DNA of 64,000 bases from assembly GCF_009914755.1 (NCBI RefSeq), contig NC_060929.1; one strand, 5' to 3'. Positions within the stretch are counted from its first letter, which is position 1, and every line of letters begins with the position of its first letter. Positions 1-64,000 of the stretch are shown one piece after another. Origin of the DNA: the human T2T-CHM13v2.0 reference genome, Homo sapiens. The position numbers and the translations under genes were made by a program. The notes beneath the pieces were generated by a model that ran no database searches, had not been told where the DNA came from, and was given only the letters and a program-made list of their open reading frames with translations.

Positions 1-29
1 CATGAGTAGTACATTGCCATATTGATAGT

Positions 30-270
30 GATAAAATTAACTATCATAAATTGAATGCCTACTCTTGTGTCTCACACTACATATGACATTTGAAAAATCA
101 TATCTCATTCCGTCTTCACAATAATCTAGAAAAGTAGGCAACATTGAAGGAAATAATCCTCATAAAGTTTAGATAAACTAGCCCACAATCATATACTTAG
201 CAACTAACCAAGGTGTATTATAGTACTGATTTTCTGACTCCAGAGATTCTGTCACTGTAACACCAGCACC
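30..270 (-). mobile_element. MIR SINE, degraded
   Basis: Resembles the reverse MIR core: tatctcatt..cttcacaataatctagaaaagtagg...actagcccacaatcatatac...tctgactccagag. Confidence 0.6.
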
Positions 271-3200
271 AAGCACAGACATTGGGGAAGAACTCCTGCC
301 TAGAAGGGACACCCCATTGCAAGTACAGATGGAAGAAAATTTACGTTTACTAAGTCTGACATTCTGCTTGGAGAAGAGAGCCTTTTAAATGTCCCATAGT
401 GATGGTTTGAGGGCTGGAGAGTTTGCCAGTAGTCATGGGGAAAGGTAGAGGTTTAGAAAATGTAGTTTGTACCTAATGTTTTATAGTGCTGCTCTATGCT
501 TAAAGAGGCCATTCAACCAGTAATCTCAGTTTTTCACAAGTTTTCAAAAAATCAGAATGAAGAATAGAGTCATTTTATCCAAAACTGATGCCATTAAAGC
601 CCTTATACAAGTGTTCATGAATCCAACTTATTTGAGAATATTTTGGATTCTCACAAGGACCCTAATTTTATTCATTTCAGAACTAACTCTTAAGTGTGTT
701 TGCAATTCTTAGATTGCAGCAACAGAATGCATACTCAGTGATGAGCATGGGGGTCGCTCCCAGAGCCAGAGCAGGAAGAGAAGGAAGGAATGTTTATAGA
801 GCAAGGGTGAGGACATCTGTGGAAAAGGGTCACCATTTCTAAAAGAAAATAATATTCAAAGAACAGAGCCAGCACATGCTAAGGAGAACCTTTAGGAAGA
901 ACATACACAAATAGCATGATGAGAACAAAGTAGCAAGGGCACACTCTTATTTATTTATTCCACAAAATGTATTTGATGCCTTCTAGGTGTCAGGCTCATG
1001 CTTGAAGTTGGGAAAGCAGAAATACACAGACATGAAATATGTATGGAAATGCTGATGAGATATTCTTTACCCAGCCCCTGCAGTACAGACTTAAGACATT
1101 CTTTCTTTCTCACCAAGGAATCCTCTCCAACAGCATACTTAAGGAGATGCCGAAGAGTTAGTTCCCAATATAGTATATGTGAATGTGACCACAGCTATAG
1201 AACATGATAGGAATCAGATCCACCAATGGTTTAAGAGATGCTTGAGCTTACAATCCTGCCAGTTGTTGTTGTTGTTGTTGTTGTTTTACAGTATATAATA
1301 GTCCCCGGGTGATTTTTGACAGCAGCACAGACTTTTTTTTTTTTTTTTTTTGAAACTTCTTTAATTGATGGATTCCAGTTGGCCTGGAACTACTGTCACT
1401 TCCTCTAAGAACAGAAACAGTATTTCCTGGAATCCACTTCTTTGTAAGAACTAGCAAAAGATTTGAAAGAGGGAAATGAAGACAGTTTTTAATATCTACA
1501 GGCAGTTACAGCTGGGTGAACATAGAAAGTAGAAAGTAGAATAGTTAGTTCTCTCTTCTTATCTTCTTCCCCAAATAAAATCTGAAAACTCTTTTTTCTT
1601 AATGACAAATTCTCTAATAAATAATACTGTAAAACATATTAAAGATAATAGCCTAAAACTATAGGTTGTTTATTATAAAACAGCTGCATAGGCAGTATCA
1701 CTATTTTTGTAACTGAAGTCAGAGCATCATCTTTAAGAAACGATTTGCACAGAGTTAATTTACAGTAGCATGTCAGACAATGTCTCTTTCTCAGGAGAAA
1801 TTCCATAGATGTTCTAATATATAGCTGGATAAGAAGATGAGCTCTGAGCTCCTAATCAGGATACCCTTACAATTCACTTTCTTTGATATCATGCCAATAA
1901 TCACAACTTTAACAGGAATTAAGGTATTTCCCACAAAGGAGAGAGGCTTTCCATGATCACAGTATAGTAACAGAACTGCTTGTGGTTTAAGTAACTACCC
2001 ACACTACCTCGATCATCATTCTGAAGGCCAACTAAGGTATAAGCCAGGTGTTTTGTAGATGGTAGAGGCAGAGGAATAAAATATGAAAGTAATAAGAGAG
2101 AAACACAAAAGATGAACTTCACTTCATTCCTCATATTGCAGAGAGAGAGAGGCAGGCCTGAATATATTCACAATGACATGACTACGACAGGCAAGGTTAA
2201 ACTACACTTTTCTACCACCATCTACGTAGACACCATTAATTGAATTAAACAAAGTTTCCCCCAAGAGGGAAAGAGTAATTGTATTCATGATAAGAAATAT
2301 TGAAAGATTTTACGATAACAAGCATTTAAAAACCCAAGCATTTTTCTTATGGGTGTCTGAAAGAAAATCAGAGAAAACGGCTTATCACCCAATGTAACTT
2401 TTTCCTTAGGGCCGAAGCATTATGTCCTTTAAATGGAGTAGATTAATGCTGATATTCATTGTAATCCTGTTTTAAAATGTCAAGTTAGGATCAAGAGCTA
2501 GCTCTCTCATTTTGGAGATTCATTCATAGTAACATTTTATAGTATAATGGTGAAGCAGTTAACAACTCATTAATTGCAAGTACTGTATATTGAAAAAACA
2601 TACCAAAACATTAAACTGTTTTTTTAACAGCAAATAAATGGAAGAAAAACATTCATGCCTGGGACATTTCCTCTGCATTAAAAATCTCTCCTGTAGGACT
2701 TTGCCAGAGTAAATATATTTCATCCATATGCAGAAAAAGGTGCTGTGGCTATGTAGCTGAATCAAAATTTTGAGTAATTTCAAAACACAATTTTATTTTC
2801 TCTAGCTTTTCATTTTTGATTCCATCTCCAAATCTATTTACATTGACTGAAGCTTTAGAAAGGTTTCAGTCATGCTCCAAATCCCTAAATGCCTCCATCT
2901 GAACCGACATCAATGGAAGTGAGATATAGCCCATGTTACAAACATTGCCAAGCCGGGGATTTTACCACAAGCCTTGGATTTCCTTTAGTGACAACAGCCA
3001 AAGAAACATTTATCCAGACCCTTTTCTTCCCAGCCACTAAAAGATAATTCAGGTTCTAATATTCCAAGACATTCTTTACCTCCCTCTCTCCATGATGTAA
3101 GTACATGGCTCTTTCCTTCAAGGATGAAACCTGAAGAATTTTAGGAGCTAATTGTCACCAGCACTTAGAAGTCTAATCACAGTGATAAAAAGGTGTTGTT

Positions 3201-3934
3201 TGGCCTTTACAGTTTTCTAAAGTGCCTATATTGAAAGCATGAAATATTATTTCAGGCGTGCTGGAGAGTGAATACTTGTTATTCATACTTGATTCAAATT
3301 AGGCCTTTTTAGATCTAATGCTTATCTTGTAAGATTAGTGCAAGCTATAATCAATACAGTCAAATTTCAGCACTTTCCTAAAATTAATACTGAAAGTCCA
3401 GAAGGGAAAATAATTGTACATTTAAAAATACAGAGCAGGTAATAATGCTTTTTGACAGCTTATGGTACTGATCACTAACCAAAATGGCTTGATAAATACA
3501 ATTTTACTTGAAATTTCAGATCATTATCTCTCCCGATGAAGATGAAAGATATTGCTACAAGATATTCCCAGCTTCTAGCATCCACTAAAGTGGGTAGCCA
3601 ATGTGTTTACAGTTGCCTGTAAAACATAATCCCATGTACATAACCCTGTGTTTCTACTGGTGTGCTTTGTTTTCTTGGTGATTGTCATGAACCTTTCAGA
3701 CTGCAGTGAAGACTGAGGCTACAACCCAAAGATGGACGATGCTCAGGAACAAAAACAGCCAAGTTGCAAATACACCAAACTTCAAACAGAAATCTAATCA
3801 CATCTGTTTATCAAAGTATAAATCTCATTGCACCAGCATGTTACACACAGACTGGTTGCTTTAGGCCAGGAAGATCTCCAACCATATGTTATACTAAAGA
3901 AACTTTTAAGTACATCTTGGGTTTATAGAAAGTA

Positions 3935-4965
3935 ACGGGTTCTAATTAAACTAAAGAGCTTCTGCACAGCAAAAGAAACTGTTCATCAGAGTGAACAGGC
4001 AGCCTACACAATGGGTGAAAATTTTTGCAATCTATCCACCTGACAGAGGGCTAATATCCAGAATCTACAAAGAACTTAAACAAATTTACAAGAAAAAAAC
4101 AACCCCATCAAAAAGTGGGCAAAGAATATGAACAGACACTTCTCAAAAGAAGACATTTATGCAGCCAACAAACGTATGAAAAAAAAGCTCATCATCACTG
4201 ATCATTAGAGAAATGCAAATCAAAACCACAATGAGATAGCATCTCATGCCAGTTAGAATGGCAATCATTAAAAAGTCAGGAAACAACAGATGCTGGAGAC
4301 GATGTGGAGAAATAGAAACACTTTTACACTGTTGGGAGTGTAAATTAGTTAAATCATTGTGGAAGACGGTGTGGCAATTCCTCAAGGATCTAGAACTAGA
4401 AATAACATTTGACCCAACAATCTCAGTACTGAGTATATATCCAAAGGATTATAAATCTTTGTTCTACTACAAAGACTCATGCACACATATGTTTATTGCA
4501 ACACTGTTCACAATAGCAAAGACCTGGAACCAACCCAGATGCCCATCAATGATAGACTGGAAAAAGACAATGTGGCATATACACACCATGGAATACTATG
4601 CAGCCAATAAAAATGATGAGTTCATGTCCTTTTTAGGGACATGGATGAAGCTGGAAACCATAATTCTCAGCAAATTAACACAAGAACAGAAAACCAAACA
4701 CTGCATGTTCTCACTCATAAACTACTCATACTCTCACTCATAAACAGTGAGAACACATAGACATAGGGAGGGAAACATCACACACCAGGGCCTGTCGGGG
4801 GGTTGGGAGCTAGGGGAGGGATAGCATTAGAAGAAACACCTAATGTAGATGACAGGTTGATGGGTGCAGCAAACCACCATGGCACGTGTATACCTCTGTA
4901 ACAAACCTGCACGTTCTGCACATGTACCACAGAACTTAGAGTATAATAAATAATAATTTTTAAAA
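3935..4965 (+). mobile_element. 5'-truncated LINE-1 (L1PA7-like): ORF2 C-terminus and 3' UTR
   Basis: ORF 4246-4743 gives L1 ORF2p C-terminal peptides (NNRCWR..LLHCW..FTIAKTWNQP..TMEYYAA); 3' UTR gtagatgacaggttgatgggtgcagcaaaccaccatggc; A-rich tail. Confidence 0.95.
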
Positions 4966-4984
4966 AGTAGGGACAGCAGTTCAG

Positions 4985-5200
4985 GTCAAAGGAAAGGCTG
5001 GTCTTTGGAGTCCATCACCCTGGCTTTATATCTTAGCTACCATGATCCAAATGTGTGATCTTGGGTAAGTTACTATTTTCATTGAGCTTCAGTGTCCACA
5101 TCTATAAAATGATAAAATTAATATCTAACCTTTCATGAAAGCTTGTGAATATTCAATAAAGTAAAGAATAAAAAACACCTGGCTTGATAAATGATGCCTT
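4985..5200 (+). mobile_element. MIR SINE
   Basis: tgtgtgatcttgggtaagtttact...gagcttcagtgtccacatctataaaatg core. Confidence 0.75.
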
Positions 5201-6660
5201 ATTGAAGCATTTGAATTTTCTTAGAATTGCTTCTAAGTTAAGTAGAATAGTTAGTTCTCTCTTCTTATCTTCTTCCATTCATCTTTCCCCACCCCACACA
5301 AAAAGTTATCCTATAAGAGGCAAAACTAATAGTAGTGGGTATATTTATGCTTATTCTTGGGTTCTGTGTCAGCATCTCTTATTTAAGACCCTAGATGGTC
5401 ATCCATACAAAAAAAGGGAAATTCTCAATGATAAATAAATAAGCCTAGTTCTCCACTGAGAGCAGCAAATTCCCTGCTTGAGAGATTTCCTTGACTTCCA
5501 GGAAAAGATGCATGCTGCACTTTTCTTTCAAAAGGCCCCCATGAGAGAATATTTATCATCTTTAAAGCAAAGAGGCTGTAAGCAGCTGTGCCCATTCTAC
5601 CACTGAGCCTTGGAGAACCGAGCCTTGGAGAACACTCTAAAACCACTTGCAGTCAGGGGGCACACCACAGGCTTTTAACTAACATTTTTAAAGGCTCTGT
5701 GCCAATAGCCAGATCCAATTGATACCAAGTCATCTAAACAATTCTACACCAATATGCTCACCTGTTGTATTATGCAATAACCATGAAAGTTTCTCTTCAT
5801 CATAGCAAAAGTAGAGTCCCAAGAGGCTCTCCCAAACCATGCTTGTTTTGCTTCTCAGGCCAACAGAGTGGTATTCTATCATTACATTCTTAATTGAAAA
5901 CTCACCAAATGCAATTGAATCTCTTTTCCTGGAGTGTTTCATAGCACATCTCTCTTACCCTGGCTGCTAGATAAAAGACTAACTTTAGAAAATTCTGTTT
6001 CTCTCCCGTCCCTTCTTCTGAATTAATATGTTTGCGTTTATTTCACTTTTACGTATGTTCAGTATTTAAAATGTTCATTGACTATAAACTTTAAAGTGCT
6101 TTGCGAATCACTCATTAGGTCAATAACTGCACAAAATAGGAAATGCTCTAACATTTATTTATTTCAAGTGTAAGTAGAGGATTACATTTATGGTGAGAAA
6201 TTTTACATGGTCAGGGTTGGTGTGGGTCTGCTATTCTGATCCAGTGAGACCCTTCTGATTGGAAGGAGCAATTTACATTTTGACATGATTGACACAGTTT
6301 CTAATAAGGTATTCTGAAAGGAGTATTAATATTCTAAATGGCCCTGATTTCTAAGTTCAGAAACTCCCATCTGTGCCAATTAGCTGGAAATGATTGCACA
6401 TATAGTGGAATTAATACCCTGCATTGGTTTTCCCAATCACAGTATAACTGCAAAGGTCAATTTCAATTGGTTGTTAAATGTTCCTATTAATATAAGAATG
6501 GAAGTTAAAAATGGTATCACCTATTTGTTTTTAAAGTCTTTAGTCAATCATGAAGCATTCATAATGCTTTATGAAAAATATCTTAATGTGAACAATCTTT
6601 CAATATGTTATATAACTGAGCAAATAAATAACCTTGGGACCTTGAAGGTTGACTTTACAC

Positions 6661-7105
6661 TATTAAATAAAATTTAGAGGAAGCCATTGGTTTGGACTAA
6701 GGTCCTATGTTAGGCCCAACAGACTGAATCAGAACTGAGTCACTCATGCTGTATTTCCACATCACAAAGTCAAAATTCAATTGTATATCTGATTTTCAAA
6801 AACATCAAGAGAGAGAAAGAGAATAGCCAAATTCCCAAGCAAGCCAGTTCTTTCAGCATGATAAGGAAGTCCCTTCTGCTTTAACCTTAACAAAGAAACT
6901 TTGAAAGGGCCCATCTGCTTTTTGTCTTCTGTTTCTGTTTCTTCAGCTCCTTTTTCGCTATAAAACTAAACATCTCTGCACAGCTCATTGAGACGCTCAG
7001 TTTTCTTTATAAAATGTGGTGTTGGTGTTGCCTGATTCTAGAATTGCAAATAAAAGCCAAATAAGATCTTTAAACTAATTTTTTTTTGTAATTTTGTCTT
7101 TGACA
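6661..7105 (+). mobile_element. ERV1-class solo LTR (MER93-like)
   Basis: Starts tattaaataaaatttagaggaagccattggtttggactaag, contains aataaa, ends gtaattttgtctttgaca; 4-bp TSD acac at 6657-6660 and 7106-7109. Confidence 0.8.
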
Positions 7106-10100
7106 ACACCATCATAATGTTTTAAGTAAAACCCACTTTTGCTAAATTGTCTTGCAGAATTAAACAATGACTCCTTTATGTTTTAACAAAGGTGAGTGTT
7201 CTAAAATTAAGTCTTTCCCAATTAGACTTACTTGCCTAACAAAATCTTAGTGCCATCTTAAAAGAACCATGAAACGTATATTTTTTTCTAAATGATTTAT
7301 TCTCAGTGAATTTGCAAAATATTTAAATCCTAGTCTTTCATCTAGTTTCAATGACTGCAGCGAAACTTACAGAGAAGTAGAAAAGGGCTACATATTGAAA
7401 TTCCTAGAAAGGAAAACATATTTCATTTTCTTCTTACTTAGTCAGCGGTTAAATGCAGGAATCAGCAATTGCCTTCAGAAAATCATACTTTATCAGTGCA
7501 TGGAAAGGGAGGGGGTTTGTAATTGCTTGGCCTAGAGTCAGGAGTGACATACACATCTGTCCTCAAAGAAAGCAAGCATTCCTAGTGCTAATAAATCAAT
7601 CAATCCACAAGGAAATGCCAGAAGAAGGGACTAAAGTCTGGAAATTCACTGTTCCTTTGGAGCGTGTTTGCAGGTGAACCGTTGCCTTAGCTAGGCTGCT
7701 GAGGGGGGCAGCTGTGAGAAGGGAAGGAAGCTTCTTATGCATTTTATGCATAGTTCTTTTCAATAGAAGGCAGTAAATGACATCAAATTGCAAAGACATT
7801 GACTGAATATTGGGATGCATTCAAACTTAATTTTTCTTGGTTAACTCGATCATACTAACCATCAAGGTACAGATTTAGTAAGATAAAGCAAGAGTTCTTA
7901 AAAACAAAACCCCAAACCAAAGCTTTAGCAAAACTTCATTAATATCCTTTTCTCAACCAGATATTTTATATATAAATATAAATATGTATGTGTGTGTGTG
8001 ACGCACACACAAACACCCACTAGCTGTGTGTACTAAAAGTCAAGAGCCAGGGTTTTCCTACAAAATTTACTTGGAAAATGTATACACACAAATCTCAAAC
8101 ATAAATTAGTAATTCTAACTGAGCTGTTAAACATTTAAGGATTTATCTATCACAGACTCCCTAAATGTATACCCAGCATTTGGCAGGATACAGTATGTAA
8201 GCAATAAGTTACCTTTCTCTGAATTTTTTTTACCAGACCCAATTTTTTAGAAAACAGTTTGGTTTTTTTTAGAGGGGCTGGGAATGGGGTTGGGCAAGGG
8301 TGTCTGGTTGTTGCAATTTCAAGTGTAAAAGTAGCTCACTTTCTTACCCTACAAAATACTATTGGATATATAGACTGTATAGTAGGGAGAAAATTTAAAA
8401 AGGAAATACTTAAAGTGGCCTATATAAAGTATTAAAAACAACTGAGTTCTTGACAAAGAAGAATTCAGCATATTAAATAATTTCTGTAACTCATATGTAT
8501 CTTGGGCTAAATGTTAATAGTTAATTTGTTGAGTAAACATTCTCTTCATCCTATTACATGTAGAATGACTGCAGAAAATTTTTCATATATTACCTATTTG
8601 CAAATACACATCCTTCACATTCATATTTTTAGCTCTACATGTTAGAACACAGAATGTTAACCACAAAATAAAGGTCTGAAGATTGATTTATTAAGAATTA
8701 AAATGAAGTTATGAGAAGTGTCAAAATAATTATGCATCTGGAAATTTCTGTAATATCAATAATTTAAAAGCCTATTTCCATTTTATACAAAAGAATATCA
8801 GTAATCATCAAAGCTGATATTGGATCAAAAATGAGACATGGCTCCTGTGATTATATTTTTAGATAGATTGAAAGAGAGAAATCCAGATTTAAACATAGAT
8901 ATAAAGTAATATTTATTCAAATATAGGATATTTTAGTCACCAGATTTCACATGTGTTTTGTGATTGGAGTTACCATTAGTGAACAGCTATGTATTTACCA
9001 TGGAATTTTGCCTGCCATCTAGGAATGCAGTGTTTCAGGCATGGAAATAATTCTGGATCATGTGAATATTAACAAAGAGGGGCACTGGAGAGTCATGAAG
9101 TTCTCAACAGAAAAATTCAAAATAATTTTAGCGGCTATCACAGCAAATATCTGACTTTGGATTCTTGGGACCAGCTTATTAAGAAAGACCCCTTCTGATT
9201 CTGGGCATCATTCAAACTTCATATTAACTATTTTTAACAAAAATAAAACAAACATTTGACATATTTTCATGTAACAAAGACCATTGCTTGTTCGAACAAG
9301 GATTATAAGACAGCTTTGAGTTCCCTAAGATGATCTCATGAATGTACTTATATTCTTTCCACTGAGTGCTGCTCTTCACAATTGGCCCCCTACTCTAGAC
9401 ATAGCCAACATAAATGTAAGACTATTAGGAGGACTAGATATTATAAAACTCTTAAAAGTTTTATAATAAACTCATAAAAAGTTAATAAAGTGAAATAACC
9501 CAAAGCCAAAGGGAAACTGAGTGTATACATGTGTGTATAAATAGGTGGATATATACATGATTGATTGATTAATCAAACAATAGATGATAGTTAAACATAG
9601 AGATATAATTTGTTTCATTATCAAAGAACTTAGGACAGTGATGTCCTCTCAAAATTTCATTTCCTAGTTACTAGCATACCTAGTAAAGTTCTAAAACATG
9701 AAACTTTTTTTGTAATTATACAGACAAGTTATCTTTATTCCATAAAATCTACTATAGTTAATGCCCTCTACTAGGTTATTGAAAGATAACCTCTTCAAAG
9801 ATGCTTAAGAATTGTAAAAATATGCATATATTCCTGTGTATTGGTAGAGTTTTTTATATGTGTGCATAATTAAAAGAATGATGAATACCAATTTCACAAC
9901 ACTAGTTACTCCTGGGGAGAAGTTGGGGGATGAGCTGATGTAATTGTCATTTGGAAATGTGTCTTTACAGATAAGTGGTTGAACTAATTCCATACTAGCT
10001 AGTAAGTAGATGCTGCCCCAGTTCATCTGAGTGTTCCCTTTACCCATTCTCCCTTCAGTCCTTCTTCTGTGGACCACCTTAATAGCAAGGGGCTCCAGAA

Positions 10101-11560
10101 TGTGGCTTTAGAACTTGGGCCTATATCAACTCCCTTTGTGCTTCTGTCTTATATGTAATTAGATAATGTGCATATCACTGTACATCTTTTGTATACTGTT
10201 TCCTAGAGCATTAATTCTTGGTTTGCGTTATGAAAATATAGATGTTTTATATCATTAATTAAATATACAGCAAATAAAAAGGGGAGAAGGGATCAAAAGA
10301 CAAGTGGACAATTCACCAGAACAGTCTTCTATTTGTGACAATTTTTTCCTAAGCTTTGTGATGTACTGCATAATGGGCTTTGGTTTCTTTCTTTTTTTTT
10401 TTTCTATATTTAACTAGGGCTCAGCCAGAAAATTTATCCTGCATGCTTCCCTGGGAGACATAATATTCACTGACATTATCAATACTGGGCGCACTGCCCA
10501 GCGAGTGATTCAATATTAATTATTATTACTTATCGAGCATTGACTGTGTACTTTGGGTTACTAAAAACATAAGAGACAAGGTCTCTGGCCTGAGGGTGTG
10601 CAGAGAGCTTAGGTTAGTGAGACAGGATAATTTGGCTGATGCATACACAGCAGATCTGAGTTCGGTTGTGTTCCCTCTGCTGACCACCTCGTTGTTACCA
10701 CTCACAATGGGAAAACAACCCGGTCATTATTAATCCCGATAGAGATCTCACCCAAAGACTTATGTTTTTTCTTGTTGTTGTTTTTGGCTTTTAGTATTTA
10801 TTGGTCTAGTTTTAATGCATTTCACATCTTTACATGCAGGCAGTTTTAAGGGACATAATTTGAGGAGTACTAAATGATCCACTGCCCTAATGTATCACCA
10901 ATAAAAATATTTGCTAACGTTTGTTTCTGGCTATGTTTCTGGAAATGTGCAATGGAGTTTACATGTATTATCTCATTTAATGTTCAATCATAAAAATTCA
11001 AAACCTTTGGTGTAAGAGTTTGTAAGAGTAAGAATATGCAAGCAGTTTGAAATGGTAGAGTGAGGAAAAAGCAGAATTTTTTATAGGAAGAAAACTCATT
11101 TTGTTAATGGGCATATTTAGATATAAAAAGCTTTTTTTTTTTTTAACTATCCAAGACTCTGAGAAATGTCTGTAAGGAAAGTGTGTCACTAAGTTCTTCT
11201 GTCTGTGGAAGTAACAGGGACTTGGAAGATCTCTGAATCTGGAAACTCTGAAGAATCCAGAAACTAGACGACCTAATAACTGAGGTACTTTAAACTTGGC
11301 AATAAAGAAATATTAAGGGGAATAAAAAGGAGAGGAGATCTCAGAAAACGTTGGAAGCTAGTCCTGGGTGAAGGACACATTAATCATGAATTACCTCAAG
11401 AGAGAAAACAGCCAAGTTTTTTAAGGTAATGATATCTAACCTTGTATTTTAAGCTACCCTATGTGTTGAGTTACAGTCCTCTCTGCTAACCCAGACTTTG
11501 ACTAAAAATCAGTTATACACTCCACATACTAATGGCATGTCTGCACACAGAATAAAGAAG

Positions 11561-12112
11561 TGTGACAGGAGGAATTTATAAAATGACCCCTTAAAGATGT
11601 CTCAGCCTCATCCCTATTTATATCTATTTATATACCAAGATATCACACTCAGGATTATGTTATATTATATGGCACAGTTGACCTAAATTGTGAGACTACC
11701 AGGTACCTTTAATCTAATCACATGGGTCCATAGAAGAAGAGCGTTTTCTCTGGCTGATGGCAGGAAAAAAAAAAAGTCATGAAACATGTGGACTTGATGC
11801 ATGGTTGCTTTGTTGAAGATGAATGGGGTCACATGAGAAGACACACGGGGGGCCTTAAGGAGTTGAGAGAGCGCCCTGACAACCAGCAAGGAAACGGGGG
11901 CCTTAGTCCTACAACCGCATGGAACTGAATCCTCCCAACAACCTGAGTGAACTTAAAATAACTGAGCCCAGATGACACCTTGATTTCAGCCCTGAGCATA
12001 GAACCTACTCAAGTTCACCTGGACCTAAAGAACTCTGCACTAGTAAGTGGGTGTTGTTTTAAGCCAGGAAATATGTAATAGTTTGTTACACAACAGTAGA
12101 ACACTGATATCA
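11561..12112 (+). mobile_element. MaLR solo LTR (MLT1E/D-like)
   Basis: ccagcaaggaaacgggggccttagtcctacaaccgcatggaactgaatcctcccaacaacctgagtga; end tgttgttttaagcca...tttgttacacaacagtagaacactgatatca. Confidence 0.85.
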
Positions 12113-12706
12113 GTTATCACCATTACAGACCAAAAAAGGAATGCACATAGAAAAGGAATCATGACACAAGACAGAGAGCATAGAGGAGGAATAGGACAGA
12201 GATGATAGATGGAAAGAGAAATGTAAGCTCCTTGAGAAGCATCAGCTGCATTAGGAGGACTCAAGATTTCCCACAGTGGGATGGATGCTCATCAGTTTTA
12301 TTTGAATGTTAAACACGTGTGAATCTTCCAAATGTCCTGATTTGGGGGAATATCCTGTGAAAGAGACATAAAATCACTGTCCCCATTTATGAAAGTATTA
12401 GTGAGTAGGGAATTTTAGTGGCCTGGTGCAGAAGGGATGTTAGAAAATCCCTAACTGTGGTGAATACATAAAACTGTATTTATCCCATCTTGGATTATGT
12501 TTTCAGATGGAAGCTGTAAAAGTTATAATGTGTTAAAACTATAGTAGTTAACCATGGAATATTTCACAGGTAGCAATCAGAAATCAGAGGTCTTTTGTTT
12601 GCTTCAAGATATTATTAATTATATCTACAAATACTAGTATGCTCTAGACTATAAGGGTACTACACTTGCAATTAGATGGCATTAAATTAAGGCCAGAATA
12701 TCAAAA

Positions 12707-12715
12707 TACATATAC

Positions 12716-12778
<63 letters not shown>
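12707..12778. repeat. Compound (TA)n(TG)n microsatellite at the tail position of an Alu fragment
   Basis: Direct reading of the sequence. Confidence 0.95.
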
Positions 12779-12780
<2 letters not shown>

Positions 12781-12902
12781 ATGGAGTTACGCTCTGTCAC
12801 CCAGGCAGGAGTGCAGTGGAGAGATCTCGGCTCACGGTAACCTCTGCATGCTGGGTTCAAGCGATTCTCCTGCCTCAGCCTCCAAAGTAGCTTGGATTGC
12901 AG
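12777..12902 (-). mobile_element. 5'-truncated AluS (part of right arm)
   Basis: gagatggagttacgctctgtcacccaggcaggagtgcagtgg...ttcaagcgattctcctgcctcagcctcc. Confidence 0.9.
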
Positions 12903-12924
12903 AAATATACATACATTTTCTAAG

Positions 12925-14280
12925 GACTTCCAGTTAAACACAGAAAACTGATCATTCATTTTCACTAGAAATCCTACTTGAAACAGCACTAAAATATCAG
13001 TTAAAGAATTTTTTATAGGTAAAAACCAGAAAGAATAAAGAAAACAGAGGAGGGAAATACAGCAACGCAATTTTAAAAACCAGAAAACACTAGGATGAAT
13101 GGTTGCTGACCTATAAGTGGTTACTACCATCCAGATGTAGGCACATTTATGGTATAGCAGCCTGGAAAACCTCAGGAATTGATGGTACTAGGCACATCTG
13201 ATAGAGAGTAGGTAATGCTGAAAACAGATGTACTGTTGGCATGTCTCTCAAATCACACCTCACACACTATAGAATTGCTTATTCCCCCTTTTCCCTTCAC
13301 AGCCAAAGACTGTGAGGTACATTAAGCTCAAGAACATAGGTTCTAGTGGAGGAAGGGGAAGGGTCATAATACTGGAAACAAAGGGATTTAGTGAAAGACA
13401 ACACATTAAATGGTGAGGTCTCAAGCCTCCATCTTCTACTAGATTCTGTGCATGATGGCAGTCAAGTTTACAGCTTATGGCAAGAGATTAGACTACGGGT
13501 TTGAAACAATGGCCTACTGCTTGTTTTTATAAAGTTTTATTGGTATATAGCCATATCTTTTGTTTATGTATTGTCTGTGGCTACTTTTGTGCTACAATGG
13601 CAGAGTTAGCCAATAAGGCCTAAAATATTTGCTACCGGCTTTTACAGAGAAACTTTGCTGAACCCTAGGCTAGAAACTCCTTACAAGGAAACTGACTGGG
13701 ACAAGTAAACCATCTATAGAAACTGAAAACCAGAGTTTCCAAATGAAATGGCTCAGCATGTATGTAAATCCTGCAATAAATCTACCACTAGACAAAGCCC
13801 ATCTATGCAAATAGAATTGACAAACATCTTTGCAGTGAGTGCTTAGCTTCCCTTTAAATATAAAATAACATCCAAGGATTACCAAACATTTAAACAAAGT
13901 CTATAACACGAAATACAAAGATTAGAAAGAAAAATGCAGAGATTGGAGCTAAAAGAATCAATGAAGGTAGCAGAAGGAAAAAATGAATATACATACACAT
14001 ATATATGCAATGTCCTTGGATAAATAGATGGCATCAATTAAATGAAAAAGGGTTATACAAAAGAAGTATTCAGATAAAGCATTTTAAAATTAGATATACA
14101 ATACCTGAAAAAAAATTCACATGACATTCTGGAAGTTCAAAGAAATCTAGAAAGTAGAAGAACAAAAAAAGGAAAGCAACAAATAACTAATCTCAGAAAT
14201 TTTCTAAAGTGAAAACACTAGTGTTTCCAGATTGAGTGGTGAAACTGAGGGCTCACCACAATGTAAGAAAATAATACATA
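12925..14280 (+). mobile_element. Ancient HAL1/L1M-like 5' region, interrupted by MER58A
   Basis: Starts gacttccagttaaac; A-rich ORF1-like stretch; atccaaggattaccaaacattt; gtttccagattgag. Confidence 0.5.
13495..13668 (+). mobile_element. MER58A hAT-Charlie MITE
   Basis: ataaagttttattggtatatagcca...gctacttttgtgctacaatggcagagtt...cctaaaatattt...tttacagagaaactttgctgaaccct. Confidence 0.85.
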
Positions 14281-14347
14281 TTTCTTCTAGGGCTCTGATA
14301 CCAAATTAATTGGCAAATCTCAGCTTTTGAAACTGGCAGAATTTATA

Positions 14348-14406
14348 TTAGGTTGGTGCAAAAGTAATTGCTGTTTTTGCCATTAAAAGTAACACAATTA
14401 CTTTTG
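14348..14406. mobile_element. MADE1 (Hsmar1-derived MITE), partial
   Basis: ttaggttggtgcaaaagtaattgctgtttttgccatta followed by a partial inverted arm caattacttttg. Confidence 0.85.
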
Positions 14407-15670
14407 TTTGTTATATTGACCATATATTTATTACATACAATACAAATTCAAATTCTGTTGAATTTGAGAAAAGAGCTAATATATGGTCAAATTAACCAGT
14501 TTTTGTTCAGGTAATCTCATTGTAGATGTTTTGTTTATCACAAGTTCAGATTATTTTGCAAAATGAATCCAAAATACCTAGGCTAGATGCTTCACAACTA
14601 ACTCAATGGCTCAACAATTCGTGTAACATTTTAGGACATTCGATGATAGTAGTGTCCACTCTGAGGAAGTACGGCTGTTTCCTCCCAAGTAATCACAGAA
14701 AGTCCGAAGTTCCCAAAAGCAATCCAAGAGAATCCATTTTGCCAAAGAATATCCCAAAAGTATTTTATGAGAATATATATATCAAAAATGCTGTGAAAAA
14801 AGCATTAATAGAAAAAGTGATTTAAGATTTTTTCTTCCTCGTCTTTTTGCACCTTACAGATATAAAATTCAAAACTGATGTTAACTTTTTTATTACACAG
14901 ATTTTAATAGGCTTATCTCTCTATAGTAATGGAGAACTTCTGAAAACCAAAATAGAAATATGGTTTGTTTGCATAAAAGTTCAGTGCCTGGCTCTTAGAA
15001 GGTAATCAAAATTTTAGAAGGTAATCAGAATTTTAAGATTTAATTTAAAAGTTTAAATTGTATTCATGTCTTTAAATTCAATAAGAAATAAGACATATCA
15101 TATGTTCACATTATTTTCACCTCTTTATGAAGTGAAATTATTTAAAACTGATTTCAAAATGTCTTCAAACTTAGGTTTGGTGGGTTTGCCAATACAACTT
15201 TAATATATTCAGAATTACTTCATAAATATCCATTCATATCAGTTTATAGTCTTGACTTTTGTCTTGATGTTATTGACTGTGCATCTTCATGGGCAGAAAG
15301 ACATGAAATCTTATAATAAATCTTGGAATCTCTTTCTAAACCTTCCTTTTCATCTATTCAATTTTTAAGTCCATTTAATTAAAGTATATCACACATAAAT
15401 CTTCCTCTCTACTGTCATAGCTAGTACTCTAGATCAGGCCCTAGTCACTTATGGCTAGGCTAACTAATACAGTAGAAATCCGAGGGGTCTTTGTGTATTG
15501 AGCCTCTTGTCTAGTATATCCTGTAGGTGAATTACAAGGAGTTACTCCTTGGCTCAGAATCTTTGAGTGGATTCCAGGGCGTTCAGAAAAGTCCAATATT
15601 CAGTATAATGATAGCCAATAACCATGTGACCTGCCACCAATCTCTAATTCTGGCCCTATTATAAACATAG

Positions 15671-15671
15671 A

Positions 15672-15714
<43 letters not shown>
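15671..15714. repeat. (CA)n microsatellite
   Basis: Direct reading of the sequence. Confidence 0.95.
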
Positions 15715-15717
<3 letters not shown>

Positions 15718-15841
15718 CACACCATCCTCTCAGTGTTACTGGCCTTGCTTTGCTCTTTGCCATATCACTTTCTCTTCTAGAAAGCCTCTCTTTTATATTT
15801 TCTTATGCTAATAAACATCTTCCAAAGACCCAGATATAATA

Positions 15842-16334
15842 CAGATATTGCAAATAGGTGGTTTGGTGGTTTGCAGGTCAAAAGTGGGCATCAAATATAT
15901 TTTGTTAAACTGTGTGTGTATATAATATATATGTAGGCATATATGAATTTATGAAATATAATCAGTTTATATATTATATATTATATCTAATTTTATAAAA
16001 TATAAAAACATAGATATATAAATAATATATACATATATAAATACACTTTAAAAAATTTGAAAGGTTGAAGATTGCACATAGAACTTTGGCTTTGTAGCTT
16101 CGCTTGAGAAATCAGAAGTCTTTGTCACGTAAGGGTCCTTATCCTAGAAGGTAATAATTAGCTAGAGCTAAGGAAACGTTGTCCTCTTTAAAAGGATATA
16201 CACTCTCCAGTTTTCCTTGGTCCCTACCACTCCCCTTTATATTACAGATGGTTTACCCAGTTGTTCATTTATGCCACTCTCCTCTCCTCTTTAACCTTTG
16301 TTATCCCTGTAGACTTTTGAATCGGTAACCTCTG
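15842..16334 (+). mobile_element. MER102-like hAT element with an internal AT-rich expansion
   Basis: cttgagaaatcagaag, ctagagctaagg, ctctccagtt..tccctaccactccc, ccctgtagacttttgaatcggtaacctctg. Confidence 0.7.
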
Positions 16335-18439
16335 TTTCCTATCTTCTTCTCTGTGAAAACTTGTCTGATTACTCCATTCACTTCAGATCCCTGCTTTCTC
16401 TGCAGTCCTATAGATTTTTAAAGTACTATTTTTCCATCTTATTAACAACAAAACAAACAAATAAATACAAAAATCTACGACCAAAAGCAACATTTGATGC
16501 CTTTCTCCACTAATGCTTTTTAAACTCCTTGAGAGTTGTATTAAGTCTCATTTGATGTTTTTCCTCTCAAGGAATTTAGTTTAGTAAAGCACAAATACTT
16601 TGCGATATTGTTTTTCTTCAGAGGGTAAATGAGTAAATAATGAGGCTTCCCTAAAATAATTTTCAATAAATATAATTTGCCACTTCACTAAAATGACAAA
16701 TATACAGATATAGCTCAATGAGATCACTGACATACATAACAATCATTAAGAGTTGTCACTTAACTATTTCTTTTATTGTATTTTACTTTCCATGGCTAAA
16801 TAATCTGCCATTCTTTAAGCTCTGCATTTGGTAGTCTCATTTGCACATGTGTTTTTCTCATATCTTCTGCAATTATCTTAATGGAATGCTTATTTGGGCC
16901 CTCACAGATCTTGCCATATGGAAATAACTTGTTACTTGCTATGATCTTACGTATTACTTCAGCATCTCCACACACTTTTGTATGCAACATGCAAAACTCA
17001 GTCTTCATTAGTGGTAGAGTGATTTGTTCAAGGAGACAGACAGGGTAATTAAATCTTACAGAGTCAACCTATTAAGCCCAAATTACTTAGAAGACTATAA
17101 ATTTAGAGCCATTGCCCTTCTTTTTAAGTTGGGCAAAACGTGGAGTTTGGTTCCATGAATTCTTGGTCTTAGATTTGTTTGAATGATTTGATTATCTGGT
17201 TCCAGGGAATTAGAGTGGACTCACATTTTTTAAATTGACTAAAATGTAGCTGTTAAAACAGAATAAAAATTGACTAACGGATTACTTGAAAATTGACAGC
17301 ACAACTCCTGATAGATTAAAAACCCTAACATCTTCTTTATCATTTGATCCAGGAGGAGAGAAACATAAACCATCCCTCTACTACTTAAATTTGGACCTTC
17401 ATTTAACCTTCTAAATATTCTTTCATTTCGTATGTGTTGGCTCTGGAAAACATGAATGATATGCTCATCAAGAGAATTAAAGTACAGTTGTTGTATATTA
17501 GTCTAAGGGAATTATCAGGTCTCTTTAATAATAGGAGTGTATCTTTGCAATCAATCAGCTATTCATTAATAGAAATAGCAAATTTGTCTTCATTTCTAAA
17601 AAATATTATTTAGTTAGACTGAGACTCTTCCTACGTGTTGTATAATTGCTTTACAACCCTTTTAAAATTACTGTCATTTTTGCTTTTTATTAGCAGAGTT
17701 CATTTTTGTCATGTCTATGTGATTGCAACTAAATCAGATTAAACTACAAGATTTAGTTTGGCTGATTTATATACCACTAAGTGTTGTTTTTTTATCTTGG
17801 TAAATAAACAGTAATGATGTAGTTTGAATATAGAGGTATTCTATATTACTCATCATATGTATGTATTAAGAAATAAAAAACTAGCTGCTTAGATGACAGC
17901 ATCAGCTTTGGCAGACAAAAATGTTGAACTTGGGTTTAGTGTCCCCTTTGACAGTAACTTCCTTAGACTTCTGAAAATGTATGCTGAACCAGTGAGACTA
18001 TGAGGCTAATCTGTTTTCCTGTTCCTACTATCTTTCTAAGAGTGCGAGTTAAGAAGTATCTTTTTACTTCAATTTGCTCCCTGAAGAATAGGAAAAACAT
18101 ACAAGTTTAAATACTTAAATAAAGATCAATTTAGTCCAAAACACTGAAAAGAGTAAAATATAATTAGCCTTGACATCTGCATGCCTATTGTTTTAAACAT
18201 GATTTTTAAAATATCTAAAGATTATTGGCATTACTTACTAGTTTCCTATGTAAATAAAAAGTGTATGGACTTGGTATCATTATTCAGGCTGTTTTCTAAA
18301 AAAATCATTAACAGTTTCTTTTATGTACAGTTAGTGGACATGATTAGTAAACATCTGAATAATGTTCTCTTCTTTTTCCTTTCAGGTAAACTTTTACTGA
18401 AATTTTCAGGTAAATTTTTGTTTCAGGCAAATTTGTGCT

Positions 18440-19150
18440 AAATTGTTATACCAACAACAAAGCATATAAATCATAATTATTTAGCTTTTTCTGTACAATT
18501 GTATGCAAAGTGAACACAGCCATATAAAAAGTACTCAGATCAAGATGCAGAACATTACCAGCAACCCTGAAACCCACTCATATCCTTTCCCAGACACCGT
18601 CCTTCCAAAAATAACTACTATTCTGGTTCTAAGACATAGATTAATATTTTTCTGTTTCTTAAAGCACAATGTATATACCCTTTTGGCTGGTTTCTTATTG
18701 ATCTCATTTTTGAATTCAACCATGTTATTGCTTGAAGCAATAATTTGTTTGTTCTAATGATGTGCAGTATTTTGTCATATGAATAAAACAAAGAGTATTT
18801 GGTTTGTTTCTCCTTTGAGGTTTTCATAAATAAGGATGTCATAACATGATTAAACATGTCTTTCTATTGGGCATGCACCTAGAACTGCTATTGTTAGGTC
18901 AAATGGTAGGCATATATTCGACTTGGCAGATGCTGCCAAATAGTTTTCCTAAGTGATGTTTTCCAATTTACACTCCCATCAATAGTGTATGAGAATTCCA
19001 TCTCTTTCAAAACCTTGCCAACACTTGGTGTTGACTGTCTTTTTCATTTCAGGCATTCTGCTGGGAATATATAAATATCACATTGTAATTTAATTTGAAT
19101 TTATCTAATAACTAATTAATTCAAGAATCTTGTCATGTGTTTATTTGCTG
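18440..19150 (-). mobile_element. Ancient L1ME/L1MC 3' fragment
   Basis: cagatcaagatgcagaacattaccagcaaccctgaaacc; ccaatttacactcccatcaatagtgtatgagaattcc. Confidence 0.8.
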
Positions 19151-20439
19151 TACAGACTAGTATTCTGAGAGTCTGAACAAATTCAAATCATATCCATATG
19201 GCTTCTTAGCATTAGTGCTCAAACTGTCGTTTTGTAGGACTGGGACTTTAGTAGAAGATCTGAGTCTATATGCCATTGGGAATAAAATAATGAAGCAAAA
19301 ACATTCCTCCTACACCCCTCCAATATCACCATGCCTATCCTCAATGCTTGCAAAAGTAGATCAGCTTAGGGTGAGGGATGATTGGGTAGGTATAAAAGAG
19401 ATGTCTAATGGAGCTAAAGATACAAAATGTCATGGCATGCATGATTTTTCCATTGTGGAACATATATTTAACCTAAAAAATGTCAATCAGTCTAACAAAC
19501 CAAAAAAGGAACATCGATCACATCATAGTATAGAGCACCCATGGTGAAGACTGAGAATCAGATGAGGCAGCACACAAGCATTCCCTGCATTCTGTGGTCC
19601 ACATTGCAGGAAACAATCCTCCCGTACCACCACCACTCCCCGTCCCCACACACTGTCCATTAGGTATCAGCTAACAAAGACTGTGGTAAAGGAAACTCGA
19701 AGCCAATGTATAAGCAAATACTCAGGATTTTCTGAAAATAGCAAGGGCCTTAAAACAAGAAAACACCAACACCAAAGGTCAGCAAGAGATAATAGTAGCA
19801 AAAGCCATACAAAAAAGAAATAGAAACTATTATCATGGCCACATTAATTCTAGTTCCTCCTAATATACTGAGCAGGGAGGGTCTAGAAAACTATATTAGA
19901 GTAGAATCTCATAAGACTTAAAAAGGGTCTTAAGCATGAGAGGAACAGAATGGCAGAGGGAAAAAAGACTTGAAGGGATTGTATTCTTTACACAAATTAT
20001 CTTTGATCTAATTTTAAATATAGGTAAATTTCTCAAATGGCCCAAGTGAAGATGTTTTTAAGACACAGTAAATTAAGGAAAGGCAAAAGGGAAGAAAGCC
20101 AACTGGGACAGGTAATTTGGAAAGTGAAGAAGACAGAACTAATAAGCCAACATGTATTGAACATCTTTTGTGTTCTGAGATAGGGAGTGAAGCACCCATC
20201 TGAAAGCAAGTGTGTGAACTGTGGGAGAAAAATCAGCCCAGGAGCAATGATTTCACACATCAGTCCTTGGAGGTATGTTGTACCCAATGAGGACACAATC
20301 ATGGTGTCATGCAAATGTTGCCACTATGTACTCTGTCCTTAATCTTTGTCAATTCAGTCTTTTCTAAGGATTCGAAATAACAGAAAGAAAAATTGTAAAG
20401 TTGTTTTGCTTGTCTGCCTGCCTGCCTGCCTGCCTGCCT

Positions 20440-20740
<301 letters not shown>

Positions 20741-21268
20741 TGCTTTCTTTTCTTTTTAAAATATGACCATTTAACCCAATTTCCTGCCTTAAGTCTTATG
20801 AATGGATCTCCTCTTTTGGGATTTTGACACATGCGGTGTTCCCTTTGCCATCTCTGCCTTGCCATTGCTCCTCTTGCCATACCCATCTCCTTTCCTCTTT
20901 TGAGAGAGACATATATTTGTCTCTCCATTTGTTTTACAAAGGAATCTGGATGGCTGGGAAGGAAGGGCTATTTTTCCTCTTGGCATGCTGTCAGGCATTT
21001 GTGGCATGTTGCAGTTGAGACTGTGTTTATTTTTGCATTGTATATCAGTCTAATTTAATATGATTCCTGCATAAAACTGTCCACCCATACACACACACAT
21101 TTATATATTTTATTTTATAGTCAGGGAATAAGGATTTTTCACCTCTAAAAGAACAACTGGCAGACTGTGGTTGCTGCCTGCCTACTGAATAGTTTATTGA
21201 GAGCATAGTTAAATTGACATGAGACTTGTCATAACATTTCAAGTTATCTTTGGAGTAGGAGCCATGAT

Positions 21269-21311
<43 letters not shown>

Positions 21312-24299
21312 TTTCTCTTTCTTCTTTTCTTCTTTCTTTCTTTCTTTCATTCTTATTCTTCTATTTAATGTCTTTTCATTCTATTAAGCTCAGGGTCGGC
21401 TTAACTCAGTAACTTGGACTTGACATCATACCTAACTTTTAATTTTTAAGAATTCGGGTTTGAGAAATAAAGTTCCAGATCTGATGAAGGACTGCATGGT
21501 GTTAAATTTGATAACTACCTCAATATAGTACATAAAATTAAAAATCTCCCATGTTTTCCCTGCTTCAGGAAGCTGGAATGGTAGGACAGTCCACCTGCCT
21601 TTATGAAACAGTGTAACTCCCATTCCTCCATCCTGTCCCTGGCAACTTTGTATCCTCATTTATTTTATTTTGCTTATTTGAGATAAAAAAGGATAGGAAC
21701 AAATAAAGTAAATCACTTGAGACCTCAGAGAAAAATTGTACTGTAGGGCATGTTAGCACTTACTAGCCTATTATCTGTATTCTACTGTGTCTCTACACTA
21801 TGGAATTATTAAATTTATTTTGATCCATACAAACCATTGTCCTGTGAATAATGTGACACCCTAAAAGCATCAAGTAAGAAGTTCTGCTGTCTCTGCTATT
21901 TTAAATGAGCATGTGTAGTTTCACTTCTCTTCCTCTCAATTGACTCCTCCCAAAAGAGTATAATTAGCAATAGTTTCTGGGTTACTGTACCTATTTAGCA
22001 TGTCAGTAAAGACCTAGAGATCAATGGGCAACATCAAGGCAGTAGTCCAGGTTTCATGAATAAATTTCCCCAACCATGAAATTCAAATCGGTTCATTCGG
22101 ATGCCACATAGAAAGCTGGAATGTGATGCCTCCCAGATAGAATCCCAGGGAGTGCCTTCAGCGGGGAAATAATGGTCTAGCAGACACTGCTCTCCATGAG
22201 GGGTAAGCAACAGCATCATGAAGTTAGAATAAAGACTCATTACAGGAAACTCTGAACATTTGCCTCAGATGCTACCACCCTGAGACCCCAGGCTTTCTCA
22301 GAGAATGAGTCCAAATGAATACATCTGGGACATAATAAGCCAAACCACAGAGATTTTGCACTGAAAAATAAAAAGCAGCAATGCTGGAAGTGAGCCAAAG
22401 GTTACAGTAAGCCATGATCATATCATATACTGTGGATGTCCAAGATGAAATATGGATGTGCCCATGTGATGAATGGCATATGGCCAAAACAGAAAACACA
22501 CTTGCCCTTTGACGTTAAGTTCCAGGCATCTACACGTGGGAGACATTTCCATGAAGGAAAAAGCGCTCAAAATTGGAAAATAAAGCAATTGAGAAGTTGA
22601 TGTTGATGGAAAGATGAAATGAGTTTAATAGAGACAGGTTGCCTTTATAAACAAAAAGACAAAGAGTTATACAAGATCTTGAAGAATTTGTTCTCTATAT
22701 CCCTAATATCTAGAAGAGTTCCTGGCACATGGTTATTATTCAATATACATCAGATGAATGAATGGCTTTCAAATATAAACATTGCTATAAAGAAGTCATC
22801 ACTGTGCCCTATAGGAACATACAACCACAAGGTATTTTTAAGGTTTTCCTTTAAATGCTTGAGAAGTAATTTAAACAGAGTAGACTCAGATATTCTTTCT
22901 AACCTCAAGACAAAGTTTATGTGCTCTCATAATTCACAAAGGGAAGGTGAACTTTTTAATAAAGCCGACAAGCAAAATTCTCTTGATTGTGGGACATTCC
23001 AGGCCTGTGAATAAGCCTTTACAGCTGTGCCAACATTCATAGACAGAAGCAGAAGCTTGTAATTGATCACATATCATAGATTCCCCAGAAGAAATTGTGA
23101 ACTCTAAAAGCATGCACCCCATTTGCCACCTAGTACCCTGTTCTTGCTCCTATTTAGATGTATAAATGAAACTTAGTAAGTTATATTTTGCCGTATATGA
23201 GGATTTGGGGCTTTGTCTCGGCTTTGTCTCAAATAACTTCAGCAATAGAATTATACTTTAAATCTTGGCTGATTTTTGAATAGCCAAAATGTATTCATTG
23301 TGTGGCTGCAAACATGTAATGTGGTATGCACTTGATCAAAACTTTTAACAAATTGCAAGAAAAGATATATGCTTCCCATATGGGAAGTCGGAAATGAAAG
23401 GGCAATGCTTATGATTCAACACTGCAATGTTTAAATAGTTGTTCCTGGTAAAATTAATTCAGGATTCTAGCTCTGTAGAGGAGATCAAAAGGAAAACTGT
23501 AGAAACTGTTGCTATCTTGACAGATCATCTGCAGCAAAAACAAAAAAAAGAGTAACTTCTATGGGAAGATTAGGATGTGTGAGCACTGAGGCTTTATGAA
23601 AAGGTGCATTCAAGGTCTTTCTTTTAATAGAGTTTGAATGCTTGATAATAAGCATATTGTTCACAGAGTTTTGGGACGTGATGACAGAGTCTATTTTGTG
23701 ACCACCCGGCTTCCTCTGGCTAACATTAATTATATGCAGAAATGTAAGTTGTGAAGTGGACGACTGGAAAATAAGCATACCAACATGTGGATGGGCTTTC
23801 ATGTAACTGGATCACCTTCTGCTTCTAAGTAGTTAGAGTCCTACATGGTTACTCTTAGCCTCCTTTTGGTTGAGGCTATTCTTCAATTCAAATCCCAGAT
23901 GAGCGATCAAGTGCAATGTTTTCTACACTAAATACCTGTTCTATGCAAATTAATTGTTAAGGGTTAGATTGGCATTAAATGCAATTATTAACTTATTGAA
24001 ATAATGTGGAAGGAATACAGCCAGGAAGAGACACATGTCAGACCATTTCAAGATCTCAAAATGAAAGAACAACATGTGGGTCCTCTACTGGTTCTTTAGA
24101 TCCCATTTTGTGTTCCACACTGGGTAGGGTTGCTTCAAGCCACATTGTTCTTATGTTACTCTTCTTTTTAGAAGTTGGCAGTGAAGCCCTAGTCACAAAC
24201 CCTGTGCATACCTTCCTTGTTCTCTGCAGAATTTATCTAGTTGTTCATTCCCCTTTTCATTGGATTCCAGGCCAATGAATTTCCCTCTTTCTGCCATCT

Positions 24300-24870
24300 C
24301 TCTGACTCTAACTTGGATGCTTAATGTTCCTCTCCTTTAAATTTAATGTAAATTTCCCACAGGATTCTGCCTTTGGCTGTCCTTTCTTTTCCCTTCTAGA
24401 GTTATCTTTCATTCATGCCTTCTGCTTAAGAATCCTAAATCAAGAAACATGTTTTTCACTCACCCTATTTGCAAGGGACTACAGCCATTCTCCTCATAAA
24501 TGTCCTGTCAGCACCTCCAATTTGACATGCCTATAACTAATCATCTACTTTCTTCTTTATGTATTCTATACTATGTCTCATCATACTCTCAATTGGCAGA
24601 AGCTACTGCTCCAGTCGGACAGACTCAAAACTGTAGAGTCCTTCCTATAGTAGGTCTGCATTATAAATTTAGTGCTAATCTTGTAATAATGTAAGGAAGT
24701 AAATTGCGCTTCTTTACTGTCTTTCACATGTATCCCTTTCCTTTCTATTATTGCTACCAATCATCTAGCTAAGAACTGTGTCTCTCTCGTAAACAATATC
24801 TATAAGAGGATTTGTCCTACTGCAATTCCTTCCTTGAACTTACACCTCTGTTCATCAGACAAGCATTACT
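24300..24870 (+). mobile_element. L2 LINE fragment
   Basis: ttcccacaggattctgcctttggc..; gcacctccaatttgacatgcctataacta; pyrimidine-rich L2-like sequence. Confidence 0.55.
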
Positions 24871-25849
24871 ATTACCATCACCATTGTGTAGAATGGTAAG
24901 AAAAGTATTATTAAAGCAGAACTCTGGTCAAGCCATCCCCAATTATATAACTTTCAATGGTTTCCAAATACTTCCTAAAAAGTAAAGTACAAGAAAAACA
25001 AGGAAGACTAATTCTAAAGCAAAAAGCCATTGGGTTATATGAAAGGAAGACTGGAAGAAGAATCAAAGATAATAGCAAATATTTTCCACGTATAAGCTGA
25101 AGGACTGTGGATATGTGGTGAGTTATTACTAAATTATGCAAAGAACCATAATTTGCTTATTCAAATCATTACTCTCTTGGACAACTTCCTTTCCTAGACA
25201 CCTTAGTATTATTCTATAGGTATACATGTATAAAATGAATGTATTTCCCAATGATGTATTATGGAATCCGATCAGTCATATGCTTGTAGAAATGGGGCTG
25301 GGAAGACAAGTGAGGACCCTGTGGGAAGAGGCCTGTGGCTTGGTGTTACCGGCAAAAGGCTGAACAACTTCTGAATTTTGCCAAGTCTAGAGAAATGCTG
25401 CTCCGATACATCTCTAAATATCAGCAGGTCTGTTTTTGGTCAATGACTAGCTGTGACACCTAGAAGGGAAGCAATGATACTAAGAGTTAACAGCTTTTCC
25501 CAATCTGTACCAATCACATTTATTTCTGAAGAAACCCTTTGATGTACTGAAAGCTCTAGAACAAGAAAATTACTTTCTATCTAAAAGGCTCCATCATACC
25601 TAACAATGAAAATCACATACAATCCTTCAAATCCAAATAAAAGTTCATTTTCCATAAAGCCTTTCTAAGTTATTAGAAAGGTTTTTGTCCTCTGTATTTT
25701 ATAGCTATTTTTCTGAATCTCAGTTATAATCTATTATGTCGTGTTGAATATATTAGAAATATAATGTAATGTATTATCTCTTAATGTATTCTACATTCCT
25801 CAGTGTCCACAATGGAAGGAGAGAACATGAAATATAAGATCGAAAAACG

Positions 25850-26045
25850 TGTTTGAGAACCATCTCTGGGACATATGAGTTTTGTGAGGAACTTTGAATG
25901 AGGTCCATAACCTTTTTGATACCCACTTTCATAATCTGCAAAACACCAACAATAATATTTTCTCAAACAAGTGGTATACAAGAACTTTGCTGATTAATCT
26001 AGAGGTACTTTGTAAATGATAATGTGCTCTGCAAATATTACTTAC
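25850..26045 (+). mobile_element. MIR/MIR3, degraded
   Basis: ctttcataatctgcaaaa...gtactttgtaaatgataatgtgctctgcaaatatt. Confidence 0.5.
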
Positions 26046-27064
26046 TATGCACATCCTACTCTGTACCTAACCGGAATCTTTAATATATGAGGCACTCAAT
26101 AAATGCTAAATGCCTGTAGAATCAAATTGAATTTCAACCCTTCAAGGTGGAATAGGAAATATTAAAACAAAATTTAGAAAAGACACTTTATATGCACAGA
26201 TTGTTTTTATAGATAAATGATTTCCCAAATGAATACCAACAAATAGGAAATTGTATTGGCGGTAGCTCAATATCTGGAATGTTCTGCTTTAAACCAACGT
26301 GTATCTTCATCATTTTTATTTGGTATTATCAAGAAAATAGAATGTAGTCAGGCTTGATAGCATTGCCTTAGGATCTAAAAGACAGAAAGAGCACATTTAT
26401 AAAAGAGAGACAAATAGAAAGTGAATGAGGAAAAGGGAAATTAATCACTGGGGAGAGACAGGGAAAACGTAACTTCAGTCTAATGAATGCTATGATTGCA
26501 CTTCCCTGCTTTCACATCAGTGGGGCAAGTGAACATCCAGAATAACAAGGAATCACTTTGCTTTATAGCACTTATGATCTTTACACAAAGTATGAATGTT
26601 TTCTGAAATCTTATCAGACCTGTATATACCTTAAGTTTGAGGAGAAGATATGAGTTTGGTTGCTAGCTACTCCACATTCAACATAGAACGAAGGTCCTAT
26701 TACTCCTATTTTACAACCGAGAAAACTGAAACACAAAGAGATTTCCAGTGATACTTAAAGATAATTTAAGAGAGCCCAAAGTTATAGTGCCTTTGAGCCT
26801 AGGAGACAGAGTGAGTCCTGCCAATGATAAGATCCATATTCTGTGCAAAATCAGTGTGTTCCAATTCATCAATGACATTCACCATTCAAGGCCTGAATGA
26901 CATTCACCTCTTGGGGACTGGAGGGTAACACCCTGGTTACAGATAGTGTTTTAATGGTGGAACCAACCATGGTTTCCTACAGATCTGTGATTCCTAGATG
27001 ACTTCTCAGGAAGACATCCTGAACAAGAGAGCCAGAGAAAGTGGGAAAAAAAATAGGGCAGGCC

Positions 27065-27260
27065 TAATAGCAATCATAACCATAGCTAGCATTCTCTGAA
27101 TGCTTACTATGTGCTGGGAAATATGGTGCATTCTTGATAGGTGGTTCCTTGCTGTTCCTCACAATGACCCTATGAGGCAGGTACTGTTATTATTCCATTT
27201 TACAGGTCCAGTATGGAGATAGAAATAGCCACTTGGCTCCAAACACTTTGCTCTTAACAA
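27065..27260 (-). mobile_element. MIR SINE
   Basis: tgaatgcttactatgtgctggg...cctcacaatgaccctatgaggcaggtactgttattattccattttacagg. Confidence 0.85.
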
Positions 27261-28070
27261 GTGAAAGTGCCTTCATACTACACCAATCATATGATATAAC
27301 TGAAGCCAGCAGAGTGTTTTTGAATAGGCGTGTCAGATAGTTCACTTGGGGGTACCTATAAACAACTGTGATGAGTTTGAGAAGGGAATTAAGGGACTAT
27401 GTGAATGAATGGGGACCTAAGCCCTTATGGGTTTTCACTGCTAAAGAAATCCAAGTTTTTCCTGACCTCGGTAGCCTGAAAGTACAACTAGAGTTGTCGT
27501 ACTCTGGATACTTGGAAGATGCTCATGGGACTCACATTCCTTTCAGAAAATTTCCCTCAATTTTTCTGGCATCTGTGGATAGTGGAAAAAATATTTCTCT
27601 GTTGCTGTTTTATTCCAGTTTCCTGGTTAGTATCTTATCAAAGCTACTTTTACCATTGTAAATCTTTTGGTTCAATCTTAGTGTGTTTTGTTGTCTTCTG
27701 TCTTCTTATGGTGGAAGTATCATGGACAACTGGATGATCAAAGTATGTATCAGAGAGAAGGAAGTGGAGGATAAACATGTAAGGTGGAGAAGAAAGGCTG
27801 ACCTCAGAGTGTGTGTCTCACAGCTGCTTCTTTGTAATGCTTTGGGGTCCCTTTTTTGTGGAAAATGTAAACATACAGGACTATGTATTTTGATGACCCC
27901 AACTTGTCAGAACCTTGTTCTTCATGCATAAATTCCCTCTAAAACCGCACACATGAACTACCTTTTCTACTACTGAAAACTGCTTCTAGATCCTTCCTCC
28001 ATACCATGTGAAAATTATGTGAATAATAACATTATAACTAGTAAAAATGAAATGTATAATAACAATTTAA

Positions 28071-29142
<1,072 letters not shown>

Positions 29143-29724
29143 TAACCATTTGCAATTGAAGGGGGCATCAAAAGTTACAATTGCTATGTGGGTGAGGTAA
29201 TGCAATTAACACTTTTATCTCTTGTCTAAACTGATATTCAATTGTCTATTTAGTTATATGCCAAAAGAACTAATGAAAGAAGTCATGGGCCAGGTAATTT
29301 TGAAGTAAGATATCTGTGCATGCAATTACTTATAAGGAGAATTCACAAAGCACATGTATCCTAAAGAGCCAAACTGCAATTTAACCACCCTGGATATATA
29401 AAAGAATAGTGAATGGAAATAAACATGGGGAAGGATTATTGGAGGTGGATAAGTAGGTACTACAAACAAAATTTTCCTATGTATTGCGTGTCCAATGGAT
29501 AGCCCAGAAATCAGTTCATCTGCTTCTGAATGTGGAATTCTGCACTCCATAGAATTGTTTGTTTTGTTTTTTGTAAAAATTACCTTAAACTAGAACTTTA
29601 CAAATCATTTTAATTACATGTGTGATACACAAATGTATTGTTCTATAATATTAGCTATTACAGATAAAACCAAAGTGCCCTTTATCCCCCTTTATCCTTC
29701 TCTAGATGTGGTTATGTCTATTGA

Positions 29725-30277
<553 letters not shown>

Positions 30278-30294
30278 AATCATGAGTTTATTTT

Positions 30295-30720
30295 TATATC
30301 ATATACATATTTTTATAGTTTTCTCAACAATATAATTTTGACATGTTTCCGTGTTACTAAACACATATCTATCTACCCTTCTTAGCTACTGAATATGGAT
30401 ACACTATAGTTTATGTGACCATTCCCTTTTTATCCAGCACTTGGGTTTTTTTTCCCCAATATATTTATATTAAAAACAATGTAGCAACAAACATCTTTTT
30501 ACAAACTCCCTTGAGCTCACATGATTGTGTTTTCATCATGAATAAGCTGATAAATAGACTTCCTGTGTCTTTGAATGTGTATGTGATTGTATATACACAT
30601 AGTTGTGTATATAATTGTATGAGACACTGCCATATTGTTCTCCACAATGTGTAGATTTATACTTTTGTCAGTGTTGTATAATATTTCCAATTATCTGTAC
30701 CCTTGCTAACACTTGACTTT
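30295..30720 (-). mobile_element. Ancient L1ME 3' fragment
   Basis: attaaaaacaatgtagcaacaaacatctt; actgccatattgttctccacaatg; accttgctaacacttg-like motif. Confidence 0.6.
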
Positions 30721-33700
30721 ATGATATAAAATGACACTAGACTTTTATTTCTTTAGTCAGTCATAACTGGAAGAGATGATGCAAGGTTAAAGTGATTTCT
30801 AAACAGAAATTTCAGGGTCTTGTTTGTCCAGTGCCCCACACAAACTCCTCTGAACATTCTCGACGAAATACATGTTCCTAGTGAGCTCCATCAGACAACA
30901 AGCTGAGCAAATTATTGGGACATATGCAGTGCCCTGAAGGTCACTATCTTTGAACAAGTGTAGATATGGCACTTTATAGTATGAGAGCTTTGCCTAGAAA
31001 TATCGTTTCAAATATAGAACTTTCCTCTAGTGATCTCTAAATTCAGCAGGGCTCTTAGGAAAACAAGTGGCTTCTTTAGTTGGTAGAATAAAACAGTACT
31101 TTCCAGTTGTATCCAGGAGCACTCAGAGATCGTGGCTGTTTTGTTCCCGTTGTGTTTGTGAGGCATCCATGCTGGGGGAATTTCAACGAACCAGCTGCTG
31201 CCACAGACAGCTGGAGCCAGCCCACCTCTCTCTCTCTCTCTCTTTCTCTTTTAGCAACCTCTCCTGGAAGACTATAGGATCCCTGGAAGGTTTTCTTCCC
31301 TAGCACCATGATGTGTATATAGTGAATTTTATTTCCACTTTCTACAGCTCCCAGTCATGTTCAAAGTCCCAAATGTCTTGGTTTATTTCATGGCTGTATT
31401 CAAGCAGAACTGCTTGTGAAATTAATGAAAGAAACACTGATGGAACAGAAGTAAAAAGGACAAAGCATTTTCCCATCCATTCCCACTTTCATACTCAGAG
31501 AGGTACACCACAAAGTAAACAGGGCTCATGTGTCCCTTGAGTTTTCTGAGGCAATAAAGACCCCTTTGCTCTCTATGTGGGAACAGGACTAATTTTGTGT
31601 CCATGTTTATTGTAGACACTAAGTGGAAAGCATATTCTCTTGCAACAAGATGTATCATGTCACATCCACTTTTTCTAATGGTCGAAAAACAGTCTGGGAC
31701 CCGGCTGAGTCAGAATACAGGAATCTTTTGATGCAAAATAATTTCCTTGTCACTTTATTAAATCTTTGTGAAGTTCCATCTTAATAAATTAACATGTAAA
31801 GGATGAACATTTTCCAACCTTGGTGGATATAGACTGCTTGTATTTAATTAAAAACATTGATGGCTCCAGAAACAGGATTTGGTGCCCAGAGTGAGAGTTC
31901 TCCTAACGGAGCCCTGGAACTTGGACACAATTTTTGGCTTGGGGCTGTCAGTTCTCTTTTCTCCTGATTGCATCTCTCTGTAGAATATCATTTATCTTAA
32001 GAGAGCCTAATGTCATACGTCTATGGTGCAATAAGCATAGCTACATAAAACTGTGGATTGAGAAAGGATTGAAACTGAGTTCAAAATATATATAAAGATT
32101 AAAAGGACACTTCTTTTTCCACAATAGTCCTTTAGGGAATAATTGTAATTACCATTTATTCCAATTTCCATAGCTTAGTTTTTGGCATCGTTTTGCAGAG
32201 TGTGAGAAATTCACAGACTGAATGTGCAGTGTTCAAACTTATAACCTTGAGGATGGTTACTGTCAAGTTTAGCGTCAACTCAGTACTTTCCCCCATTCCT
32301 CTGGGTATTCTCTTTTATGTCATTTGTGTACATGCCTCTATTTTCTAGTAAATGTTAAGCTTCTGTTAAAACCTAGATAATATTTTATTCAACTTTATGT
32401 ATTTTCCAACTTATCTTCTAACACAGTGTGTTGGAATCAGAAGCAGTTCAATAAATATTGGTTAGAGGGAGAAATAGAGGACAGTGTTTCACAAAGTGAG
32501 CTACCTAACATGATTACAGGCAGTAAAATAAGTATTTTCATGATAATACTATGATAATTATTTTGTGCTTATTATTAGAAATCACATAGCTTCTGATCAG
32601 ATCTGCAACTTCAATGTTATTTTAGAAGTTAAAATGCAGACAAATTTCAAAGAATAAATATTAATATTAAATATTAAAATAGGTTTTATGTGAATATGAG
32701 AAAAATTGTGGCACTGGTATATTTCAATAGCAACAACATGAGAAAACTCAAGGGTCCATATGTTACCTGTAGTTGTTATTATCTGTGAGTTTTAGCTCAC
32801 AGATAATTAAAAAAAAAAAAAAAGACAATATGCTGAAGTCAATTTCAGAACCAAGAGTAGAACCCAGGACTCAAATTATACTGGGATATTGAGCTTCTAA
32901 CTACTATAAATCTTGACTTTCTCATCTAGAAAAGAAACTGATTGGACTAAACTGGGTAGTCGCTCCTGTGCCTGTAACTCCAAAAATAAGAACCAAATAA
33001 TAGTATTCAATGGTGTTCATGGGTACTTTAAAGAGCCATTTATTTGTTGCATTGTTATGTTTTTTTCTCTGCAATTTCTGTATTCATTCTCAATTTATAC
33101 AGCATGGCTCTGATCCAGTTTGCTGCCAACCACTATACAATTTATCTCTTTATTATATAGGCCAGAATGTGAGGATAAATTTAATTTTGGGCTCTGGCAA
33201 GTCAGATCTTGATATGCTATGGTTCCCCTGGTAGTAATTTAAACAAGTTTCAGTGTCCTTTCAGCGTATATGAATGTAGGTGCTTTTTTACATTTCTTCA
33301 CCTGCAGAAATGGAAGTTTTAGATAACACTTTTCTCTTGGTAAATAACACATTTTATGTAACCAGTTTATCCTCCCATATGTTTCTCATGGTGATATCTT
33401 TCTATTAAGGACTTTTTGAGCACTTAAAGGCCTGCTTCATCAATAAAACTAGATTTATATTGCTTTCACGAGTTCTAAAGTAGTAAATGCTTTAAACAAG
33501 GTTTATGGTAAATATAATTGAATTATAGATCCAAAGTTCATATTTATAGAGGAATTATGTTACTGGAAGCCTATAGAAAATGTAGTTGATGATAGCTAAT
33601 AGAATATTTCACGTTAGGTACAACCACACCAACCTGTAGTCCTGCTTGATATTAATGTTCATATCCTCTTCTTTCCTAAAGTATATTTTCTAGAAATAGA

Positions 33701-34569
33701 GACATTTTCAATTAAACTGCATACATTTTTCTTAGATTTTCATCTTTTTCTCTGACTCTAACTTTCTTAACATGTCACTCAGTGGGAACTGTTAGAATGG
33801 CTAACTATAAGAAGGTTCCTCTTTGCTACATTTCAAGTCTGTTTAAACTCTAAAATGAACAGACAATTTTACTTTATTCTTTGCATGAAATGACATGAAT
33901 TAGAACAGTCTAATATGAAATATAATTGCTCTAGCAATGCTTGCAACTGGCCTTTGAGGAATAGTGTTTGAAGATCTCAGTGGGACATTAATTCAGTTGA
34001 AATTGTGTCCCTCAGGTCAGCCCCAACTTCCCAATTTTTCTTTAGTGATATAGTAGGACACTGTAGAAGTATGTTCACAATCAAATTTACTCCCCTAAGC
34101 AGATGATACAGCAAATCTTTTATTCACCTAGGTCAGTTGGCATGATCTAAGCAAAATGCCTTATTAGATGAAATGTTCCCAATTGCTCACTGGATTAATA
34201 CAAATCTGTTTATCTGAATCTACAGCTGGCAGTGTAAACCCTTTTGTGAGTTCATTGCTAACCCTCTAAAAAAGAAGGTCACATTGCTGAAGTGGGAAAA
34301 AGAAAGAAGACAGGGAAGCAATACAGTTCTTTCAGACAAATGGGGCACACTTTTGAACAACCCGGCAAAGCAACTGAGTGGAGACCGTATATCCCAAAAG
34401 TACAAGTAAGAAAGCATGATTGTATCAATTGTATCCTTGAGAATCCAAAATATCAATTCCCCTCTTAAAACCTTTAGACCAGCAACTTAGAATTCCCAGT
34501 CATTTTTTTATTCATTTAATTGTCTTAATTGTCTATTTCACTTTGGCAGCAAAGCATAGTCACACAGAA

Positions 34570-34820
34570 AACATACATATATGTAGGGTCTACCATGAAC
34601 CACTCATTACCTTAAGCATAATTACATATATTTTCTTATTGAATCTACTTGGTAACAATATGAATAAACTGTTATCCATATTTTCCAAATGAGACAAAAC
34701 TGAGGTGCAAGGAGACACAGTAATCTTTCCCAAGGTCATGGTACTATAAGGTCAAAAAATTAGGGCTTTAACATGGACTAGTATGGCTCCAAGGCCTGTG
34801 TTCTCTATACTGCATCATGC
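34570..34820 (-). mobile_element. MIR SINE
   Basis: ttttccaaatgagacaaaactgaggtgcaaggagacacagtaatctttcccaaggtcatgg. Confidence 0.7.
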
Positions 34821-35065
34821 TTCTCAAAAAAATTTACTATTTTTATTAGTTACAAACAATAGAACCTAAGCAACTTCATATGATTTAACCTAATAAGTTT
34901 GCAGTTGTCAAACCAGGTGGTGCACAGAACACATTTATTTCATATGATTGCTGGCAACACAAGAAGGGCTCGGTTTGGGGGACCACAAAACCTCAATTAG
35001 TAGCTTTGGCTGATTTTAAGGGAATGTTTTGTATAATAACCTATTACTTTTGAACAAGGTATAGG

Positions 35066-35230
35066 CCAATGTTTCCCAAGCTTTTATGGGCATACAATCA
35101 CCAGGGGATCTTGCTAATGTACAGATTAGGATTCAGTAGGTCCATGGTGGAGTCTGAAATTCTGCAGTTGTAGCAAGCTCCCAGGCGATGCCAATGTTGC
35201 TGGTCTGGGAACCACACTTTGAGTAGCAAG
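35066..35230. mobile_element. MER5A hAT MITE
   Basis: aatcaccaggggatcttg...gattcagtaggtc...caagctcccaggcgatgccaatgttgctggtctgggaaccacactttgagtagc. Confidence 0.9.
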
Positions 35231-35689
35231 AGATTAGGCAACTATTCTTAAAAATAAGTATTCATTCTTTAAGAATAGTCTGGCACCAGTAGCAGCTGTC
35301 TCTAGCCTGCAAAGTTGCTAAGTGTCATTTGTGCCATGCCTTGCTTTCTGAAGCCAAGAAATTAAGAACCAGGACCTCTGGACTCTGTGTAAAATGCACC
35401 ACAGCACACCTCCTGGCTCTGATCTCTTCCTAACAGGAAGTACTTCCAGGCCTAAATAAGTAGGAAGTATTTAGAGAAATAATCCCCCTCATTCCAGCTA
35501 GATACCACCAACTCTGTGATAATTTATGTTAGTTGTAAGCAGTGAGAAAAAAACAAGATTAAAAATTTCCAGTTATAAAGTAAGCAAATAATTAATGAGT
35601 TAGTAATCTTGAGAAGCTATATTATTAATTTGGTAATGAAGACACTGAAAACTAAGACTAATTATGATTATAATTACTTTGTAAAGACT

Positions 35690-38150
35690 ATAGGTTATTA
35701 CTTATTTGTCTTTTGCTGAATAACACACCACCTTAAAATTTAATGGCTTAAAATAATAAATATTAAATATTGCTCAGAATTCATTAGGATATCTACACTG
35801 GGTCAGCTAGGGCTGAGTGGAATAGTATGGTCTCACTTACAGTACTGAGACCTCAACTGAGACTGCTCTGTCATCTTGGAGCTGGGACCTCTCTCTCTGT
35901 GATCCCTCATCCTCAGGAAGATATACGGGATTCATTTTTCATTCTTCTATTTTTATTTTTTTTCTAGTATTACTGAACTGGCTGGAATTTTCAGTAAAAT
36001 GCTGAATATGAATATTGATAGTAGAGCCCTTGTTTTTTTCCTGATTTAAAGGGAAATCTTTCAACATTTCCCATTGAGAATATTTTTTGTAGAGACTCTT
36101 TATCAGGTTTTTAAAAAAGTTGTCTTTACCTAGTTTTCTAAGAGGTTTTTTCCTTATTTTTTCAAATACCGTGTGTTCTGACTTACATATGCCCAATGTT
36201 AGTGGAACTAAACTCATAAAAATGGGATTCTTCACAGGGTGATTCCAGAGTTCCCAGGAGCAAAAGAGGGGAGGTGTCAGTGTGGAAGCTGTTTTTTAAT
36301 CATCTTCTTGCATAGTGTTTTCTTATATCCCATTGTCAAGGCAAGTCATGAGGTGAAGCTAAAATTCAAGGGATGGAGGCATAGACTTCACTTGCTGGGA
36401 GGGGCTGTGAAATATTGAGAGCATCTTTTCAATTGAATACATTTTGCTTTCTGACTACAATTAGTGATACTCCATCCACAGGTAAAATATGCTTATACCC
36501 ATCTCAGGATCCCTCAAAGTCTTATCCAATGTTGTCATCAGGTCTTAATGCAGATGAGGCCCCTTGCATGGAGTTCTTCTTGATTCAGAAACCTGTGAAC
36601 TAAAAATACAAGTTATCTACTTTCTATCTATCCCACATACAATGTTGGACAGGGACTGATTAACTGCAACAGACACTTCTACTCAAAAAGATGAAGAAAA
36701 GGAAGGGCATGGCAGTCACTGATTCATAGCAATTCTGAAATCCAGCCAGGCTCATATTAGCAGGTCTCACTATTTGCGGGGCAAAAGATGATTTCTGATT
36801 AGGGCCCAGTTCTGGTCTTCATGATTTACTCTCTAACACTGCATTTCCATATGGCTTTTGGCTCCACTCTCGGTTTTTCACTCTGCTCATTGAGACATCC
36901 TTCTTTTTCCACAAGAAATGGCTCCTATTTGCAGCTGAGTAATTTTCACCTTGCTTCTTACAGTAGCAAATGCAAAGGCCACTGGTCTTCTTTTAAATAT
37001 AAATTATCTTTGTTCCTTTTAGTCTAAGACTGGTTACCTATTGATCTGATTCAGGTTCACTCCATGGCCTGAAAGCCACATTCCTTTTGTTTGTTTGTTT
37101 TATTTTTAAAGACCAGCCTCTATTTGGTGCCATGGGTCAAATTGGCATGACACAATACTCTTAGGTTCCTAGACCTTTAATCCAGCTATGTCTTCAAGAG
37201 AACTCTAACAACAGATCTTATAGTCACTTCCTTGACTTCACTTTTGGCTCTGCACCTTGTTTCACATTTTAATAGAGTTATTTTTGTAAGATAGAGAGAC
37301 CATTTTATTTTCCGACCATGCAAGTCCTGGCTTCTAAATTCTGCTGCAAGTTGAATAGTTCCTTCTGTAGCTCATTGACATCTTCCTCAATTTTATTATT
37401 CACAGCCATAAACATCCGCTGACACTTTCAACATTCTAGTTGCAGATTTCCTTAGCCAAAATCCAAAAGTTCACTAGGTACACTCTCAGTTTTCCAAATT
37501 ATCACAAGCAACAGTTTTTCTAATTTGTTTTGCTGCTATATCATGAGTTGCTATTTTTTTAGTATTCTTTAGAAATTTTCATGCCATTTTTTTTCCAGGC
37601 TTCACTAACAGTTTAACTACCCATTTTTCTAGACTTTATTAATGCTTTATTCACAATTTTCCAGTCTTTTCCTGTTCCATGGTCTGAAATTCAATGCCAT
37701 GCACTTTAGATTTGTGTTCAATACCACCTACTTCCAGTATCATTTTATGCCTTAGCTGTTGCTGTAAAACAAATCACTCTAACACCTAGCAGCTTAAAGC
37801 AACATACGTTTATTCTTTTTCAAAATTCTGTGGATTTTCTGGATCATTCTTACGTTCTGAGTTCTTAGCTGGGACGGTTGAGAGTTTATGAATGCCTGGA
37901 GCTCTTTCCACAAGATTTCTCACCCATGGAAGGCTTGTCTTGGCTTCTGCCCATGATGGTCTCAGGGATCCTAGTAGCAAGAAAGGGCAAGCCCCAAGGT
38001 GATATAGTATGTTTTAAAACACTGCTTGCATCACATTTGCTAATATCTTATTAAAAAATTAAGGTAACATGGGCAAAGAGAGATTCAAGGGGTAGAGACA
38101 TAGACTTTGTGTCTTGAAGAATGGATCTGTAAAATACTGATTTTTTTCCT
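35690..38150 (-). mobile_element. Two-LTR MaLR element (MLT1H/I-like LTR, internal region, LTR)
   Basis: Two homologous LTRs (about 35690-36430 and 37745-38150) sharing gcttaaa..aa, aaattcaagggatggaggcatagact / agattcaaggggtagagacatagact; MLT-int-like sequence between them. Confidence 0.7.
35934..36223. mobile_element. Short L1-derived insert within the MLT1 LTR
   Basis: Minus-strand L1M ORF2-like sequence (ttcctgatttaaagggaaatctttcaacatttcccattgag); flanked by gggattc direct repeats. Confidence 0.65.
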
Positions 38151-39539
38151 TCTATCTATTATTCTAGATTCCAAAGAAATATACTCTTACTCTACTTGAA
38201 AACTATTTAAAGAAATAAAATTTATTTTTAACATAGAATATTAGAATTGACATTTCATGAAACATACACAAATATATATAGAAATAGCTATAGCTATGCA
38301 TAATATATATATACATATATACACTTATACACACACATAGGTGCGTGCATATGTGTGTGTGTGTATTCCTAAATCAGATGTCTCTCTTCTGAATAAAAAG
38401 CATTAGATTCTTATCTTCTTCCAGAATTTCTGTGCAATTTTTTCTCCATTCTCTTTTACAGTTATACTCTACCTTAATTCATTCTATTTAGCTAAGGAAC
38501 TTTTAAGATGGGAATTTAGTTACTCAAAATCATATTATTTATATAAAAAATTTAGCATCAAATTTGCATGCATTCTGTAGGTCAAATCATCAATTATTTT
38601 TATACATAATTACATAATAAATTCCATATTATAAATGTTCTTTTAAGAACACCATTCCTACAATAAGTACAGTGTTTACTTTCTACATGTAAATTTAAGT
38701 TAGGTAAAATGTTAACAAACGTAGAATTGAGTTTGTTACCTTCAGTTACCAGAATTTGTCTGGAGTATTCTAATTTAAATTATACATTTAAATATTTCCA
38801 AGCAAAATAAATAATTTTTACATAATTGGAATTTATTTCCACCTAAAAAGTAGCCAATCGCTTCAATATTGAAAATTTAATTCATTTAGAAAGAGAAGTA
38901 TACTTCTAATCATAGAATTTATCCATTACTCTGCTCACATTTGGAATACTTGAATATGGAAATATTTTGACAATATAATTACAAAGAAGTATGTGATTTT
39001 TATTTCTCCATGATATATTGAATTTATCGAATGTTGCCATTTTTCAAGGAGACTGTCATAAAAGGAAAATGACGTGAGAGAACTGGAAATATTGGAAAGA
39101 AAATATTGATGAAGGATATACCACAGATTCTAAGCTGAAAAGGAAAGTGAATGGTAGAAATTGATTGAGATAGAGAAAGTACAAGGTTAATGGGACAAAA
39201 TAACTCAGAAATGGTCTTAAAAAGAATAAGAAGGAAAACAGAAGTGGAGAATATGTAAATGAGACAATTATAGATGTGTTTCTCAGAATATCTCCCTGTT
39301 AATATTTCTCATTTGACTGCCACTTTGTTTTCAATTTTAAAATGTAGTAGAATATATGTATCTCTCATTACAAAAGTTTTCATCAAATGTTTATAAGGTA
39401 AAATTTTTATTTATGCTCTTGTAACAGTATAATATTTAAAATATATTAATCTTTGTTTAATTCCTATTTTTATCATCTACATGATTGCACAAGAAGTGCA
39501 AAAAGAGCCAAATAATTAAACAATGTTTGTTTTAAATTC

Positions 39540-40755
39540 AACAATGACCCCTCATCTCTCATTTCCCACTCTCACTTTTTTGGCCATATAAGCTAAAAAT
39601 AGTGTTTGTTTTTCTATTTTAAGCATTATCTATTGACCTCCCACTGTGGATGAGGATTTTCTCTTTCATCCCTTCTTAATTGCCAGCACACACATGTGTC
39701 CTTTTCATAATCCTATACCTGCTAAATATTGTAAATTAGGTTAGATCAACATGCAATATTTACATTAACTCATTATTATTACTACATAGGATCTCTATTC
39801 ACCATCATCTGGGGAAAATATCCTTTGTCTCTTGTTTGTATTGTGTCTCTTGTATCTTGTCTCCCACGTCTTCTTCCTTTCTTGGTTTACTCTCTCATTG
39901 TGGGAGATAATAGCCTACTATAACTTCCTGAAAAAATATACGTGGGATTTTGGGAGGTTTTCTTGCATGATGATATTTTGGCTAGGCAAACTGTACTCTG
40001 TTGGAAATAATTTCTCTTCAGAATTTTGACGGCATTGGCTCACTACTTTCTAGTTTCAGAATTTGTTATTCAAAAGGCCCAAGCCATTCTGATAGCCTAA
40101 TTCCTGTGGAAATCTAAATCGTCTCCCCTCTCTAGCCCCTGTGGAAGTTTGTAAAAGATCCTTAGTTCTCTGAAATTTCATAGTGATTTAACTTTGTATG
40201 ATTTATTTTAGCCATGTGTGTAGGTAATTATAAGGCCTTTCAATATGATAATTAAAGTCCTTTAGTTCATGAAATAATTTTGAATTGTTTCATAAATGAT
40301 TTTCTCTATTTGTTTTACTCTTGTCATTCTTTCTGGAATTTCTTGTATTCAGATGTTGAACTTTTCCAATTATTTGTTTAATTTTTGTAAGATTTTCTCA
40401 TATATTTTTCCATGTATGTTTTTTTTGGCTCTACTTAATGGGATTTTTTTTTTACTAAGTTTGTCAGCATTCTATGAGTTTTCCTTTCTGTTATCACTTT
40501 TTTACAAAATATTCAAAAGCTCCTTTTGGATCATTGAGTGTCCTTTATAGATAGATAGATAGATATCTAGATATACACACACATTTATATATATACATTT
40601 ATATATAATTACATATATTCTGAAATTTCTTTGTGTGTATATATGTATGTTCTTGCTTCATGGATGCAATATATTCTCTTATTTATCTAAAGACATTAAT
40701 AGTTTATTTGAAAAATTGTTAGATTTGCATAATATGTTTTATGTTGCTTTTGTTT

Positions 40756-40800
<45 letters not shown>

Positions 40801-41390
40801 TTGTCATTGTAAATTTTATACTAGGAATTTCTCAAATATTGTTCTTCACTTATTTTGGTCTTTGATTTTTTATTATAGGCTTTTTTCAGATAGTGAATAA
40901 TCCATAAATTTCTACTCATATTATACCGTATAACACTGAATAGATAATTGAAATCCCATGGACTTGCTGACTGAATTTCACTAATGAGTGCACTGCCTGT
41001 GCTTTTCCTTCGGTAGACATAAGATGCCCATCACTTTGTGCCTTTTCCTTGTAAGGTCTAATTCACTAGAGAAGAATGTGTCAACGTTCTTGCTAGCATT
41101 CTGTAAGCCAACTGGCAAAAGAGGAGGGTTCAGGAGCCTCAGGAATTGGTATGTAAATATCCACTTAATGCCACCTTCACCTCCCTCATTTTCAGTAGAG
41201 TATCCCTATCCACAACTATGCCTAATTTTTCCTACTCCAGAGGCTCTCTATTTTACCCTCTGGAGAGAACAAACCTCCAGAGTTCTGCTGAAGTATAGGA
41301 AGGTTGGTTTCTTGGCTAATGGAACTGAGGGTGGGGATTGGATCAGAGATATGCAAAGCCCATTAGGGGACCTCCTTGGTTTCAACTAAA
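39540..41390 (-). mobile_element. HAL1/L1ME-like ancient LINE
   Basis: ggaaataatttctcttcagaattttgacggcattggctcactactttctagtttcag; ttctctgaaatttcatagtga. Confidence 0.65.
40759..40793. repeat. (TG)n microsatellite
   Basis: Direct reading of the sequence. Confidence 0.95.
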
Positions 41391-42164
41391 CATTCAGCTT
41401 CACAACACATAGGCCACACTTGTACCAAGCTACTCAGAATGATATAAGCAGGAAACACAGCTTGGAAGGAGGGCAGTATCAGGCATTCCTTCAAAAAGAG
41501 TCCTTGCAGCAGCTCACATGGCAGTTCACATCCAGTAGCTACTGTTATCCCAGATCACAACTGGAGGGCTAGGAGGTAAGTCCGTGTTAGGAGGTGCAAG
41601 AGTCACTTTGGCTGAAAAGACCCATGACTCATAGCATAACTTCCAGAGTTGCATGAAAAACTTACCAGCCATTACACTCAGAATAGGCCAAAGCTACATC
41701 CAATCCAGATGTAGTTTATCAGGAGTCATTGCATTCTAAGCAATGTTGCCTGATAACATGGTTAATATATTATTTTTATCAAGTTTCCAGAGGATCAGAG
41801 TTAGACAGTTAAATAAAGTGTAAATTCTGAAGCCCAAAGAAATAGCTTTTATTAAGGCTTTATCCAGACAATCTAATTGCTTCTTTTACTTTTTATTTTT
41901 ATTTTTTAATGAAGCAGGAAGGAAAAGAGAAAGTATGAGTAGAAATATGGGGATAGAGGCAAATTAACAAAGAGTGAAGATAAGGGCATTTCTGTCTATT
42001 TCTTCATTTTCCAGGAAGTATGAGGTAAGAACACCATCGTAGGGAAAGGATAGATAAGGAAGTGAGTGATTTGTGGGAGGAAAAAGTGTGAAGTAGCATT
42101 TTGGTAAAGTATATAAGGAGTATCCTAACTCCTCCAAAATATATTATGGTCAGTAATTTTTTTA

Positions 42165-42550
42165 TTTAAGAGTATTGGTGTATTACTTATAGCAGATGAA
42201 ATACAATAATGTGTATAATGGTCTGAATACAATAGAAGTCGATTTCATGCTCATATAATTGAATTAGGCAGGAAGACAAGGTGGTGGCAGGACCCTCTTC
42301 CATGTAGTCAAGTTGGGACTCAGACTGGCAGAACCACTGCCGTCTTCAAACTTAACTTCCAAAGTTATTGGGTCTTCTTTCTTCCAGCCAGAATGGAAGA
42401 ATGCAAATGAGAATTTTCTTTGCGTTAGGCCTGGAAGTGACAGCTCTCCCTGCAAATGAGCACACCTAATTGCAAGCAAGGCTGAGAAATATCCAGCTAT
42501 GTGCCCAGTGTACTAAGGAGAGCATGGATTTTGTTGTACAGTTAGTGAGC
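42165..42550 (-). mobile_element. MaLR solo LTR (MLT1J-like)
   Basis: aggcctggaagtgac...cacacctaattgcaagcaaggctgagaaatatccagctatgtgcccag. Confidence 0.75.
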
Positions 42551-44809
42551 ATTTAGATTTTTTAAATATTTGTATTGAATGCATAAAAATAAACATGTTA
42601 GAATCAAACGATATATGGTAGTCAGTTGCTTTTAAAGACATTATTTGAAACATCTTATTTTTTAAAACTGTCATGTCCATAAAATGCTGTTTAATGAATT
42701 AGTGGCAATGATTTCAATAGCATGACATTAAGGGTTATCATTATATCATTTTAGTAGTGATTGACATGCATGTAAAAATGTACACTGTTCTGTTACAAAA
42801 TATACCGCTAGACTTTCCAAAACTGCCCATGGATCAATTACCTTCATAATAAATGAAGAATTCATCTTTAGTTTTAAAGAATAAATTAATAGCTTATTTT
42901 TTATCTCCATGTCTTATTTTCATAGATATTCATTTTTTAAAATTCAGGTACCACCATATTTTGCTCAATTGTACATGGTATCAATTTACTATGTTACAGT
43001 GGGTATGCCATTTTATAGGCTCAAAAGAAGTCAAACGTGGAAGTAGGAATATCCAATTTATTAAAATGCATCTGTTACTCTTTCTGATATTGAATGAGCC
43101 TATTCTTTTTGGTGATCTTACATTTCTTAATGTAATATGGGAGCTACAGGGGGAGCTGAGAAAATATTTCTATCAAAAATATACTTTATGATATTAAAAT
43201 AAAATAATAATTGAAGGATACAACTTTTTAACTTGTAATTAAGGTTAAATATTAAAATGGGTATTATCCCCTTAGTTCATAAATGTTAATTGTTTTAATT
43301 TTACCAGTAATATCATCCCAGTTTTATATATTTATGAAATGTCTTTTCTTTTACTGATGGTGGTTTAAAACATGTATTATTTTCCTTTTAAAAATGCAAC
43401 TTCACAAAAAAGAGAAGAAAAAGAGGGTAAACCCACCATTTGGCAGCCTGTTTCTATTCATTCACATCTTTCTGTAACATTATCCTTTTGATCTATTGGG
43501 CTGCAGCAAAAGATGAAAGTTTCATGGTACGTGAGCCACACTTGCATTACTGTTTTTCAGTTACACAGGGATGAAAAGAAAGTGCTGTCCCTACTCTCTG
43601 ATTATTTTTGCATATGTGTAACTTAGAAAGTGACTGTAAAAACTGAAACTTTCCATCAGTCTAGTTTGCAAAAAGAAAGCTTCTCATGGCCAATGTAGAA
43701 GAATAAACATCTAAGTTCTGATGTTTGAAAAATTAATCCAAGGCCAATGCCTTAGGATTTAAAACATTTAAACTTGCCTTCATTAATGATAATCTATCCA
43801 TTACTAAGGAGATTCACATGTGTTACATAATTACTTCATATCTACCCAGAAGTGGAATCTTTGGAAGCCCCTCCTTTTACTCTCCAGTGGAGAAATAACC
43901 ATGAACCAAGCAACCAAAGTAACTCTCAATCTCAACACTACCATTCTGCACAATATCAGTGTGTCTGTAATCCCTCAACTTCAGGAAAAGAAGGTACAAT
44001 TACAAAGGAGAACAAGTCTGGATATATTGTTTAGACATATTTCCTACACTTAAAAAAGAAACAAAAAACAATATACATTTGCTAAGAACCTAAAAGCCAT
44101 CAGGAAATATATTTGTAGCCAGAGGTTACAAGACAACGTATTCACTTATCTAATTTTATTTGAGGAGAAGGAAGAAAACTTGTTTGGATGCTGATTTAGC
44201 ATTTCAAGCTATAGGAACACAAAGGCTGGTAAGATGTCTCATTGCCAAATGATGCTTTTTCAGAAATTAATGCTAAAAATATAGAATTAAAAATTATCTT
44301 ATAGGCTATCTTTTAAAAAGTCCCTCCTTTTATCAATGAGTAAAGTAAAATAAAGTGAGATTATACACTGACGGAGATGAAAATCAGAGGTTTTAGTTCG
44401 GTGGAATAATGAAGATTATCTGATACAAGGTGATACCTGGTGTTCTATATCTAGCTGGGTTTTCGGTATCATACCATGACAGGCATAAATTCTGAACATC
44501 AGTTCTCTAAAAGTGTGAGCAGAATGGCAGAAGACCTAGGTTTTTGCTCATTTTCTTTTCTTCTTTTGATGAGAGTTGCATGCTTATATATTGTAGAAAG
44601 GATAGACCTCTAAAACACTGCTCCCTTAAAATGTAGTGTTGTGTGCTATTCCTGATCCTACAAGGATCTTTGGTCTTGGATAAATGATACATGAGCATGT
44701 TAAAGAAGCTCTTGAAGATTATTTATGATTCAAAGTAATCTAGGCACATACCATTTAAGAAACCACAATTTTAAAAAAAATCTGCCTAGACCTCATCCCA
44801 CTTCTTTCT

Positions 44810-45335
44810 TTATGTATCAATTTGTCAAGTTTTTATTAAGCATATGTACTTTTTTTTCCTCTTCTGGGTGCTGTTCTAGGAAATCAATTCATAAATAAGA
44901 TTGGTAATATTCCTCCCCTCAAGGAGCTTAGAAACCAGTAGTAGGAGATTCATAGAAAACAAGAAAAAAAATAAGTGAATTTCAAAAGTGGTATTTCCAG
45001 TGAAGGATACAGAAAAATATGATAGTGTTTGGGAGAGATAATATTTCACAAAACGATCAAGGAAGGACTCTTTAAGGAGGCGAATTGAAAGACAATCTAA
45101 AAGATAAGAATCTAACCATGAGCAATTTAGGGGAAGAATGTTTCCAAACAGAGGGTTAAGCAAGTACACAATGAGGGAAAAATCAGGGCTTGTATTTTTG
45201 AGGGAGGGAAATAGAGTCCATGTAAATAGAGCACAAGGAATGAGGATAATTTTGGCATGTAACGAAACAGAAAACTTGGCAGGGCAGATTATGAAGCACT
45301 TATGGGCTATCATAAGAAGTATAGATTTATCACAC
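44810..45335 (-). mobile_element. L2 LINE 3' fragment
   Basis: ccctcaaggagcttaga; ggggaagaatgtttccaaacagaggg..caagtac; ggcagggcagattatgaagcactt. Confidence 0.75.
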
Positions 45336-45935
45336 TTTGAAGTTGAAAGAAACAAAAACATTACAACACAGACTGTCCTTTAAGGCAAAAATAATATTAA
45401 TGTTCTTTATTTCCTTAATACTTACCAGAGTGTCTACTATGTAGCAGACAATCAGTAGATATGTGTTTAATTAAACATATAAAATTTGTTGGTAGGAAAT
45501 GGCTGATATTGCTAGTATGAGCAATGTGTTTTTAAGAACCTCACATTTTCATTTCATATCCCATTATTAAATAATATGCCTATGAAGAATGATGTAAGCA
45601 GGGGTGTGGAGCCCACACAGGAACAGAAGTTTAGTGCATTTCTTTTTGGGAATCTCCAGAGTATCTACTTCATGATAAAATGGAAAGCTTTCAATGTGAG
45701 AACCAAACATTTAAAATGTAACCCAGACTGGACCACTCTAAACTGCCTGAGATTTCCTGGCAGGGTCCATTTGCACATATTTTTCAACATTTAAGTAAAT
45801 TCCCATCTCTTTCGTTATAATTTTAACATTTTTTAAAAGGCATCATCAGAAAAGATTCTGTGACGAAGAGCATTACAACACTCACAGGGCACCCACACAT
45901 GCATCCAAAGACTTCAAACTGTATGGGCAGACTTT

Positions 45936-46873
45936 TTTTTTTATTTATTATACTTTAAATTTTAGGGTTCATGTGCACAACGTGCAGGTTAGTTACATAT
46001 GTATACATGTGCCATGTTGGTGTGCTGCACCCATTAACTCGTCATTTAACATTAGGTATATCTCCTAATGCTATCCCTCCCTCCTCCCCCCACCCCACAA
46101 TAGGCCCCGGTGTGTGATGTTCCCCTTCCTGTGTCCACGTGTTCTCATTGTTCAATTCCCACCCATGAGTGAGAACATGTGGTGTTTGGTTTTTTGTCCT
46201 TGCAATAGTTTACTGAGAATGATGGTTTCCAGCTTCATCCATGTCCCTACAAAGGACATGAACTCATCCTTTTTTATGGCTGCATAGTATTCCATGGTGT
46301 ATATGTGCCACATTTTCTTAATCCAGTCTATCGTTGTTGGACATTTGGGTTGGTTCCAAGTCTTTGCTATTGTGAATAGTGCTGCAATAAACATACGTGT
46401 GCATGTGTCTCTATGGCAGCATGACTTATAATCCTTTGGGTATATACCCAGTAATGGGATGGCTGGGTCAAATGGTATTTCTAGTTCTAGATCCCTGAGG
46501 AATCACCACACTGTCTTCCACAATGGTTGAACTAGTTTACAGTCCCACCAACAGTGTGAAAGTGTTCGTGTTTCTCCACATCCTCTCCAGCACCTGTTTT
46601 TTCCTGACTTTTTAATGATTGTCATTCTAACTGGTGTGAGATGGTATCTCATTGTGGTTGTGATTTGCATTTCTCTGATGGCCAGTGATGATGAGCATTT
46701 TTTCATGTGTCTTTTGGCTGCATAAATGTCTTCTTTTGAGAAGTGTCTGCTCATATCCTTCGCCCACTTGTTGATGGGGTTCTTTGTTTTTTTCTTGTAA
46801 ATTTGTTTGAGTTCATTGTAGATTCTGGATATTAGCCCTTTGTCAGTTGAGTAGATTGCAAAAATTTTCTCCC
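45936..46873 (-). mobile_element. 5'-truncated LINE-1 (L1PA4-like)
   Basis: ORFs 46152-46394 and 46503-46898 are L1 ORF2p C-terminus; poly-T at the left end; 13-bp TSD atgggcagacttt at 45923-45935 and 46877-46889. Confidence 0.97.
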
Positions 46874-48214
46874 TGAATGGGCAGACTTTCAACAACACAT
46901 CCTGTATTATTATAGCATTGCTCTGGGATAGTCTGATTCCTGATGTATATAATTACAGGGGCTGAAACAAACCTCAAATCTTTAGCGTGTCCCTGGCCTA
47001 CATAACCATTACCTAGACTTAGCTTTGGCTGAGGAGGAAAGTCCTTTACCGCAGCACTCCTGCTTTAATTTTGTAATTTCTCTCAGAGTCAAATTTACCA
47101 CGAGCCCTCAAAATACAGCGTAGACTTTGAGGGAAAGTAAAATGCCTGCTTTGTATGTTCACAGAGGTATTAATCCAGTGAGCTTCATGGTTCAAATCCA
47201 CTCATGCTTTTTTTTTTTTCTTCGTTGATTGAATCATACTTGCTTTTGGAGAAATGAAGTCTCACCATACAAATTATGTCTCTAGAGTACATTGGACACC
47301 TGGAGAATGCAATGACTTTCAGGCAACTCTGATGCCATGGGGCAGATTCAGATCATTTAGCAATTGACTGATTGCTTTCACCAACTGATAGCCAAGCAGC
47401 TTGAGAGTTAACGTAGAGATCCATGGTTGCAATACCGAAAAGGAGTGTTTGACTATATCCGAGTCATACATTCTCATTACTGTTGGAAACAAGGATTTAT
47501 ATTTGGCATATCTTTCAGTTACACACTATAAAAGAAGAAAATGTTGTGTTCATCCTGGCAGAAACAATATTTTCCCTTTTAGATTTATTTTAAAAATAAT
47601 TTACTGATTGAAAAGTCACACAGGTAAATCTTTTTTTATTATTATTTATTTATTTATTTATTTTTTTAACAGAAATAATGACATTCCCAGACCAGCAGAC
47701 TTCAGTTCAAAATGTTAAACCAGGCACCATCTGGAATATTCATTTTCAAACTCTATGCCAATGGGATCAAACCCTGGCATGCTCGACCTACATTTGATTA
47801 ACATTCTTTTAAAATAGAACTGGCAAATCAAAAGTCCTTTAGATTCCTGACCTTTGCTCAGAGATATAATGACAAGCTTGAGATGGCCTTTGCTATTTAA
47901 TACAGAAAACTTCGACACCTGGCTGCACAGTGAACATGGAATGGAAGAACGTGATATTTAATTATTAGCAAAGTCACACAATTGTCCAGAAACAAAGTCT
48001 ATGAGTTAAATGTATATTGGAGAGCTTAGAAATGTCACTTAAATGCTCCTAGTCAAAATTCCACTGCTTATTAATCTCACGTAGACATTCTCTTGCATGA
48101 GTTATTCACTATTCAATGTGGTGAGAGTTTGGGTTTCCTAATTGCATCCTAAGTTCTGTAAGGGTAAGGGAAGGTACACCCATTATATTATTTCTTCTAT
48201 AGCCTCCATCTCCT

Positions 48215-48570
48215 TTTTATTCATTGTTTTTTGAGTGCCTTCTGTTTTCCGAGCAGCAATACTGAAGGTTGCAAATATTAATATCAGTGTTCCCTGCTCT
48301 TGGGAACTTCAATCTAATGGAAAAGACAGCTATGAAAACAAATAATTATAACATATTGGGAAAAGAGGTATACTATAGGCATGTAAAGAATGTAATGGGA
48401 CAAGAAACGGAACAACCACATTGGCCTGGAGAGTTAGAGAAAGCTTCCCAGAGATTACTTGGGACTTGGCCTTGAAACGTGAGTGGGATTTAAACCACAG
48501 TAAGAAGAGGAATACCATTTTAGGCAATGGCAAACGCCTGAAGGCCCATACGACAGTGTAGAAACATTAG
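48215..48570 (-). mobile_element. L2 LINE 3' fragment
   Basis: ttgagtgccttctgt; ccctgctcttgggaacttcaatctaatgg; gttagagaaagcttcccagag. Confidence 0.7.
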
Positions 48571-48689
48571 TCCTTGTCCTATTTAGCTTTGGCTAGAAGA
48601 AAACACCTTCCCTAGAAATCTTGCTATAACTACATGATTTTAGTAAGAGTAATAGGAACATAATAGGAATGTAAATTCTGACCAATATA

Positions 48690-48940
48690 ATATAGCAGAA
48701 GTATGTGGCTTAAGGCAAGTCATTTGGAGCCAGACTGCCTGGGTACAGATTCCAGCCTGAACACATAAATGCTATGTTACTTTCAGCAAGTTACATAAGT
48801 GTTACAAGCTTCAGTGTCCTGGCCTGTAAATTAAGGACGATATTAGTAACTATCTCACATAAATTATTGTACAGATTAAATAATTATTTTAAAATACTTG
48901 GAAAACTGATGGATTTGTGAAAACTTTTTATAAAAATTAG
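48690..48940 (+). mobile_element. MIR SINE
   Basis: ttggagccagactgcctgggtacagattccagcc...gcaagttac...cttcagtgtcctggcctgtaaa. Confidence 0.85.
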
Positions 48941-48959
48941 CTACAAATGTTTGAATTAA

Positions 48960-50040
<1,081 letters not shown>

Positions 50041-50806
50041 TCTGATGTATTGTAAAGAATTAGTTTCACTACCTTAAAAGTACGCTATGCTTTATCTATG
50101 TCCTTCCCTTCCTATCTCCAAAACCCTAGGAACCACCCATCTTATTTCTGTACTATTTTGCCTTTTCAAGAATGTTGAAAACATACAGTAAGTAGCTTTT
50201 TCATATTGACTTCTTTCACTTAGAAATTTGCTTTTATGATTTCTCTGTTTTTTTTTAATCCTTCATGTCTTATTTCTTTTTATTACTGAACAGTACAGTT
50301 TGCTTATAAATTCACCTACTTATGGACAATTTGGTTGATTCCAAGTTCTGGTAATTATGAATAAGGTTGCTACAGACATGTGCTGGTTTTGTGTGGCCAA
50401 AATTTTCAGTTTATTTAGGTACATCTGAAGAAGCACAATAGCTGGATCATATGGTAAGAGCTTGTTTAATTTTGTAAAATACTGCCAAATTTTTTCAAAG
50501 TGACTATACCATTTTGCATTCCCATCAGCAATGAATGATAGGTCCTGTTGCCCTACATCCTCACCAGCATTTGGTGTTGTCAGTGTTTTGAGTTTTAGCT
50601 TTTCTAATAGGTAATATTTTGTTGTCGATGTTGTTTTAATTTGCAGTTCCCTAACGACATATGATGTTGAGTATTTTTTTATATGCCATTCACTATCTGT
50701 GTATCTTCTTTTGTAAGATATCCACTCAATTTTTTTTCCTTTTTAAAATTGGATTGAGTTTTTTTTTATGTTTAAGAGTTTTGCATATATTGGATATCAG
50801 TCCTTT

Positions 50807-51117
<311 letters not shown>

Positions 51118-53319
51118 GGATACCAGTCCTTTATCACGTTTTTGCAAATATTTTATCCGTCAGTAGTTTATTTTCTCATTCTCTTAACAGTGTCTTTCAC
51201 AGAGCAGAAATTTTCTAATACACCTAGATTTTCTTTTATGTTATGTTTCACATATTTTATAGTTTCACCTTTAACATTTAGGTCTATGACCTCTTTCGAG
51301 TTTTTATTTATTTATTTATTTTGTGAAAGTTACAAGGTAAGTGTCTAAGTTCTTTTCTTTGTATAAGGATGTCAAATTGTTCCATCAACTATCCTTTATT
51401 TATTGAAATATCTTGGATTCTTTGTCAAAGATCAGTTGACTATGTTTGTATGAGTGGATCTATTTCTGGGCTTTCTATTCTTTCCTGCTGATTGATTTAT
51501 TTTTTACCAATGGTATTATTTTGCCAATATCACACACTATTGGTATTGGTAAGATACCATTTTATTACTGTAACTTCACAGTAAGTCTCAAAATCAACTA
51601 ATGTCAATATTCCAAATTTGTTCTTCCTTTTCAGTAGTGTGTTGACCATTTTAGGGTCTTTTGCCTTTCTCTATAAACATTTTAATCAATTTGTTGATAT
51701 CTACATGTTAAGTTACCGGGAGTCAAACTGTGTTGAATCTAGAGATCAAGTAGCAGAGAATTTACATCTTAACAATATTGAGTATTCTTACATATACATG
51801 AGCATGAAATAGCTCTTCATTTACTTGGGTCTTTTAAAATTTTCTTTAGTTTTGCAATTTTCCTCATATAGGTGCTGTACATATTTTGTTAGATTTATAC
51901 ATAATTTGGTTTATTGGTAATGTCAATAGTATTGTTTTTAATTTCTTATTTCAATTATCAATTTCTGGTATATGGGCAATCTATTGACTTTTATATATTA
52001 ACCTTGTAGCTAGCAACCTTGCTATAATTGCTTATTACTTCTGAGAGGTTTACTTGGTTGATTATTGATGACTTTCTACACAGAAAATGATGTCATCTGT
52101 GAACACAAATATTTTCCCCCCAACCTTTCTACCTTTTATTACCTATTATTTTCTTATTGTATTAGTTTTGACTTTCCATAAAATTGTGAGTAGGAGTGGC
52201 TAAGAGGGGATGCATCTTTGGCAGGAAGATTCTTAGGCAGAAAGCGCAACATTTACTATGATGTTAGCTGTAGGTTTTTAGTAGATATTATTTATCAGAA
52301 AGCAGAACTCCCTCTCCATTACTAGGTGTTTAAGGGTGTTATAATTTGTTGAAGAGTTTTTCTCTATTAATATAATATGATCATCTTAATTAGCTTGTTG
52401 ATTGGATGAATTATATTAATTGATTTTCAAATGCTGAACCAGTATTGCATACTTAGATTTTTAAAATATATTGTTGGGTTTGATTTGGTAATATATTTTG
52501 AGAATTTTTTGCATCGTTGTTCATGAGATATGTTTGTCTGTGGTTCAGATATCTTTCAATATTTGTATCTGGTTTTGGTATTAAAGTAATGCTGTTTTCA
52601 CAGAATAAATGTGAAAGTGTTTTGTATGCTTTTGTTTTGTAGATACCTAAACAACTGGAGTACACACTTTTAAAAAGGATTGTACAGAACTTGTATTTTT
52701 TCTTAAATATTGGGTAAAATTCACCAGTAAAATCATCTGAGCTTAGTGCTTACTTTTTTGGACGTTTATCAATTTCTTATTCAATTTCTTTAATATAGGC
52801 TGTTCAGATAAACTAGTTCTCCTTGTGCCAGTTTCCAGTTTCTCTCTTTCATGGAATGGGTCAGTTTTATGTAGGTTATCAAATTTGTGTGAGTATAGTT
52901 GTTCATAATATTCCCATATTAATCTTAAAATATCCACAGGATTATCTCTCATTTTTGATATTAGCAATTTATGTCTTCTCTTGTTTTGTCTTGATTTTTA
53001 TGCCTAGAAGTTTATCCCTTTGTTGAACTTTTTAAAGAAGCAGCTTTGGTCTTGTTGATTTGGCCCATTGACTTCATGTTCGAAACGTTAATGATTTTCC
53101 CTCTAACTTTTATTATTTCTGTCTCGTTGTTTTGGTTTTCCATTGCTCTTCTCCAGTTTATGAAGTTTAAATGATCAATTTTAGATCTTTCTTCTTTCCT
53201 ATTATATGCACTTCATGCTATAAATTTTCCTCTAAGCACTGTTTTTGCTACATCTCACAAATTTTGATAAGTTGCATTTTCATCTTATTTGCTCAAAATA
53301 TTTTAAAAATTTTCAAGAC

Positions 53320-54688
53320 TTTTAAAATAACTTTATTTTAGGTTCATGGGTACACATGCAGGTTTGTTACATAGGTAAACTCGTGTCATGGGGGTTCAGT
53401 GCACAGGTTATTTCATCACCTAGCTACTAAATGTAGTACCTGATAGTTATTTTTCTGATTGTCTCCCTCCTTCTACTTTGCTCCCTCAAGTAGGTCCCAG
53501 TATCTGTTGTTCCTGTCTTTGTGCCCATTGCTTTTTATTATTTAGCTTCCCCTTAAAATTAAGAAAATGCAGCATTTGGTTTTCCTTTCCTGCATTAGTT
53601 TACTAAGGATAATGGCCTCTAGCTCCATCTATGTTGCTGCAAAGAACATAATCTTATTTTTTTTTATGGCTGCATAGTATTTCAGGGTGTTATATGAAGC
53701 AGAAAAATGCAAAAAATAAAAACAAATTTCCTTTCTCCTTTGGCATAAGTAAACTTATGAGCTTATGGATTCCTGTTTTCTGTAACTAGTAACTTCGAGT
53801 ATTCTGTTTTTCATCTAAGCAGCACAGTGAAGGTCATGAGATGCCTGAGCAGGCCTGGATTGCAGCCATCTAGGTGCCATAGTGAAGGTTATGAAATAAG
53901 CCCGTGCAAGGCACTTGAGCAAGCCTAGATAATAGCCACCTGGGCCGCATAGCAAGAGTCACATGTAACCCTGAGTTATGAACCTGTCACAGATTGATTA
54001 ACTGTGTTTGTTCTTCCTCCGTACATTTGCTTTCATGCCACTATGCTTCACGCCACTGTAAGCTTGTTTCAAACTAGCCAACCCCCTTTTTGAAGTGTGT
54101 ATAAGAGTCAAGTCCTGTCTTTGTTCTGGGACCAGTCGCTGGATGTTAATCCACTGGATGTGAGTGCACTCAGTAATGTCCTCCTATTCTACCTACTGGT
54201 CTCTCTAGTCCCCCAAATCCTGCAAAATACATGTACCACCTACATTTTCTTTACCCAGTCAAAAGGTAGCCCAAATAGCCAAGGCATTCCTAAGCAAAAA
54301 TAACAAAGCTGGAGGCATCACATTACCTAACTTTATGCTACAGGACTACTGTAACCAAAACAACATGGTACTTGTACAAAAATAGACACATAGACCAATG
54401 GAACAGGATAGAGAACCCATAAATGAGACCACACATCAACAACTATCTGATCTTTGATAAACCTGATAAAAACAAGCATTCAGGAAAGGATTTATTTTTC
54501 AGTAAGTGGTGCTAGAATAACTGGTTATCCATATGCAAAAGATTGAAATTGGATCCTTTCCTAACACCATATACAAAAAATCAACTGAAGATAAATTAAA
54601 GACTTAAATGTCAAACCTCAAACTATAAAAACTCTGGAAGATAATCTAGGAAATACCATTCTGGGCATAGAAACTGTCAGAGACTTCT
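53320..54688. mobile_element. L1PA15/16-like element with a 5' inversion, nested in L1M
   Basis: 3' UTR on the minus strand (53320-54260, split by an LTR), then plus-strand ORF2 piece (acaaagctggaggcatcacattacct..., 54261-54688); agactt repeated at both ends. Confidence 0.85.
53695..54227 (+). mobile_element. Solo ERV LTR (family uncertain, possibly LTR47/ERVL-type)
   Basis: About 530-bp non-L1 block starting tgaagcag, with TATA-like gtataaga, splitting the L1 motif gcatagtatt..ggtgt|..atgtaccac..cattttcttt. Confidence 0.7.
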
Positions 54689-56811
54689 TATTTGACTCAC
54701 GTGTTAATTTGCAGTGCTTTTTTATTCTCCAAATATTTGGCGATGTTTTTAGCTATCTTTATCTTGCTGATTTTTACTTGTTAATATCTTTCATGACTCA
54801 ACATATACTTTGTCTAGCCGTATGTCCCATGTAAGCTTGAGATGAATGTATATACGACATTTATTGAATGAAAGATTCTATAAATGTCAAATAGATCTAG
54901 ATACTCAATGGTGGTTTTCTGTAAACTGGATGAAGTTATTAATTAGAAACCTTAACATAACAACCCTAGTAGCTGTACATGTTAGAGACTTCAAAGTTTT
55001 TTGTGCTAGTTATTTTTTCTCCCCTCTTTTCTTTGGGTTTCGCTAGATACTCTCTCTTAATTAGAGACTGTGTATTAGGCACTTAATTAGAGATTGTGTA
55101 TTACAGCTCTTGTAGCTAATTCACTGTTTGTATAGTGAAGTCTTATTGATCTGGTTGTAAGGTGATGGGGAGGGAAGCATTCTGTAATCTTATGATTAAA
55201 TCCCATTCTTTTAGTGGTTATGAGTCATTGGGCTATGACCTTTGTGAGCATTTCTTAGCTTTTTAAAATCTCGTCTTATGTGAGAAAGGAAGACTAGGGG
55301 AGTTTGGAGTTGTTTAACTGACATTTTCCTAAGTCAGAAAGGTCCTATAGTGTAGGCCTTTGTTATGGAGAAGTCTCTAGAGATATTTCAAAATGGTTAC
55401 TTCCTTCCCAAGTTTATTTCAAAACAGTGACTGTTCATTATTCCTGCCTGAAACAAGATAAATTATTCTCATACTTTCATTGTGAGTACCTACCTGGTGG
55501 GGCTACAGGAGGTTAAAATCATGAGAGTTCCGCCACAAGATTGGTACCCCAGGAGTTTTCAATTCTCAAGATTAAGTCCCCTTTTGAAAATATGATTTAA
55601 TCCTTTATTATTGGATATCTTGGAGGTGCTATCCAATTGAAATTTACATTTTTGCCTCATTTTAATCCAGGGATAAATTGCTAGCAAATTTCCTCTCTAG
55701 TTGATTTTAAGAGGGCACACAGCACAGCCACCATAGATATCCATTCCTTCCTTGAGATTGCCAGGGAATAATATAATTTTTTTTTAAATCCTGGCATTCT
55801 GAGAATTATCCCTAGGACAGAGTAGCTCATTGTGTAGTAAGTTGTGTTTAATCTCTTTGTGCCAGTGTACTTCACTGTGTTGATGGGTCTGTGTATGCTT
55901 AAGAAATGTTTCTGATTCTTGATTTCTTGATCTGATTGTTTTGGAATGAGTATAGCTTAGCACACACTCACAGCCTTCCAAACCCCAGCATGAAGTGTGA
56001 TTTCAGGAGGGCTCTTGTTGGCAATCTTTCTATAGTTTCCTCTATTTTACCTGTATCATATCCAATGCCTATAGGCGTGCAGTTCTCTATGCTCTTTTCA
56101 AATAAATTCAGTCCTGTCAATTCTTATGGCCTGCCTTTACCCTTAGCAGATCTCAGAGCTACTGCACTGGAACTAGCGTGGGGTGGGCAGGGGTGGGGGG
56201 CCTGGATTTTCCTGAAGTGATGCCTTCACATTATGAATGATCATGGGGTGTGGTCAAACTGAGAAGACCAGACCATACCTTCTGGTCTTCTCAGTTTGAT
56301 TCTTTCCAGCATGGAACCACCACCCTATGAACATTCTGAGGCAAGGGCCATTGGAACCTGATTATTCTCAGATTGCTCTATGTAAAGTAGAGCTTCTACT
56401 CTATGAGTGGGCTGGTGGGAAGGTAGAGGCAGGGAGGCACCTGGTTGTTTTAGCTATGCTTGCATGAAATAGAACACCTGCAACACAGGGTGACAAGGCA
56501 TTAGAAATCCTAACAACCTGCCCTACCCAGAGTGAAACCATAGCCCAAGAGTAGACAATGGTGAAGGGAGAGAGCCCCCATCTTCTAGGTCTCACTTGCA
56601 GGTTGTAGAATACCCAGGGCAAATTTTCTGTTATAGAGAACCTGGGGGAGCAGTGGGGATGGTAAAGGATTGGGTCATGGCTCAAATGCCACAGACTGTT
56701 GCCGTTCTTAGTGAGATTTAGTGCATTTTCTTGATGAAGATTTCTCCATTTGCTGTATCCCTTAGGAAAATTTCTAAAGACTTTAACTGATTGTTAGACA
56801 ACTGCCTCGAT

Positions 56812-57672
56812 TGCTTTTAATTATGATAAAATATATATAACATAAATCTTACTATCATAACCACTTTTAAGTGTACAGTTCAGTGATATTAAATACAACC
56901 AAAATCTTGTGTCACCTTTACCACTATTCATCTTCAGAACTTCCTTCATCTTGTAAAACTGAAACATTATACCCAATAAACAATAATTTTCCATTCCTCT
57001 CTTCCCCTAGTCCCTGAAAACAACCATTTTATTTTTATCTCTGTGGTAATTGACTACACTAAGGACCTCACATAAGTAGAATCATATAATATTTATCTTT
57101 TTGTAACTGGCCTATTTCACTTAGCATAATGTCCTCAAGGCTCATCCGTGTTGTAACACATGCCAGAATTTCCTTCCTTTTTCAGGCTGCATAGTATTCT
57201 ACTGCATGTATATACTGCATTGTGCTTATCCCTGCATCCACAAATGAGTGCTTGGGTTGCCTCCAGATTTTAGCTGTTGTGAATAACACTGCTATGAACA
57301 CGAGTGTGCAAATATCTCCTTGACACTTTCTTTTCAATTTTTTGAATATCGAATATATACCAAGAATAGAATACTGGATAATATAATTCTATTTTTAATT
57401 TTTTGAGGAACCACCAAACTGTTCTCCACAGTAGCTGTACCATTTCACATTCCCAACAACAAAGCACAAGGGTGTTGACACTATCTTGTCAACACTTGTT
57501 ATTTTATAACTTTTTGGTAGTAGCCATGGTAATGGGTATATGATAGTATTTCATTGTAGTTTTGATTTGCATTTTCCAAATGTTTAATGGCATTGAGCAT
57601 CGTTTCATCTGCTTACTGGCCATTTGTATATCTTCTTTGGATAAATGTATATTAAAATTTTTTGCCCATTTT
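56812..57672 (-). mobile_element. L1MB 3' part (host of the PTPRD retrocopy)
   Basis: ccacttttaagtgtacagttcagtgatattaaatac...; ends tttgcccatttt and resumes at 62607. Confidence 0.9.
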
Positions 57673-57714
57673 AATTTTTACTATTTTTCATTTTCTGTGG
57701 TAAACAAAAAATGA

Positions 57715-57720
57715 TTTAAT
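57715..57720 (-). promoter_or_regulatory. Fossil ATTAAA polyadenylation signal of the retrocopied mRNA
   Basis: tttaat on the + strand, about 20 nt from the decayed poly-T tract at 57673-57694. Confidence 0.7.
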
Positions 57721-58094
57721 AGAAAATAATAACAGATATGAAAAACTAATGAAAATATAAACAAAAATCTAAAAATAAATGCTATTAAAATATACATCAA
57801 TTATAAGGCACTCTAAATGCAAAATTAAAACAAATAACAAACCAAAAAAAAAAAAAAAAATTACAGCTCTTCCCAGGAATGCTGTTTGCCACAAAATGTT
57901 TCTTACTGAGCAGAGTAACATGCGTTTTGCTTTGCCTGTGGTACATATCATAAATGCAAATTTCATAGCAGACACTAGAGACAATGTTTCATTGAATACA
58001 CCTTTTAAAACAACTTAATTGCTGAAGTATTACAACATTCTTGCCTTCTAAAGGGATATTCACTGACCTTCCCACACTTATCAGATATTTAAAA

Positions 58095-58406
58095 CTTTTT
58101 TTCTTTTTTTTTTTTTTTTGAGAGGGAGTCTCACTCTGTCACCCAAGCTGGAGTGCAGTGGCGCAATCTCAGCTCGCTGCAACCTCCGCCTCCCATTTTC
58201 AAGCAATTCTCCTGTCTCAGCCTCCCCTCCTGAGTACTTGAGACTACAGGTGCCTGCCAACATGCCTGGCTAATTTTTGTATTTTTAGTAGAGACGGGGT
58301 TTCACCTTGTTAGTCAGGCTGGTCTTGAACTCATGACCTCAGGTGATCCATCTGCCTTCACCTCCCAAAGTTCTGGGATTACAGGCATGAGCCACTGCAC
58401 TCTGCC
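58095..58406 (-). mobile_element. AluSx/Sz inserted in the pseudogene 3' UTR
   Basis: Dimeric Alu with gacctcaggtgatcc; poly-T at the left end. Confidence 0.95.
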
Positions 58407-60304
58407 TAATAATGTTTTGTTGTACTAGAATGTTAGAAATATTGAACTTTGTTGGAAGCCTGGCCAACAAAATAGTATTTGTAAATATGATTGGGTGGCT
58501 GTGGGGAGAGGGATTAGGAAATTAGGGGGTGAGGTTTAACAATCACCAATGTGCACTTCTTATTTCCCTTAAAAAAATGAAGTTTCATAATATTAGGAAA
58601 CACAAATGTGTCATAAAATTAAGAATTGGAGAAAATGTTTACAATAGCTTTTCTACATTTAAAAAATGAAATCATGGAAGAACTGACTGATAGCTGTGCC
58701 TATATTTTTTGTGTGGACACTCTATATATACACTGTGGATAAATATGTACATATGTTAGCAGCAACTTTATAATTTGTACCTCCCTATTGATTCCAAAAT
58801 CAAACCAAAATAAAATTCTTTTTATTTTAAGAGAATGGATACTCTCTTACCAATCAAAACTGTACAGAAGTGAAAAATAATATCTGATCAGACATACTGT
58901 AGATTAAATTATTGCATAAAATATGCAAAATTTCAAATTATTTGATATTTCTAGAGCAATATATTACAGATAACAGTTCTACAGCTTAAAATTCTACAAT
59001 CTGGAAATAAAAAATAAAGAATTATGTAACTTTTTAAAAATTCACTTTATTGAATCATACATTTTGTTGAAAAAAAAGTTTACAAAGTTCAAAATGAAGC
59101 ACAGCAGACCTTTACAATACTAAAAAAATTAGTTCAGGAACACTCTTTTCAAACATTCCCACAGCCTTTCGCCTAAAATCTTATGAACAGTATGGCGGGA
59201 GGGGTGATGTCAAAGCAGAGTCCATTTCATTGTAAGGAGCCACCACACCAGCACACATCTTGCCGCGCTCAGGCAATTTCCCCTCACTCCTATCAAGCAA
59301 TCCTGAACAAGGTGGTTGTTCATTACTATGATTTCTTCTGTCCTTGATTTTGAATCCTTGAGGTATCAGTAAATAAAAACTCACAGATGCCTTGTCAGTC
59401 AGGATTCAAGTTAGGTTATTAAAGTGTGAAATCTTTCTCCACTGGAATGATTTGTTTTAATTTTGTGCATGTGTGTTATAGTCCCACTAAGTAGTTGTTA
59501 GTTAAAAGTTAAGAAGGACTTCTCAAGTGTCCTGCACGGTGCAGAAGAGACTCCATGGATATTGAAGGACTATAGTAAAAATCCAGAATGGGTCAGGGAT
59601 TTCTACATTGTATATTGATCAAAGCTGCCCAGTTTCTCTAGCACAACTCAATAGAAAAACCAATTCTCATTCTCTGTTTGTACCATGGCTGGCCATTGTG
59701 TTCTGTATGTTTTGATGGTCTGGAAGATATCTACAACTCTTTCACATCTCATTATTTCCAAAACAATGCTTAATATTATGAAGATTTTACTCCTTCCAAG
59801 CTCACATTACAGTGAACTGAAATGGGTCCATCTTGACCACAGTACTCTTTTGTTTTATGCACTTGGCCAATTAAGTCAATAAATCTTTTTCCAGACTTTG
59901 GCACTTTTTAATCTGGGCAGTCAGTGAACTGGAGCTGTCTCACTGTTCAGGACTGGCTGTCCTTGGCATCTATGACTTTAAATTCCCTTGTGATAAACTA
60001 TGGCATGTTGTACTCAGCCACAGGATCTACAACAAAGTACTGGTATCTTGTGGATTATTCTGCTGGCCAGTATTGGTGACATTTTTCTCTGCCCATTTCA
60101 CACAGCTTGGTGAAATTGTGTTTCCAGAGCATCCACTGGAAGTCCTCAGTGATCTCTTTCAAGGGTCCCTAATGTAAGCTTTCTATTGTCTTTACTCATC
60201 AATAAAACTGGCATTAATGTAACCAGATACTTCTACTCCATGGATAGGCTGCAAGTACAACCTTGTGGATTTATATGGTGTAATATTAACAAGGTGATTT
60301 TTGA

Positions 60305-62122
<1,818 letters not shown>

Positions 62123-62473
62123 GAAATTATTGCATGGAAGATTGGCACTGAGGAAACCTGAGATGTGAGCTTTTGAGCTGATTAGATGCTTAAATTTGAG
62201 CACCACTCCTATGACATTCTGTCCCCTCTCTATTTGTGTCAGTTTCTAATATAGGCATACAAGTTTCTAGCTGGAACTTTGGTATTTACACAAGTAACTG
62301 CCTCTAACAGTGCATCATGGACAGAGATACACTGGTCTCCTGCTTGAACCATGTAATTCCTCTGGGTTCTCATTAAAGTTGCATAGGCATAATTACCTAC
62401 AGTTTTTTCATGCTTGATTCTTTCCAACATGGCATCTATGACAATGAAACAACCAGTCCAGCCAACTCCTTCA

Positions 62474-62606
62474 GATTCGGTAGGCTGTGCAAGCATGGCA
62501 GCTGCATCTGCTTGTCTTCTGGTGTGGCCTCAGGAAGCTTTTATGCAAGGTGGAAGGTAAAGGGGGAGTGAGTGTGTCACATAGTGAGAAAGGAAGCAGA
62601 AGAGCC
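62474..62606 (-). mobile_element. MST-family MaLR LTR segment forming the first exon of the retrocopy
   Basis: Minus strand reads ctcactatgtgacacactcactccccctttaccttccacc..aagcttcctgaggccacaccagaag..agcagatgcagctgccatgcttgcacagcctaccgaatc, matching the MSTA/B transcribed segment up to the splice donor. Confidence 0.85.
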
Positions 62607-64000
62607 TTTGCCAATTTTTAAATCAAGTTGCTGTTGGGATTGTTTGGTTGTTGAGTTTTAGTTCTCTGTATATTGATGATAGTAAGCCTTTATAAGTTAC
62701 GTGATTTGAAAATATTTTCTCTTATCCTATGGTTTGCATTTATCACACTTGGCTGGCAATGTCTTGATTCACAAATTTATTATTAGTTTTTTTTTTAGAG
62801 ATGGAAATCTCCCTATTTTGCCCAGGCTGGACTTGAACTACACTCAAGCGATCCTCCTGTCTTAGCCTTCTGGGTAATTGGGACTACAGATGCACACCAT
62901 CGCATTCTAATTTTAAATCTTTATCGACTCCTGTGTGTCTATTTTTGTCTTTTTCTGTGCCTTTGGTGTCATATCCAAGAAAGCACTGCCAAATCAATGT
63001 CATGAAGCTTTTCCTTATGTTTCTTACAAGAGTGTTAGAGTTTTAGTTTACCTTTAGGTTTTTGGTATATTTAGAATTAATTTTTGTATAAAGGGTCCAA
63101 CTTAATTCTTTTACATGTGGATATCCAGTTTTCCCTGCACCATTTGTAGAAAAGATAGTCCTTTCCCCATTGAATGGTTTTGGTACCCTAGTCAAAAATC
63201 ATTTGACCATATATGTGAGGGTCTATTTCTGGGCACTCTATTCTATCCCACTGGTCATATGTCCTTCTTCATGCTAGTACTTCATGGTTTGATTATTGTA
63301 GCTTTGTAGCAAGTTTTCAAAATCAGGGAGTGTGTGTCTTTCAGGTTTGCCCTTTTTCAAGATTACTTTGACCATTCAGTGTCCCTTGAAATTCTATATA
63401 AATGTTAGGGTGGATTTTTTTATTTCTGAAAAGTACATCACTGGGATTTTGATAGATATTGCATTGAGTTTGTAGCTCACTTTGGGTAGTATTAACATCT
63501 TAATACTATTAATCCTTCCAATTCATGAATATAGAATGTCTTTCCAATTATTTATGTCCTCTTTAATTTCTTTAAGCAATATTTTGTAGTTTTTATTATA
63601 CAAGTTTTTAACCTTCTTGACTAATTCCTAAGTATTTTATTCTTTTTGATGCTATTGTAAATGCAATATTTTTTAGTTTCCTTTTCAGATTGTTCAGTTA
63701 GTCTATGAAAATGTAACTGATTTTTGTGTGCTACCTTTATAGCCTCCTGCTTTGTTGAATTTATTATTTCCACATTTTTTGTAGAATTGTTAAGGTTTTC
63801 AATATATATGATTGTGTCATCTGCAGAGATAATATTACCTCTTCCTTTTCCATTCATACGTGTTGCATTTCTTTCGCTTGACTCATTCATCTGGCTAGAA
63901 ATTCTAATATTATATTGAAGAGAAGTACCACAATTAGCAACCCTTGCCTTGTTCTTGAAATTAAAGCTTTTAATTTTTCATAATTGAGTATGATATTCAC
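62607..64000 (-). mobile_element. L1MB continuation (ORF2 region)
   Basis: Resumes tttgccaatttttaaatc...gttgttgagtttt; ADDTIIYIENL (ORF 63621-63890) resembles the L1 RT motif FADDMIVYLEN. Confidence 0.9.
62787..62908 (-). mobile_element. FLAM / Alu monomer
   Basis: tttagagatggaaatctccctattttgcccaggctggacttgaact..ctcaagcgatcctcc..gggactacagatgcacacc. Confidence 0.85.

What the first reader, a model, noticed from the sequence alone, without database searches (positions are those of the whole stretch)
62461..62606. Fossil of an LTR-initiated, truncated PTPRD mRNA: MST exon spliced in frame at HCS|AGVG
Seen: the 5' end of the retrocopy, inside its TSDs, is about 133 nt of MST LTR. It begins in the CT-rich region and stops at ...cagcctaccgaaTC (62474). 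The next base starts T GAA GGA GTT GGC, which corresponds to PTPRD T GCG GGA GTT GGC. The LTR's gccATG (62496) is in frame: [24 protein letters not shown]. Established (recalled, not checked here): the MST consensus continues cagcctgcagaacc|GTGAG, the MaLR splice donor; PTP genes carry a phase-2 intron within HCS|AG; MaLR LTRs act as oocyte/early-embryo promoters that supply a first exon, ATG and donor. Inference: an intronic MST in ancestral primate PTPRD drove a germline transcript that was reverse-transcribed close to its 5' end. It would encode a soluble protein lacking the ectodomain, transmembrane segment and D1 catalytic Cys but keeping the whole D2 (the liprin/Trio-binding domain). That is a candidate decoy or dominant-negative isoform that may still be expressed.
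Basis: partly seen in the sequence, partly recalled or inferred. Interest (0 to 1): 0.92.

Follow-up and report, generated by a model that had tools for sequence, protein, structure and literature searches.

The report
Retrocopy of an LTR-started PTPRD transcript
An old, dead copy of the PTPRD gene on chromosome 5 was made from a messenger RNA that began inside a retrovirus-like MST repeat and was spliced onto the middle of PTPRD, but that repeat is not found in today's human PTPRD gene, so this is a curiosity of genome history rather than evidence of a living protein isoform.

Summary
On the minus strand, 131 nt of an MST-type MaLR LTR (62604-62474) lie inside the target-site duplications of the PTPRD processed pseudogene. 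The piece starts about 26 nt after the LTR's TTTAAAAG box. It ends where 27 genomic MST copies continue with GTGAGCC-AAATAAA, the LTR's donor. The next base (62473) is the first base of the PTPRD exon that follows ...catAG| in the gene (HCS|AGVG, phase 2). The LTR's ATG is in frame.

This is therefore an L1-made retrocopy of a spliced, LTR-initiated MST-PTPRD RNA. It is a fossil of a known kind of transcript.

The 33.9-kb intron before that exon, and 200 kb upstream in all, hold no sense-strand MST in the T2T human genome. Only three antisense MaLR LTRs are there, and the intronic one is not specially similar to the piece. The source LTR was therefore lost, never fixed, or lay elsewhere (trans-splicing). 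"May still be expressed" has no support in human, and the decoy-protein idea is speculation. An out-of-frame ATG also lies 11 nt upstream of the in-frame one. Other primate genomes would decide the matter; none was available here. Interest is moderate: a new member of a known kind.

The parts
62605..62622 (-). 5' target-site duplication (reads tttaaaaattggcaaagg on the minus strand), part of an old L1 ORF2-3' fragment
   Evidence: The flank aligns to L1 copies of the window up to ...GGCGAAGG. The same L1 stretch begins the 3' flank.
62474..62604 (-). MST-type MaLR LTR piece, 131 nt, running from the presumed LTR start site to the LTR splice donor. It holds the in-frame ATG at 62496-62494, an out-of-frame ATG at 62507-62505, and an ATG-TGA minimal ORF near its 5' end.
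   Evidence: for the repeat identity, the start about 26 nt after the TTTAAAAG box and the stop at gaacc|GTGAG. for the frame. The family name MST is recalled, not given by a tool.
62123..62473 (-). PTPRD retrocopy, first block: the exon beginning TGCGGGAGTTGGC (AGVGRTG..., end of phosphatase domain D1) and the start of the next exon
   Evidence: 88% identity to C9:8348249-8348530 and 85% to C9:8347772-8347826. One search gives the exon start after catAG; the exon aligns to residues 230-324 of the D1-D2 structure 2fh7.
60320..62122 (+). Later 5'-truncated L1 insertion that splits the retrocopy, with a perfect 17-nt TSD (60303-60319 and 62123-62139)
   Evidence: (family D4).
58407..60319 (-). 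PTPRD retrocopy, second block: the remaining D1-D2 linker and D2 exons and most of the 3' UTR
   Evidence: exon-by-exon matches on C9 at 89, 87, 85, 83 and 79% identity; the exon missed is present at 78-93%.
58093..58406 (-). Later Alu insertion in the retrocopy's 3' UTR
   Evidence: (the sequence reads as an Alu with an A tail) and the gap between the two RefSeq pseudogene blocks in the hub's table.
57696..58092 (-). PTPRD retrocopy, last block (end of the 3' UTR)
   Evidence: RefSeq pseudogene block in the hub's table. I did not align this block to chromosome 9.
57659..57695 (-). Decayed A-rich tail (about 57695-57677) running into the 3' target-site duplication (about 57676-57659, reads aattaaaatgggcaaaaa)
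   Evidence: The border between tail and TSD is ambiguous because both are A-rich.

Best explanation
This is an L1-mediated processed pseudogene made from a spliced chimeric RNA. Transcription began at the start site of an MST (MaLR) LTR. The LTR's own splice donor (gaacc|GTGAGCC, just before its AATAAA) was joined to the acceptor of the PTPRD exon that begins inside the catalytic motif (HCS|AGVGRTG). All later PTPRD exons and the 3' UTR followed. L1 machinery copied this RNA, nearly or fully to its 5' end, into an old L1 fragment on chromosome 5. A second L1 and an Alu later landed in the copy.

The most likely source was a sense-oriented MST in the 34-kb intron just upstream of that exon. 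It has since been deleted, or it was an insertion allele that never became fixed.

Shown: the anatomy of the copy, the two splice-site coincidences, the frame, and the absence of the LTR today. Inferred: the start site, cis-splicing, the loss of the LTR, and germline or early-embryo expression (needed for any inherited retrocopy). Not shown: any protein.
For: -: the insert lies between overlapping L1-derived flanks (TSDs), so the MST piece arrived with the retrocopy.
- the piece is a high-copy repeat, and none of 39 scored copies extends past window 62472 or starts before 62605.
- in 27 of 27 copies the homology stops at ...gaacc and the copies go on with xTGAGCC-AAATAAA (GT in 12, AT in 13).
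- PTPRD reads catAG|TGCGGGAGTTGGC and the window reads c|TGAAGGAGTTGGC, with the same length and 2 substitutions in the first 8 bases.
- the previous exon ends CAC TGC AG|gtaag.
- every later exon is present, in order and without introns.
- a TTTAAAAG-like box starts a median 26.5 nt before the base aligned with the copy's first base. It was found in 24 of 27 copies, and 18 of those 24 fall between 23 and 31 nt.
- Passages read: MaLR LTRs carry a promoter, a start site, a splice donor near their 3' end and sometimes a working AUG (Franke 2017, PMC5538554). A subset of MaLRs encode a canonical donor, and human oocytes hold LTR-initiated isoforms of 639 genes (PMC6102241). The donor-next-to-polyA layout of LTRs is described in PMC12999487. 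TE-derived start sites have TATA boxes at -25 to -30 (PMC12963367).
Against: - No sense-strand MST is found in the 33,941-nt intron or in the 200 kb upstream of the exon in this human genome. The only multi-query sense cluster is a T-run.
- The three MaLR LTRs found there are all antisense. The intronic one ranks 22nd of 28 in similarity to the piece.
- The best hits for the piece lie elsewhere, led by chromosome X at 85%. Only 40 of 925 candidates were scored.
- The first 6 bases of the PTPRD part carry 2 mismatches, so BLAST starts its alignment 4 bases in.
- The start site is inferred from box spacing alone.
- DNA more than 200 kb upstream could not be fetched.
Confidence: 0.7

Rival explanations
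1. Trans-splicing. An RNA started in an MST LTR somewhere else in the genome, and its donor was joined in trans to the acceptor of this PTPRD exon. The product was then retrocopied.
For: It explains both exact splice-site ends and also why no sense MST is found upstream of the exon. The closest copies of the piece are on other chromosomes.
Against: Trans-splicing between separate genes is rare in mammals (established knowledge, recalled). No copy stands out as a donor: the best is 85% against 82-83% for the next ones. Loss or non-fixation of one intronic LTR over tens of millions of years is a more ordinary event.
Confidence: 0.12
2. L1 reverse transcriptase switched templates, as in U6-L1 chimeric retrocopies. 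It was copying PTPRD mRNA and jumped to an unrelated MST-containing RNA, and the two ends only happen to coincide with splice sites.
For: It needs no MST in PTPRD. Chimeric retrocopies made by template switching are known (review passages in PMC5470649; the U6-L1 class is recalled).
Against: The PTPRD part would have to stop exactly at an exon's first base, and the MST part would have to end exactly at the LTR donor and start at the presumed start site. A junction by microhomology at GAG would leave 5 bases between gaacc and ttggc. The window has 8, as the spliced model predicts.
Confidence: 0.06
3. Genomic juxtaposition. A 5'-truncated PTPRD retrocopy landed next to an MST fragment that was already there, or an MST fragment was inserted later.
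For: Pseudogenes do land beside LTRs and the reverse (Franke 2017).
Against: The MST piece lies inside the TSDs, and the flanks on both sides are one continuous L1 fragment. The piece is an internal 131-nt stretch without LTR ends or a TSD of its own. Its ends coincide with splice sites.
Confidence: 0.02
4. The source is the antisense MST-like LTR still present in the intron (C9 about 8361517-8361908), flipped by a later inversion between nearby Alu elements.
For: An MST-like LTR does sit in the right intron, with Alu-like matches on both strands around it.
Against: Its similarity to the piece is ordinary: 22nd of 28 by score, with 22 gap columns. It lacks stretches that the piece has. The inversion is an ad hoc assumption.
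Confidence: 0.03

Closest known systems
LTR-initiated chimeric transcripts of MaLR elements in oocytes and early embryos, such as the mouse oocyte Dicer1 isoform driven by an intronic MT LTR
   Same: An LTR supplies the promoter, the first exon, a splice donor near the LTR's 3' end and sometimes the AUG. It splices into a downstream host exon and gives an N-terminally truncated product (passages of PMC5538554, and PMC6102241).
   Different: Here no living transcript or LTR is seen. Only a retrocopy about 12-14% diverged from the parent exons records it. The LTR is a primate MST rather than a rodent MT, and no function is shown.
Processed pseudogenes used as fossils of past transcript forms (Shemesh et al. 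2006, seen only as a reference entry and otherwise recalled; microRNA retrocopies, PMC7692494, start of abstract)
   Same: A retrocopy preserves the exon structure and the ends of a germline RNA of its time.
   Different: The preserved feature here is an LTR-derived first exon whose source is no longer in the parent gene. I found no paper describing that for PTPRD.
L1 template-switch chimeric retrocopies (U6-L1 type; recalled)
   Same: Two unrelated RNAs lie in one L1-type insertion with a single pair of TSDs.
   Different: Those junctions fall at arbitrary points of the 3' partner. Here both sides of the junction are splice sites.
LTR-mediated retroposition (Tan et al. 2016, PMC5131818, title and start of abstract; review passages)
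   Same: LTR-element sequence is attached to a gene retrocopy.
   Different: That class is flanked by LTR sequence on both sides. This copy has one internal LTR piece, an A-rich tail and TSDs of about 18 nt in an A/T-rich target, which are the marks of L1.

Membership tests
L1-mediated processed pseudogene | Consecutive exons of the parent gene joined without introns | tested here: met
   seven PTPRD exon blocks on C9 between 8348534 and about 8323177 are contiguous in the window, apart from the later L1 and Alu insertions.
L1-mediated processed pseudogene | Target-site duplications flanking the whole insert | tested here: met
   both flanks align to the same stretch of about 18 nt in two L1 copies. 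The two TSD copies match at 12 of 18 positions, and at 11 of 12 in the core (read).
L1-mediated processed pseudogene | Poly(A) tail after the parent's 3' UTR end | tested here: met
   a decayed A-rich run (gaaaatgaaaaatagtaaaaa) follows the annotated pseudogene end at 57696.
MaLR LTR-initiated chimeric transcript | The LTR part ends at the LTR's splice donor | tested here: met
   homology stops at gaacc| in 27 of 27 copies. The next two bases are GT in 12 and AT in 13.
MaLR LTR-initiated chimeric transcript | The LTR exon is joined to the acceptor of an annotated host exon | tested here: met
   catAG|TGCGGGAGTTGGC. Window 62473 is the first base of that exon.
MaLR LTR-initiated chimeric transcript | The RNA begins at the LTR's start site downstream of its TATA-like box | tested here: inconclusive
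   the box starts a median 26.5 nt upstream of the aligned 5' end (24 of 27 copies). This fits a TATA at -25 to -30 (PMC12963367), but no start-site data for MST were seen.
MaLR LTR-initiated chimeric transcript | A sense-oriented LTR upstream of the joined exon in the host gene | tested here: not met
   none in the 33,941-nt intron or in 200 kb upstream in the T2T human genome. The ancestral state is not testable with these tools.
L1 template-switch chimera (U6-L1 type) | The junction lies at an arbitrary internal point of the 3' partner | tested here: not met
   the junction is exactly at an exon start.
LTR-mediated retroposition | The retrocopy is flanked by LTR-element sequence on both sides | tested here: not met
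   the 3' side has an A-rich tail and then the L1-derived TSD, with no LTR sequence.

The most novel reading that the evidence does not exclude
The chromosome-5 pseudogene may be the only surviving record of a sense-oriented, active MST promoter insertion inside PTPRD that was later purged from the lineage, either never fixed or deleted. Such an LTR carries a donor, a poly(A) signal and an in-frame ATG, and would have made a D2-only product, which could be why it was removed. If so, retrocopies can archive extinct transposon-insertion alleles together with the transcripts they drove. This one would show that MST LTRs used the same start site and donor in the germline of early anthropoids as MaLR LTRs use in oocytes today.
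Probability: 0.55. Interest if true: 0.5.

Novelty: new member of a known kind. Interest (0 to 1): 0.4.

Why it matters
The copy gives direct sequence evidence that an MST LTR acted as a promoter with a working first exon and donor in heritable cells tens of millions of years ago, at a time when MST elements were still young. It extends the RefSeq pseudogene LOC100129526 by about 350 nt of PTPRD sequence plus the 131-nt LTR exon beyond the L1 insertion. It also poses a clean comparative-genomics question: which primates, if any, keep the LTR in the PTPRD intron? It does not show that humans make a truncated PTPRD protein.

Tried and rejected
- Source LTR search. BLAST used the window piece, 7 best-hit MST copies and 20 arbitrary copies against the intron and 200 kb upstream. 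Only antisense MaLR LTRs appeared, at offsets 12987-13378, 56776-56918 and 172793-173143. Other hits came from the Alu or simple-repeat flanks carried by queries L005, L006, L039 and L052. That attribution is my reading of their query positions and sequence.
- Sense cluster at offset 7067-7090. Nine queries hit it, but it proved to be a run of T followed by ATAAATT.
- More upstream PTPRD DNA. The rest of the 2-Mb gene is therefore unscanned. A sense MST somewhere in so large a gene is expected by chance and would say little, because a first exon normally splices to the next acceptor.
- The 16-mer pattern search. It lists only the first 100 of 4114 places, so it could not be filtered for chromosome 9.
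- Dating by similarity to other MST copies. I rejected this as uninformative about when the retrocopy was made, because the piece evolved neutrally both before and after retroposition.
- Literature. No paper holds PTPRD + MSTA + LTR. The one paper holding PTPRD + pseudogene + retrotransposed is unrelated by title. PTPRD is absent from the 4 held supplements of PMC6102241. Shemesh 2006 is not held. Supplements of the other papers were not opened.
- No consensus of the LTR copies was built. Subfamily assignment (MSTA, MSTB and so on) was therefore not attempted.

Full report
**What is in the sequence.** Everything below is read on the minus strand.
- An old L1 ORF2-3' fragment runs up to ...gatttaaaaattggcaaagg (ending at 62605).
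- Then come 131 nt of an LTR-like repeat (62604-62474).
- PTPRD-like sequence starts at 62473 with TGAAGGAGTTGGCTGGACTGG.
- The PTPRD-like sequence is broken by a plus-strand, 5'-truncated L1 (60320-62122) with a perfect 17-nt TSD (family D4), and by an Alu (58093-58406).
- It ends at 57696 and is followed by a decayed A-rich run.
- After that the same L1 stretch appears again (...aattaaaatgggcaaaaa...) and continues into the rest of the L1 fragment.

Local alignment of both flanks to two other L1 copies of the window shows that they meet in the same stretch of about 18 nt. These are the target-site duplications of a single insertion, and the LTR piece lies inside them. RefSeq's pseudogene LOC100129526 (57696-60319) stops at the L1 insertion. 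It misses the 351 nt of PTPRD sequence beyond it and the LTR piece.

**The LTR piece.** The window's own genome is held and can be searched.
- Window 62620-62461 gave 925 first-look candidates. Forty were scored: the window itself and 39 others at 78-89% identity.
- Of the 39, 18 start at query base 17 (window 62604) and none starts before base 16.
- 24 end at base 145 (62476), 5 at 146-149 and 10 earlier. None passes base 149 (62472).
- A 16-mer from the piece occurs 4114 times with at most one mismatch, against 5 for the reversed control.
- I aligned the 7 best copies and 20 copies taken without regard to similarity, namely the first 20 places listed.
- In all 27 copies the likeness to the window stops at ...cagaacc, and the copies go on with xTGAGCC followed directly by AAATAAA. 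The two bases after the break are GT in 12, AT in 13, AC in 1 and CT in 1.
- The AT forms are what decay of the CpG across cc|gt would give (inference).
- This donor-next-to-poly(A)-signal layout is described for LTRs in PMC12999487 (passage). A donor near the 3' end of MaLR LTRs, sometimes with a working AUG, is described in Franke 2017 (PMC5538554, passage).
No tool named it and no subfamily was assigned.

**The 5' end of the piece.** In 24 of the 27 copies a TTTAAAAG-like box can be recognised. It starts a median 26.5 nt (range 14-34; 18 of 24 between 23 and 31) before the base aligned with the first base of the piece. TE-derived start sites carry TATA boxes at -25 to -30 (PMC12963367, passage). 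The copy therefore begins about where an LTR-driven RNA should begin. This is an inference from spacing; I saw no start-site data for MST.

**The PTPRD side.**
- The window's 62469-62189 matches C9:8348249-8348530 (minus strand) at 88%.
- The gene there reads ...ttttcctcatAG|TGCGGGAGTTGGCCGGACTGG. Window base 62473 is therefore the first base of that exon.
- The 8 bases between ...gaatc and ttggc are TGAAGGAG in the window and TGCGGGAG in the gene. The length is the same, with two substitutions at a CpG.
- A non-spliced join by microhomology at GAG would leave 5 bases there, not 8.
- The exon translates to [16 protein letters not shown]... and aligns to residues 230-324 of the D1-D2 structure of the sister phosphatase (2fh7, E 1.5e-67).
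- The previous exon was found by tblastx with the PTPRF locus. It ends ATG GTT GTG CAC TGC AG|gtaag.
- All later exons follow in order in the window, at 89, 78-93, 87, 85 and 83% identity. The last exon with the 3' UTR is at 79%.

**Frame.** From the ATG at 62496 the window reads [24 protein letters not shown].... The ATG-to-donor distance is 23 nt, which fits a phase-2 acceptor. Reading the piece (printed) also shows an ATG-TGA pair near its 5' end and a second ATG 11 nt before the in-frame one. That second ATG is out of frame and runs into a stop within the exon. Translation from the in-frame ATG is thus possible but not assured. The retrocopy itself has several stops within 120 codons.

**What it is.** The insert has a single pair of TSDs and an intronless run of exons. 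Its LTR piece starts at the expected start site and ends at the LTR donor, and the donor is joined to the exact start of a host exon. Together these say that an RNA begun in an MST LTR and spliced to PTPRD was retrocopied by L1. I put this general reading near 0.9. Because the copy is inherited, the RNA must have existed in germline or early-embryo cells. Such cells are where MaLR LTR-initiated transcripts are known today (passages).

- I fetched 200 kb upstream of the exon (C9:8348531-8548530). I searched it with the window piece, with 7 genomic copies, and at E up to 1 with all 27 copies on the intron alone.
- LTR-body matches occur at three places, all on the C9 plus strand, which is antisense to PTPRD: offsets 12987-13378 (in the intron), 56776-56918 and 172793-173143.
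- On the sense strand, the only cluster hit by many queries is a T-run. The others stem from Alu or simple-repeat flanks of a few queries.
- The intronic antisense LTR is MST-like but ranks 22nd of 28 in alignment score to the piece, with 22 gap columns. It is no special relative.
- The best hits for the piece lie on other chromosomes, with chromosome X at 85%.
- DNA further upstream could not be fetched. An LTR there would have had to skip many good acceptors.

In today's human genome there is therefore no LTR that could make this transcript. 'May still be expressed' is unsupported for human.

**How the gap is best explained.**
- Coding exons differ by about 13.5% (length-weighted over the six exon blocks), and the last exon with the 3' UTR differs by 21%.
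- With a neutral rate of about 2e-9 per site per year (recalled), the copy is very roughly 40-60 million years old.
- MSTB, MSTA and THE1 are simian-specific, and MaLR activity ended about 45 million years ago (Zuo 2023, PMC10735291, passages).
- The best genomic copies resemble the piece (78-85%) about as much as the parent's 3' UTR resembles the copy's (79%). The LTR family was therefore probably young when the retrocopy was made (inference).
- A young, active, sense-oriented LTR with a donor, a poly(A) signal and an in-frame ATG inside an essential gene is the kind of insertion that selection removes. All three MaLR LTRs in the 200 kb scanned are antisense.
- Loss or non-fixation of the source is thus the most ordinary explanation (about 0.7 together with cis-splicing).
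- The rivals are trans-splicing from an LTR elsewhere (about 0.12), template switching by L1 reverse transcriptase with two chance coincidences (about 0.06), inversion of the intronic LTR (about 0.03) and genomic juxtaposition (about 0.02).

**Comparison with what is known.** The mechanism is that of LTR-initiated chimeric transcripts, with the mouse oocyte Dicer1 isoform as the textbook case of an intronic MaLR LTR giving a truncated protein. The use of retrocopies as records of past transcripts is also established. Shemesh 2006 was seen only as a reference entry and is otherwise recalled; PMC7692494 was seen as the start of its abstract. I found no paper on this pseudogene's LTR exon: 0 papers hold PTPRD + MSTA + LTR, the 1 paper holding PTPRD + pseudogene + retrotransposed is unrelated, and there are no PTPRD entries in the 4 held supplements of PMC6102241. 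Supplements of other oocyte and embryo atlases were not seen and could list a PTPRD LTR isoform.

**Verdict.** This is a new member of a known kind, with one unexplained point (the missing source LTR) that other primate genomes would settle. The decoy or dominant-negative protein idea rests on the recalled D2-liprin/Trio binding and is not testable from this sequence. Interest is 0.4.

Noticed in passing
window 60320-62473 versus the RefSeq pseudogene span 57696-60319: The curated pseudogene LOC100129526 ends at the later L1 insertion. A further 351 nt of PTPRD-derived sequence (62123-62473) and the 131-nt LTR exon beyond it are not annotated.
   Followed up: yes
window 60303-60319 and 62123-62139: A plus-strand, 5'-truncated L1 (60320-62122) split the retrocopy and left a perfect 17-nt TSD (GAAATTATTGCATGGAA). 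It is therefore much younger than the retrocopy, whose own TSD copies match at only 12 of 18 positions.
   Followed up: partly
G000 C9 about 8361517-8361908 (offset 12987-13378 of the fetched stretch, loci L014): An MST-like LTR lies antisense in the very PTPRD intron where the source LTR was expected. It has internal deletions and a changed donor region, and Alu-like matches of both orientations lie around it.
   Followed up: partly
G000 C9:8348531-8548530 (loci L013-L032): All three MaLR LTRs found in the 200 kb upstream of the exon are antisense to PTPRD. This fits the known bias against sense LTRs in introns, but three is a small number.
   Followed up: no
window 62505-62507 and about 62580-62582 (minus strand): The LTR exon holds two more ATGs. 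One is followed at once by TGA. The other is out of frame, 11 nt before the in-frame ATG, and is also present in most genomic copies. It would compete with the in-frame start.
   Followed up: partly
loci L033-L052 versus the window piece: The window's LTR piece is slightly less like 20 arbitrary copies (mean 71%) than those copies are like each other (mean 75% over 190 pairs). The cause is unknown; subfamily mix, alignment gaps or extra change on this lineage are possible.
   Followed up: no
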